DNA of 58,104 nt, counting the filler, from Limisphaerales bacterium (lineage in GTDB: Bacteria; Verrucomicrobiota; Verrucomicrobiia; Limisphaerales; SIBE01), in NCBI GenBank assembly GCA_044225505.1. It is 4 parts of 4 records of this genome, joined end to end, with 100 filler letters (N's around TTAATTAATTAA, not from the genome) between each part and the next. Parts side by side here need not be neighbours in the genome. Positions count along the whole stretch, not along the records: positions 30,201 to 44,648 come from JBGAIN010000196.1; 3 more parts are not named here. One strand, given 5' to 3'. The notes beneath the pieces were generated by a model, which saw only the letters and a list, made by a program, of their open reading frames with translations, had not been told where the DNA came from and did no database searches. This document shows positions 1-58,104 of the stretch, piece after piece. Every line of letters begins with the position of its first letter. Positions within the stretch are counted from its first letter, which is position 1. The position numbers and the translations under genes were made by a program.

Positions 1-5
1 GGATC

Positions 6-3000
6 GTGGTGCAACCGAAAGGCACTAAGATTGGATTCGAAAAATTACCCTCGGAGCGGACTGGGATTCGCTTTACAAACCGGCTGGCTCAAACCAGGGC
101 AATTCTAAATCGCACGCTCTTAAATGGTTCGGGAGTAGCGGCGGGAGACGTGGACGGAGACGGGCGGTGCGATCTCTACTTCTGTGGGTTGGATACGGAC
201 AACGCGCTTTACCGCAACCTGGGGAATTGGCGCTTCCAGGACATTACCTCCACTGCCGGGGTCGCGTGCAGTCGTCAAGATTCCACCGGAGCTGTTTTTG
301 CGGACGTGGATGGAGATGGAGATTTGGATTTGCTGGTCACAGGTTCAGGGCACGGAGTGAGGCTTTTTCAAAACGACGGACAGGGGAAGTTCATCGAGAC
401 CACGGGATCGGCGGGTCTTGCCTCGAAAGCAGCCAGTATGTCGATGGCCTTGGCCGACATTGACGGAGACGGGGATCTGGATCTCTACGTGGCGAACTAC
501 CGGACGAGTACGATTGCGGATCAACCGGCCATCACGTTCGGAGTCGAGGTGATCCAGGGAAAGCCAACTGTCGTGCGAGTGAATGGACAACCCGCGACAT
601 CACCTGAATGGACGAATCGATTTGTCGTTTCGCCGTCAGGGGAAGTGCTCGAATGGGGTGAACCGGACGTTCTCTATCTCAATGATGGCAAAGGCAAGTT
701 TTCGCCCGTGTCCTGGACGGGCGGTGCTTTTCTCGACGAGGACGGTCAGCCGATCTCGGCTCCTCCCCGCGATTGGGGGTTGACGGTGCAAATGCGCGAC
801 TTCACCGGCGACGGAGCGCCAGACATTTATGTCTGCAATGATTTTTTCACCCCGGACAGAATCTGGGTGAATAATGGCCAGGGTCACTTCCAAGCGATCG
901 CGCGCACGGCGATTCGGACCACCTCCGTGTTCTCGATGGGGGTTGATTTTGCCGATATCGATCGCGACGGGCACGTGGATATCTTTGTCGCGGACATGCT
1001 CAGCCCAGACCCTCAGAAGCGGCATGTGCAACTCGGCGGCCGGTCCAATCCCCGGACGCCAGTGGGATTGGTGGAGAATCGACCCCAGATCAGCCGGAAT
1101 ACTCTCCAGTACAACCGAGGCGATGGAACCTTCGCGGAGATTGCCTACTACGCGGGGGTGGAAGCTTCCGATTGGACCTGGAGTCCGTTGTTCCTGGATG
1201 TCGATCTGGATGGTTACGAAGACATCTTAATCAGCAATGGAGTCCTGCGTGATTTCCAGAACATGGACCGGACTGAAGACGTCGAAAGAGCGCGGGCGGG
1301 CAAAAGATTGTCTCAAGCGGAAATTCTCCAATTTATGAGTCGATTCCCAACTCTAGAGACGCCCAATATCGTTTTCCGCAACAACCGGGACGGCACGTTT
1401 GAGGATAAAGCGGCGGAATGGGGCTTTGCGACCCGCAATGTTTCGCAAGGCATGGCGCTCGCGGATCTGGACAACGACGGAGATTTGGACGTTGCGGTCA
1501 ATTGTCTGATGGACGGGGCGGGGATTTATGAAAACGCCAGTCCAGCGCCGCGCGTCGCGATTCGTTTACGTGGTCAAGCCCCGAACACCCAGGGCACTGG
1601 GGCTCGTCTCCGAGTGCTGGGCGGGCCGGCGCCTCAAAGCCAAGAAATCATCAACGGTGGGTCTTACCTTTCCGGGAGCGACGCGGTGCGAGTATTTGCC
1701 GCGGGCGCCACCACGAATCGTCTCGAGGTCGAAGTCGATTGGCGGAGCGGCCGTCGGAGCAGCCTCTGGGCGTCGCCGAATACCATCTGCGAAATCACCG
1801 AACCGCAGACTCCGCCTGAGACTCGCCGTGCTGAACCTGTGAAGGCCACCTGCTTTGAAGAAATACCAAACGCGGTTTTCGGAGAGCACCATGAGAACGC
1901 GTTTGACGACTTTATTCGGCAACCGCTCTTACTCCGATCGTTGAGTCAACTGGGCCCAGGGGTCGCTTGGCACGACCTCGACGGAGATGGACGGGAAGAC
2001 CTAATCATCGGAAGCGGGAAAGGCGGCCGTCTGACCGCCTGCTTAAACAAGGGGACGGGCTTTGTGGCGGCGACAAACGCAATCTTTAACCGCGTCATCC
2101 AACGCGACCAGACCACCGTCCTCGGCTCCGGAACCACCCTGCTGGTCGGCTCTGCGAATTACGAAGACGGGAGTACCAATGGCGGATTAGTGCGCATCTA
2201 CGACTTGCAGAGGAACGCGTCGGGCGAAAGTCTTTTGGGGTATCCATTCAGCGGCGGGCCCATGGCCTTGGCAGACATCGATGGCGACGGAGATTTGGAT
2301 CTGTTCGTGGGCGGACGCGTCGTTCCCGGACGATATCCGGAACCTGCGGACTCCATTCTGTTCGTCAATGACGGGGGACGATTGGTCCAGGCGCAACGCT
2401 GGAGTAAACTTGGACTGGTGAGCGGGGCAGTCTTCTCGGACCTGGATCAAGACGGGATTCCCGAGCTCCTCTTGGCCACAGAATGGGGCCCCATCCGTGT
2501 GTTTCAACGCCGAGCGGGAGAATTCCAGGAACGAACCCGAGAATGGGGCCTCGCGGAGGAAACCGGATGGTGGGCTGGCGTTGCTACGGGAGACTTCGAC
2601 GGAGATGGGCGCCCCGAGATTGTGGCCTCCAATTGGGGGCTGAACACGGCCTATCGAGCCACTCCCGAGCGACCGCGCAAAGTCTATTTCGGAGACTTGG
2701 ATGGCAACGGCACGTTGGATCTGATCGAGGCGCGGATGGACCCCTCCGTCGGGAAAGAGCTCCCGGAGCGAACCTTACTCGTGGCTCGGGCTGCCCTGCC
2801 CTTCCTTCAAGAGCGGGTGGCGAGTTTCGAGGCTTACGGGCGATCGAGCGTGCAGGAGATCTACGGGCCGGCGCTCAACCCAGCGCAACATCTCGAAGTG
2901 AAAACCCTCCAGTCCGCCAAATTCACCATGCTTGAGGGAAAGTTTCACCGAGTTCCATTGCCAAGGCAGGCTCAACTCGCACCGGCCTACGGTGTTTGTG

Positions 3001-3563
3001 TCGGAGATCTGGATGGAGACGGCGCTGAGGATCTTTTCCTCAGTCAGAACTGCTTTGCACTCGCACCTGGGGAATCGCGTGCGGACGCCGGCCGAGGGCT
3101 CTGGTTGAGAGGAAACGGACGCGGGGATTTTAGCGCTGTTCCAAGTCAAGAGAGTGGCATTGCCGTCTACGGAGAGGGCCGGGGATGCGCTCTGTGCGAT
3201 TACGACCAGGACGGACGGATGGACTTGGCCGTCGCCCAAAACGGTAATCGAACGAAGGTGTTTCACAATCGAAACGCACGACCCGGGTTGCGTGTGCGTC
3301 TGTCCGCCGGCGCCGGGAATCCAACCGCGATCGGTGCCACGGTCCGCCTGGCTTACGGCGATCGGATGGGACCGGCCCATGAGATTCAAGCAGGATCCGG
3401 GTATTGGTCACAAAACAGCACGGTCGTCGTCTTAGGTGCAACGGAGTCCGCCACTGGAATTTGGGTCCGCTGGCCGGGAGGAGCCACGACGGTCTCCCCA
3501 TTGCCAGCGGCTGCGGCCGACGTGCGTATCATCGCCGGCGGATCCCTCCAAGTCATGCGATGA
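6..3563 (+). CDS. CRTAC1-like FG-GAP/VCBS repeat protein with two ASPIC/UnbV domains (probably 5' truncated by the window edge)
   Basis: Many DxDGDGDLD repeats; two ASPIC/UnbV-like segments (GARLRV...GGSYLSGS...VDWRSG and GATVRL...GSGYWSQ...VRWPGG); no signal peptide visible and frame open to the window start. Confidence 0.85.
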   Translation: MVQPKGTKIGFEKLPSERTGIRFTNRLAQTRAILNRTLLNGSGVAAGDVDGDGRCDLYFCGLDTDNALYRNLGNWRFQDITSTAGVACSRQDSTGAVFADVDGDGDLDLLVTGSGHGVRLFQNDGQGKFIETTGSAGLASKAASMSMALADIDGDGDLDLYVANYRTSTIADQPAITFGVEVIQGKPTVVRVNGQPATSPEWTNRFVVSPSGEVLEWGEPDVLYLNDGKGKFSPVSWTGGAFLDEDGQPISAPPRDWGLTVQMRDFTGDGAPDIYVCNDFFTPDRIWVNNGQGHFQAIARTAIRTTSVFSMGVDFADIDRDGHVDIFVADMLSPDPQKRHVQLGGRSNPRTPVGLVENRPQISRNTLQYNRGDGTFAEIAYYAGVEASDWTWSPLFLDVDLDGYEDILISNGVLRDFQNMDRTEDVERARAGKRLSQAEILQFMSRFPTLETPNIVFRNNRDGTFEDKAAEWGFATRNVSQGMALADLDNDGDLDVAVNCLMDGAGIYENASPAPRVAIRLRGQAPNTQGTGARLRVLGGPAPQSQEIINGGSYLSGSDAVRVFAAGATTNRLEVEVDWRSGRRSSLWASPNTICEITEPQTPPETRRAEPVKATCFEEIPNAVFGEHHENAFDDFIRQPLLLRSLSQLGPGVAWHDLDGDGREDLIIGSGKGGRLTACLNKGTGFVAATNAIFNRVIQRDQTTVLGSGTTLLVGSANYEDGSTNGGLVRIYDLQRNASGESLLGYPFSGGPMALADIDGDGDLDLFVGGRVVPGRYPEPADSILFVNDGGRLVQAQRWSKLGLVSGAVFSDLDQDGIPELLLATEWGPIRVFQRRAGEFQERTREWGLAEETGWWAGVATGDFDGDGRPEIVASNWGLNTAYRATPERPRKVYFGDLDGNGTLDLIEARMDPSVGKELPERTLLVARAALPFLQERVASFEAYGRSSVQEIYGPALNPAQHLEVKTLQSAKFTMLEGKFHRVPLPRQAQLAPAYGVCVGDLDGDGAEDLFLSQNCFALAPGESRADAGRGLWLRGNGRGDFSAVPSQESGIAVYGEGRGCALCDYDQDGRMDLAVAQNGNRTKVFHNRNARPGLRVRLSAGAGNPTAIGATVRLAYGDRMGPAHEIQAGSGYWSQNSTVVVLGATESATGIWVRWPGGATTVSPLPAAAADVRIIAGGSLQVMR

Positions 3564-5239
3564 GCCCTCGATACCAGCAGGATTCTCTGCCTTCACGGAC
3601 GAAGAAGCCGTGGACAAGCGGGAGCTACTCGCTCAGAGCGGTCTTGACCAAAGCGCCATCCTCGAGGAGGCGGGGCAAGTGCCATCGACGGCTGCGACAA
3701 CTGGTCTGTCTGCTCATGATGGGGATTTGTGCGATTCCTTCACACCCGGTCTTTGCACAAACATTCGATCCGGACGAAGAGCTTGAATGGCGAAGCTTAT
3801 CCGACGAGCAGCTTGTCCAGAGAGCCTGCGCCCTTTGTCACCTCTATCCGGCCCCTGCCCTGTTGACTCGTCAAAATTGGAAGGACGAAATCCTGCCGCG
3901 CATGAGCGTGGAGTTGGGCGTGTACCCTCCCGACTATCGCACGACCTCGGAGGCGGACCTGCTGCGCGCACGCCGAATCTATCCTGAGATTCCGCGGATT
4001 CCGAAAGAACTCTGGCCGAGGATTGAATCGTACTACCTGACGAACGCGCCTCAAACGCCGTTGCCTCAGATTGCCCACCCCGAGATTACCCTCGATCTCA
4101 AGCAATTCCAGGTTCAACCGCCACGCTTCTTCCAACGACCGGCCACGACCACCCTGGTCAAGATCAGCCCGGCAACCCACCGCATCTTTGTGGGGGATGA
4201 TCGTGCCCAGAGTTTGTTTCTTTTGGATTCCAACGGCGCCCTGATGGACACGGTGCGATTGGGGAACGTGCCCGTGGATATCCACGAGACGGCCAGCGGT
4301 ATTTATGTTGTATGCGTCGGGAGTTTCATTCCATCGGAGCGATACACCGCAGAACTTAAATTCGTGGAGAGAACCGGAGATAAGTTCGGCCCGGTGCGCA
4401 CGCTCCTAAAGGAGCTCCCCAGATCCGTCCAAGCCGACTTTGCAGACCTGAACGGAGACGGCCGGGAAGATTTCACGCTCTGCATGTATGGGAATCGCAC
4501 AGGTCGCTTTTCCTGGTTTGAGAACCTCGGAAACGATCAACTCGTGGAGCATCTTCTCCTGGACCATTCCGGCTCGATGTTCTGCCACATCCGCGATTTT
4601 AACGGAGATGGTAAACCAGATCTCGCGGTGCTCCTGGCGCAGGAATTGGAGATGTTGACCCTCTACATGAACGATGGGCATGGCGACTTCTCGGCTCAGA
4701 TCGTCTATCAAAAGCCGCCTGTGTTTGGACATTCGTGGTTTGAGCCGGTCGACTTTAACAACGACGGGCGGCTCGATTTTCTCCTCACCAACGGCGACAA
4801 TGGCGAGTACGAAAGTCCCACGAAAAACTATCATGGCATCCGCATCGTACAGAACGAGGGCGGACAGAATTACCGCGAGGTCTATTTCTATCCTCTGAAT
4901 GGAGCGTACAAAGCCTTGGCTCGAGATTTCGACGGTGATGGCGACTTGGATATCGCAGCCATTTCGTATTTCCCCGATTACCGGAAGAGCCCGCGCGAGA
5001 GCTTTGTTTATTTGCGCAATGACGGAAATATGAAGTTCACGGCCGCCAGTTTCCCGCAGTGCATTGTCGGTCGCTGGCTTGTCATGGATGCCGCGGATCT
5101 GGATGCTGACGGCGACATCGACATCGTCATGGGCTCGCACACCCAAGGGCCAAAATCTGTCCCGAGGTTCCTGGCGGACCAGTGGAATAAACAGCCCATT
5201 CCTGCGTTGATTCTGCGCAACGTGTTGAAAGCTCCGTAA
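3560..5239 (+). CDS. FG-GAP/VCBS repeat protein with N-terminal c-type heme motif (CALCH)
   Basis: ATG overlaps upstream stop (ATGA 3560-3563; alternative start near 3716); signal-like LVCLLMMGICAIPSHPVFA; CALCH; DLNGDG/DFNGDG/DFDGDGDLD repeats. Confidence 0.8.
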   Translation: MSPRYQQDSLPSRTKKPWTSGSYSLRAVLTKAPSSRRRGKCHRRLRQLVCLLMMGICAIPSHPVFAQTFDPDEELEWRSLSDEQLVQRACALCHLYPAPALLTRQNWKDEILPRMSVELGVYPPDYRTTSEADLLRARRIYPEIPRIPKELWPRIESYYLTNAPQTPLPQIAHPEITLDLKQFQVQPPRFFQRPATTTLVKISPATHRIFVGDDRAQSLFLLDSNGALMDTVRLGNVPVDIHETASGIYVVCVGSFIPSERYTAELKFVERTGDKFGPVRTLLKELPRSVQADFADLNGDGREDFTLCMYGNRTGRFSWFENLGNDQLVEHLLLDHSGSMFCHIRDFNGDGKPDLAVLLAQELEMLTLYMNDGHGDFSAQIVYQKPPVFGHSWFEPVDFNNDGRLDFLLTNGDNGEYESPTKNYHGIRIVQNEGGQNYREVYFYPLNGAYKALARDFDGDGDLDIAAISYFPDYRKSPRESFVYLRNDGNMKFTAASFPQCIVGRWLVMDAADLDADGDIDIVMGSHTQGPKSVPRFLADQWNKQPIPALILRNVLKAP

Positions 5240-5347
5240 CCCACGCAGGCCGCGAGACTTGATGATCGTCATTCGGGTCTCGGAAATCCCCCACACGCGC
5301 GGTCGTTGCATTGGCTCTGCGCTCAGCCTTGAACCAAGGACCGGACT

Positions 5348-5382
5348 AAAGAAAGAGGGCCAGGAATCGCTTCCTGGCCCTC
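5348..5382 (-). terminator. Rho-independent terminator for the minus-strand surface protein gene
   Basis: Perfect 12-bp stem GAGGGCCAGGAA-tcgc-TTCCTGGCCCTC (5355-5382), followed on the minus strand by TTTCTTT, about 24 bp after the stop at 5406. Confidence 0.8.
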
Positions 5383-5405
5383 GCGCGTAGATCTATTCCT
5401 AACCT

Positions 5406-8375
5406 CTATTTGAGGCGGTAGAACTTCTTAGCACCGGTCATCGGGACTGTGGCCGGACTGCTAGCGCCCGTTACCGCCGTCCAAGGACCTGTAACGCTGT
5501 CAGCAGATTCCAGGTTGCCACTGCTCCAGGCGATTACGAGGTTTGTGCCGGAAACCTTCACGCTCGAGAAAGCGGCCGTCGATCCACCGCTCGTCGGAAT
5601 GAAGAGCAGGTAATCAGCGTCGCCACTGTTGTAGGTCCAACGAATCGTCTTCTGACCGCTTACGGTCACCGTCTTGGGGTTGCCAGCGCCGTCGGTCAAC
5701 CGCACGAGGTTGTTGCGACTCCAGGCGCCTGTCCCCGGGGCATCAAAGTTGCCGATCGGTTCCACTGTCTGGGTCGCTGTGTTCACTGCGCTCGTCACAA
5801 ACCCGAGGCTGCCGTTGAGCTGAGAGGCCGAGACGCCGTCGTAGGAACCGGCGGCGAAAACATCGTACGTGCCCTCAGGGAACGTGCGAGTGTAATTGCC
5901 CCAGTCGCCAGACGAAATCCAACCAATCTTGTAGTTCTGAGTCATCTCCCACGCACCAGCGCGAGTTTTGCCCCATTGACCATCAAGATTGCCGGCCATT
6001 TCTGCTTGCGTGCCGCTCGTGATGATATCGCCCGTCCGATAGACCGGGTTCCAACCATCCGCAGAAGTCGCCGTGCCGAGGTTGTGATAGTCGATATCCA
6101 TGACCGCGTTCAGGCCATTGTAGGCATCGCCCAGATAGGGCATAACGCTCGCTTCGGGCTTCGTTTTGCCACCTTCATAGTTTAAGTCTTCCGCTTCGAT
6201 CGTGAAGGCGCTCGGGAAGGTCACGAGCACAACGGTCGGTGTGTCCCCCTGCCCGCTCGTCACAGAACCGTTCGGATTGCTTACTTTGACCCAGTACTGT
6301 CCGATGTCCTTCACGCCGGCATTCGAGATGACGTAGTCCTTACTGGTCGCTCCCGGGATGTCTCGTCCGTTGAGCTGCCATTGATACGTCAGGGTCGCCG
6401 CACCGGGGTTAGTTGCCACGCACGAGAGCGTTCCTGTGCCACCGGAAGCCAGCGTCAGGCTCGCGACCGGGTCGGTCACAATGACTGGAGGTAAGGTATC
6501 AACGGATTCATACCAACTGATGACATCGCCCTTCATAGCCATGCCGTCAACGTTGTTACTCGGATCGGCATCTCCCGCCTTGATAAACGTCACGTCCGAA
6601 CCATCGCCGCCACCGCCTTCATTATGGAGGATTTCCATGTAGTATTTCTTGCCGGCGGTCAGATTGATTGGGCCACCCCACTCACTATTGATATTGAGGT
6701 CGGAGCGCTTGTCGTCCGCTGGACCCGAACCAGGTGCTGTCCACTGATACTGATTGCTCCAGCCATTCTCCTGGCAGATCAGCTTCTTATTTGCAGGAGT
6801 CTCATCTGTGCTCAGATAAACGTTTGAATAATCGTCTGAGGAGACAAAGAAGATGTAAGTCCCTGTCGTTGGTGGGCTGAAGAACGTGCGCACGCGGGCG
6901 TTGTAATTGTCGGCCGCGCCCCAAGGCCCACCGAACTGATTAACCACCGCGCTGACGTCAGGAGCTCGCACTCCACCCGCAGCGAGGGCTTCGATGAATG
7001 CCGTCAGATCTCCCAAATCGCCGGTCGCGTCCATCCAACGCTCATACATCGCGTAGCCTTTGAGAAGTGATACCGACGTAAAGCTCGCCTTCGTGCCAGC
7101 GGCAACGGTATTTCCCGCCGTATCCTTGATGTTAGTGACCGTGAGGGTGTAGGGCGTCGTTAACGTCTGCTGAGCCGTAGTCACAGTCGCGAGGTACCCG
7201 TCGTCCGAGAGACTGACCGCGGTCACCGCAACACTCGGCGCCAGTTGATAATTTGCTGCCACTGCAGCGGTCGCAGCCGTGACCGGTTCCGAGAAGGTCA
7301 CTTGCAGCGTGGTTTGACCGACCGGCTTCACTTTCGCGATGGTCGGCGCGGTGTTGTCCACCGTGACGGAAACAACGCTTTCGGCCGTGATGACTTCCTT
7401 ACCAGCGCCATAAACGCGGCAGGAATACTTTCCAGAGTCGCTCACCTTGGAGAGGTTCACCGTGTAGGTAGCTCCGAGACCGTTCGTGGTGATAGCGACA
7501 CCGTCTTTGCGCCATTGATAATGGACCGGGTCTCCGGAAGCTTCCACGCTAAGGGTCAACTTGCTGTTGGCAGCAATGCTGACGGTCGCTTGGGGTTGCT
7601 TAACGATGGAGATAGGAACAGGTGTGTAGGCACCGAAGTTGCTAATCGTCGCCGTCGACACATCGCCGTCATTATGCGCCGTGACCGCGATTCCAAGGAA
7701 AATGCTGCTCGGCCAAGCTTCGGTAAAGAAGGCCGTATCTGCGTTATCCGCACCGGGCGGCCAGGAACCTGCCGTATCCCAACCCTGTGGGGAATACGGA
7801 TTGTACATCGACCAGGCTTTCCCGTCGTTGCTCCAATACATATAGAACACGCTGCCCACTCGTTCCAAACGCACCCAGTTGTCCGGGATATTTGGAGTAA
7901 TTACTGGGTTAGGCGTGGTCCAACTGGAAGCCCCATCGCGATTCGAGCGCCATTGCGGCCCGCGATAATTCACCCCAGCCGGTGCGCTGTTTGCCGTGTC
8001 GGATGAGGGTCGCGTCGTCATGTTGGAGAGGTGCGGATCCCCTGGCTGCGGACCTGCACCGGGCGACGCTGGATCTTCAGGCCGCGCCATTAACTCTACT
8101 TTCGACCAACCGCCATCACCGGAGTTACCGACTAGACTATCGACCTTCATCGCATAGTCAAAGTCGCCGGTGACCTTGAAATACGCATAATGGAAGCTGT
8201 CTGAACTATTCCAGATATCTCCGCCGCCGCCGACAACGGTGATCTTACCGTCCGCAGCAACTTTCGTAGAACCTGATTGGAGGGCGCCGACATCCAACGG
8301 CGTAAGGGTGGGTGCGGCGAGACCGGCACTCACTGTGCTTAAGGCTGCGGCGAAAAGCAGTAGCCTCTTTTTCAT
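5406..8375 (-). CDS. Large secreted/surface protein with Ig-like domains, PA14-like domain and verrucomicrobial-type C-terminal domain
   Basis: Signal peptide MKKRLLLFAAALSTVSAGLA from ATG 8375; YQWRKDG and YQWQLNG Ig motifs; FFVSSDD...YYMEILHNEGGGGD PA14-like; ends LESADSVTGPW...KKFYRLK. Confidence 0.8.
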   Translation of the reverse strand: MKKRLLLFAAALSTVSAGLAAPTLTPLDVGALQSGSTKVAADGKITVVGGGGDIWNSSDSFHYAYFKVTGDFDYAMKVDSLVGNSGDGGWSKVELMARPEDPASPGAGPQPGDPHLSNMTTRPSSDTANSAPAGVNYRGPQWRSNRDGASSWTTPNPVITPNIPDNWVRLERVGSVFYMYWSNDGKAWSMYNPYSPQGWDTAGSWPPGADNADTAFFTEAWPSSIFLGIAVTAHNDGDVSTATISNFGAYTPVPISIVKQPQATVSIAANSKLTLSVEASGDPVHYQWRKDGVAITTNGLGATYTVNLSKVSDSGKYSCRVYGAGKEVITAESVVSVTVDNTAPTIAKVKPVGQTTLQVTFSEPVTAATAAVAANYQLAPSVAVTAVSLSDDGYLATVTTAQQTLTTPYTLTVTNIKDTAGNTVAAGTKASFTSVSLLKGYAMYERWMDATGDLGDLTAFIEALAAGGVRAPDVSAVVNQFGGPWGAADNYNARVRTFFSPPTTGTYIFFVSSDDYSNVYLSTDETPANKKLICQENGWSNQYQWTAPGSGPADDKRSDLNINSEWGGPINLTAGKKYYMEILHNEGGGGDGSDVTFIKAGDADPSNNVDGMAMKGDVISWYESVDTLPPVIVTDPVASLTLASGGTGTLSCVATNPGAATLTYQWQLNGRDIPGATSKDYVISNAGVKDIGQYWVKVSNPNGSVTSGQGDTPTVVLVTFPSAFTIEAEDLNYEGGKTKPEASVMPYLGDAYNGLNAVMDIDYHNLGTATSADGWNPVYRTGDIITSGTQAEMAGNLDGQWGKTRAGAWEMTQNYKIGWISSGDWGNYTRTFPEGTYDVFAAGSYDGVSASQLNGSLGFVTSAVNTATQTVEPIGNFDAPGTGAWSRNNLVRLTDGAGNPKTVTVSGQKTIRWTYNSGDADYLLFIPTSGGSTAAFSSVKVSGTNLVIAWSSGNLESADSVTGPWTAVTGASSPATVPMTGAKKFYRLK

Positions 8376-8654
8376 CGACGGAGCGAATTGCTTCGCTTGC
8401 GAGTTGACCTGGGGTTTATGAGGTGAGTAGTTACGCATACATCATTCGACACGCAAATGCCACATAGAGGAGCAGAAAGGAAATCTGCTACGCCTGCTAG
8501 GTGGACATGAAAAGTAAGCCATGTTTCGCAGTTCAGCGGCAAGTAAATTACCTAACAAAAGCTCACCGTTCTATGAGTTCGATTTAGCAATAAACGACGA
8601 GTTACAGAGGAGTCTCGACACTCAAGACCTTTTCCGTCAAACTTACTGACGCCA

Positions 8655-10013
8655 ATGTCGCGTGCGCCGTCAATCCCAGGCACCCGGATTTCGCATCCTC
8701 TTGGTTTGTTCGTTTTAGTCCTTGGGTCCTCGTGGATTGCATTTGGTGGGACTCTTCTCGTGCCGCCGGTTTCGGCCGAGACCGCCGATCTCTCAGCTCG
8801 CCAATTTCCGGATTTTCTGCCGGATAATTCTCGAGCCTACCTCACGACGGTGTTGGAGAATCTGGAACATCAAAACCCCGGCCAAGCACCGCTTCTCTTT
8901 ATCTCGGCTCGAGTACGAAGCCAGCTCGGACAAAAGCGCGAGGCGGAAGAGTTAGCCTTGCGCGCAACCGCAGCCGACCCAACACGCATCGAAACCAAAT
9001 TGTTCCTCTCGGACCTTTGCATTCTCCAGGAGCGGATGAGCGAGGCGCTGGTGTTCGTCAGGCAAGCGCTGGCGATCCAGCCGGAGGCTGCCGGGGCTCA
9101 GCGTCGTTTAGGAATGATCTTGAGTCGCCTCGGCCAACGCGACGAGGCGGCCTTGGCGCTCCGGCGCGCTGTCCAAGGGGCGCCAACTGACGCCACCGCC
9201 CGACTTCTACTCGGGCGGCTCTTGCTGGAAGCCGACCAAGTGAAGGAGGCGGAGCAGGAGTTGCAGTTGGCTTGCAAGCTGGATCCAAACCAGGCAAACG
9301 CACTCTACTTACTTGCACAAGCGCAAGAGCGATTGGGATTAGCCGAAGCGGCACGACGCACTTTGGATTCCTTTCAAACCCTAAAAGCGGGGGAAAAGCT
9401 CCGATTCGACGCCAAGAATGCCCGGTACGATGACGCGAGATTCATGCGCGATTTGGCCACCCAATTCCACGTGGAAACGGGAGAGTACTATTGCCGGACT
9501 CGCAACGATTCGCTCGCAAGCGCTCACCTTCGTCAGGCGATCCGGCTTCAGCCTTCGCACACGCACGCATGGGAGTTGCTGGGGAGCTTGTTGCTGGCAA
9601 CAAAACAATGGATCGACGCGAAAGAAGCTTGGCGGACGCTTGTCCAATTGGACCCAAAAGACGCCAGGTACCATGCGAATCTCGGGACTTTACTCTTGCA
9701 GACCGGTGACACCGCGGAGGGAAAACGAGAGCTGAGCGAAGCCTTGGCTTTAAACCCGAATGAACCGTCCGCGCTGGATAGCATGGCCCGTTATCTTTTG
9801 CGCAGCGGGGAAGGCCTTTCTGATGCGGTCGCTTACACCGAACGTTTGGTGAAGCGCCACCCTACCGGTGTGAACTATGACTTGCATGGGTGGGCTCTGT
9901 TTGCCAACGGCCGGACGAACGAGGCCTGTGCCGCCGCTGCGGAAGCGGTCACACGGGATCCAACCAACGTTGTCTATCGTGAACGCCTTCGCAAAATACG
10001 CGCCGCGAAATAA
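8655..10013 (+). CDS. Tetratricopeptide repeat protein (exported)
   Basis: Repeated TPR pattern (A...LG..L...G...EA...L..AL.LDP); hydrophobic N-terminus. Confidence 0.85.
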   Translation: MSRAPSIPGTRISHPLGLFVLVLGSSWIAFGGTLLVPPVSAETADLSARQFPDFLPDNSRAYLTTVLENLEHQNPGQAPLLFISARVRSQLGQKREAEELALRATAADPTRIETKLFLSDLCILQERMSEALVFVRQALAIQPEAAGAQRRLGMILSRLGQRDEAALALRRAVQGAPTDATARLLLGRLLLEADQVKEAEQELQLACKLDPNQANALYLLAQAQERLGLAEAARRTLDSFQTLKAGEKLRFDAKNARYDDARFMRDLATQFHVETGEYYCRTRNDSLASAHLRQAIRLQPSHTHAWELLGSLLLATKQWIDAKEAWRTLVQLDPKDARYHANLGTLLLQTGDTAEGKRELSEALALNPNEPSALDSMARYLLRSGEGLSDAVAYTERLVKRHPTGVNYDLHGWALFANGRTNEACAAAAEAVTRDPTNVVYRERLRKIRAAK

Positions 10014-10023
10014 ATGGATTCTC

Positions 10024-11688
10024 ATGCTGGCGGCTGGGTTCTGGACTGTCGTTTCCAGTCTGGGCGGAGCCATCTCGTTTAGCGACGGGACTGAGGCCAG
10101 TGGGATTCGGTTTGTGCATACGGACGGCAGTTCGGGGCGGCGTTACATCGTCGAGACAGTGACCTGTGGATTGGGCCTCATCGATTATAATAACGATGGT
10201 CTTCTTGACATCCTGTTCTTAAATGGATCGCCGCTACCAGGCGCCCCCTCCTTCAAACCTCTACCCACCAACGAGCTCTACCGGAACAATGGCGATGGCA
10301 CATTCACCGACGTCACCCAACAAAGCGGCCTGGCGATACCCGTTTACGCGATGGGTTGCGCTGTCGCTGACTTCGACAACGACGGTTATGAAGATGTTTT
10401 CATAACCAACTATGGTGGCCACAGGCTGTGGCGTAACAACGGTCACGGAGGCTTCCACGATGTGACCGCGGAAGTGGGAATGCGCGACCAGAACTCGAAT
10501 GGGCTGGAAGTGGGCGCCGGTTGCGCGTTCTTGGATCTGGACCGTGATGGATGGCTAGACTTGTTTGTTGGCAACTACTTGGAGGTCGACATGGGGAAAG
10601 CCACTCCATGTCGAGAAGTCAGTCTGCCAATTTATTGTAGCCCTCGTGTCTATCCGATGGGGTCCAATCGCCTCTACAGGAACGAAGGAGGGAGGAGTTT
10701 CCGCGACATCAGTCAATCCTCGGGCATCGCCCAGCGCCGCGGTTACGCCATGGGTGTGGTTTGCTCTGATTTCGATAACGACGGCTGGACCGATATCTAT
10801 GTCGGCAACGATGTCGTCGAGAACTATCTTTTTAGAAATCTCGGGAACGCAACATTCGCCGAAATCGGACTTTCCGCTGGTGTAGCCTACGACCAGTACG
10901 GCGATCCTCAAGGGACCATGGGCGCAAATGTGGGGGACTTCAACGGCGACGGTCGATTCGATATTTTGGTTACTGACTATCAAAATCAGGTCAACACGCT
11001 CTACCAGAATCTAGGCGAACGACACGGACGCGTGGTTTTTGAAGATGTAACGGTTGCCACGGGAGCTGGGACTGGCTCTCGACCGCTCGTGACGTGGGGA
11101 GGTGGCTTCGCAGATTTCGACAACGATGGCGTGCCCGAGATATTCACGGCCGCTGGTCATTTACAGGATACCGTTGAGCAGTACGACGGCAACACGACTT
11201 ACCGCCAGCGCAATCTGCTTTTGCAGCAGCGCGTTGGACGCTTCGTCGATATTTCGGCAGAAACGGGAGGCCCAATGCTCGTGAAAGAAAGCAGCCGCGG
11301 AGCGGTATTTGGTGATCTGAATAATGATGGTCGGATTGATGTGGTCGTGCTGAATGCCCGGTCCAAGCCCACGTTAATGATCAATCAAACTCGAACCTCG
11401 AACCACTGGACGACGTTGAAACTGGTTGGAACGCAGAGCAATCGCTCGGCGGTGGGCGCGGTGGCGAGGGTCACTTCTGGAGGGAAAACCCAGATCGACG
11501 AAGTCCGCGCGGGCCGTGGATACCAAAGCGCGGAAGATCTCCGACTGCACTTTGGACTCGCCACCGACAAAACGATTGAACGCCTGGAGGTTCACTGGCC
11601 GAGCGGACTGATCGAGATTCGGACCAATCTGACAGCGGATCGCATTCTTCGGATTACCGAGGGAGAAGGGAGTCGTGTTACTCGCTAG
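10024..11688 (+). CDS. CRTAC1 family protein (FG-GAP repeats + ASPIC/UnbV)
   Basis: FTDVT...G, DYNNDG/DFDNDG repeats, SSRGAVFGDLNNDGRID, SNRSAVGA...GYQSAEDLRLHFGL...VHWPSG; ATG 10024 just after the TPR stop. Confidence 0.88.
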   Translation: MLAAGFWTVVSSLGGAISFSDGTEASGIRFVHTDGSSGRRYIVETVTCGLGLIDYNNDGLLDILFLNGSPLPGAPSFKPLPTNELYRNNGDGTFTDVTQQSGLAIPVYAMGCAVADFDNDGYEDVFITNYGGHRLWRNNGHGGFHDVTAEVGMRDQNSNGLEVGAGCAFLDLDRDGWLDLFVGNYLEVDMGKATPCREVSLPIYCSPRVYPMGSNRLYRNEGGRSFRDISQSSGIAQRRGYAMGVVCSDFDNDGWTDIYVGNDVVENYLFRNLGNATFAEIGLSAGVAYDQYGDPQGTMGANVGDFNGDGRFDILVTDYQNQVNTLYQNLGERHGRVVFEDVTVATGAGTGSRPLVTWGGGFADFDNDGVPEIFTAAGHLQDTVEQYDGNTTYRQRNLLLQQRVGRFVDISAETGGPMLVKESSRGAVFGDLNNDGRIDVVVLNARSKPTLMINQTRTSNHWTTLKLVGTQSNRSAVGAVARVTSGGKTQIDEVRAGRGYQSAEDLRLHFGLATDKTIERLEVHWPSGLIEIRTNLTADRILRITEGEGSRVTR

Positions 11689-13921
11689 AACCTGGGTTGC
11701 CATTCTATTTCTCGCCTCGCTCTGTGGCCGAGTTGACGCCGACTTCGCCAGAACGCCGGACGTCGAACATGCTCAGATAATTGAGTTTCTCCAGCCGTTG
11801 CCCGGGACGGTGTTTCCACCGGAAATGCCTCCGCCGCGATTTGCCTGGAGCGACACCACGAATAGAGCGAATCAATGGCGCATCCTTTGTTACCTGCGCG
11901 GCCGGTCTGTTTGCATTACGGCCATTGTGGACCGGGCGGAATGGACGCCCGACCCAGCAACGTGGGCTACGATTAAACAGGCCTCGCTTTCGTCGCCGGC
12001 GACGATCGAGTTGGCTGGGTATTCTAGAGTTTCCCCCGGTCAAGTCAGTTCGAAAGGTCTTCTGGAGTTCTCCACGAGCAGCGACCCAGTGAACGCAGCG
12101 CTCTTCTACCGGGAAGTCAACTTGCCCTTTTCCGAGGCGGTGAAAGATCCCACGCAGATCCGGTGGCGTTTCGGAACGATTACCAACAGACAACCGCCGC
12201 GAATAGTCCTGGAACATTTGCCTGTTTGCGGCAACTGCCACTCGTTCTCTCGCGACGGCAGCGTGCTCGGACTCGATGTGGACTACGCCAACAGCAAGGG
12301 CTCATATGCTTTGACCGAAACGCGCCCCTACTTGTCGCTTCGTTCGACAAACATCATCACATGGGATGACTACCGCCGCGAGGACGGCGAACTGACCTTT
12401 GGCCTTTTGTCCCAGGTCTCGCCCGATGGGCGTCGTGTCGTTAGCACGGTCAAGGACAAGTCTGTCTTTGTCCCGAGAACCGACCTTGCGTTTTCGCAGC
12501 TGTTCTTTCCCATTAAAGGGATTCTCGTTGTTTACGACCGAGAGGCCCGCAACTTTCAACCTTTACCCGGCGCCGATGACCCAGTCTTCGTGCAGAGCAA
12601 CCCCGTTTGGAGCCCTGACGGGAGCGAGATTGTGTTTGCTCGGTCGCCCGCGTATGACCTCAAAAACACGGCAGGCCAAGGAAAGGTGCTGTTGACTCCG
12701 GAGGAATGCCGCGAGTTCACCCAAGATGGCAAACCGTTCCGCTACGATCTCTATCGAGTTCGATACAACGAAGGCAAAGGCGGCCAACCTGAGCCAGTGC
12801 TCGGTGCTTCCAACAACGAATTCAGTAACTTTTTCCCACGGTTTTCGCCGGACGGAAAGTGGATTGTTTTTTGTCGGGCAGCCAATTACATGCTCCTTCA
12901 GCCAGATAGTCAGTTGTATATCATTCCAGCTAAAGGTGGCGAAGCGCGCCGCTTGCGAGCGAACACCAAACGCATGAACTCGTGGCACAGTTGGACTCCC
13001 AACAGTCGATGGCTGGTCTTTTCGTCTAAAGCGAACTCCGCTTATACGCAGCTGTTTCTCACTCATATTGACGAGCAGGGAGAAAGCTCGCCGTCCGTGG
13101 TCCTGGAGTACATGACCGCGCCGGACCGTGCCGCGAACATCCCAGAATTTGTAGATTTGCCTCCCGAAAGGCTGATGAAAATCGATGCGGCATTTCTCGA
13201 CGATTACTCGTTTGAGCGGGCTGCGAATGAGTTCTACCGAGGCGGCGATCCCGAACAGGCCATGGCCAACTACCGCAAGGCGTTGGAACTGAATCCGAAC
13301 AACTCGCGTGCTCATCAGCGATTGGGATTCTTGGTTTATCATGTCAAACACCAGTTCGCGGAGGGGATTCAGCACACGACCGAAGCGCTCCGGTTGGATC
13401 CTGGCAATAGTATGGCGCACAGCGATCTGTCGGTGGCTCTGCTTAATCAAGGCCGGTTCGAGGCGGCGCTGCCTCATTTGGAGGCCGCTTTGGCAACGAC
13501 ATCGTTGAATCCCGAGCCGCAATACCAAGCCGAGACCATCCGCACAACTTTAGGCCAGACGTTACTCAAGCTGGGTCAATACCCGGCAGCGGTGGCGCAA
13601 CTGCAACTCGTCGTTGACTCAAAGCCTGATCGACCCGAGGCGAGATACGTATTGGCGCTGGGACTCGTTTTGCAGGGGCGTTTGGAGGATGGCCTTCGGC
13701 ATTACCGACAGGCTGTCAAGGCAACGCCGAGTGTGGACACATCCGTGACCTTGCACGACTTGCTCGCGGCGCAACTGGCCAAGGTCCGCCGTTACCCGGA
13801 AGCCATCCAGCATGCGCGGCGAGCCCTTGAACTAGCGGAGACGGCCGGGAAGAGTGACTTAGTGGCGATGCTTCGAGCCCGGGTTGAATCATACGAGCGA
13901 GCCAATCATCCCGGAAAATAG
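11675..13921 (+). CDS. TolB-like (PD40) beta-propeller + TPR protein with CGNCH motif
   Basis: CGNCHSFS; PVWSPDG, PRFSPDGKWIVF, HSWTPNSRWLVFSS PD40-type repeats; C-terminal TPRs; signal peptide. Confidence 0.8.
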   Translation: MLLARTWVAILFLASLCGRVDADFARTPDVEHAQIIEFLQPLPGTVFPPEMPPPRFAWSDTTNRANQWRILCYLRGRSVCITAIVDRAEWTPDPATWATIKQASLSSPATIELAGYSRVSPGQVSSKGLLEFSTSSDPVNAALFYREVNLPFSEAVKDPTQIRWRFGTITNRQPPRIVLEHLPVCGNCHSFSRDGSVLGLDVDYANSKGSYALTETRPYLSLRSTNIITWDDYRREDGELTFGLLSQVSPDGRRVVSTVKDKSVFVPRTDLAFSQLFFPIKGILVVYDREARNFQPLPGADDPVFVQSNPVWSPDGSEIVFARSPAYDLKNTAGQGKVLLTPEECREFTQDGKPFRYDLYRVRYNEGKGGQPEPVLGASNNEFSNFFPRFSPDGKWIVFCRAANYMLLQPDSQLYIIPAKGGEARRLRANTKRMNSWHSWTPNSRWLVFSSKANSAYTQLFLTHIDEQGESSPSVVLEYMTAPDRAANIPEFVDLPPERLMKIDAAFLDDYSFERAANEFYRGGDPEQAMANYRKALELNPNNSRAHQRLGFLVYHVKHQFAEGIQHTTEALRLDPGNSMAHSDLSVALLNQGRFEAALPHLEAALATTSLNPEPQYQAETIRTTLGQTLLKLGQYPAAVAQLQLVVDSKPDRPEARYVLALGLVLQGRLEDGLRHYRQAVKATPSVDTSVTLHDLLAAQLAKVRRYPEAIQHARRALELAETAGKSDLVAMLRARVESYERANHPGK

Positions 13922-13965
13922 CCGTCCCTTGAGCTCAAGGTCCGCGCCGAGGCCACGAGACAGCG

Positions 13966-14750
13966 TCAGTCGTTTGTCCCTGGAGGTGGCATCGCAGCCG
14001 TTCGGGCTCGCCAAACCTGGCTTTCGACAACAGCCGTCCTCCCGGGCGACGCTTCGTTGATGAACTGGGCGGCCAAGTTGAGTCGGTCTGCGAGAATCAA
14101 GCCTTGTTCCGAGCCAAGGACGATCAGCGCCGATGCCCAGGCCTGAGCGTGAGCGCCATCCGCCGCTCGAACCCGAACGAGCACCGTTCGATGGTTAACA
14201 AGCTGACCTGTCCTAGGGTCGACGATACACCCGGTTGCGGGCGTGCCCGGCAACAAAGGCGACCGATACGCGACGCTGGCCAGGGCTTCGTTGGTCAGCG
14301 CATACGTGCCGCCGAACGGCTTAGCATTCATTTGCCATGCATAATTCGCACAGCACACCCCGGCAGCTTCGATCCAGCTGTTGCTGTAACCGCGGCGGAG
14401 AAGCACGGCATTTGCCTGGTCAATCGCCCAGCCTTTGGCGATTGCCGATAGATCAATCTGCAACTGCGGGGTTTTCTTGCGCAACATCCCGTCAAGAACT
14501 TCCAGTCCGCTCCATCCCATCCAGGCAAGTTCGGCTTCAAGGGATGCAGGAGCCGGTTTCACTGACTTTGCCAGGCTCTCACGCCAGAGCGACTCCAGCC
14601 GCCCTCCTGTGATATCTAAGGCGCCGCCTGTCAACCGACTGATCTCCACACTCCAACGGGCCAGCGTGACCACCGGCCAAGGGACTGGCGTTGCGTTGGT
14701 GCTAAGATTGGTATTGAACTCGAAAAGATCCGTGTTGGTTTTCCAGTGTG
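13966..14750 (-). CDS. apbE: ApbE-like FAD:protein FMN transferase, 5' truncated at contig end, with degenerate catalytic motifs
   Basis: TGGALDIT, DLSAIAKGWAID, IVDPRTG motifs; frame open to the contig end (HWKTNTDLFEFN...). Confidence 0.7.
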
Positions 14751-14850
14751 NNNNNNNNNNNNNNNNNNNNNNNNNNNNNNNNNNNNNNNNNNNNTTAATT
14801 AATTAANNNNNNNNNNNNNNNNNNNNNNNNNNNNNNNNNNNNNNNNNNNN
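14751..14850. other. Artificial contig linker
   Basis: N44-TTAATTAATTAA-N44; the insert gives stops in all six frames. Confidence 0.97.
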
Positions 14851-16299
14851 GTCTTCGAGATTCTACCTTGCCTTGCTTAACCACGCGGAACAGGTCGCGC
14901 ACGCTTCCATTCCGATTGATCATCTGGGCGGTCAGAGTATCTCCGTCGACGTCGACGACGACAGAGCCGAACTCAATGAAGATTCGTTTCATTACAGTCA
15001 TCGAACCGTTCCGACCCAACGTCTGTCCGCCGTTTCCTGCCACAACATGCACTGTCCCTTGGTGCGGGTTAATCCCAGCGCTCTTACGGTAAGCTCCATC
15101 CCCGTTTGGATCCCCATCTCCGTCATCCAGGATCACATTCTCCGAAACCGTTGGCGTCGCGTAAGCCCCATCCATGAGCATGGAACGTTCGTAGGAATGG
15201 GAATGGCCAGTCAGGACCAGGTCGACACCGCCCGAATCAATGATGGGCATAATGTATTGGCGCATTTCTGTCAGATCTTTTTCCTTGTCGCTGTCGTGCG
15301 AGCCTTTCGTGTAGGGCGGGTGATGCCAGAACGCAATGATCCAATCCGCTTTCGCACGTTCCAAATCTGCTTTGAGCCACTTTGCCATCGCTCCGGTCGG
15401 CTTTCGCTCCAGGTCATGGGAGTCCAGACAAATGAAGTGGATGTTTGCATGATCGAAGGAATAGTATGCTTCGGTGCCCGAAGCGACGCCCCCCGCCTCG
15501 CCCCGCGTCGGGACGACATAGGCATCGTAGTACGGTCCAATGCCGGTCGTGCCCTTGGCGGTATAGCCCTCGTGGTTTCCCATCGTCGGCCAGCAAACCG
15601 TGTTGCGCATCAACCCTTCATAAGGTTCAAACACCCGGGTCTGGAATTCCATGTCGCGGCCGACTCCATAAGCCATGTCTCCGACATGCAGCCAGAAGTC
15701 GAGCGCTGGTCCGGTCTTTTGCACATGAGCGAGCCTGGCTTGAAATACCTGGCGTTGTTCCAAACGTCCGGTGCCGCTGTCGCCGATCGCTGCAAACCGC
15801 GTCCGTTGTCGGGTTCCTCCGGCCGGCGGAGTCAGACAGGAGTAGCTGGCGTCGGTCGGAGTTAACCGCTTCGTGCCGTCGTAGACGGCATAGTAATAGC
15901 GTGTTCCTGGCTTCAGTCCGCCCAGGCGCGCTTCGCACTGAAGATTCCGACCGGCGCGCTGTGCAGCTTCGGAAGTTTCAAGTTCTCGGGCGCACGCAAG
16001 GCCGCCCACCGAGCTGGGCCAGGCGGTTCCGTTCCAAGTGAAGCGCGCTGACAATCGAGGTGCCCGTGCAGCTTTCTTCGAGTTGGCCGGAGATGGGTAC
16101 CAAATCGAACCGTCGGCGTGATTGGTCCCCAAGTCCGCCACACCACATGCATGAGATTGGGGCTGGCAAACTGGAGATAGGGTGGACGCGCAAACGGTTC
16201 CCCTTCCGATGGCGTGTCCGGTCGCTCGGCACTTTGGCCCGTGCCGAGCACGCCAATGATTCCTAGAATCCAAAAAGCCGCCTGAAGGCCGATACGCAT
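14851..16299 (-). CDS. Purple acid phosphatase-like metallophosphoesterase with FN3-like N-domain; frameshifted near 15940 (possibly also a compensating pair near 16047/16090); 3' truncated
   Basis: Signal peptide and RPPYLQ...VVWRT in ORF 15913-16299; GLKPGTRYYYAV, GDSG, HVGDMAY, GNHE, HHPPY, GHSHSYER in the other frame. Confidence 0.8.
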
Positions 16300-16444
16300 T
16301 TGGGCAGCATTTCAAATCTCGCTCGGGCCGTCAACGAAACCCGCGCGAGTTGGAGAGCGGCCTCTTAGAGGCGGTGATATGAACCCGCGTGGCGAGGACC
16401 TCCGTGTGAGGATAGCCAGCCGCGAGCGAGCATTCGGTTTTGGT

Positions 16445-17879
16445 TTACCAAAGGCGCACCCTGGCGTAACGAATGGTTTGATTATGCCCAGCCTGTTGGC
16501 CAAGCAACTCCAGCGTGGATGAACGTGGCGATCCCGCCCGAATGGTGGCCGTAAAGGCTGAGGTGAACGGCGACGCCAGTGGAACGCGCGCGGCCGGGCC
16601 GATCGTTCCTTCTGCAAAGATCTCCAGCACCCTGTTTTCGGCGAGGGATTTCCCGTTTCCATCGGCGCCCTGAACGCAGTAAAACAAGATCAGCCGGTCA
16701 TCCGGCGTTACCTGAAACCGCGGCGCGGACGGAATTTCTTGTAACCCGCCCTCGCGAGATTCCAGCAGAGTGCGGCGGCAAACGATTTGACCGTCGCGAA
16801 CCTGAGCATAGTTCAATGCGTGCGACTGCAGTGCCCCAGGATAGAATTTCTCCCTGAGGCGTTCGTCCAACGCGCGTTCCGTCCACACAATGTGCACCAG
16901 TCCGTCCGGCGCGGCCCAGAGGTCGCCGGGAAATATCCAGCCGGCGGTCTTGTCTCGGCTCGCGATCTCGACCCATCCGAGGAAGCGACCTGTTCTTATA
17001 TCGGGTGACCACGTGAAGAACAGCCTTCGAAAATCGTAATCCCACTCGCGTCCGGTGATCTGCTTTTTGAAGTCGCGCCACGTTTGGTACGGTTCCAGGA
17101 TGTCACTGACACCGCAAAAATAGACGGCTCGGTCACGGAGCGCGACCGTAGGGTAACAGACTCGGATGGGCTGCGGTTTGTCGTATTCGGCGCCCCAGGG
17201 CCAGCGCAGCTTTCCTTGAGCGGACCACGATCCGTGCCGGTCGCGAAATGCCCATTCGGCATGGGCATAGTCGATGTTTTGGAACAGAATCAATTCGCCG
17301 TTGTTGCCGTCCGCGGCGAGCGTGCGGTAGGAATGCTCCGTGAACTTGGGTAATCCATCCCAAGTCGGAAGGGAGGTGGCATAAGCGTTAAGGGGCAACC
17401 GAGCCTCGAACTGTAAGAGCTGAGGTTGCGCTGGGCCACCTCCATTGACCCGCTCGGTGCGCAACGTAGGATTCACCGAGAGGAAGAAGCGGCCGTCCGC
17501 AAAAGCCGCCACGGGCGATGGTTCCCGCGTTCGCCCAACGGGATCGGCCTTTTCTAACTTCCAGCCCTCGTCGGTTCGTTGGAACAGGGTCCACCGACAG
17601 TTATTGAGAGGGGGGCATCCTTGGATCGTTTCAAGGCCGCTGGCGTAGAGGTGATCGCCGACGCGGGTCAAACAGGTCGAGCCACTACACCAGAGTGGGC
17701 CAGCGCCATTACCCGCAGATTCGTAGGTGTAGACGGTTTCTTCCGCTTCGACGACGGGCCGCAGCGAGGGCGCCGCGCTCGCGCTAAGGCAAACCCCAGC
17801 CAGGGCAAATATTCGTCCGATCGCAGAAACATCCCTCGAGGTGATGAGCTTGGTTTTCGTAAGGTTTGACTCAGTTCAT
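16445..17879 (-). CDS. Hypothetical secreted protein (possible beta-propeller); start uncertain
   Basis: The 16445-17671 frame stays open to 17875 and encodes a signal-like IGRIFALAGVCLSASAA then VVEAEETVYTY...GPLWCSGSTCL; the nearest ATG (17879) is one base out of frame. Confidence 0.6.
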
Positions 17880-18115
17880 CACCAAACGCGGCGCTCCGCA
17901 AGACTGTCCTGGACTATTTAACATAGCGCGGCGCGCTCGACGAGGAAGTCGACTTTTCGGCTCTGAAATGTCGAAGTGCCGTGGTTCGCGTGCAGAAAGG
18001 TGTTCAGTCCAAACGTCGTGGTAGTGATTTCGCATAAATCTGTGACACGCGCCGCGGATTGTTGTAGGTTGCGCCCGACCAAATCTGTACCAAACCTATA
18101 AAAGGAGATCCATCT

Positions 18116-18493
18116 ATGAACGAACAACGAAACGCGGTTGGCTGGTTCGAAATCTATGTGCAAGACATGCAACGAGCACAGGAGTTTTACGAAAAGACTT
18201 TCGAGACGAAACTCCAAGCATTGCCGAGCCCGATTGTCAAAATGCTTGCGTTTCCCATGAAGCCCAATTTGCCTGGCTGCGCTGGAGCTCTCGTGAAGAT
18301 GGAGGGGAAAGGGCCCAGCGGCAATGGCACCATCGTCTACTTCTCGTGTGCGGATTGTGCCGAGGAGGAAGCTCGAGCCGTCAAGAGCGGTGGAACTGTC
18401 TTCAAATCCAAATTCTCCATCGGCGAGTATGGGTTCATCTCGCTGGTTTTGGATAGCGAAGGAAACATGATCGGGCTGCATTCCGTAAAGTGA
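18116..18493 (+). CDS. VOC family (glyoxalase/bleomycin resistance) protein
   Basis: VGWFEIYVQDMQRAQEFY...GTIVYF...DSEGNMIGLHS; AAGGAG RBS upstream. Confidence 0.9.
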   Translation: MNEQRNAVGWFEIYVQDMQRAQEFYEKTFETKLQALPSPIVKMLAFPMKPNLPGCAGALVKMEGKGPSGNGTIVYFSCADCAEEEARAVKSGGTVFKSKFSIGEYGFISLVLDSEGNMIGLHSVK

Positions 18494-18564
18494 TCAACTC
18501 CAGACTGGTCAGACGATTCGCTCGCCAGTAAGGTCGCGAACGAATCTCGATTTTATCGTTTCTC

Positions 18565-19905
18565 ATGAGAACGCACGCAAGCTCTCTCCTTGGACATCGT
18601 AAACTCAATCGTCGCAGCTTCCTGAAGCGGGCCAGCATGGCAGCCGCGGGAATTGCCTCGCCAATGCTGATTCCGGCGTCGGCCCTTGGTCGCGATGGTG
18701 CCGTCGCTCCGAGCGAGCGCGTCGCAATGGGTTTTATCGGCCTGGGCGGGCAGGGGACAGGGCATTTGCTGGGCGGAGCGTGGACTTACGTGCCGGGCGG
18801 GTATGTGGCACGTCCGGACGTTCAGGTGCTCGCGGTGTGTGACGTTCGCAAAGAACGTCGGGATAGCGCCCAACAGCGCTGCAACCAAATGTACGCGCAG
18901 CGCTATGGGCAACCAGACTATCAAGGAGTCCTGGCCTATAATGATTTCCGAGAGGTGATCGCGCGTCGCGACATCGACGCGGTTTTAATCGCCGTGCCTT
19001 ACCATTGGGCGGCGCCTCTTTCAGTCATGGCGATGCGCGAAGGAAAAGATGTCTACTGCGAGAAGCCCGTGGCGATCACGGTCCGCGAAGGAAAAGCGGT
19101 CGTTGAGACGTGCCAGCGATTCGGACGGATTTATCAGGCCGGAACTCAACAACGTTCCGAGTACGGCGGCAAGTTTCGGCTCGCCTGTGAACTGGTGCGG
19201 AACGGTCGGATCGGTGTCTTGAAGGAGGTTTACGCGTATCGATTGCCGGGCGCGCTCTTTCCTTCCGCTTGGACATCCGATCGGTCAGTGCCCGTGCCAC
19301 CCGGGATGGATTGGAATCTTTGGCTGGGACCTTTGCCCTGGCGGCCGTACGGTGGCGAGGCGGGCCATACGTTTGGCGGATTATTCGTCGGGGATGTGAA
19401 TTGGAGTCCTCATCATTACGACATCATACAATGGACGATCAATCCGGATGTCACGGCACCGATCGAAGCGCGCTACGAAGCGGGCCAGGTGCATTATCGG
19501 TACGCCAACGGTGTGGTCGTGCACTCGCAGGAATATCCAGGAGAACGCGTCGGTGGCGAGGGTGGCGCTTGTTTTGTCGGCACCGAGGGCCGGATCGCGG
19601 TCGACCGCCAAAACATTGTTTCCTACCCGGAAAGCATTCTCCGCGAGCCGCTGCATCCTGAGGATCGACGCGTTTACCATGCCACGAGTCACTCCGGGAA
19701 TTTCCTGGAATGTGTTCGGACGCGGCGGCCAACCATTTGCCATCCGGAGACAGCAACCTATACGATCAACGCTATATTCGTGGGGGGCATTGCTTTGGCC
19801 CTGCAGCGTGCGGTCAAGTGGGATCCCTCTCAACTGGAGTTCCCCGGAGACGACGAGGCCAATCGCCTACTTTCATACGCTGCCAGGCCCCCTTGGCGCA
19901 TCTGA
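18565..19905 (+). CDS. Tat-exported Gfo/Idh/MocA family oxidoreductase
   Basis: NRRSFLK Tat motif; GFIGLGGQG; DIDAVLIAVPYHW; GKDVYCEKP; QAGTQQRS; DWNLWLGP. Confidence 0.9.
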   Translation: MRTHASSLLGHRKLNRRSFLKRASMAAAGIASPMLIPASALGRDGAVAPSERVAMGFIGLGGQGTGHLLGGAWTYVPGGYVARPDVQVLAVCDVRKERRDSAQQRCNQMYAQRYGQPDYQGVLAYNDFREVIARRDIDAVLIAVPYHWAAPLSVMAMREGKDVYCEKPVAITVREGKAVVETCQRFGRIYQAGTQQRSEYGGKFRLACELVRNGRIGVLKEVYAYRLPGALFPSAWTSDRSVPVPPGMDWNLWLGPLPWRPYGGEAGHTFGGLFVGDVNWSPHHYDIIQWTINPDVTAPIEARYEAGQVHYRYANGVVVHSQEYPGERVGGEGGACFVGTEGRIAVDRQNIVSYPESILREPLHPEDRRVYHATSHSGNFLECVRTRRPTICHPETATYTINAIFVGGIALALQRAVKWDPSQLEFPGDDEANRLLSYAARPPWRI

Positions 19906-19962
19906 GCGTGACCGCCCAATCACCTCCATGACTCTAGCCTCACTGATGATTTTCTTAGAATT

Positions 19963-22365
19963 ATGAAAACCGTTTTGGTGTCCTGCTGGTTGGCAATAGC
20001 GTCGGTTGCTTCTCTAAACACATACGCTGGCGAGGAACAAGACCTCGTCGCGATTCTTAAAGGTTCGGACTCCGCAGCGCAGAAATGGACAGCCGCCCAG
20101 CGCTTGCGGGTGGCAGGCACGGCCAAGTCCATCCCAGCTTTGGCCGCGATGCTTCCCGACGAACGGGGATCCCAGGCCGCGCGACACGCGTTGGAAGGAA
20201 TGGCCATCCCCGAAGCCAGTGCCGCACTGCGGGACGCGTTGGGGACAACGTCCGGACTTCTGAAAGCCGGAGTGATCGAATCTCTCGGCTGGCGTCGCGA
20301 CGTTTCGGCTGTTTCCCTGCTAGCACCGCTTCTTTCTTCGTCCGAGCTCGGCATCGCTGCGGCTTCGGCCTCTGCTCTTGGCCGGATTGGGGGAGCTTCG
20401 GCCGCGACCGCGCTTTTGGCCGCGCGGGACAACTCCGAAGAGACTGTTCTGCCAGTCATCCGTGAAGCCCTGCTCAAGTGCGCAGAACGTTTGGTCGCGT
20501 ACGAAGATTTGGCCGGTGCCGCAGCAATCTACCGCACGCTCTTCAATTCTGCGGTGGGAACTTCAGTCCGAATGGCGGCGTGGCGGGGATTAGCCTTGAC
20601 GGACCTGCCCGGTCGAGTGGACCTGTTCTTGAAAGCCCTAACCGCATCGGATCGCGCTCTGCAGGTGGTGGCGCTGAAGACGCTCCGAGAACTGAAGGAT
20701 CCCGCGGTGATCGAGGCGGGGCGTAAGCAATGGTCGACACTGCCAGCCGAGGCGCAATTAGCGGTGTTGGAAAGCCGCCTGAGTTTTGGCGCGGCGGCGC
20801 TTCCGACCGTTCGGGCGGCGGCTCAAAGCCCGGACGCGGCACTCCGGACTGCAGCTTGGCAAGCTCTAGGAGAGCTGAACGATGTGACTGCCATACCGGC
20901 CCTGACGCGAGCGGCGGCTCAGGGCGAATCAGCGGAGCGCGATGCCGCTCGAGCGAGTCTTGCACGCCTGCGCGGTGAAGATGCCCGACGAGGGCTGACG
21001 AAATTTTTCGAGTGGGCCGACGTCGCGCAGAAAGCAGAGCTGCTTCGGGCTTTTGGGGAGCGCGGTGACCGGACGACGGTTGGCCTTCTTCTTGCCAGTG
21101 CGGCGTCTGAACTCCCGCCCGTGCGCGGAGCGGCCTTGCATTCGCTAACCATGCTTGCTCCTGCCGAGGCGATTTCTCCTCTGCTCGAGATCGCGGCCAA
21201 GTCGGCGTCGGAAGAGCGGCGCGATCCAGTGATCAAAGCCCTTTACGCCGTCTGCGAAGCCAGCGCCAACAAGGCACAAACCGCGCGTGATGTGGTGCAA
21301 GCGGTCGGGCGATTTCCCGGGCCGGAACGGCGCCAGGTCCTCCCGCTCCTGGCCGAGTTAGCAACGCCAGACTGCTTGGCCGCGGCCGAGACGGCGGCGC
21401 GCAGCCCGGACGGTGAGTTGGCTAAAGAGGCTGTCCGGGTTCTCACGCAATGGCCTAACTCGGCGCCCGCGGCGTCATTGCTCGACCTGGCGAAGACCAG
21501 CGGAGAGGGCACTCTTCAGACTCTGGCCTTACGCGGCGCGATCGCGGTCGTGGGGCAGGAGCCAGACTTGGGAAAGCGGATGACAATTCTGCAGCAAGCC
21601 TTCGGGATCGCACGCCGGTCGGACGAGAAGAAGCAGGCCCTGGGACAGATCGGCCAAATCCCAAACCGGGATGCTTTAGCGCTGGCGACAAAGTACCTTA
21701 CTGACACGGACCTCCGCGATGAAGCGTGTCTCGCCTCCATTGCGATTGCAGAGAAACTCACCTCCTCGGATCCGAAACTGGGCGACGAGGTTGCCTCGAA
21801 AGTCCTGGCGCAGGTCAAAGAGGGGGACGTAGCGCGCCGCGCGTGGGCACTGCGAATCAAACCGAGCAGCGGGGCCTCGTTCATCCGAGACTGGCTGGTT
21901 TCGGGACCCTATCGGCAGGCCGGCCTCGTAGGCGCTCAAGCCGTTTTTGGCGTGGCTTTCAACCCGGAAAAAGCCGGGCAGAAGGTCGAATGGAAAGCGG
22001 CACCTCCAGCGGATCATGCCAATTTGGCGGAGCTCTATCCGGGCGCAGAGAATTGCGTGGCTTATCTGAGGACGCATTTGATCGCGCCGGACGATGTTGC
22101 GGCGGTGCTCCTCATGGGAAGCGACGACGGGATTAAAGCCTGGTGCAATGGCGAGGTTGTGCACAGCAACAACGTCGATCGCGGCCAGGTCGTGGATCAG
22201 GATCCGGCGCCGATCAAGCTCAAGAAGGGTGTGAACGAGTTAATGCTCAAGGTCTCCCAAGGCGGTGGCGGGTGGTCCGCCTGCGCCCGAGTTGTCGGAG
22301 TGGACGGTAAGCCGATTGCCGGCCTCATGGTCGAGCGTCCGTTGCTCACACCTAGCCAACCTTAA
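19963..22365 (+). CDS. HEAT-repeat protein with C-terminal beta-sandwich domain
   Basis: Signal peptide; Ala/Leu-rich HEAT repeats; C-terminal WLVSGPY...GSDDGIKAWCNG...LKKGVNELMLKV. Confidence 0.8.
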   Translation: MKTVLVSCWLAIASVASLNTYAGEEQDLVAILKGSDSAAQKWTAAQRLRVAGTAKSIPALAAMLPDERGSQAARHALEGMAIPEASAALRDALGTTSGLLKAGVIESLGWRRDVSAVSLLAPLLSSSELGIAAASASALGRIGGASAATALLAARDNSEETVLPVIREALLKCAERLVAYEDLAGAAAIYRTLFNSAVGTSVRMAAWRGLALTDLPGRVDLFLKALTASDRALQVVALKTLRELKDPAVIEAGRKQWSTLPAEAQLAVLESRLSFGAAALPTVRAAAQSPDAALRTAAWQALGELNDVTAIPALTRAAAQGESAERDAARASLARLRGEDARRGLTKFFEWADVAQKAELLRAFGERGDRTTVGLLLASAASELPPVRGAALHSLTMLAPAEAISPLLEIAAKSASEERRDPVIKALYAVCEASANKAQTARDVVQAVGRFPGPERRQVLPLLAELATPDCLAAAETAARSPDGELAKEAVRVLTQWPNSAPAASLLDLAKTSGEGTLQTLALRGAIAVVGQEPDLGKRMTILQQAFGIARRSDEKKQALGQIGQIPNRDALALATKYLTDTDLRDEACLASIAIAEKLTSSDPKLGDEVASKVLAQVKEGDVARRAWALRIKPSSGASFIRDWLVSGPYRQAGLVGAQAVFGVAFNPEKAGQKVEWKAAPPADHANLAELYPGAENCVAYLRTHLIAPDDVAAVLLMGSDDGIKAWCNGEVVHSNNVDRGQVVDQDPAPIKLKKGVNELMLKVSQGGGGWSACARVVGVDGKPIAGLMVERPLLTPSQP

Positions 22366-22443
22366 CGCCTGGCGAAAAGCCGCCCCCCCCTGTGCGGTGG
22401 GACACACGTTGCGCCGTTGCGTGATTCGAGGCATTGGAGGGGA

Positions 22444-24003
22444 ATGCAGCCAGTCTTTGCCATTTCGATCTTGCTGGGCATCACGATTCAGGCGTATTCG
22501 GCAGATTGGCCGCAATATCTTGGCGCAGCGGGAGATAACAGTTCTCCTGAAACCATTCGGACGAATTGGACAGAACAGGCGCCGCGCGAGGTATGGCGTA
22601 AACCTATCGGCGCTGGTTTCAGCTCGATGGCTGTCGTCGGAAATCGAGTTTATACCCAGGCCAAGGAGACGGTAGGGGATGCGGCCCGCGAATTCTGTGT
22701 GGCGCTTGACGCGAGCACTGGAGAAGCCCTTTGGAAAGCAAACCTGGATGCCGCCGAATATACCAACCTTTCAGGATATCCCGATAGCATGGATGGTCCG
22801 AGGTCGACACCCACCGTCGAAGCAGGCCGGATTTACGTGCTAACCTCTCATCTGCAGCTCTACTGCCTCGACGCGACAAACGGAAAGACGATATGGCATC
22901 GAGATTTTCCATCGGAATTAGGCAGTCGCATGATCGATTGGGAGAACGCTGCGTCGCCTTTAGTGGTTGGTGACTTGATTCTCCTCAATTCGAACGTGCC
23001 AGGAAATCGCCTCATGGCAGTTCGCAAGTCGGATGGAGCGACTGTCTGGAGCGGTCAAGACGGACCGATGACCCACGCCACGCCGGTCTTCGCGCGTCTC
23101 GGTGATGTCGGACAAGTCATCTTTCTTACACTCAACGGATTGGTTTCAGTCGTTCCGGAATCCGGGGTCGTGCTCTGGAGTGTTCCCTTCGGTCCATCGT
23201 CGACCTCGACGGCAGCGTCGCCCTCTGTCAGTGGAGACCGCGTATACGCTTCGGCGGCCTACGGGTATGGAACCTGGATGAGTAAAGTGACAAAGACCGG
23301 TGATCGTTTCAACGCCTCTGAGGTTTGGCGGCAGCGAGGGACGACTTACCAGGCGCATTGGAGTACCCCCGTCGTCCAAGACGGGTTTATGTATTGTGTG
23401 CCCGCTCCATCTTCGGGCCAAGGCAGGCTGACTTGCTTGGATGTGGTCGGGGGCACCAACCGGTGGGCCCAGAGCAATGTGGGATCTGGCACGATGGGAT
23501 ACGGCAGTTTGATTCGTGCCGCCAACGTGCTGGTCGTCCTCACTGAAGGAGGCGAGTTAGTTTTGGTCGAGGCAAATCCGGTGGCTTACACCGAAGTCGC
23601 CAGGCTGAAGATCCTCGACGAGTATTGCTGGAACCATGCGACCCTGGCTGGTGGGCGGATTTTTGCCCGTAGCACGTCGAGCAAACCCGAGATCGTTGCC
23701 GTGGACGTCTCCGCTCCAGCTTCGCCCGCGACGCCATTGTCGCTCGGAGCGACCCGTGGCGCCAATGGCTCGACCCTGCAGCTGTCAATCAGTGCCATGG
23801 ACGGCGCGGCGCTTGAACCGTCGCGACTGAACGGGATTCAGGTCTTAACTTCGACCAACGTTGGTGCCCCAGTTGGAGAATGGTCGGTGGTTAATCCCGT
23901 CTTTATCCAAACTAACGGGATGTGGCTAACTGAGATCCTCGTGGGAACGAATCTCACGGAGTTTCTTCGAATTCGCGAGTCGACGGCCAGCGGAACGCCA
24001 TGA
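22444..24003 (+). CDS. PQQ-like (BamB-type) beta-propeller protein with verrucomicrobial-type C-terminal domain
   Basis: [35 protein letters not shown] repeats; C-terminal TSTNV...W...FLRIRE. Confidence 0.85.
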
Positions 24004-24812
24004 ACATGGAGAGAACGAGCTGGGTGGATGGACGGCCGAAAGCAGACTCGGGCGTCAGTCCACGCCTTGGGTCAGAACCGCGGGCTTTCACGCTGATTGA
24101 ATTGCTGGTCGTCATCGCCATCATCGCCCTCCTGGCGTCCATGTTGCTTCCGGCCTTGTCCAGTGCCAAGGAACGCGCCAAACGGGCGGCCTGTGTTAAC
24201 AACGAACGTCAGTTCGTTTTGGCGACGCATCTCTACGCTGGCGACAATGACGAAAAACTGCCACCGGGCGGCACCGACAATCGCAATCAGGAAGACACGC
24301 ACACGCCCATCTTATCGAACCAATCGAAAACGAACTTGCTACGCTACGCCTCGGAATTGAAATCCCTCGACTGTCCGAGTCTGGCGTTTTGGATGGAGAA
24401 GCGGGACGGGTGGCGTGTGCACGACGACTACGGTGTGGCCATTGGCTATCATTATTTGGGCGGCCATCCTGGCACGCCCTGGGCGGCAGTTCCTGGCACG
24501 ACCAATCAATGGCAATCCCCACAGAACACAGGCGCCGATCCGACCCTCGTCCTGGTGGCGGACCTCAACGTCTATGCTTACAGCTTTCAACGAATCCTAG
24601 CTCCCCACGCCGCGCGCGGCCCGGTCGTCAAGGACGAGAGCTACTTCGATAGCACGGACGCCGCTTACAATCAGACTCCAAAAGAAATCGGTGCCCAAGG
24701 TGGGAATGTCGCGCTGCTGGATGGTTCGGTCGCTTGGCGTGGTATCAAGCAGATGAAAACCTATCGCGCGTCGCACCTTTGGGACGCGGACGGGGCCTTC
24801 GGAAACTGGTAA
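24000..24812 (+). CDS. Prepilin-type N-terminal cleavage/methylation domain protein (DUF1559-like)
   Basis: [41 protein letters not shown]-terminal [15 protein letters not shown] overlap with upstream gene. Confidence 0.9.
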
Positions 24813-24862
24813 CCCGTAAAGGCCCTTGCTGGGCATGCCAGCGGTGGATCCCCTGCCTTTAA

Positions 24863-27302
24863 TTACTCAAAGGCGACCTTCCAAGAAGCGAAAATCCCGT
24901 GCGCTGCGTAGTTGCGTGCGCCGTTGCTGGTTGGTTCATCGTAGTAAAAGAAGCCGTATTGCAGCGCCGCGGTCATCCGCGGGTTGAAGCGATGATGCAG
25001 GCCGGCCAAAATGCCGTGGCGATCGTAGCGAATGCCGAGCGGTAATCCGTCAACCTCATTATCCTGCCGGTAATCAGCTCGCGAAAAGGAGTAGGTTAAA
25101 GTCCAGTCCGTATTGGTCGTTAGGATTAGGTTTGCTGTGCCCAGGACGCTGTAGATATCGCCTTGGTAGGGCGCGAGCCCAGAGCGGCCATCGACTCCCG
25201 TAATCGTCCGGGTATCGCTATAGGAGAATGTAGTTGCAAGATGCAGCCGCCTCCAAGGTGTCAATGTCACACCCAAGCTATAAATACTGGCATCGTAATC
25301 GCCGGCAAGAATGGAGCCCCCTGGCACTGGTGTTCCTGTGCCCAACAACACTCCGCTATCTGTTTCCGTGCGAAAATCAGTCGCGATTCGCTGGTATTTC
25401 AGGGTCGTTCGCAGCCACGAGACCGGTCGAAGGATAAGCCGCGCTTCCACTCCATCTGTATCGATGTGGCGTTGTCTGAAAAACGCGGGATATCCATTCG
25501 GTGGATCGAAGCCTGGGATCGGTGAGACAATCCCGGGAGGCCCGTCGACGGAATGCTCGTATTCGGTCGTCTCCGCGCTATGGCGATAGCTCGCTTCCAA
25601 TGAGACTGGCGTCCACGGAGAAATGCTGAAGCCAGTCCGCACATCTGCCAGACGAATCGTTGCGTCGGTGTCCCGGAGAAAGTCGAGCGTCTCCAAGCTA
25701 TTCTCATCGCGTTCAAAGAAATCGATCCACTCCTGGCGGAAGCGGGATTCCGCAAAGAGGACCGTCCACGGGATTTGTGTATAGCGAAGCCCGAGGTCTT
25801 CCTGGAGAATTGCTTTGTCCCGCTGTGAGTTGTAAAGGTGCTGAATTGGGGGGAGCGTGGGATCTGCAATCCGAAGGAGGCCCTCACCGAATCCTTCCTC
25901 GTGTGTCCATTCGTTCTGCAGTCCTGCGGTCAGGCTGAGCCCCTCCCATGGCCCCCAAAGGGAACTGAGGTTGTAGACGTGAGACTCACGTTCCAGGGTA
26001 ATGGGATGGCTCGTGTCCCCCGGAAATGCAAGGGAGGTGGCTGTTGCCGGATCGAAGAGTTGCTGGCTCAGGCCACCATCGCCGTCCAGTTTGGAATAGA
26101 GGTAACCGCCGCCTAACAACAGCCAGTCTTTCACTTGCTTCTCGACGCGCAAAGCGTTCACAGCTTGGAAGTGCCGATATTTCTCCTGGAACCGCATACC
26201 GAGCGCTGGCGCAACCTGAACACTGGACGGCAGAAACTCGATCCGGTCGTTGTTCAAGTCGTAAAACTCCACCCGCAAGCTATCATCGACGGCAAATCCG
26301 CCAATCTCGTGCGTGACATCCAATTTGAGGATATGGACCTTTTCGTCGATGTCTTTATACGCAGGAAAAATCGCCCGTGCGTCCGCTGACGCGGGATCAG
26401 GCGTAACATCTCCCCAGGCCAAGCTCGATTTGGCCCCTTCTTTGAACTGGTATTCGTATCCAAGGACGGCTTTGGGCCAATGGGGAAGGGTCAAGCCCAC
26501 ATCAAACCAGGCCCGGCCAATGTCCACTTGCAGGTCTTTCCCCAACCCGATCGGATCGATGCCGTAAGGAACATAGAACCCGCCGGTGTCATCGTAGTAT
26601 CTCCGATATTGCTCAAAACCGAAGCGCATGAATCCGAGGTCAGGTTTCTGCAAATTCAACTTGAGTTGATAGTCGTTCTGGTTGGCTACGACTCGGCCTT
26701 CCGCGTCCAATCGAATGCCGTCCGCGGTGCGTTCTTGCAGTTGGAATTCCTGGATCCCACCGGACCAGCCTTCGCGCAGTCCCCATTGCTCACGGAACTC
26801 CTGACGATTCCCGCTCACTCAATCCAGGCGAACGAAGGCTGAACCGAGAAGAGGGCCTTCGACTTTACTTCGCCTGACCCATGCGCCCCCTGATCGATCC
26901 AAGCGCGGAGCAGGCCGATTTCGGCCGGGGTGAGCGGATCTCCTTTGCCCGCCAGGGCATTTCCATGTCCGGCACCAAGCGAGCGACGTAATGGATCAAG
27001 GGACTTTTGCTGCTTTGACCGGGCAAAATAGCCACACCTTGGTCTCCTCCTTTGAGAGCGGCCTTGAGATTGTCCAACTGGAATCCGCTCTTGGGTCGTT
27101 CTGGACCGTGGCATCGGTAACAGCGTGCCTGGAAGATCGGTTGAATCTCTCGTGCAAAGTCGACCGGACCGGGATGCGGTGGAGGTAGCTTTGCTTCGTC
27201 GATGCTCGCGGCTGGTTCCGCGGCCGCTGCGCCGATCACGCCTCCCGCGAGCAGTCCGAGCCAGCGAAGACGGTTTTTAAAACATCGGCGGAGCGGTATC
27301 AT
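24863..27302 (-). CDS. Putative fusion of signal peptide + planctomycete-type monoheme cytochrome c + MtrB/PioB-like outer-membrane beta-barrel (two 1-nt frameshifts near 26956 and 26820)
   Basis: VDFAREIQPIFQARCYRCHG...DMEMP in one frame, GKGDPLTPAEIGLLRAWIDQGA...FAWI in the next, VSGNRQEFRE...YSFSRADY...ASWKVAFE (about 650 aa of amphipathic strands) in the third. Confidence 0.72.
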
Positions 27303-27319
27303 GAAGCGAGGGGGGAAGC

Positions 27320-28105
27320 TCAGTAGTGAAACTTCGCGCTGATGTTCGAGCCGTGCACGGATGGATGACAACCGGCGCTCCAGCACGTGCGGCTTCGCAA
27401 AAAGCTCGAATGATCGAACTTTCCAATCGCGACGGCGCCAGGGCCATCTTGCACCTGGGCGTGGCACTTCAAGCAAAGGTTGTTATCCCGTTGGACCAGC
27501 AGCTTTTGGCTCACCGAGCCGTGCGGGGTATGACAAACGGTGCAACCCTCCCAGAGCGCCTGATGTTCGAAAACGAACGGACGCGTCTGGTCTCGGTGGC
27601 ATCCGCTGCAGGTCTCGTTTCGCCGGGCCATCGCCAGCCCTGTGGCCGGTTTCTTGATGTCATGACCGTGCGGATCATGGCAAGAAACGCAACTCAGCTT
27701 CCCTTCCACCACCGGATGATGAAACGGCAAGTTCAACTCGGCATGCGTCGAAAGGTGGCATTGGTAACAAACCGAGGGGTCTTTGCCTGGATTGATGATG
27801 AACTTGCCGCGGCCGCCTCCGCCGCTGATGTGCAAGCTGCCCGCGCCGTGGCATGATTCGCAACCTGTGCGGCCCGCTGCCGTCAAATCATCCCGATGAA
27901 AGCGAGCATGCGGGCTCGCAGGGAAGGCTCGAGCAATGTTCGTGTGACACTCCGCACAGGCTTTATTACCGACAAATGCAGCTCCTTCAATCTGAGGCGG
28001 GTCCGCCACGGTTCGTTCCAAGCTAGAACAAGAAGTCAGGACCAAACCGGCTAGAGCCAGTATCCCGAGGACAGCGGCGGAAGTGAGCCAAATTCGTTTT
28101 GCCAT
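27320..28105 (-). CDS. DmsE/MtrA-like multiheme cytochrome c lipoprotein (7 CxxCH + 1 CX4CH)
   Basis: LTSC lipobox; CAECH, CESCH, CYQCH, CVSCH, CSGCH, CTVCH, CLKCH, CWSAGCH; PFVFEH, HTPHGS, VHGSN motifs. Confidence 0.88.
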   Translation of the reverse strand: MAKRIWLTSAAVLGILALAGLVLTSCSSLERTVADPPQIEGAAFVGNKACAECHTNIARAFPASPHARFHRDDLTAAGRTGCESCHGAGSLHISGGGGRGKFIINPGKDPSVCYQCHLSTHAELNLPFHHPVVEGKLSCVSCHDPHGHDIKKPATGLAMARRNETCSGCHRDQTRPFVFEHQALWEGCTVCHTPHGSVSQKLLVQRDNNLCLKCHAQVQDGPGAVAIGKFDHSSFLRSRTCWSAGCHPSVHGSNISAKFHY

Positions 28106-28392
28106 CAGCGCTTGCCATTGAGAGGCGCGAAAGCCGCTGTCGGTTCCCGGAATTCGTAAACAATATCGGTCGGCCCGTTACCAGCCGCTCAGCGCCTACG
28201 TTTTTACCCTGGTTTCAGACGCCTAACTGGTTGGCCGTGAATGAAACAGCGGCTGGTTGGAAGATCGACGGCGCGGCGCAGGGAAAAGCCGAAATCGGAT
28301 TCAGGCCATCGCCCGATTGTTCCGGCGAGTAAAGAGTCTACGGTGACCGGTCACATAGCGGCTATAACTTAAATAACAGAAGGAAATCGATT

Positions 28393-28932
28393 ATGAGCGG
28401 ATTACGTGAAACGTTTGTGGAAGAGTTGAAAGACTTGTACGATGCTGAGAAACAGCTTTTGAAAGCGCTCCCAAAGATGGTTAAGGCAGCGCAGAACGAG
28501 GAACTCAAAGCTGCATTTGAGCAACACCTAGAGGAAACAGAAACCCATGTCGAACGGTTGGAGAAAGTGTTCGAAGCGTTCGACGAAGCGCCTAAGTCAA
28601 AGAAGTGCAAGGCCATGCAAGGGTTAGTGGAGGAAGCCCAGGAGCTCATCAAAGAAGACGAAGGCGACGCCGCTCTTATCTGCGCCGCGCAAAAGGTGGA
28701 GCACTACGAAATCGCTTCCTATGGATCCCTGCGAGCCTGGGCCGAACTCCTTGAACAAGAGGAAGCCCTGGATTTGCTCCAGGAAACCCTGGACGAAGAG
28801 AAGGCTACGGACGAGAAGTTGACGGAGATCGCGGAGACTGCAGCCAATCCCGAGGCGGAATCCGAAGAAGGTGCTGAAAGCGAAGAAGCATCAGAAGAGG
28901 AAGGGCAAAGCAGCCGTTCTCGCAAGAAATAA
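28393..28932 (+). CDS. yciF: Ferritin-like DUF892 (YciE/YciF) stress protein
   Basis: ELKDLYDAEKQL, HLEETETHVERLE, KCKAMQGLVEE, AQKVEHYEIASYG, EEKATDEKLT. Confidence 0.88.
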   Translation: MSGLRETFVEELKDLYDAEKQLLKALPKMVKAAQNEELKAAFEQHLEETETHVERLEKVFEAFDEAPKSKKCKAMQGLVEEAQELIKEDEGDAALICAAQKVEHYEIASYGSLRAWAELLEQEEALDLLQETLDEEKATDEKLTEIAETAANPEAESEEGAESEEASEEEGQSSRSRKK

Positions 28933-28963
28933 TCTGACTGCCGGAACAATCCGGTCGAAAAGT

Positions 28964-29003
28964 GCAAGTCCAGCGGCTTTCAAGTCGTTGGACTTTGCGT
29001 TTT
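28964..29003 (+). terminator. Probable terminator hairpin after yciF
   Basis: AAGTCCAGCGGCT / AGTCGTTGGACTT stem with G-U pairs, followed by GCGTTTTG. Confidence 0.55.
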
Positions 29004-29100
29004 GTGGACATTCCCGGCCCGCGTGCCAGCCCTGGGACCGGGGCGGACGATGGTAGCCGCAGCCTATGATTCACCCCCTGACCATTACGGCGGCTTCTTC

Positions 29101-29303
29101 GGGCGTGATTAAAATTGGGAGAGATTAAGGACCGCGGCGGTGTCGTCAGACCAGCCGCAGAATTTCCGCCTTTTCAAGAACTCCTCGAACAACACGAGGT
29201 GTTTTCGCGGACACGAAGCTGCTGCGGCTAGGCATCGTCGGACTCGCCATAGCCGCGCCCCGTGGAATATTGCGGCTGACCTCACCCACTTTAATTCATG
29301 CCC
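29101..29303. mobile_element. MITE-like non-autonomous element (203 bp)
   Basis: Imperfect 23-bp TIRs (GGGCGTGATTAAAATTGGGAGAG vs reverse complement of 29281-29303, 18/23) flanked by exact 9-bp direct repeat GGCTTCTTC (29092-29100, 29304-29312). Confidence 0.7.
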
Positions 29304-29392
29304 GGCTTCTTCCTCCGCCTGAAGCGGAAGTTGAATTTACCCGGTTTCTTCCTAAGGATGGAGCGAGGCGACAAAATGTTTTGCCTCTCTCT

Positions 29393-30100
29393 ATGCAGCC
29401 AATGACTTACTCGGCGCTCCTTAGGAGCCTGTTAAAGAATCAGCATGGGCCCTGCGGCGAGGGATTTTGGCTTCGGACTGGGAAAGGATGGGCCGCGCGC
29501 ACTGCTCGGCGCCAGTCCTACGGGTGGGCGGTGGTTTGGGCTTTGATGGCATTGTGTCCCGCCCCGACGATCGCGATCGAAGCGAATCCACTCTCTCCCC
29601 CGGATGCCCTCCATCAATTCCAATTGGAGCCAGGGTATCGCATCGATCTGATCGCGGCAGAACCGGTTGTGCAATCCCCATGCGCCTTGGCCTGGGATGA
29701 AGCGGGCCGGCTTTTTGTCGCCGAGAATCGAGGGTATCCCACCGGTGCGCCGGACGGATCTCCGCAAGGACGCATCGCCCGATTGGATTGGGACCACAAC
29801 GTGTTCCCAGTGGCGACGCGCACCGAGTACGCCCACGACTTGATGTTTCCCAACGGACTGCTCCCTTGGCGGGACGGTCTCCTGGTGACGGACGCGCCCA
29901 ATCTCTATTGGCTCGCCGACACTAACCAGGATGGCATCTCGGACGTCCGCGAAATATGGTTCACGGGTTTCGCAACGAATCAAACCACTCAACTCCGCGC
30001 GTGTTACCCGACCTTGGGGCCGGATGGCTGGATTTACGTTTCCCGCGGCTGGAGTGGTGGCGTGATCCGTTCACCGAAATGGCCACACCTCCGTCCGGTC
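29393..30100 (+). CDS. PVC-type membrane-bound dehydrogenase domain protein (glucose/sorbosone dehydrogenase-like), 3' truncated; start uncertain
   Basis: FQLEPGYRIDLIAAEPVVQSPCALAWDEAGRLFVAENRGYP; LADTNQDGISD; LGPDGWIY. Confidence 0.8.
29422..29472 (+). repeat. Dispersed repeat, copy 1 (likely end of an IS-derived element)
   Basis: 46/51 identical to 52677-52727, which is on another contig. Confidence 0.75.
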
Positions 30101-30200
30101 NNNNNNNNNNNNNNNNNNNNNNNNNNNNNNNNNNNNNNNNNNNNTTAATTAATTAANNNNNNNNNNNNNNNNNNNNNNNNNNNNNNNNNNNNNNNNNNNN
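30101..30200. other. Artificial contig linker
   Basis: N44-TTAATTAATTAA-N44. Confidence 0.97.
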
Positions 30201-30641
30201 ATGCAAGAACTGGAACAGCGTCGGGGCAGTCTTCCGAGTGCCAGCGACGTGGCTCAGGCGATGGGAATGCCGCTTGCCGAGTACGAATCATTACTTGAGG
30301 AGATCCGCCCGGCGACGTTCGTATGTTTGGATTCAGCGTCTAGTCCCGAGGATTCCGGCGAGGGAGACCGCTATGAGCATATCGCTGACGAATCACAACG
30401 GAACCCTCTCGATTGCGCGGCACGGCGCGAGTTAACGGAAATGGTTGCGCGACGATTGCAGCAGTTACCTGAGGCGCAGCGCAAAGTTCTCGCCCTCTAC
30501 TATTTTGAAGACATGCGGTTGCGTGAGATCGCCGAAGTATTTGGCGTTACCGAATCGCGCATTTGTCAAATTCACGCGCAGGCAATCCTGGCGATTCGCT
30601 GCTTTCTGGAGAAACACGGAACGGCTGCAGTGTCGCCGTAG
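30201..30641 (+). CDS. fliA: FliA/WhiG family sigma-28 factor, 5' truncated
   Basis: Region 4 LALYYFEDMRLREIAEVFGVTESRICQIH; heads the flagellar cluster. Confidence 0.88.
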   Translation: MQELEQRRGSLPSASDVAQAMGMPLAEYESLLEEIRPATFVCLDSASSPEDSGEGDRYEHIADESQRNPLDCAARRELTEMVARRLQQLPEAQRKVLALYYFEDMRLREIAEVFGVTESRICQIHAQAILAIRCFLEKHGTAAVSP

Positions 30642-30656
30642 GCAAGAATTGATCTC

Positions 30657-31523
30657 ATGATTGTTATTGTCGGAGCTTTAATCGTTCTGTTCTCCGTTAT
30701 CGGCGGATTCATGATGGGGGGAGGGCACGTAGGCGCGCTCATCCAGGTCTCCGAGTTCATCGTGATCTGCGGTGCGGCCGGCGGCGCTCTCGTCATTATG
30801 TCACCCAAGCGGGTGCTGATTGATATGGGCAAGCAGATCTTGCACGCATTCAAGGGATCTACTTACAGCCGCAAGACGTACGAAGAACTCTTTAAAGCAC
30901 TCTACGAACTCTTCATGCTCGGACGCCGCAATGGAATGATCGCGTTGGAAGACCACGTGATGAATCCCATGACGAGCTCGATCTTCATTAAGTATCCCAG
31001 CTTTGTAAATAATCACCACGCGGTCGAGCTGCTCTGCGGAGGATTGCGCCCGATCATCGACGGCAAGGTGAAGCCCGACCAGTTGAAACTCCTCCTCGAG
31101 ACGGAACTCGAGAGCTTGGAAAATGAGCACCACCAACCGATCGAAGTGCTGACGAAAACTGCTGACGCGATGCCCGGCTTCGGAATTGTCGCGGCGGTGT
31201 TGGGCATTGTAATTACGATGGGGTCCATTGCCGGGCCCATCGAAGAAATCGGACACCACGTCGCGGCCGCGCTCGTCGGAACATTTCTGGGGATTCTGAT
31301 CTCGTATGGCTTTCTCAATCCTCTCGCGGTGAATATGGCGTTTGTCAGTGCATCCGAATTGGCTTACTCGCGATGTATCGCAACGGCGGTCGTCGGTTTT
31401 GCGAGCGGGATGGCGCCGATTATGGCGGTCGAAATGGCCCGGCGCTGTCTTGGGAGCGAGGTAAAGCCGGAGGCGGATGCGCTCGAGAAAATGTTGAAAG
31501 TAGTGGGCGGTGCCAAGGGCTAA
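30657..31523 (+). CDS. motA: Flagellar motor stator MotA
   Basis: RRNGMIALE; ADAMPGFGIVAAVLGIVITM; AALVGTFLGILISYG. Confidence 0.95.
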   Translation: MIVIVGALIVLFSVIGGFMMGGGHVGALIQVSEFIVICGAAGGALVIMSPKRVLIDMGKQILHAFKGSTYSRKTYEELFKALYELFMLGRRNGMIALEDHVMNPMTSSIFIKYPSFVNNHHAVELLCGGLRPIIDGKVKPDQLKLLLETELESLENEHHQPIEVLTKTADAMPGFGIVAAVLGIVITMGSIAGPIEEIGHHVAAALVGTFLGILISYGFLNPLAVNMAFVSASELAYSRCIATAVVGFASGMAPIMAVEMARRCLGSEVKPEADALEKMLKVVGGAKG

Positions 31524-31555
31524 TGGGGGGCGCAGCTGTGCCAAAGTAGACGCAC

Positions 31556-32296
31556 ATGAGTAAGAACAAACATGCCCATCATGGCGGTGCTTGGAAAGTC
31601 GCCTACGCGGACTTTGTCACGGCGATGATGGCGTTGTTCCTGGTGTTATGGCTCACCTCTCAGGATCAGCGTATTAAACAGGCCGTCGAACGCGCCTTTC
31701 GCAACCCTTTTGCTTCCGTCACCAAAGAATCTACCGGCATCATTCCGAACAAGGATGTGCAAGCGGCCAAATCGAGCAGCGGGAATTTTGATTCGGCATC
31801 GGCGGTTGAGTTGACGATGCTCCGGAAAATAGCCGAAGATTTCGTAAAAACACTGCAGAGCAACCCGGAAACTCCCGATCAGGATCCGGTGAAACTGGAG
31901 ATGATGCCAGACGGCATGCGGATTAACGTCTTTGACCGCAGCCACAAACCGATCTTTGAAGCGGATAGCGCTAAATTCACCGAATACGGGTCTTGGGTAA
32001 TTTCCACTCTGGCGTGGCAAGTCGCACGCTTCAGCGGCAGTTTTAACGTGGAGGTCGAAGGACATACCGAACGCGGTCACCAATCTCCGAAGCCGGAGTA
32101 TAGCGATTGGGAATTGTCCGTCGACCGAGCCAATGCGGCTCGTCGCAAGCTCCAGGAGCACGACGTTGCTGAGGCGCAAATCCGTCGCGTCGCCGGGTAT
32201 GCGGCGACGATGCCTATACCAGACTTGGAGCCTCAAGATGAGAGTAACCGCCGCGTCGCTGTCCTCTTGAAGATCAGGCAAGGAAGCCAACTCTAG
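31556..32296 (+). CDS. motB: Flagellar motor stator MotB
   Basis: HHGGAWKVAYADFVTAMMALFLVLWL; OmpA-like EGHT...WELSVDRAN...NRRV. Confidence 0.95.
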   Translation: MSKNKHAHHGGAWKVAYADFVTAMMALFLVLWLTSQDQRIKQAVERAFRNPFASVTKESTGIIPNKDVQAAKSSSGNFDSASAVELTMLRKIAEDFVKTLQSNPETPDQDPVKLEMMPDGMRINVFDRSHKPIFEADSAKFTEYGSWVISTLAWQVARFSGSFNVEVEGHTERGHQSPKPEYSDWELSVDRANAARRKLQEHDVAEAQIRRVAGYAATMPIPDLEPQDESNRRVAVLLKIRQGSQL

Positions 32297-32303
32297 AAGC
32301 ACT

Positions 32304-32597
32304 ATGGCCGCTACATTTATTCCGCTGAGCACTGCTGCTGAAACACCTGCCTTAGACCGATCCCAGGCGGGACCTAGCGCGGCTGCGGGTGGTGCGTCTT
32401 CGTCTCGGCGTTCCTTTTTCTCCCTGGCAGAGAGCCGGCCTGTAGCGTCGTCCGCCTCGATGCAGCCTCCTCCATCGGTCAGTGTGGAGATCAAGGCTGG
32501 ACCTACCCTGGAACTTCACCGCGAGGGCGGGCAAGTGAAGCGCGTCCGGTTGCAGTGTGGCTGTGGCCAGGTGCACGAACTGGAGTGCCTTTACTGA
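32304..32597 (+). CDS. Small hypothetical protein with C-terminal CxC-x3-H-x3-C motif
   Basis: In operon position after motB; low-complexity N-terminus then VRLQCGCGQVHELECLY. Confidence 0.65.
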   Translation: MAATFIPLSTAAETPALDRSQAGPSAAAGGASSSRRSFFSLAESRPVASSASMQPPPSVSVEIKAGPTLELHREGGQVKRVRLQCGCGQVHELECLY

Positions 32598-32773
32598 ATC
32601 CGTCGTTTCGTCTCCTCGACCGCCTTGTCGGCGGTCCTTCGCTTCTTCTGCGGGTGCAAGGTCTTCAACCTTACCGGGCATTTTCTTCTGTGCGTTGCGC
32701 GCTGTGGGCAGCTTGTGCCTCTCACCTAGGTAAGGAGTGCCTGAAACAGACGCCAAAACAGCCAGATTCTCAA

Positions 32774-32789
32774 TGGCACAACCGCTGCT
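32774..32789 (+). promoter_or_regulatory. Putative sigma-54 (-24/-12) promoter for the flgF operon
   Basis: TGGCAC-AACCG-CTGCT matches TGGCAC-N5-TTGCW with one mismatch, just upstream of the flgF GTG. Confidence 0.6.
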
Positions 32790-32801
32790 CGGTGCAGCGT
32801 T

Positions 32802-33548
32802 GTGAACGTCAGTCTGTATCAAGCTGCTTCGGCGCTTAACGCCAGTTCTCGATGGCAGGAAGTCGTCTCGGAGAACTTGGCTTCAAGCTCGATCCCTGGT
32901 TACAAAAGGCAGGACCTTTCGTTTTCCGCAGTGCAAGCCGGAATGATGTCGGGCTCGCAAGGCGCACTCGCCCAACATTTCAGCCTCGCTCAAGCGAATA
33001 CATCGACGAATTTCCAACCTGGTGAGCTTCGGGCCACCTGGGTCAAGACGGACGTTGCCATCGACGGGAAAGGCTTTTTTGCGATTCAAATGGCGAACGG
33101 TGCGACCGCTTACACGCGGGACGGCGAGTTCCAGATCAATGCGCAGGGTGAACTTGTCACTAAACAGGGGCATCCTGTGTTGGGGGAATCCGGCCCTATT
33201 CGCATCAACCTTACGGATCCCAACCCGATCTCCATTTCGGCGACGGGAGAGGTAAGTCAGGGCGGACAAGTGCAGGGTAAACTGCGCATCGTCGATTTTA
33301 ATCAACCGCAGTTGCTGACCTCGACAGGAGGCGGCTATTTCATGGCCCAAAGCCCTGACTTGGTTCCAAATGAAATCGCGAAGCCATCGCTGCGCCAGGG
33401 CTACCTGGAAGGAGCCAACACTTCGTCCGTGGCGGAAATGGCCAATCTCATCACGGTCATGCGCGGTTTTGAAGCGAATCAACGGGTCATCCAAATCCAG
33501 GATGAGCGCATGGGCCGTGCGATTTCTGAACTCGGCAATCCAAGTTAA
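32802..33548 (+). CDS. flgF: Flagellar basal-body rod protein FlgF
   Basis: SENLAS..PGYK; DVAIDGKGFF; YTRDGEF; QGYLEGAN; RGFEANQRV; directly precedes flgG. Confidence 0.85.
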   Translation: MNVSLYQAASALNASSRWQEVVSENLASSSIPGYKRQDLSFSAVQAGMMSGSQGALAQHFSLAQANTSTNFQPGELRATWVKTDVAIDGKGFFAIQMANGATAYTRDGEFQINAQGELVTKQGHPVLGESGPIRINLTDPNPISISATGEVSQGGQVQGKLRIVDFNQPQLLTSTGGGYFMAQSPDLVPNEIAKPSLRQGYLEGANTSSVAEMANLITVMRGFEANQRVIQIQDERMGRAISELGNPS

Positions 33549-33556
33549 CTCGTGTT

Positions 33557-34339
33557 ATGTTGCGCGCCTTATATTCCTCTGCGGCTGGGATGCAATCGCA
33601 GCAGACCAACCTCGATATCATCGCTAACAACCTCGCCAACGTTAATACGACCGGTTTCAAGAAGGACAAGGCGGAGTTCCAAGATCTACTCTATCAGACC
33701 ACCCGCACGCCAGGCGCAGATCAGGGGGGCGGTAATCAGCTTCCGACTGGCGTTCAGATTGGCCATGGTTCTCGCTTGGTTGCCACTTCAAAAGTCTTCA
33801 CCACGGGAGAGTTGACGCAAACGGGAGAGCGCCTGGACGTGGCAATCCAAGGTGACGGCTTTTTCGAAGTCCAGCTTCCTGACGGCACCAAAGGATATAC
33901 CCGGGATGGGGCCCTGAAACTCGCTTCGGACGGCCGAATTACCACGAGCGACGGACTTGTGCTGCAAGGCGGTTTTCAACCGATTCCCTCGGGAACTACT
34001 GCCATCACGATAGCGTCGACCGGTGAGATAACAACGACGGGGCCGAGCGGTAATCAATCGTTCCGCGTCCAGTTGGTTCGATTTGCTAACCCGGCGGGCC
34101 TTCAGAATCTGGGGCGCAACCTGTTCAAAGACACGACCGCCTCAGGGGCCGCAGAACTGGGAAACCCTGGGGAGAACGGCTTTGGTGAACTGCAGCAGGG
34201 ATACCTGGAAATGTCGAACGTCAAAGTGGTGGAAGAAATGGTAAACATGATCGTCGCGCAGCGTGCTTACGAAGTGAACTCGAAGGCCGTGCAAGCGTCC
34301 GACGAAATGATGCAGATGAGTAATAACCTCCGTCGGTAA
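33557..34339 (+). CDS. flgG: Flagellar basal-body rod protein FlgG
   Basis: MLRALYSSAAGM..QQTNLDIIANNLANVNTTGFKK..AEFQDLLYQ; LEMSNVKVVEEMVNMIVAQRAYE. Confidence 0.95.
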   Translation: MLRALYSSAAGMQSQQTNLDIIANNLANVNTTGFKKDKAEFQDLLYQTTRTPGADQGGGNQLPTGVQIGHGSRLVATSKVFTTGELTQTGERLDVAIQGDGFFEVQLPDGTKGYTRDGALKLASDGRITTSDGLVLQGGFQPIPSGTTAITIASTGEITTTGPSGNQSFRVQLVRFANPAGLQNLGRNLFKDTTASGAAELGNPGENGFGELQQGYLEMSNVKVVEEMVNMIVAQRAYEVNSKAVQASDEMMQMSNNLRR

Positions 34340-34350
34340 TTTGTTTTGAC

Positions 34351-35322
34351 GTGGCACTTTTTTCGATGACAACCCCTTTATTAGGTTTAATCCTCTGGTT
34401 GACCGGCCTTGCCGCGTTCGGCGCTACGCAACCGGCGCCCGAAGTGACGGCCTGGCGGCTTCTGCCCCAGGTTCAAGTCCATGCTTCCGGCGTCTACCTC
34501 AACGAACTCATCGAGAATCCACCGCTGCCCTTGCCGCACGTCCGCCTTGGCGCCGCGCCTAGTATTGGTCAGGCCATGACTCTCTCGCGCGCGCAAGTGA
34601 CGGAACTCGTGCGCCAAGCCGTGCCAGAGTTAGTCAATACCAACTGGACTGGGCCGACGCAGGTGCGGGTGGTCCGACGCGTCCGACCTTTGGAAGAAGC
34701 TGAGGTCAAAGATTTGCTAACGGCGGCCCTGCAGCGCGACTACGTCAAAGAGCGGGGCGATGTGGAACTGCGTTTTACGCGACCGTGGCCAGCGACACCG
34801 ATTGCTGACGAGCCGTTTACGCTAAACATCGTGGACCTGCCTTCCGCAGGAGTGTCGGCAAACTTCATTCTACGTTTTGAACTCCGTTCGGATCAATCGT
34901 TGCTGGGCAATTGGCAAGTGCCCGTCCAAGCCCGGGTCTGGCGTGAGGTGTGGGTAACGAGCGCCCCGGTGCAACGCGGTCAACCGCTCAAATCGGCCGA
35001 AATCGTTCGACAACGCCGCGATGTCCTGACCCTGCGCGATGCGCTCCCAGCGGTCAATTTTGACGATCCAGGCCTCGAGTTTGCGGAAAACATCCCCGCG
35101 GGCTTGCCGCTGACAACGCGGTCGCTTCGCCTTCGGCCGATCGTGCAACGGGGCCGCTTGGTCGATGCCATTGTGCAGGAGGGATCCCTGATCATTTCGA
35201 CAAAGGCTGAAGTTCTCGAAGACGGCCTTCCCGGACAATGGGTTCGTGCCCGCAATATCCGGTCTAAACGTGAGTTTCGAGGAAAGGTGCAAAATGAAGA
35301 GACAATCCAGGTGGCGTTCTGA
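34351..35322 (+). CDS. flgA: P-ring formation chaperone FlgA (alternative ATG 34366)
   Basis: Signal peptide; C-terminal SAF-like IVQRGRLV...AEVLEDGLPGQWVRARNIRSKR; position between flgG and flgH. Confidence 0.85.
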   Translation: MALFSMTTPLLGLILWLTGLAAFGATQPAPEVTAWRLLPQVQVHASGVYLNELIENPPLPLPHVRLGAAPSIGQAMTLSRAQVTELVRQAVPELVNTNWTGPTQVRVVRRVRPLEEAEVKDLLTAALQRDYVKERGDVELRFTRPWPATPIADEPFTLNIVDLPSAGVSANFILRFELRSDQSLLGNWQVPVQARVWREVWVTSAPVQRGQPLKSAEIVRQRRDVLTLRDALPAVNFDDPGLEFAENIPAGLPLTTRSLRLRPIVQRGRLVDAIVQEGSLIISTKAEVLEDGLPGQWVRARNIRSKREFRGKVQNEETIQVAF

Positions 35323-35926
35323 GTGGGTCGGGGCGGCGGTTTTGAGCGTGGCTTGCGTCCTGCCCGTGACAGGGCAGTCGTTGTGGAAAGAAAACTCTTC
35401 CACCTCGCTAATTAGTGATAAACGAGCCCGTGCCGTCGGCGATATTTTAACCATCCTCGTGCAGGAAAACCACAGCGCCAGCAAAGACAATACAACTAAA
35501 ACCGCGCGGAGCAGCGGAGTCGATGCGAGTGTTGGAACTTTTCTTTATGCGCCCGCGGCCAGCGGTCTGCTCACGAAGAACGGGCAAATGCCGGCCCTCA
35601 AGCTCAACAGCAAACAAGACTTTAGCGGAGGCGGACAGATCAATAACTCCGAGAAGATCACCGCCCGGATCGCGGTCCGGGTCGTTGACGTCCTGCCGAA
35701 TGGGAACTTAATGATCGAGGGCACGCACCAAACCTCGTTTGCCGGAGAAACGCAGGATGCCATCTTGCGCGGCGTGGTGCGGAGCGAAGACGTGCAGTCT
35801 AATAACACCGTTTATAGTTACAACGTGGCCGATGCCACGATCCGATACTTGTCGAAAGGTAGTGTCACGGACTCGCAGAAGAAGGGGTGGTTTACCCGCG
35901 TGTGGGATAAAGTATCGCCATTCTAA
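35294..35926 (+). CDS. flgH: Flagellar L-ring protein FlgH
   Basis: DKRARAVGDILTILVQE; VVDVLPNGNLMIEG; LRGVVRSEDV..NNTV.S..VADA; GWFTR. Confidence 0.92.
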   Translation: MKRQSRWRSEWVGAAVLSVACVLPVTGQSLWKENSSTSLISDKRARAVGDILTILVQENHSASKDNTTKTARSSGVDASVGTFLYAPAASGLLTKNGQMPALKLNSKQDFSGGGQINNSEKITARIAVRVVDVLPNGNLMIEGTHQTSFAGETQDAILRGVVRSEDVQSNNTVYSYNVADATIRYLSKGSVTDSQKKGWFTRVWDKVSPF

Positions 35927-35937
35927 CTTTTCTTTTT

Positions 35938-37089
35938 GTGCATCGTTTTTCTGTCAGCTCACAAACGCGATCGCGAGCCAGGACGGCAACCGTTGGTCGT
36001 TGGCTTGGACTCGCTCTGTTCGTCACGCTTGTTTTTTCGGTGGAAGCGGGTTCGCGAGTGAAGGATCTGGCCGTCATCTCAGGCGCGCGAGATAATCAAC
36101 TCGTCGGATACGGCCTGGTCGCAGGCTTGGCGAACGATGGGGATAAGAATCTTGTCTTCACCGTCCAAAGCATCGCCAATATGCTGCAACGCTTCGGCAT
36201 CAACGTGCCTCCGGCGACGCTTCAATCCAAAAATGTCGCCGCGGTAATGGTGACGGCGGATATTCCCGCATTTGTCAGAAATGGAACGCGCTTGGATGTG
36301 ACCGTCTCGGCGATTGGCGATGCCAAGACGCTGCAGGGCGGTGTGCTCTTGCAGACGCCGTTAGTCGGAGCGGATGGCAAGGTCTATGCCGTCGCTCAAG
36401 GCGCGCTGGCAATCGGCGGTTTTATCGGCGGTTCCGGCGGTCCGGGCGGAGCTACCGTCCAGAAGAATCATCCCACGGTCGCGCAGATCACTTCCGGGGC
36501 TTTAGTTGAAAAAGAGATCCCGACGGAGATCGTGCACAACGGATTCCTGGAATTGCTGCTGCGGGACCCGGATTTCACCTCGGCGTCTCGCATGGCCGCA
36601 GCCATCAACGGACTTTTCCCTGGCAGCGCGCAGGCGGCCGATTCGACGTCGGTGCGAGTCCGCGTTCCAGAGGGACACGACGGCGCGCCCGTGGATTTCA
36701 TTTCTCGAGTGGAAGCGGTGGAGGTCGTTCCTGATGTGCCCGCTCGTGTGGTTATCAATGAGAGGACTGGGACGATCGTCGCAACCTCGCGGATTCGAAT
36801 TTCCACTTGTGCCGTTTCCCATGGTGAGCTCACGATCAGTATCGCCTCGTCGCTGGATGTTTCTCAACCGAAGGAGCTCAGTCAGACCGGATCGACCGCC
36901 GTGACGCCGCGCACAGATACGCAGGTGAATGAACCGAAAGGGACGTTCATCACGCTCTCAGATATGCCCACCATCGAGAAGGTTGCGGCGGGGTTAAACG
37001 CCATTGGGGTCACCCCGCGCGATATGATGGCGATCTTCCAAGCAATGAAGCAAGCGGGCGCTCTGCAAGCTGAACTCGTCCTTCGTTAG
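35938..37089 (+). CDS. flgI: Flagellar P-ring protein FlgI
   Basis: RDNQLVGYGLVAGL; KNVAAVMVTA; GDAKTLQGGVLLQTPL; VVINERTGTIV; QAMKQAGALQAEL. Confidence 0.95.
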   Translation: MHRFSVSSQTRSRARTATVGRWLGLALFVTLVFSVEAGSRVKDLAVISGARDNQLVGYGLVAGLANDGDKNLVFTVQSIANMLQRFGINVPPATLQSKNVAAVMVTADIPAFVRNGTRLDVTVSAIGDAKTLQGGVLLQTPLVGADGKVYAVAQGALAIGGFIGGSGGPGGATVQKNHPTVAQITSGALVEKEIPTEIVHNGFLELLLRDPDFTSASRMAAAINGLFPGSAQAADSTSVRVRVPEGHDGAPVDFISRVEAVEVVPDVPARVVINERTGTIVATSRIRISTCAVSHGELTISIASSLDVSQPKELSQTGSTAVTPRTDTQVNEPKGTFITLSDMPTIEKVAAGLNAIGVTPRDMMAIFQAMKQAGALQAELVLR

Positions 37090-37091
37090 CC

Positions 37092-37457
37092 ATGCAAGTC
37101 AACCTCTCTCAACGCTCAATTGACGCCTCGCAAATGCCAGTGGAAAAGCTGGCAGGCAATCCGCAACTCTCCCAAGCGCAAAAGTTGACGGAGCTCAGCC
37201 GCCAGTTTGAAGCGGTGCTCGTGCGGCAAATTTTGTCGGAAGCCCAAAAGCCCCTGATTCAATCGTCAGGTGCCGGGTCGGCGGTGGCTGGCCAGGTCTA
37301 CCACGACATGATCACGAACCAGTTGGCGGATCAAATCAGTCACTCTGGGATTGGCTTAGCGCGCGGTCTGGAAACCCAGTTGCATCGTCAAAACGCGGCG
37401 AATGAAGCGGCCGCAGCCAAAGCTCAAACTCCCACATCCCAGGTGAAGCAACCCTAA
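37092..37457 (+). CDS. flgJ: FlgJ-like rod-binding protein (no muramidase domain)
   Basis: RQFEAVLVRQIL...YHDM...LA..IS..GIGLA..L..QL; follows flgI. Confidence 0.75.
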   Translation: MQVNLSQRSIDASQMPVEKLAGNPQLSQAQKLTELSRQFEAVLVRQILSEAQKPLIQSSGAGSAVAGQVYHDMITNQLADQISHSGIGLARGLETQLHRQNAANEAAAAKAQTPTSQVKQP

Positions 37458-37463
37458 GCCGGT

Positions 37464-37961
37464 ATGATCGCATTGATAGAAGAGTTAATTAGCGCTCTCC
37501 GTGAGGAACTCCAGCAATACGGCGAAATGCTCGCCCGGCTCGATTCTCATCAAGGTCTCGTCATGCATCGACAGACGGAGAATCTACTGCAGTCGGTCGC
37601 CGACATTGAGTCCCAAGGTGCTGTCATCCAGGAAGCGCGGCGACTACGGGAACTTCGTCGGGCCGAGCTCGCGCGAGCCCTGGGATTTGCCGACGATGCG
37701 CCGTTCAGCAAGATCGCGCCCGCGTTGCCAGAGGATTATCGTCCGCTGGTGGGTGCCCTCGTGGAGGAGAACAACGAACTGCTCGTGCGGATTCAGCAAC
37801 GATCTCGGCAAAACCATCTGCTGCTGGCGCGCACGGTCGACATGATGCAGCGGTTCATCGGCACACTTTTCCCGGGAAACAGCAGCCCTGTTTACAATGC
37901 CGGAGGCATGGTGTTTGGCCCAGCCCTGGCGCGCTCCTCGCTTTACGACGCAGTCGGATAG
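37464..37961 (+). CDS. flgN: Flagellar export chaperone FlgN
   Basis: Helical 165-aa protein directly before flgK; QNHLLL...YNAGG C-terminal pattern. Confidence 0.75.
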   Translation: MIALIEELISALREELQQYGEMLARLDSHQGLVMHRQTENLLQSVADIESQGAVIQEARRLRELRRAELARALGFADDAPFSKIAPALPEDYRPLVGALVEENNELLVRIQQRSRQNHLLLARTVDMMQRFIGTLFPGNSSPVYNAGGMVFGPALARSSLYDAVG

Positions 37962-37970
37962 AGGATTCAT

Positions 37971-39392
37971 ATGCTTGGATTATTTGGAACACTTCAACTC
38001 GGCGCCCGATCGCTCATCACGCAGCAGCAGGGTGTGGAAGTGGCCGGCCATAACCTGGCCAACGTCAATAATCCTGCCTATGCGCGGCAGCGGTTGAGCA
38101 TCACCACTTCGCCTACGGTTCCAGGAGATTTGGGTGCCCAAGGCACAGGCGTTGAGTCTGCCGCCATCGTCAGGCTCCGGTCTGATATTCTCGATCAGGA
38201 AATCCAAAGCGAGGTTTCCATCCGCGGTTCACTCGAATCTCAGCAGAGCGCGCTGCAGTTTGCGCAATCGAGCTTGGGGCAGGAGCTGGATAGCTCAGCC
38301 GCCGCGAGCGGCGCTTCGGGATATGTCGGTGTCTCTCACAGTTTGGCGGATGGGTATGCCGATTTGTTTGCGAGCTTCCAGGGGCTCTCCAGCGATCCGA
38401 CCTCGTTGTCTGAGCGACAGATCGTGCTGGGCAAAGCGGGCGCCCTGGCGAATCAGTTCAACCAAATCGATCATCGGCTAGACCTGGTCAATACGTCGTT
38501 GAACCAGGCAGTGAAGGACGACACCAACACAGCCAATTCTCTCTTGGCCGAACTCGCCAACCTGAATGATCAGATTACTCGATCGGAGATTGGCGCTCCC
38601 GGATCGGCCAACGACCTTCGCGACTTGCGCCAGAGCAAGATCGAAGAGTTGTCCAAATTAGTGAAGATCGACATCTCGTCCGGTAATAACGGCGCGGTTA
38701 ACGTCTCGATCGGCGGCACCCTGATGGTTTCCGGGTTGGAGGTGGCGGATAAGCTGGAAGCGTACGACACGGGCAGTGGCCAAATCGGACTGCGCTCGGC
38801 AGCGACGGGAACTGCCTTGTTTATTACCGGCGGGAAACTCCACGGCACGATGGAAGCTCGGGATGGTGCCATTGCGGACTTGCGGACCCAGATCAATACG
38901 ATGGCGACGCAATTGATCCAAGAGGTCAACACGCTGCACACGGCGGGCTACAGCCTGACCGGGACGACGGGCGCTGCTTTTTTCAGTGGAACGGACGCTT
39001 CCGACATCAAAGTCAATCCGGCCCTGGTCGACATTCCGGCTTTGATTCAAGCCGCTTAGGTCTCAGGCGCGGTCGGAGACAACAAGGTCGCCCTGGCTTT
39101 AGCTCAGTTAGCGCAGAAGAGTCAATCGGCCCTTAGTAATCGCACATTTGGTGAATCTTATGCCAGCAATGCGACTGCTTTTGGATTGGCTGTCTCCACG
39201 GTAGATAACCAGTTGGAAGATCAGCAAATCGTGGAACAACTGCTCTTGCAGCGGCGCGACTCTGCCAGTGGTGTTTCCCTGGACGAGGAGATGACGGACC
39301 TGACGCGGTATCAGCGGGCCTTTCAAGCTTCGGCCCGACTCATTACCACCGTGGACGAGCTTCTCACCACCGTCGTCAACTTGAAGCAATAG
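37971..39392 (+). pseudogene. flgK: Hook-associated protein FlgK interrupted by one in-frame TAG (39057-39059); nonsense mutation or sequencing error
   Basis: GHNLANVNNPAYARQR N-terminus; the same frame resumes after TAG with VSGAVGDNKVALALAQL...SGVSLDEEMTDLTRYQRAFQASARLI. Confidence 0.85.
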
Positions 39393-39443
39393 CATGGTTG
39401 AATGATTTCCTGAAAACGCCACGGCGTTACTTTCCTTTATCGC

Positions 39444-40379
39444 ATGCGAGTCACTTCCAATACCTTCACGAGTGATCTGCTCGGGCAGCTAAGCATTCTC
39501 AATAATCAGCAGAGCCGACTGCAACGGGAGGCGGCAACGGGCCAGAGAATCTCTGCCCCGGGCGACGATCCCGCGGCCACGGGACGCGTTCTCAACATGC
39601 AGATGGAAGCGACGGGGGTCTCGCGCTATCAAAAGAACATTGCGACGCAGCAGCGCGTCAGCCAAGCCAGTTTTGAGGCCATGCAGTCGCTCAAGAAGAT
39701 CTCGGATCGTGCGGGCGAGATCGCCACCTTGGCCGATGGCCTTAAGTCGCCCCTCGCCATCTCCACCTACGCGAAGGAAGTCGAAGAGTTGACCCGCCAG
39801 GCCGTCGAAGTGGCCAACTCCAAAAGCAACGGCAGCTATTTGTTTGGCGGCACGCGAACGGATCAAGCCCCGTTCACGCTCACGAAGAATCCTGATGGCA
39901 CTCCTGCCAGCGTGACTTACAGCGGCAATACGGACCTGCCCGAGACCGAGATCGCCGAGGGGGTCACGCTGAGCCCGCAAACATTGGGCGCTAACACTAC
40001 CGGGTCTGGTCCGCAAGGATTGCTCATGGACTCTCGGTCGGGCGTCGATCTCTTAAATCACCTCATCTCCCTGCAGCAGCATCTCTCGGCTGGGGATACC
40101 GCTTCCATCGCCAGCACCGACCGGGCGCTGCTGGAGAAAGACGAATCCAGCTTGATTCAGAACCTCGCTGCAACCGGCGCAGTTCAGTCTCGCTTGGAAG
40201 CGGCGGCCTCCGTTGCCCAAGCCCGCACTTCCTCGCTGGAGAAAGCCGTCTCGGGTGAAATGGATGCGGATTTGGCGCAGACTCTCGTCAAGCTTGGCCA
40301 AACCCAGACGGCCTACCAGGCCGCTCTGCAAACGGGCGGCTCTGTCCTCAAGCTCTCTCTGCTCGACTATCTACGCTGA
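39444..40379 (+). CDS. flgL: Hook-associated protein FlgL
   Basis: ATGQRISAPGDDPAA; GSYLFGG; DADLA...QTAYQAALQ...LSLLDYLR. Confidence 0.92.
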   Translation: MRVTSNTFTSDLLGQLSILNNQQSRLQREAATGQRISAPGDDPAATGRVLNMQMEATGVSRYQKNIATQQRVSQASFEAMQSLKKISDRAGEIATLADGLKSPLAISTYAKEVEELTRQAVEVANSKSNGSYLFGGTRTDQAPFTLTKNPDGTPASVTYSGNTDLPETEIAEGVTLSPQTLGANTTGSGPQGLLMDSRSGVDLLNHLISLQQHLSAGDTASIASTDRALLEKDESSLIQNLAATGAVQSRLEAAASVAQARTSSLEKAVSGEMDADLAQTLVKLGQTQTAYQAALQTGGSVLKLSLLDYLR

Positions 40380-40470
40380 GCGATCCGCGGACCGGTCCGT
40401 CTGAACGCTGGCAATAGCCTTTGACGCCCGACCTGCGCTGGAAGTATCTTGGCTTCGCCAGATTTCGCGT

Positions 40471-41667
40471 ATGCCAAGCACTCTCGTTTCCTCATCGCCA
40501 GGAATGGAATTATCCGTCGCCTTACCCTGTTCCACTCGAACGGCGAGCCGGTTCCTCGTCGTCGGCGCGGTAAGCATTGTTGTGGGGGTGCTTTGGGATA
40601 TCTCCTGGCATCGCACAATTGGTCGAGACACCTTTTGGACACCCGCCCACCTGGCGATTTACTTGGGCGGGTTGCTAGGAGGCCTGGTCGGCGGGTGGCT
40701 GGTGCTTCGAAGCACCTGGACTTCTCTCTCTTCGAGGGAGGCGGCCGGTGTGCGAGTCCTCGGCTTTCGCGGCCCCTTCGGCGCGTGGGTGTGCATCTGG
40801 GGATCTTTGGCAATGTTGATTTCCGCGCCGTTTGATAACTGGTGGCATGACGCCTATGGATTGGACGTCAAGATTCTAAGCCCACCCCACAGCGTTTTGG
40901 CACTCGGCATGTGGGCCGTTGCGCTCGGCGCATTGCTCCTGGTCCTGCGCGAGCAAAACAATGCTTCCCAGCCCGGCGTTTCGGTCGATGGATGGCTTTT
41001 CATTCTGGTGGCGGGGATTCTCCTGGCCATGGGAGCCGTTTTCCTCACGGAGCACAGTTTCCCCAATGACCAGCATTCGGCCACGTTCTATCGCATGTCG
41101 TGCGCGACTTATCCGTTATACCTCCTTGGAATTGCCCGGGCCTCGCGATCGCGCTGGGCCGCGACGTGGATCGCGCTGGTCTACATGACCATCATGGCCG
41201 GGATGGCTTGGCTGCTCCCCTTATTTCCAGGGCAACCGAAGCTCGGCCCTATTTATCACCATGTAGACCATTTTGTGGCGTTGCCTTTCCCCCTTCTCAT
41301 GATCGTGCCCGCATTTGCCATCGATCTTGTCCGGCGCTGGATCGGCCACGGCCGAAGTTGGTGGCGGGACTGGCTAATCGTCTTCGTTGGCGCGGCGGCT
41401 TTCCTGGGACCGTTTCTCCTCACCCAATGGCATTTCTCTCGGTTCATGCTAACCCCAGCCGCCGGGAATTGGTTCTTTGCGGGCGATCGGCACTGGGGCT
41501 ATACCGAGAACCTCGGGGATTGGCGGTTTCAATTCTGGGACGAAACCAATCCCAGACAGCATCCACCTGTCACCTGGGCGGGCATTGGAATCGCCTACGG
41601 CTACGCCGTCGTCTCGGCGCGCCTGGGGCTATGGCTAGGGAATTGGATGTCCAAGGTCCGACGATGA
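40471..41667 (+). CDS. Polytopic membrane protein with two PmoC/AmoC-like metal-binding motifs
   Basis: About 9-10 hydrophobic segments; WDISWHRTIGRDTFWTPAH and FDNWWHDAYGLDVKILSPPH. Confidence 0.85.
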   Translation: MPSTLVSSSPGMELSVALPCSTRTASRFLVVGAVSIVVGVLWDISWHRTIGRDTFWTPAHLAIYLGGLLGGLVGGWLVLRSTWTSLSSREAAGVRVLGFRGPFGAWVCIWGSLAMLISAPFDNWWHDAYGLDVKILSPPHSVLALGMWAVALGALLLVLREQNNASQPGVSVDGWLFILVAGILLAMGAVFLTEHSFPNDQHSATFYRMSCATYPLYLLGIARASRSRWAATWIALVYMTIMAGMAWLLPLFPGQPKLGPIYHHVDHFVALPFPLLMIVPAFAIDLVRRWIGHGRSWWRDWLIVFVGAAAFLGPFLLTQWHFSRFMLTPAAGNWFFAGDRHWGYTENLGDWRFQFWDETNPRQHPPVTWAGIGIAYGYAVVSARLGLWLGNWMSKVRR

Positions 41668-43268
41668 AACCTCTTCGGCCTCGCGGGCAGGGCAGGGGAA
41701 GCCTCGGCCTTATCCTGGCGCTTTGGATCAGCATGGCTTTCCCAGGGGTGCTCCGTGCTCATGTCGGTTCGTCGACCGTCTTCTTCGATGGCCAAATCGG
41801 TCCGTATCAGGCGCGGGTGACGGTCCAGCCTCCGGAGGTTATTCCCGGTTTAGCGACGGTCAACGTGCGCGCCCTCAGTCCTGGTGTTCAGCGCGTGACG
41901 GCTTTGCCCATCCGCTGGAACACCGGCCGCCAGGGCGCACCGCCGCCCGACATCGCGAAGCCGGTCCGAGGAGAGTCCAATCTTTACTCCGCTCAGCTCT
42001 GGTTCATGCAAGGTGGTGCGCAAAGTGTCGAGGTGGAAGTGTTCGGCTCGGAGGGTTCGGGTAAAACCATACTCCCGGTCAACGCCGTCGCCACGCGGGT
42101 TCTTCCGATGCCCAAGCCGCTCGCTTACCTTCTGTTTGGGCTCGGGTCTTGCCTGGTCTTGCTCCTGACGGTCATTGTGGGCGCCGCCGTGCGTGAAGGA
42201 GTCCTCCCGCCGGGCATTCATCCAAGTCGCCGCCGGATTTGGCTGGCCCGCGCAGCGACCGTGACATCGGCCGTGGTCGTGCTTGGGTTAGGCTTTTTGG
42301 GGAAACGTTGGTGGGATCTCGAGGCCGCCGATTATCGTAACAACCGCCTGTTCCGCCCGTTGGAAATGACCGCGAGCGTCGTATCGGCTCCAGAAGGCAG
42401 GACCCTTCGATTGGAAATGACCGATGAGGCCGTCCGACGAGGGGCGCCTCTGGTGCCAGATCACGGCAAGTTGTTGCATTTGTTCGTCATTCGCGAACCG
42501 GACCTCGACGTTTTCGCCCACTTACATCCTCAAAAAAAGGACTGGAAGACCTTCGAAATTCCTTTGCCACCGTGGCCAGCTGGACGGTACACCGCCTATG
42601 GAGATGTCACTTTCGAAACCGGCTTTACCGATACGTTGGTGGCTCGCCTGACGCTCGATGCGCCGAACGACCACGGAATCCCTCCAAAATTGGCCTTGGC
42701 CGATCCAGATGACACTTGGCATCAAGGAGTTCCGTTAGCCAACAGTTCTGTTCGGGTAGGGCAAAGCCACGTTCTCACCGACCGCCCCGGCGGACCGATT
42801 ACCATCGAGTCCGCTCTTGAGGGGGTGGCCGCAGCCACCCGTGACGTTGAACTTCGATTTCGAGTCCACGATGGCCATGGCAAACCCGTTGCCCTGGAAC
42901 CCTACTTGGGAATGAAGGCTCACCTCGTTCTTAGAAAAGACGATGGATCGGTGTTCACTCATCTGCACCCGGGCGGTTCGTATTCCATGGCAGCGCAGGA
43001 GCTTTTTGTGATGCGAGGTGACGGTCGAGCCCCTCTCCGAGTCGCATCGATCACGAACGACCCCATCTGCCGACTGCCCGCTTCTGCGGAACTTGACGCC
43101 CTGGCCCGAGCGGCGTCTCTCGAGGAGACCGGTCAGGGCGGTCTGATCGCATTCCCGTACGCGTTCCCCAAGCCTGGCCGGTACCGTCTTTGGTTTCAGG
43201 TCAAGGTAAGCGGCGAGATTCAGACGGCTGTTTTTGACCTGGACGTGCCCGCTGGCCAAGGCGCTTGA
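41664..43268 (+). CDS. Exported His-rich putative metal-binding protein: predicted mature N-terminal His, beta domain, two TM helices, two HLHP-containing domains
   Basis: ATGA overlap with upstream gene; signal ...FPGVLRA|HVGS; two central hydrophobic helices; DHGKLLHLF..AHLHP and YLGMKAHLV..THLHP. Confidence 0.85.
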   Translation: MKPLRPRGQGRGSLGLILALWISMAFPGVLRAHVGSSTVFFDGQIGPYQARVTVQPPEVIPGLATVNVRALSPGVQRVTALPIRWNTGRQGAPPPDIAKPVRGESNLYSAQLWFMQGGAQSVEVEVFGSEGSGKTILPVNAVATRVLPMPKPLAYLLFGLGSCLVLLLTVIVGAAVREGVLPPGIHPSRRRIWLARAATVTSAVVVLGLGFLGKRWWDLEAADYRNNRLFRPLEMTASVVSAPEGRTLRLEMTDEAVRRGAPLVPDHGKLLHLFVIREPDLDVFAHLHPQKKDWKTFEIPLPPWPAGRYTAYGDVTFETGFTDTLVARLTLDAPNDHGIPPKLALADPDDTWHQGVPLANSSVRVGQSHVLTDRPGGPITIESALEGVAAATRDVELRFRVHDGHGKPVALEPYLGMKAHLVLRKDDGSVFTHLHPGGSYSMAAQELFVMRGDGRAPLRVASITNDPICRLPASAELDALARAASLEETGQGGLIAFPYAFPKPGRYRLWFQVKVSGEIQTAVFDLDVPAGQGA

Positions 43269-43479
43269 GCGACGTTCCGAGCTCTCCTCAGCGTACCGCA
43301 AATGGTTGCTTATCAAAGTGTTGATTGATAATCGCTGCGCCGGCTGAGCACCGCTACGCTCTCCCGCGTCGTCGAATCGACGTGGAAATGCCCGCCCATG
43401 GTATTGTTTAAATATCTTACAGTTAACGCTTTGCCATGAGATCAAGCTGAGCTCGGGGAACGTGCATGTGCGTTCTACC

Positions 43480-43529
43480 CGCACGCTAAGCGCACGCTAA
43501 ACGCACGCTAAACGCACGCCAGCGTGCGT
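43480..43529. repeat. 11-bp tandem repeat (CGCACGCTAAR x3 plus partial) ending in an inverted copy
   Basis: cgcacgctaag cgcacgctaaa cgcacgctaaa cgcacgc-ca-gcgtgcgt. Confidence 0.8.
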
Positions 43530-43981
43530 AAGCCGTGAGATTAGCCTGCGATAGCTGTGGGGCTCGTGCGGTCAGTCCCGAATCCCGTCGCCTTTAGTTG
43601 CGTGCCAACGCCCGACGGACGAACCAAAGTCCTGGCCGCGAAACCTTACGGGAGTTGTTGGATAGCACACTAGGTTTGGGGCCGGTCGGTTCCCAAACCA
43701 AGCGTCCATAGCGCGAATTGTCGCACACTCCGTTCACAATTGTGGACGCAATCCCAAGTCACACCGCCACAACGAGATCGGAAACTCTGCGCATCGGTAA
43801 CTGGATCAGTGCGGATTGTAGTCTTAATCGTAATCCTCCCGCACCTTAGCCCGCTGTGCAATTCCCCCCGACGCATTGCGAGCTATGGAACCATTACATC
43901 CAGCCACAGCTGACGATCACAGCTGCCTGACCTCACTTTGGGTCCCCGCTTTACGACAAGGAACATGTGGGGATGACGATT

Positions 43982-44128
43982 AGCCCCGCGAGGGGCGATC
44001 GATCCTCCGAAAACACGTTGCTTCTAGGATTGGCAGAGGTTCAGCCGTCCCGTCGGGACTTTGACTGTGCGCGCGGCTGCCCGGCACTGGAAGTGCCGGG
44101 CTTATGCCACGACGTCCCTGCCGGGACG
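43982..44128. repeat. REP-like multi-hairpin element
   Basis: Hairpins GCCCC-gcga-GGGGC, GTCCC-gtc-GGGAC (44047-44059), GCCCGGCACT-gga-AGTGCCGGGC (44079-44101), CGTCCC-tgcc-GGGACG (44113-44128). Confidence 0.55.
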
Positions 44129-44375
44129 CCAAACGCCTGTTCCAGAACGAGGGAACAGCTTCTATCCCACCGAAAACAGCGAGAAACCCGTGAGGACGAG
44201 CACAAAGGCTTCGGACGGAATCAATTGCGGTGGAGAGCGGCATGGCTGAGCGCGCCGCGCCGGCGACCAAAGCCGAATGACGTAGGGCAACGGTCGGGTC
44301 AAGGCAGGGACCTACCTTGACGCGAGAGCTCATGCAATTGGCTAATTAGAAACGGCTTGCAGATTAAGTCGGATT

Positions 44376-44391
44376 GGTTAGTATACTAACC
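44376..44391. promoter_or_regulatory. Perfect 16-bp palindrome, candidate operator
   Basis: GGTTAGTATACTAACC in an AT-rich patch, with TATAAT at 44412-44417. Confidence 0.45.
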
Positions 44392-44648
44392 GTTCGGGTT
44401 GGTATCGTTCGTATAATGATGGTTCCTCGGAATTAGCATGGGTTGCAGGCGGTGGAAGCGAGCTGGGAAATAGCTCGCCACCGTGAAGAGAGGAAGTTAC
44501 GCTACTCCGCAGCGCGGACGCGCGGCCGCATACGCTCGCGTAATGCGGACCAGCCGACCGGCTGCGGTGCAATTGAGAAACGAGATCCGATGCAGGGCGC
44601 GAAGTTGTGACGCGGCGGGAACAGGTAAGATTCTGTTCCAGTTGGTCA

Positions 44649-44748
44649 NNNNNNNNNNNNNNNNNNNNNNNNNNNNNNNNNNNNNNNNNNNNTTAATTAA
44701 TTAANNNNNNNNNNNNNNNNNNNNNNNNNNNNNNNNNNNNNNNNNNNN
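44649..44748. other. Artificial contig linker
   Basis: N44-TTAATTAATTAA-N44. Confidence 0.97.
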
Positions 44749-46902
44749 CTCGATCCGACCCAGAGTGGAGTTCTCGTCGGTCATCACGAACGTTAATTGG
44801 GCTGTCGTTCCAATAAACCCATCCAGCTCAATTCTTCCAAAGGCTGACGGCAAAATCTGTAGGCTGGAACGCGCGGCCGCAACGTAGTTGGGGCTATTGA
44901 TCGTCGCAACCACGACGTATTCGCCTGCATCGACCGGTGTGCCTCCACTGAGGCCGTAATCGACCGTCCAAGGAAGGCCGGGAGGTTCCGTGACGGCCGA
45001 AACCGCTTTAGGAGTGCCATCATAGACCTGCGTCAAGTCCATCAGCGCAACCGCAGCCAGAGCCGGACTCACATGGATTACCAGCGGGGTTTCGTTCGAG
45101 CCGGCGCAGTAGTTGGCATCCCCACTGTATTGCGCTGCAATCGTGTGGGCGCCCGCATTGAGGTTCGCGATGGACCCAGTGCTGGCCCGGCCATCTGTCG
45201 TAAGCTCGATGGGCGGACCAAAATCAACCCCATCAATGCGAAACTGAACCCAGCCAGTCGGCATCAATACCGAATTCGACGGGGAGACCTCTGCCGTCAA
45301 AGCGACAGGGCCGCCATAGACAGTTGGCTCAGGTGACGAATGCACCGTCACCGATGGACTGGGTCCGGAAGCGACCTGGAACATACCCGTCCCGGTAAAA
45401 TGTGCATCCGCATGCGCTGCTCCAGAGCTACTACTGCCCCAACTACCTGCAGCTTTCGGAACTTCAGCAATCATCAGGGAATGCACCGGAAAGATTCCCT
45501 GAAAACTCAATTCTGCCACTACGGTCCCGGATACCTGGATTTCACCGGAGACCGCAATCGGACCCGCAAGTATCCTCTTGGTCCCGGTGCCGCTCAGATG
45601 GAGATTTCCATAGCTTATCGCCGAAACGGTTTGATTGGCACCGGCGTAATCGACGGTGCTGTCCGGATCAAGTGCGTAGCCACTGGTGTTTGAGCACTGA
45701 ACCATAGCGGACGTGCCCGAGAGTTTCAGCGCTGCCCCTTCCGCGAGTGTGAACTTCCGGTTGGGAGCTAGAGTGATGCTGTATCCACCATTGTTAAGAG
45801 TTCCACTCGCGACGCGCAGATCTCCAGCGAGTCGTTCGGGAGTCACTGCAGCGCTCAGCGTCGCTCCCGACGCACTCGAGTTGTAAATCGTCACGTGGTT
45901 GTAAGTGACGGCGCTGACTCCTAGAGGGATCAATCGAGACGCCGAGCTGGAGAATTGAAACACGCTCAAGGACCCCGGCAGCAGACTACCCACACTGTTG
46001 TTAATGTTGAACCCCCCGGCAAGGTTCACCGTCGCGGCACCGCCACTCAGGTCCAGGACATCAACTCCCGCGGAGGAATCGGTCGATACAGACTCGAAGA
46101 TGAGACTGCCGTTGATATTCAATACACCACTGGTCAGGACGACCTTTGCGACCCGGCTGCCTTGCGGGCTGTTCGGTGAAGCGCCCAAGACAAGATTCCC
46201 ACCCACCGTGGCAACTCCTCCGTTAATCTTCCAACTGGCCGTAATTGAATTGGCGTTGGGCTGATTCAGCATGACGTCGTGAGTCACGATCAATTGGGTC
46301 GCATCACCCTGAGTTAAGGAATTGGATCTGTCGCTCGTCGTCCAAGTCAGAGAATTTACCGTTACAGCCGGTTGATCCAGCGTAAGGGTAACGGCGTTCC
46401 CCGCGCTGATCCCGATCTGGACATCATCGTCGACATCGGGAACGTGCTCGCGCCCGAAGGCTCCCCCGCTGGACGTCGCCGCATTGCTCTGTAAGGTTAA
46501 ATGACTATCGTCTTCGATCGACGCCACGACGCCTACGACGGTGCCCGAGTTCAGAACCAACACATCCCCGGCTTCGATTTGATTCCGAAAGCTGGTCCCG
46601 GACCCCGTGATCATGCGACTCTTGGTGTTGGGGGCAACGGTTCCAGTACGGCCTTGGATCCACACCGCCGGGTTGCTCCAGGCCACGCTGCCGGCAAGGC
46701 GCGTCCGGGTAACTGCGGCGTGTGTGGCGTTTGGCCAGGCCGCCAGAGCTATTCCCACGGCGAGCAGCAGTGCACCAGGTTCTCCCCAAGCCCCCGCGAT
46801 GAGTCCAGAACGGGCACGTCCAGCATCTTTGCGGTTGTGCCTGAAACAGGCGTTAATGGCAGGGATGAATGACACGCAGACAAGTGGTTTTTCTTTTAAC
46901 AT
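44749..46902 (-). CDS. Large secreted adhesin-like protein with beta-rich passenger region, bacterial Ig-like (group 3) and MBG domains; 3' truncated
   Basis: GGAGGAG RBS; long signal region; YGNLHLSGTGTK; PTGWVQFRIDG...GAHTIAAQYSGDANY; QVYDGTPKAV...AGEYVVVATI. Confidence 0.78.
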
Positions 46903-46980
46903 ATCTCCTCCTTATGTCCCTCCTTTTAGGAACAATCGCAGCTTATCCAGAATCCCGAACTCGCCGTCTACTCAGCTTCC

Positions 46981-47126
46981 GGACATCTATATTCACAATT
47001 CGGACATAGTCCGCTCTCACTCTGCTGCACCCACGCTGAGGACATTGCCAGCGGCTGTGTCCCAAGCTCACTCCGCCATTCTCAATCCAGGCTATCCATG
47101 TCCCAATCATGCATAAAGATGTCCGA
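46981..47126. promoter_or_regulatory. Two oppositely oriented pairs of ATGTCC direct repeats with 21-bp period in a divergent promoter region
   Basis: GGACAT at 46981 and 47002 (facing the minus gene); ATGTCC at 47098 and 47119 (facing the plus gene); extra copies at 46914, 47040 and TGTCCC at 47058. Confidence 0.55.
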
Positions 47127-47378
47127 ATTCTCCATAGCGCCCAAGAGTTCGAACTGAGAAAAGACCTGGCAAGGAGGATGGGTGCTAGCAGTGCTGCTCG
47201 TGTTGAGCAGTTTGGCGCGGACGACAGCTCGCCTGCGAATTACAGCCGAAATTCCCCCGGATCCCGCCGACCAAAGCGACTTTGAGACGCGGCGTCATGG
47301 GGCCGAACCGCCTGTTAGGGATGGAGTCGAGTGCCACGCTCTAGCGACGCCTCTGAATTAGTAAAACTAAGGAGATGT

Positions 47379-48005
47379 ATGGTTAAATTACTCATCGTAT
47401 CAACCTGCTTGTTTACTCAGTTCGCGACCACCGCATTGGGTAGTCTGGAGTGGAACTTCGCCAACGGCCCGGCGGACCTTGTCCCTTCCGGGATCATCAA
47501 TGGTGTCGCTGCCTCGGCCGTCGTCACTCCGGGAGCACTGAGCAGCGGTTGGCAGAATACTTGGGATCTGGGCTCGGATGGTTATTGGGATCTCGGCCAA
47601 GGAGGTCACCTCGTGCTCAACATCTCATCCCTTCCGGCGTCGTCAAGTTTGACCACGTTGACCATTCGGCAGTGGGTCGACTCGCCGTCTTTGATGAGTG
47701 GAGAGCTGACCGTGACCGGCGCCGGACGCATCTTCCCAGAACAGATTCGATACCCGGATCCGTTGTCAAACCCGACAAGTGCCTTCGGAGAATGGCAGAA
47801 CTTCGTCTGGCAGCTGGCACCTCAAAGGGGCCCAAGCGAAATCGTTATTACGGCTCCGGACTCGGGGGCTTTGATCGACCGAATCAGTGCTGGAATCAAT
47901 GTTGCGGTCGTTCCTGAATCATCCACATTTCTGGCTGGCGCGTTATTGCTGCTGCCTCTGGGCCTGAACACGATTCGATTGGTGTTCAGGAAGTTCGTCG
48001 GCTGA
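47379..48005 (+). CDS. PEP-CTERM sorting domain protein
   Basis: AAGGAG RBS; signal peptide; C-terminal VPESSTFLAGALLLLPLGLNTIRLVFRK. Confidence 0.85.
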   Translation: MVKLLIVSTCLFTQFATTALGSLEWNFANGPADLVPSGIINGVAASAVVTPGALSSGWQNTWDLGSDGYWDLGQGGHLVLNISSLPASSSLTTLTIRQWVDSPSLMSGELTVTGAGRIFPEQIRYPDPLSNPTSAFGEWQNFVWQLAPQRGPSEIVITAPDSGALIDRISAGINVAVVPESSTFLAGALLLLPLGLNTIRLVFRKFVG

Positions 48006-49103
48006 TTCTTAAGCGTACGCTTCGTTCAAGACGAAGTCTCTTGTTTGCCTTCAGATCCGCATTCTGGGGGTGCCGGTCGTCGGTGCGGGCTGGCCGTCCC
48101 ACCCGCACTGGCTTCGGTGGCCAACTGTCAATCCGCGGGTCATCTACATGCTGGACTCACTGGAGCGTCTGCTCGTGACGATCCATCGGATAGTGGCGTC
48201 GCGTCTGTTCGACTATTGAAGGTGCCCGCCGCCCGAATTGCTCCAGGCACGCCAACGATTCAAATGTCCTTAGATACCCAGGCGGAAGCGACAGTGAAAG
48301 CGAACGCCACTGAATAGCCGTCGTGATCTCGGCCAACGATTGGCCGGTGCCTCGTTACCCTTTTGACTAAGACGTCCGACCAGCTTTCAGCATCCAAGAG
48401 CCCGTTTGGCCAACCACGCCACCTCCAAGCAAGCTTCATCCTTGACCGTTGGCGTGTGGTAAATTCAGCTGGTCATTAGATTGAGTATCTGTCGGCAGCG
48501 ACCTCCTCCAGTAAACTCACCGGCCGCTGTGCGAGCGGGAACGGCACACCTCGAGACCCTGGCTCAGTAACTCTCTTCCGCCCGGACAGGATCGTGCCGA
48601 ACGGGGACAGTACATCCAGAAGTATCCGTGCGACCGCCAAACCACCAACCACAAGCGCCAAAATTCTTTGCATCAATTAAAACTCTGATTCCCAACGATA
48701 TAACCAGGAATTGGCGTTGCCCATACACCAATTCGGCAGGGAGGCCCCAAAGTTGCTATCGTCCGTTGAGTCGAGTTGGGATCGCAGCTTGGGACATTGG
48801 TTCGGATGATGCAAAGAATTGTGCACAAGGTCCTTTGGGCGAAGAATCTGATGCGACCCGGGCCTTCTTAATGGCATTCCGCAGCCTTGCCATAGAGGGC
48901 ATCGCAAACTTACCAAGTGCACCGGAAGCGGCTGTGGTACCGCCAGTTGCGAACGAGGGTTCACCGGTGGCCATTAGTGTCTTGAACCGCTGCCATGACA
49001 AGCGGCAGGATGACTGGCCTATCGTGGCCGGTTCAGAAGCATCCATTCCGGACCGAGGCTCGAGTAATAGCCTAAGAAAGATGATTGAGTGTTGACGTTG
49101 TAA

Positions 49104-50495
49104 ATGAAAAAGTTAACCCGTTGCCTTTGGCTTCTCAGCTGTCTATGCATCGTGGGCGGCTCTCAGGCCTACCAAGTCACCTTTTTACCTGCGTCGACGG
49201 TTTATTCGTTTAACCCGGCAACGTTGGATGCGAATCTAGGGTTTCCCGCACGCAATCTGGTGGTTGAGGTGTTCGAAGATCAGGCTCTCATTCCGCAGAT
49301 CAAAGCGAATATCACCGGCCATGTGGCGAGCGATGCGGATTCCGGGGCGAGCGCTTGGGATGGTGAGTGGCCGAGTGCACCGAGTGACGGAGAAACGACA
49401 TTCTCGATCCAGATCCAGGGCGTGAGAGGATTTGGGATCGGGTGGAGTAATCTGCAGAGCGATCTGGTGCCTGAGATCTCCATTAATTCGCGGCCCGCGA
49501 TAAAGGTCAAAGAGCTCGGCGTTGTCGGAGCCAATCCGGATGGCAGGTCAGTCTACATGAAGATCGAAGCAGAACCGGGCGAGGCGGATATCCGCAATGT
49601 TCGATTATCGAATATTAGCAGGGTTCGATTTGATCATTTGGTCTTGCAACAGTCAGACGAAAAACCCGTCCGACGCGTCACAGCGCCGCTGTCAATCTCA
49701 GATTCCATCACCCCAACAGTCACGCCGGCGGTTGCATCAACAGGGAATCCTGCGGAGACCGTGTCAGAGAAGGCATTGCCTGTTCCATTGGGACAAAGAA
49801 TCACCGCGGAAGTTACTGCGGAAACGTTGGTCAGACCGGCGCGTGTCGAACTTACGGAATCTTCGCCCACGCCCGCACGACCTGCGGAATCGGTGCCGAA
49901 AGCCTCGGAGCAGATCCAACCCGTGTCAGTGAGAAAATCGGCAGAACTCCCGAGCGCCGAACAGTGGAAAAACGGGGTTTCACTTTTGTCCAAGTCCGGA
50001 CGCAAACACGTTGGAGACCAGATCCAGTTCTTTTTCGTGGATCCCGAGGGAGCCATTGCGGCCACCAAAGTTCAATGGCTAAACCTTTACCTCACCGAGG
50101 GAAAGCCGTTTCGGCTGCATGGCCACGTCTGGTTTAGCGGCCTGCTCGACGCAGCAACGGTCCCTCCGGATCTCCAAGACGGTTTTGCCGTTCTAGTTCG
50201 TGCCTGGGATAGCTCCCAACGCTACTCATTTACTCCCAGTGGCATCCAGATCAAAGGCCGGCAACATCAGTCCCTGGTGGATCTCAACCCGCCCAAAGCG
50301 GTCCCCGTGGGAATGTGGATTCCCTTTTATCTCGATGTGAATTGGGATCGGATCATCTACACCTTCGGCGATCAATTCGGGATTGTGAAAGGTCCGCTGG
50401 ACATGGACGGAGACAACAAAATCGTCCTGGCGCCCGGCACAAAATTGAAGAACATCCGATTGGAAGTGTTTCTGGGCCTGGATTCCGACGAGTGA
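49104..50495 (+). CDS. Hypothetical secreted two-domain protein with Pro/Thr/Ala-rich linker
   Basis: MKKLTRCLWLLSCLCIVGGSQA signal; 463 aa; no family recognised. Confidence 0.7.
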   Translation: MKKLTRCLWLLSCLCIVGGSQAYQVTFLPASTVYSFNPATLDANLGFPARNLVVEVFEDQALIPQIKANITGHVASDADSGASAWDGEWPSAPSDGETTFSIQIQGVRGFGIGWSNLQSDLVPEISINSRPAIKVKELGVVGANPDGRSVYMKIEAEPGEADIRNVRLSNISRVRFDHLVLQQSDEKPVRRVTAPLSISDSITPTVTPAVASTGNPAETVSEKALPVPLGQRITAEVTAETLVRPARVELTESSPTPARPAESVPKASEQIQPVSVRKSAELPSAEQWKNGVSLLSKSGRKHVGDQIQFFFVDPEGAIAATKVQWLNLYLTEGKPFRLHGHVWFSGLLDAATVPPDLQDGFAVLVRAWDSSQRYSFTPSGIQIKGRQHQSLVDLNPPKAVPVGMWIPFYLDVNWDRIIYTFGDQFGIVKGPLDMDGDNKIVLAPGTKLKNIRLEVFLGLDSDE

Positions 50496-50739
50496 TCTGC
50501 GCCAAAGATTTTGCCGACCGAGCTCAAAGCAAACGTTTGGATCGGGTATCCTGGATGAGCTAGTCGATTCGCTCGCTTGCCACGTAAATGGCGGACAGAG
50601 TGCGTCGATCCAAATCGCCGGTGGATGGGAAAAGCGACAATCGCCAGGCTTGAGCGACATGTCTGGCATGCTGCCTCAGGCTCCGTGCGCTAACATCGTC
50701 GAACTGACCCTCGGGTGAACGCGCGCGACCTTCGGGCTA

Positions 50740-51717
50740 TCAGGGGCCCACTCCCGAACGCGAGTCTGTTGGAGAACCCGACCCGATCGTCACACCCATC
50801 CGAATCGTGTCCAGCTGATTTGTCTGGAACCGGGTAAAGGCTTCAAATTGCCGCGGACTAAGGAATCGCTGCGCACGACTATAAATGTGCTGATTTACTC
50901 CGTCCTGCCGCTGCCAAATTCCTTCTCCTTGACGATTGTTGACAGTTCCAGTCAGGGCCGGTTCCGTCCCTGGCGGCGCGTAAGCAGTCACACCAAGGTT
51001 CTGGCGCGCCTCCTTGATTACCTCCAGCAACTGTTCCAACTGTTCGTCGGAGATGGTTTGGTCCGTCGAGTTCAGCTGTTGCCTGAAAAGATTTAGCCGC
51101 ATGCGATCTGGCACACTGGTCTGAAACGATCGATACTGCGCATACCGCTTTTCACCCACCAACTCCTTGATTTGCTGCTCAATACTCTGTTCGTCCGATG
51201 CCACGACGACCGCTCCGTTCTCCTTGTTCACGACGGCGTTCGTCAGGCTCATCCGGGGATCGCTCCCCTCGGACACTCCTACCACCTTATCCGTCAGGAG
51301 CTCCTTGAATTTCGCTGCTTCCGCAGGATTCATTTGCAGACTCTTGATGAGCGGCTCGTAGATCTGCCCCACCGTCGCCTCCTCCTTGTCCCGAATATAT
51401 CGCCTCGTCTCGGGGTCATCCATCATTTTGGCGAAAAAGCTGCCGAACTTGGTTTTGCCTTCGGAAGTCGAAGTCGAATTGGCCATTGGCGCGTTGCCCG
51501 GCCCAGGTGCCGTCGGAATCGCCGGCGACCCATTGGACGTCCCGTAGTTTTGCTCGGCAAGGTCGGATCCTCGCTTCGGGGCTTGTCCCCGGTCGACGCC
51601 TTGGCTCTCCGGCAAACTGACGGCACCGGTCCGCCTGGATCCATTCCATTGCCAAATCCCAAACGCCAGCAGCGCGCCCCCGCAAACAAGAACAATGATC
51701 ACGAGCTTCGTTTTCAT
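50740..51717 (-). CDS. Hypothetical membrane-anchored helical protein
   Basis: MKTKLVIIVLVCGGALLAFGIW anchor; helical C-terminal part (LSPRQFEAF..FQ). Confidence 0.7.
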   Translation of the reverse strand: MKTKLVIIVLVCGGALLAFGIWQWNGSRRTGAVSLPESQGVDRGQAPKRGSDLAEQNYGTSNGSPAIPTAPGPGNAPMANSTSTSEGKTKFGSFFAKMMDDPETRRYIRDKEEATVGQIYEPLIKSLQMNPAEAAKFKELLTDKVVGVSEGSDPRMSLTNAVVNKENGAVVVASDEQSIEQQIKELVGEKRYAQYRSFQTSVPDRMRLNLFRQQLNSTDQTISDEQLEQLLEVIKEARQNLGVTAYAPPGTEPALTGTVNNRQGEGIWQRQDGVNQHIYSRAQRFLSPRQFEAFTRFQTNQLDTIRMGVTIGSGSPTDSRSGVGP

Positions 51718-51962
51718 AGGCGACAACCTTGGTCTCTGAGTTGAGTGTGAGTCACCGTTTTGCGAGGGTCAACGCGTTTAAAGTGGTTCACGAGGACCGG
51801 CAAGTCCGCAAGAACGGTAAAGTTTTCCACAAGAACCGGGTAGTCCGTGCTTCGACTCTGCGATATACGAACACCAAGCATGCCGAGGCTGATGGAACGC
51901 CCCGGAAAAGGAAGAGCAAGAACGCCCTAGATGATTCCGAAGTATCGGAAACCCCAACACGC

Positions 51963-52679
51963 ATGAACTCGTTACTCGGGACGGATCAGAAACCGTCGAC
52001 CCCGGCTGCAGAGACCGCCATTCCGGTTCCCACACCCGAAAGTTCCTCCATCGCGCCAGCGTGCAGTTCTGTTCTAGGCACCGTCGACACGCTTTCCCCA
52101 ACCGAGAAAGTGCGCCTGCAAGCGTGCGAGTTAACAATTCAGGCCGGTTGGAAGACGTTCGTCGAGGTCGGGCAAGCTCTCGCCAGGATCCGCGATGAAG
52201 AACTCTATCGCGCTGAATTCAATGATTTCAAGAGCTATTATCAAACCAAATGGGAGTTTCAACACAGCAAGGTCTACTCGCTGATCAAGGCGGCCCAGGT
52301 GTATACTTCCATCTCAACACTCACAGACGTCCCGATGCCCGATTGCGAATCTCAGTTGCGCCCGCTGTTTGAATTGACTCCGCCTCAAGTCCAGCTTGCG
52401 TGGCAGTGCGCCGTGGGCAAAAGCGGTCCTCGGAAGGTCACCGGACGCTGTGTGAAAAGCGCGGTCAAAGAGCTGCAATTCTTGAACAAACCACCCACCG
52501 AACGCCAACCGGTGAAAAAATCCGAACAACGGCGCCAAGTCAGCTCGACGGTCGAAGAGCTCTTGATTCTCGTTGCACGGCAAGCGGCTTTTGATCTGCT
52601 AACGGAAAAGGTTGAAACGCTTCACAGGCAAATTCAGACACTTTTTGCTCCAGCCGTCCGACGTTCAAAAAAGAACTAG
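51963..52679 (+). CDS. Hypothetical helical, possibly DNA-associated protein of a type seen on mobile elements; start uncertain
   Basis: FVEVGQALARIRDEELYR..F..F..Y...KW.......Y.LI.AA.V and ESQLRPL motifs; its stop TAG is the first triplet of repeat copy 2. Confidence 0.6.
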   Translation: MNSLLGTDQKPSTPAAETAIPVPTPESSSIAPACSSVLGTVDTLSPTEKVRLQACELTIQAGWKTFVEVGQALARIRDEELYRAEFNDFKSYYQTKWEFQHSKVYSLIKAAQVYTSISTLTDVPMPDCESQLRPLFELTPPQVQLAWQCAVGKSGPRKVTGRCVKSAVKELQFLNKPPTERQPVKKSEQRRQVSSTVEELLILVARQAAFDLLTEKVETLHRQIQTLFAPAVRRSKKN

Positions 52680-52727
52680 GAGTCTGTTGAAGAATCAGCC
52701 TGGGCCCTGCGGGGAGGGATTCTGGCT
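52677..52727 (+). repeat. Dispersed repeat, copy 2
   Basis: 46/51 identical to 29422-29472. Confidence 0.75.
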
Positions 52728-52809
52728 GCCGCCAAGGCGGCGAGGCCCGAGCATCTCCGCAGCGGGCTGTGAGGGCCGAGATTCGTGCGGTAGCTGTGGA
52801 CCTGACGCC

Positions 52810-52852
52810 ATGTCCCAAAACCGAATCAACATGTCCCACCAGAGGAAAGACA
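52810..52852 (+). promoter_or_regulatory. Conserved upstream motif (21-bp-period repeat) before a PEP-CTERM gene
   Basis: ATGTCCCAAAA at 52810 and ATGTCCCACCAGAGGAAAGACA at 52831; 52832-52852 is identical to 53991-54011. Confidence 0.6.
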
Positions 52853-52982
52853 ACGGCGAGACTATCTGGCAACAATAGGACTTAGATGTAATCGGTGAGA
52901 TGTGCCAAGTCGGGGAGGAATGGCCAGGAATGCTGGCGATTAAGACCCGGAGAACTAATAAAATCAGAATTAATCGACAGCC

Positions 52983-53657
52983 ATGAACAGACTACACGCA
53001 CTCTTCTTGACAGCGGTAGCTTCCGCGACCATCGCGGTCCCAGCAAACGCGAGCCTGCTCTTCAACGGGGATTTTGAGACCCCGGATCAAGCACCCAACA
53101 CTCTTTTACCGTTTGGAACTCACATCGATGGCTGGACGGTTTTGGGTAGCGGCGTCAGTGTGAACATTCATCAAGTCCATCAGGCTTCCACGATTTGGCC
53201 TGGCAAGGCTCTTGACGATCAATTTGCGGATTTGTCAGGAAATCAAGGTGGCGGCAGCCTCATGAGCGATTCGTTCACCACAGTGCCAGGCCAGCTGTAT
53301 AAGATTTCGTTTCAGGCCTACAACGGCTCGCTGGTTTACAACCAAGGGCAGACTGGCGTCCCCTACACGGGCGATATTGTTTCAGTCTTCGCTGGCAATG
53401 GACCGGCCAAAGTCTTCACCAGCACAGATTTGCCTGCCGGGTCCGAAGCCATTCTAAACTATTTCTTCACGGCTCCGAGCACCAGCACACACCTGTTTCT
53501 GCAGGACTTGACCGGGGCCGATAGCAATGCCAACTGGATTGACAACGTCAGCCTGACGGCCGTGCCGGAAGCGTCGACCGTTCTCGCTGGTGCTCTCCTT
53601 TTGTTGCCGCTTGCCATGAGCGCACTCCGGATCGTGCGCAAGCAAAGCCTGGTTTGA
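52983..53657 (+). CDS. PEP-CTERM protein with DUF642-like domain
   Basis: Signal peptide; LLFNGDFETP..IDGWTV..DLSG..TVPGQLYKISF..IDNVSL; VPEASTVLAGALLLLPL...RK. Confidence 0.85.
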   Translation: MNRLHALFLTAVASATIAVPANASLLFNGDFETPDQAPNTLLPFGTHIDGWTVLGSGVSVNIHQVHQASTIWPGKALDDQFADLSGNQGGGSLMSDSFTTVPGQLYKISFQAYNGSLVYNQGQTGVPYTGDIVSVFAGNGPAKVFTSTDLPAGSEAILNYFFTAPSTSTHLFLQDLTGADSNANWIDNVSLTAVPEASTVLAGALLLLPLAMSALRIVRKQSLV

Positions 53658-53674
53658 GACTGACACAGCTTTCT

Positions 53675-53715
53675 AAAACAAAAAGGCCGGCTTTTTCAGC
53701 CGGCCTTTTTGTTTT
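53675..53715. terminator. Rho-independent terminator (possibly bidirectional)
   Basis: AAAACAAAAAGGCCGGCT-ttttc-AGCCGGCCTTTTTGTTTT. Confidence 0.85.
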
Positions 53716-53969
53716 CCAAGGTGCTGCTTTAAGATGATGTAGAGTGCAGCCTCGAGGGATTCTGAGAACGGTCAAAGCGCCAAGCCCCGTGCATCCTCAA
53801 AGCGAGATGTGTATCGGTCCAGTAAGTATGCCACAACATTCGTCGCGTTCGCAGTCGTTAGACCAACGACTCTTCCTCCGGCCGACTCAACGACTGCCAC
53901 TGCACGTCTTTAGATCGAAAGCAGCCGATCGCTAACACCCTGCCCTTACCCGTCGGACGCTTCATCCTG

Positions 53970-54011
53970 GGTCCCAAAAGCGATATAAGTTGTCCCACCA
54001 GAGGAAAGACA
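53970..54011 (+). promoter_or_regulatory. Conserved upstream motif (21-bp-period repeat) before a PEP-CTERM gene
   Basis: GTCCCAAAA at 53971 and GTCCCACCAGAGGAAAGACA at 53992. Confidence 0.6.
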
Positions 54012-54096
54012 GGCACACCCACTCTACGGTAGATTAGCGACTGCGGTGGTCGGTTTATTGAATTAGCATACGCAAACAACCAACAAAAGGAGCAAC

Positions 54097-54825
54097 TTGA
54101 GAAAGTTATCAATATTGGGGATGGTGGCGGGGCTTTTAGCCGCCTCCTTTGCAGCGAAGGCCGATTTGGTCTTCAACGGCAGTTTCGAGGATCTGAGTAG
54201 CACGTTCGTTCCCGGAGTAGATGCGGGCACGATGAGTCTGCCAAACGGTTCGACAGCGATTCCAGGGTGGCAAGTGCTGAACGTATTCGGCGGCGACATT
54301 GCTTGGCAGAAGTCTTCCGACGTCGCTGGCGGCAACCCTTGGGGGCTCAAAGCTTCTCAAGGAAATATGTTCATCGACCTAACTGGGTATTCCAACGACA
54401 GTGGCAGCCCATTCAAGGGTGGTATTCAACTCGCCACAACCATCCCTACGACGATCGGACAAACCTATCGTTTGACCTTCGACTTAGGGAGCTCGCTCGC
54501 GTATGACCCCGGAGTAAATCCGGTCGTCCTGGTATCCGTGACCGGCAATCCAGCCGTGCAAGGCTTCACAGGCAACGGCAGCCTGCCCGATGCTGGAGGG
54601 TTTGCCAATCACTGGGAAAATAAGACATACCTGTTCACCGCGGTCGGCACCTCCACCACCCTGTCGTTCACAGGTGCGACCCCAGGGACCGAGCATGTCC
54701 TTCTGCTCGACAACGTCAGCCTGACAGCGGTTCCTGAGGCTTCTACAGTCCTCGCCGGTGTCCTGCTGCTCCTGCCGCTGGCCGTCAGCGCAGTTCGTAT
54801 TGTCCGGAAGAATACGCTCGACTAA
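54097..54825 (+). CDS. PEP-CTERM protein with DUF642-like domain (TTG start)
   Basis: AAGGAG RBS; LVFNGSFED..IPGWQV..IDLTG..TIGQTYRLTFDL..LLDNVSL; VPEASTVLAGVLLLLPL...RK. Confidence 0.85.
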   Translation: MRKLSILGMVAGLLAASFAAKADLVFNGSFEDLSSTFVPGVDAGTMSLPNGSTAIPGWQVLNVFGGDIAWQKSSDVAGGNPWGLKASQGNMFIDLTGYSNDSGSPFKGGIQLATTIPTTIGQTYRLTFDLGSSLAYDPGVNPVVLVSVTGNPAVQGFTGNGSLPDAGGFANHWENKTYLFTAVGTSTTLSFTGATPGTEHVLLLDNVSLTAVPEASTVLAGVLLLLPLAVSAVRIVRKNTLD

Positions 54826-54849
54826 GGATTCGTCCTTCCTTTCAAACGC

Positions 54850-54881
54850 AAAAGCCGGCTTCCTGGCCGGCTTTTTTCTTT
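54850..54881 (+). terminator. Rho-independent terminator
   Basis: AAAAGCCGGC-ttcctg-GCCGGCTTTTTTCTTT. Confidence 0.85.
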
Positions 54882-55084
54882 CTCTCACCCGAGCACCGCG
54901 TCCGTATTCGACATTTCCGACCCGACAACAAATCCTGACGCGGACCCTCCTGGCAAACTGATCAATCCTTCAGGCCAATGCCACCGCGGAAATGCATGAC
55001 CCGCTAACGGAAACAAGGCAACGCTTGCACTCCACGGTTACTCGTTTGTCGTCGTGCGCTCTCCCCAGTGCGACAGGTAAGTCT

Positions 55085-55552
55085 CTACACCTCAATATTT
55101 TGTCCACAATTGAGCGGCGTGTAGAACGATCGATCCAACGCAATCAAAGAGGCCACAGCACCGTCAAACCAGTCTTTGAGCGCAGGCGACATTTCTACGC
55201 TGTCGCGCGTATTGGGAAATCTCAGTTCGACGTAAAACTGCCTCACTCCCGTCTCAGAACCCTGCCACCCCCAATTCGCCCGAGTCCCAGCGTCACGAAT
55301 GCAACTGCGAACCTGTTGATCGAGCACTTCGGGTTTGCAACTCCAAAGTGATTCAACGGCGGCCAGGAACTCGTTGCGTAAACGCAGTTCAATGAATGGG
55401 GTCGCGTCGTGCCCCGCGAGAGAGCCCTCCGGTCCAAAATGACCCTCACAAATGCCAGCGAGTTCGAAGCAGCTTAGTCTGTTGAGGCAGAGCATCCAAG
55501 CTTCATCCAGGTTCCTGTCAAAACCAGCTCTCAAATGCTTTCCCGAACTCAT
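55085..55552 (-). CDS. Hypothetical protein
   Basis: 155-aa ORF filling an intergenic gap, purine-rich upstream sequence; no recognisable motif. Confidence 0.4.
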   Translation of the reverse strand: MSSGKHLRAGFDRNLDEAWMLCLNRLSCFELAGICEGHFGPEGSLAGHDATPFIELRLRNEFLAAVESLWSCKPEVLDQQVRSCIRDAGTRANWGWQGSETGVRQFYVELRFPNTRDSVEMSPALKDWFDGAVASLIALDRSFYTPLNCGQNIEV

Positions 55553-55620
55553 TCCTTCGTCCCTTTTTTAGAGGCTTGGCTATAGCAAATCGACGCCATT
55601 GAAACAAGGTTAATTGGCGT

Positions 55621-55655
55621 GGATGGCCAGATCATGTACTAGGATGGCCCACCAG
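55621..55655 (+). promoter_or_regulatory. Variant of the 21-bp-period motif before a PEP-CTERM gene
   Basis: GGATGGCC at 55621 and 55642; the second copy reads ATGGCCCACCAG vs ATGTCCCACCAG at 52831. Confidence 0.5.
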
Positions 55656-55746
55656 CCGATAGCAGTACCGAACGCGTTATGTAAGTATTGCTACGTATTC
55701 ACGTGATACGCGTTATCACGTATCGCGCCTTGAACCTTAATCCTTT

Positions 55747-56463
55747 ATGCGAAACGATTCTCTCGTTCCAACCAGACTGACGTTGGCCGCCTTGACCGCC
55801 ATCGGATCGATCGGTGCTCACGCAGCCTACGTGCCCTACGGCGTGCAACAAAATGTGTCTGTCGCGACTGTGACCGGGGCATGGGGCTGGCAAATAGCCT
55901 TCTCCAACGATTATTCGACAGGCGACACCCCGATCTCCACCGTTTTTGCCAATGTCCCGGCCGGGAGTTACGTGATGTACGCAGCTCGACCCGTTGGCGC
56001 CGAGAACTACACCTTGCTGGCCGCCGCGCCACTGGCCGCCGCGCAGACTTACACCTCTTTGGACACCACAACGACGGCTAACGGTGCGCAATGGTATTAC
56101 AATGGGTATTCGATGGGGTTTGCCGGTTTGGGCGATACCATCTTCCAGGACTCGGCCGACCTCACGGACTCTTCGCTCGACAACCACCAGGGCTTGAACG
56201 GAAACCTTCGCCTGAGCTGGCACACCTCAGCCTATCCAGGGTTTGACTATGATCAGGATGATACGCTCCTTCCGGTTGAGTTGGAGCAAGGTTGGCGAGC
56301 TGGCTATGCCGATTTCTTAAATGACAACCCGAATTGGGAGCGCGTGGTTCTATACGCCCCCGTGCCCGAGACTCCCACATACCTGAGCGGGCTCGTATTG
56401 ACTATCCCCTTTGGCATCTACGGGCTTCGCCAACTGCGAAGACGCCCAATAGTCTCAGCGTAA
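55747..56463 (+). CDS. PEP-CTERM-like sorting domain protein
   Basis: Signal peptide; WYYNGYSMGFA..RLSWHT..GWRAG domain; VPETPTYLSGLVLTIPFGIYGLRQLRRR. Confidence 0.82.
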   Translation: MRNDSLVPTRLTLAALTAIGSIGAHAAYVPYGVQQNVSVATVTGAWGWQIAFSNDYSTGDTPISTVFANVPAGSYVMYAARPVGAENYTLLAAAPLAAAQTYTSLDTTTTANGAQWYYNGYSMGFAGLGDTIFQDSADLTDSSLDNHQGLNGNLRLSWHTSAYPGFDYDQDDTLLPVELEQGWRAGYADFLNDNPNWERVVLYAPVPETPTYLSGLVLTIPFGIYGLRQLRRRPIVSA

Positions 56464-56635
56464 TTGATCATCTTGTGCGCGGTGGCCAGGTTAACGCGCC
56501 CCTCGCAGAAGCGAAGATTTAGCGTCGGCGAAGCGACGTCTTCAACAGAGTCCGAGGATTCCAAGGCCGAAGTGCGTTATCGAATTCCAAGATTGCGCCC
56601 CTTCGATTGCCTTGACGATCGCTCTTAAAACAGCT

Positions 56636-56677
56636 GAGCCGGTGAACTTCACCTTCTCAGATGACGCTCACCGGCTC
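56636..56677. terminator. Possible hairpin terminator between convergent genes
   Basis: 10-bp inverted repeat GAGCCGGTGA / TCACCGGCTC with a long loop; weak U-tract on the minus strand. Confidence 0.35.
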
Positions 56678-56724
56678 GAAAGTTAAATCGCCTGGACTGA
56701 ATGCCTAAAGTCCGAACGGACTTC

Positions 56725-57384
56725 TCAGTTTCGGCTGCGGAACGCTCGCAAACCCTGCAAACCGAACGGGAGCAGCAATAGGAGTCCGGCCAAGACAGTA
56801 GTTGGCTCAGGCACGGGAGTGACGCTCGCAGCGAATGAATAAAGGCGGTTTTGGGGGTAAATCGGAAAATCGCCTGATCCGAGGGTAATCGTGCTTGCCA
56901 ACGTCGGCGCTGGACCTGTTGGGTAGCTCAAGATATCCGTTCCGAGTGCCGTGATATCTACTGGCACTCCTTGTCCAGCAAAGCCGATTCGATCGCCGGC
57001 CTGGACCGCGAACGGTGCGACGGGAAACGTCTCGATACCGCTTGCAGCGACGGCAGGAACGATTAGTGGGGCGCTGCTAAAGACGACGGTGAACTCGTTG
57101 GGGTTGCCAGTCGGACGCAGAACGTAAGCCGTAAACGTATTCCCCGCCGATGCAAAGGGACTTCCGCCTGGTTCCAGTTGATTGAACGTCTTAAAACTCT
57201 CGAGAGTGCCGTTTGGAAGAACCGCGTCCGGCATTACGAGGATGGGTGCTGTCCCACCTAGTCCGACCGGGTAATCGGAGGCATACGTGCGTCCGATCAA
57301 ATCGTTACCAAAATCGAGCGAGGCATGCGCGCTTGACGCGAAGCTTGCGACCACCAACCCAAGGATCAAAGCAGTTCTGTTCAT
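56725..57384 (-). CDS. PEP-CTERM sorting domain protein
   Basis: MNRTALILGLVVASFASSAHA signal; VPEPTTVLAGLLLLLPFGLQGLRAFRSRN. Confidence 0.88.
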   Translation of the reverse strand: MNRTALILGLVVASFASSAHASLDFGNDLIGRTYASDYPVGLGGTAPILVMPDAVLPNGTLESFKTFNQLEPGGSPFASAGNTFTAYVLRPTGNPNEFTVVFSSAPLIVPAVAASGIETFPVAPFAVQAGDRIGFAGQGVPVDITALGTDILSYPTGPAPTLASTITLGSGDFPIYPQNRLYSFAASVTPVPEPTTVLAGLLLLLPFGLQGLRAFRSRN

Positions 57385-57435
57385 ACTAAATCTAGTTAGA
57401 CCGTTCGGCGTTCTCAACGGAATGTGTCGATAAAT

Positions 57436-58086
57436 CTAGCAGCAGAATCGACGTAAGCTCTTCCGCGCATGGACCCCGAAAACTATCAGCACGAAAAGAC
57501 CAGCGGCATAAGTCGAAGGTTCAGGAACGGTCGAGAACGTCCCGGCAGCAAACGTGGGAAGCGGATACGACCCGTGATTCAATCCGGTCAATGTTGCTCC
57601 CAAAGATCCAGGAGAATTGTTCCAGATGGCTTCGTTTTCCAAGGTCAACGCTCCGCCCAGCGTATTAAAACCGATCGTCGTGGGACTGACATTGTTGTTT
57701 CCGTCCTGGTCCACAATGGCGACGATGGCATAATGCCCAAGGCCCAGGGTGACGTTACTCGGAAGCTGCACCCATTTTGCCCCTCCGATGGTAGCCCCTG
57801 AGCTAGGCACGCTTTGCAGTGTTCCACTGACGAGTTGCCATGTTCCACCGGGACCGCCGGACGTGTTTTCGTAAATGCCGACGGGCAACGAAGTGCTGCT
57901 CGAATAGGCGCCGGCGAAAACACCCACTGCGTCAACAGTGATTGGCGAGTTGACCTGAAAATCGTTTCCCAAAATCCAAGGGCCGGACTGGTTCACCGTC
58001 GTGGCCGAGTAGTCAAAGACAATGTCGGCCTTAGCCGAAAAGGAGAGCGAGGCTAAAGCGACAGCGATAGCAAACGATAACTTCAC
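57436..58086 (-). CDS. PEP-CTERM sorting domain protein (DUF4082-like passenger; GTG start)
   Basis: Signal KLSFAIAVALASLSFSAKA; LGNDFQVNSPITVDAVGVF; VPEPSTYAAGLFVLIVFGVHARKSLRR. Confidence 0.85.
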   Translation of the reverse strand: MKLSFAIAVALASLSFSAKADIVFDYSATTVNQSGPWILGNDFQVNSPITVDAVGVFAGAYSSSTSLPVGIYENTSGGPGGTWQLVSGTLQSVPSSGATIGGAKWVQLPSNVTLGLGHYAIVAIVDQDGNNNVSPTTIGFNTLGGALTLENEAIWNNSPGSLGATLTGLNHGSYPLPTFAAGTFSTVPEPSTYAAGLFVLIVFGVHARKSLRRFCC

Positions 58087-58104
58087 TGACCGGCTGAGTG
58101 ATTT

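Follow-up and report, generated by a model that had tools for sequence, protein, structure and literature searches.

The window, the whole stretch of DNA analysed here, comprises 58,104 nt joined from four records of a Limisphaerales genome (GCA_044225505.1). Two genes on its plus strand, within the part taken from JBGAIN010000196.1, share a stop/start overlap: an upstream membrane subunit gene and a partner gene. Partner residues are numbered along the mature chain, with His33 of the precursor as residue 1. The pair comprises the following features:

40471..41667, plus strand: upstream membrane subunit gene (398 aa), a PmoC-like four-helix core joined to a PmoA-fold half
40597..40650, plus strand: CuC-type motif D43-x3-H47-x12-H60 with R52/D53, in the upstream gene
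40834..40890, plus strand: CuD-type motif D122-x3-H126-x13-H140 (Asp instead of Asn), in the upstream gene
40966..41664, plus strand: PmoA/AmoA-fold half of the upstream gene (residues about 166-398)
41664..41667, plus strand: ATGA overlap of the upstream TGA with the partner ATG
41664..43268, plus strand: partner gene (534 aa) with signal peptide, His-first beta domain, two TM helices and two HLHP beta domains
41664..41759, plus strand: predicted Sec/SPI signal peptide ending VLRA (hydrophobic segment 12-30)
41760..41762, plus strand: codon CAT of His33, mature residue 1 and candidate His-brace ligand
41760..42095, plus strand: partner domain 1, an Ig-like beta sandwich with conserved W81 and M83, without HxH
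42114..42347, plus strand: TM helix pair, mature residues 119-146 and 157-196 (AlphaFold model, homolog conservation)
42351..42665, plus strand: partner domain 2 with D234-H235, H240 and H254-x-H256
42747..43259, plus strand: partner domain 3 with M385, H388 and H401-x-H403; the N-terminus is predicted to pack against it

As an earlier note on this DNA had described, the ATG at 41664 lies on the TGA of the ORF at 40471-41667 and the codon at 41760-41762 is CAT. The overlap suggests that the two genes are translationally coupled. For the upstream ORF, Met12 at 40504 is a possible alternative start. A longer 722-aa GTG frame from 41100 was rejected for the partner, as the leader of its homologs has a median length of 23 residues. 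Run X5 includes a contig across 39468-43764 that shows no listed difference within either gene. Promoter and terminator scans stayed at chance level, and in RNA libraries the upstream gene was covered by short contigs (166-257 nt) alone, which is no evidence of expression or habitat. Directly upstream of the pair, on the same strand (32802-40379), lies a flagellar gene run that we take, from its translations, to resemble flgF, flgG, flgA, flgH, flgI, flgJ, flgN, flgK and flgL. Downstream, a non-coding 11-bp tandem repeat (3.6 copies) occupies 43480-43519, and the non-coding stretch at about 43400-44000 draws many other contigs in run X5, which suggests a multi-copy element.

Single-sequence searches against Pfam, NCBIfam and the PDB returned nothing meaningful for either protein, and the ESM Atlas yielded unnamed clusters only. 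Both proteins belong to large families (1462 and 7690 matches among 8000 scored candidates), the partner family forming 442 clusters at 50% identity (E up to 1e-30). Profiles of close homologs of the upstream gene missed PmoC; the diverse alignment alone found it, and in the PDB profile search with this alignment the top five matches are all AmoC/PmoC (E 4e-5 to 0.004), followed by a match at 1.6. Among 74 diverse upstream sequences, the six ligand positions, R52 and D132 are near-invariant. The CuC-type set is retained at D43 and H47 in 72 of 74 sequences each, at H60 in 73 and at R52 in all 74, with a spacing identical to that of AmoC Asp134/His138/His151 and of PmoC. D122, H126 and H140 of the CuD-type set are each present in 74/74, with Asp as first ligand throughout; this set is in register with PmoC in a global profile alignment and is spaced as Asn205/His209/His223. 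In the model, the helix layout places the four histidines of the two sites at one membrane face. Sequence profiles show the upstream gene to be genuinely, if remotely, related to the copper membrane monooxygenases (CuMMOs) and homologous to PmoC. The PmoC-likeness put forward in the earlier note was thus borne out for both ligand sets, and it extends to a PmoA-like fold in the C-terminal half that the note had not mentioned. In that half, the last helices (window 41360-41664) also align with the first third of PmoA (profile, 43-47%), hinting at an internal repeat.

The upstream gene shares with PmoC/AmoC (PF04896) and PmoA/AmoA (PF02461) the CuC/CuD spacing, the RD and P-x-H motifs and the PmoA-like C-terminal half, but it differs from them in that both parts are fused in one 398-aa chain, the CuD Asn is replaced by Asp and the scores lie below curated cut-offs. 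No upstream sequence reached a curated family cut-off: 11/74 gave weak Pfam matches and 14/74 weak NCBIfam AmoC matches. No PmoC chain appears among the 50 best structural matches, a list that leaves room for more distant similarity. The CuMMO test asks for three separate xmoC, xmoA and xmoB genes above cut-offs; the locus holds two genes and no conserved third, and no pmoCAB match was obtained in the host genome. Since the layout is CuMMO-like but gene number, cut-offs and the comparisons with PmoB (below) point elsewhere, we do not file the pair as a CuMMO member.

In the partner, the motif VLRA|H occupies residues 29-33 of the 534-aa product, which also contains the two hydrophobic helices and the two H...HLHP motifs previously claimed. 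Cleavage before His33 is predicted to yield a His-first mature chain. The mature position 1 is His in 118 of 120 close sequences (two gaps) and in 143 of 149 diverse homologs, the others having Asp (4), Tyr (1) or a truncation (1), so that the proposed His-first end proves to be conserved. Of the 140 His-bearing homologs with sufficient leader, 138 fit a signal-peptidase-I pattern under a rule of our own making, and the residue at -1 is A, G or S in 140/140. H240, H254 and H256 of domain 2 are found in 149/149 diverse homologs; in domain 3, M385, H388, H401 and H403 are each present in 140-141/149 (6 gapped rows). W81 is present in 147/149 and an acidic residue 10 in 102/149. In domain 1, no conserved His other than His1 emerges from the close or the diverse alignment. 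As repeats, domains 2 and 3 are related to each other (hhalign 91.9%); profile comparison detected no homology of domain 1 to either (7-8%). The AlphaFold model of the mature partner (pLDDT 92.5, pTM 0.90) sets helices 119-146 and 157-196 between beta domains and, together with the homologs, agrees with the suggested PmoB-like topology of two TM helices between periplasmic beta domains.

This topology is what the partner has in common with PmoB/AmoB (PF04744): a signal whose cleavage is predicted for the partner, an N-terminal His, a periplasmic beta domain, two TM helices and a further periplasmic domain, as well as a gene that comes last, after the C- and A-like parts. It differs in having three shorter Ig-like domains without detected profile similarity, and in a domain 1 that lacks the CuB HxH; such motifs are instead found in domains 2 and 3, members of a separate family. 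Against PmoB/HmoB profiles the partner scored 0.1-2.9% in hhalign (12 verrucomicrobial sequences, then 8 more diverse ones), whereas the same test finds the PmoC link of the upstream gene at 69-90%. PF04744 matched neither the partner nor 56 homologs, nor anything in the host genome at E<=1. Homology to PmoB was not sustained by these results or by the conservation in domain 1, and the partner appears to be a positional analogue of PmoB rather than a demonstrated homologue. A PmoB match (E 7e-177) was found elsewhere on a short contig of 1758 bp (L082, G287:C75), in a Verrucomicrobiota genome outside the family that holds the other pmoB matches; it may reflect contamination or transfer.

Predicted structures relate all three beta domains of the partner best to Ig folds of the CrdA/YtkA/CopC type. 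CrdA, CBM56 and other Ig folds head the lists of the 50 best structural matches, which include no PmoB chain, more distant similarity being possible below them. For domain 1, carbohydrate-binding modules score as high as CrdA, the Ig fold being a common one, and whole-chain Foldseek retrieves generic multi-Ig proteins with TM-scores of about 0.2. The PmoB-like layout proposed in the earlier note, read as cupredoxin-like, is supported as topology only. CopC-type barrels have themselves been described as cupredoxin-like (PMC12362106), which means that the fold classes of PmoB and CopC are not far apart. The YtkA/FixH/CrdA-type Ig domain is present as a fold, but the partner sites are His-rich and membrane-anchored, unlike H. 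pylori CrdA, which is reported to use a Met-rich loop and no His (PMC9182242); the MxxMPGM loop given there is absent from the partner and from its family consensus. Domain 1 differs from CopC (PF04234) in lacking DxH, so that a His1 + DxH Cu(II) site within one domain is not available. An architectural parallel is B. subtilis YcnJ (CopC-CopD-YtkA) with YcnI, which likewise combines a His-first periplasmic beta domain, a membrane part and a C-terminal YtkA-type domain; a role in copper supply has been reported for YcnJ (PMC13344008). Unlike YcnJ/CopCD, the pair is split over two subunits and its membrane part is PmoC/PmoA-like instead of CopD. DUF1775, the mono-His brace family of YcnI, in which His1, a Glu and a Trp make up one site, matched neither the partner nor its homologs; W81 and the acidic residue 10 are the partner residues to set beside that Trp and Glu.

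The position of His1 was approached by mean-field covariation on 341 partner sequences (Neff 283, with phylogenetic structure present). The strongest couplings are consistent with the predicted strands and helices, and those within the TM pair (T137-T167, G141-T167, V114-A189) are among the highest. Couplings between the N-terminus and domain 3 rank 4 (S4-Y467), 19 (V2-L477), 53 (V2-E380) and 57 (S5-Y467). In the diverse subset, S4-Y467 comes second among 53,346 pairs and V2-L477 35th; a random half puts them at 9 and 1196, respectively. A387-F465 and L389-L477 are coupled as well, so that Y467 should sit close to the end of domain 3 with M385/H388/H403. With 119 close homologs the covariation is noise, and control pairs fail too. 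By this signal the N-terminus lies next to domain 3 with its M385/H388/H401/H403 set, which makes a His brace across domains plausible. The earlier proposal of a brace between His1 and an HLH motif gains indirect support in this way, with the covariation pointing to the HxH of domain 3; given the few substitution events behind the signal, we rate this placement as fairly probable.

The two families occur together, as the earlier note had anticipated. The membrane gene is directly upstream at 77 of 80 partner loci; at the others, two genes are inserted (one locus), the contig stops 120 bp upstream (one locus), or the membrane gene is missing and stands alone on another contig of that genome (one locus). 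At L037:1285-3073, an ATPase-like ORF and an unnamed ORF separate membrane gene and partner. Among 121 genomes of the host's order, 43 encode both genes and 76 neither, the remaining two having a short membrane-gene fragment and a weak stand-alone HLHP match, respectively; by coordinates, 44 of 45 full copies in the order are adjacent. Sampled genomes of the same genus and the same family gave no pair match, so the pair is accessory. In the phylum of genome G401, the membrane gene was detected in 11/200 genomes (one unpublished genome being left out of the count), and the partner follows 11 of its 12 copies. Close relatives are verrucomicrobial, with Acidobacteriota, Gemmatimonadota and Eisenbacteria coming next, and the pair also occurs on a Bacteroidota plasmid. 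Chondrinema litorale is among its cultured carriers. Pair loci share no conserved third gene: the 122 flanking proteins include one HMA-bearing P1B-ATPase and one SURF1 and are otherwise heterogeneous. Sco is beside the pair at 0/80 loci, and the pair does not adjoin oxidase genes. The membrane gene at L147/L151 (G511) and the partner at L140 (G519) are each split over two frames, by frameshift or assembly error.

Two related forms were encountered. Stand-alone two-domain HLHP proteins of about 300 aa, homologous to partner domains 2 and 3 but without domain 1 and the TM pair, occur in Verrucomicrobiota, Actinomycetota, Cyanobacteriota and haloarchaea. Sco adjoins their gene at 18 of 20 loci, and their neighbours are Sco/CtaA/CtaB or heavy-metal P-type ATPases. 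The searched genomes with these proteins gave no match to a PmoC-like gene, and no genome of the Verrucomicrobiota sample was found to encode the stand-alone form together with the pair. In other Verrucomicrobiota (L104-L123), the HLHP protein is beside Sco (often as CusF-Sco fusions), CtaA, CtaB, DUF420 and CoxII; the two-domain protein is a candidate for an undescribed cytochrome c oxidase assembly factor.

The other form is an actinobacterial clade of single chains, which came up as distant plasmid matches (475-496 aa) of the membrane gene in Streptomyces, Mycolicibacterium and Leifsonia. These chains run from the two metal motifs through a shortened second half and a hydrophobic helix ending in AxA|HDPGQG to a beta domain and a final TM helix. 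Homology to the upstream gene is clear for their membrane part (hhalign 99.2%), which has no profile match to PmoA. Among the best 120 of 292 matches, 119 retain the internal AxA|His site, as do 43/45 non-redundant full-length metagenome copies, a conservation that suggests internal signal cleavage before the His. The beta domain has conserved W, Y and E and often two Cys; in one member it matches FixH (E 0.01) and YtkA (E 0.049). No homology between this His-first domain and partner domain 1 was detected (1.6%), and the arrangement is hence analogous, not a proven fusion with the partner. The clade shows that association of the membrane core with a periplasmic His-first domain recurs, and that the HLHP domains can be done without. 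A called ORF was present at 68 of 80 fetched single-chain loci, obtained with mostly actinobacterial queries; removal of redundancy left 46, of which 35 reached 7 kb or more. Clear copper genes are present at 13 of these 35 (17/35 counting YHS) versus 1 of 66 two-gene loci of 7 kb or more. Examples are L125:7944-9371, L126:7917-9362, L127:7944-9377, L156:5905-7374 and L157:5917-7407 (proteins P0392-P0511), and the genes often lie in copper islands or divergent from a TetR gene.

Taken together, the pair looks like an undescribed copper-binding membrane complex. On balance, the partner probably captures copper in the periplasm and loads it, as one of the two subunits of a PmoC/PmoA-like membrane complex. 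Cleavage of its signal would expose His1 as the mature N-terminus; His1 would pack onto domain 3 and there form, with M385/H388/H401/H403, a possible copper site of the His-brace type, and domain 2 would offer a second His site. From the partner, copper would then be handed to the upstream subunit, whose CuC/CuD-type sites would face the periplasm. For the loaded membrane subunit, copper uptake or redox handling has close to an even chance, O2-dependent catalysis on a lipophilic substrate is possible at a somewhat lower one, and some other activity is improbable.

The pair may act as a non-catalytic copper importer or relay like CopCD/YcnJ, with the PmoC/PmoA-like fold serving as a metal-binding translocator, either to supply cuproenzymes or to buffer copper in the periplasm. 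The parallel with YcnJ, the Sco/CtaA neighbours of the stand-alone HLHP proteins, the separation of stand-alone form and pair over different sampled Verrucomicrobiota genomes, the single-chain clade in copper islands and an S-component-like fold all agree with this, and we put it somewhat below an even chance. Yet the four histidines lie at one membrane face, no conserved Met/Cys/His path across the membrane was noted, two sites in PmoC register exceed what a transporter would obviously need, and the pair has neither oxidase neighbours nor Sco (0/80). The alternative is a minimal CuMMO, in which a fused C+A subunit and a B-like subunit activate O2 at CuC/CuD and hydroxylate a small or lipophilic substrate: the ligand positions are near-invariant with both sites in PmoC register, the top five PDB profile matches are AmoC/PmoC only, the C-terminal half has the PmoA fold, the C-A-B order is kept, and the two-gene form stands alone as an operon away from copper islands. 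Here, the partner brace would be the CuB equivalent, which is compatible with copper loading but commits the complex to catalysis. Verrucomicrobial pMMOs are reported to miss the CuB histidines while conserving CuC/CuD (PMC13058606), so a PmoB-type CuB site is not required. We hold this reading as a tentative one, well worth considering at rather less than an even chance. An extended form of it is on the unlikely side: the pair would be the simplest and most distant CuMMO branch, common in heterotrophic Verrucomicrobiota, Acidobacteriota and Gemmatimonadota, an active two-subunit copper oxygenase in which an unrelated protein of chaperone fold has taken the B position and rebuilt a CuB-like cross-domain His brace, with the actinobacterial clade as a single C-A-B-ordered polyprotein cut internally by signal peptidase.

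It is very unlikely that the partner is instead a highly diverged true PmoB/AmoB homologue with the HxH moved to its C-terminal domain. The same topology and gene order, the His1 after a cleaved signal and the description of CopC-type barrels as cupredoxin-like (PMC12362106) would fit such an origin, but PmoB/HmoB profiles stay at 0.1-2.9% where the PmoC link reaches 69-90%, and domains 2 and 3 come from a separate, widespread family that is found without any CuMMO-like gene. Little more credit is due to a complex that binds Zn, Fe or Ni, e.g. a membrane hydrolase or reductase, with copper not the cofactor. Asp-His-His sets and His clusters are not copper-specific and the two-gene loci lack copper neighbours, but the His-first ends, the Met/His sites, the CrdA/CopC folds and the Sco and copper-island contexts of the related clades indicate copper, and they uphold the copper-related role that the earlier note had proposed.

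Literature searches, mostly outside subscription journals, returned no paper whose title or opening abstract lines describe the pair or the single-chain clade, a mention in supplementary tables being possible. The active site of methane and ammonia monooxygenases is described as still disputed between CuC, CuD or both (PMC13058606, PMC12801151), and CuMMO trees have taken the archaeal AMO as outgroup by distance (PMC6215863). A widespread family with both PmoC sites and a PmoA fold but a swapped B subunit would provide an outside reference for the origin of CuMMOs, and the swap itself would test, by a natural experiment, the purpose of CuB and PmoB. If the complex merely handles copper, it would still be a new pathway for copper in bacteria abundant in soil and sludge, and would point to a CuMMO ancestry in common with copper-trafficking machinery. 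The occurrence of the single-chain clade in cultured Streptomyces, Mycolicibacterium and Leifsonia offers a one-gene system for mutagenesis. The plasmid NC_018022.1 of Mycolicibacterium chubuense NBB4 (L155, L156) carries hydrocarbon monooxygenase C-A-B genes at about 572-575 kb and also a gene of the single-chain clade at about 407-408 kb.
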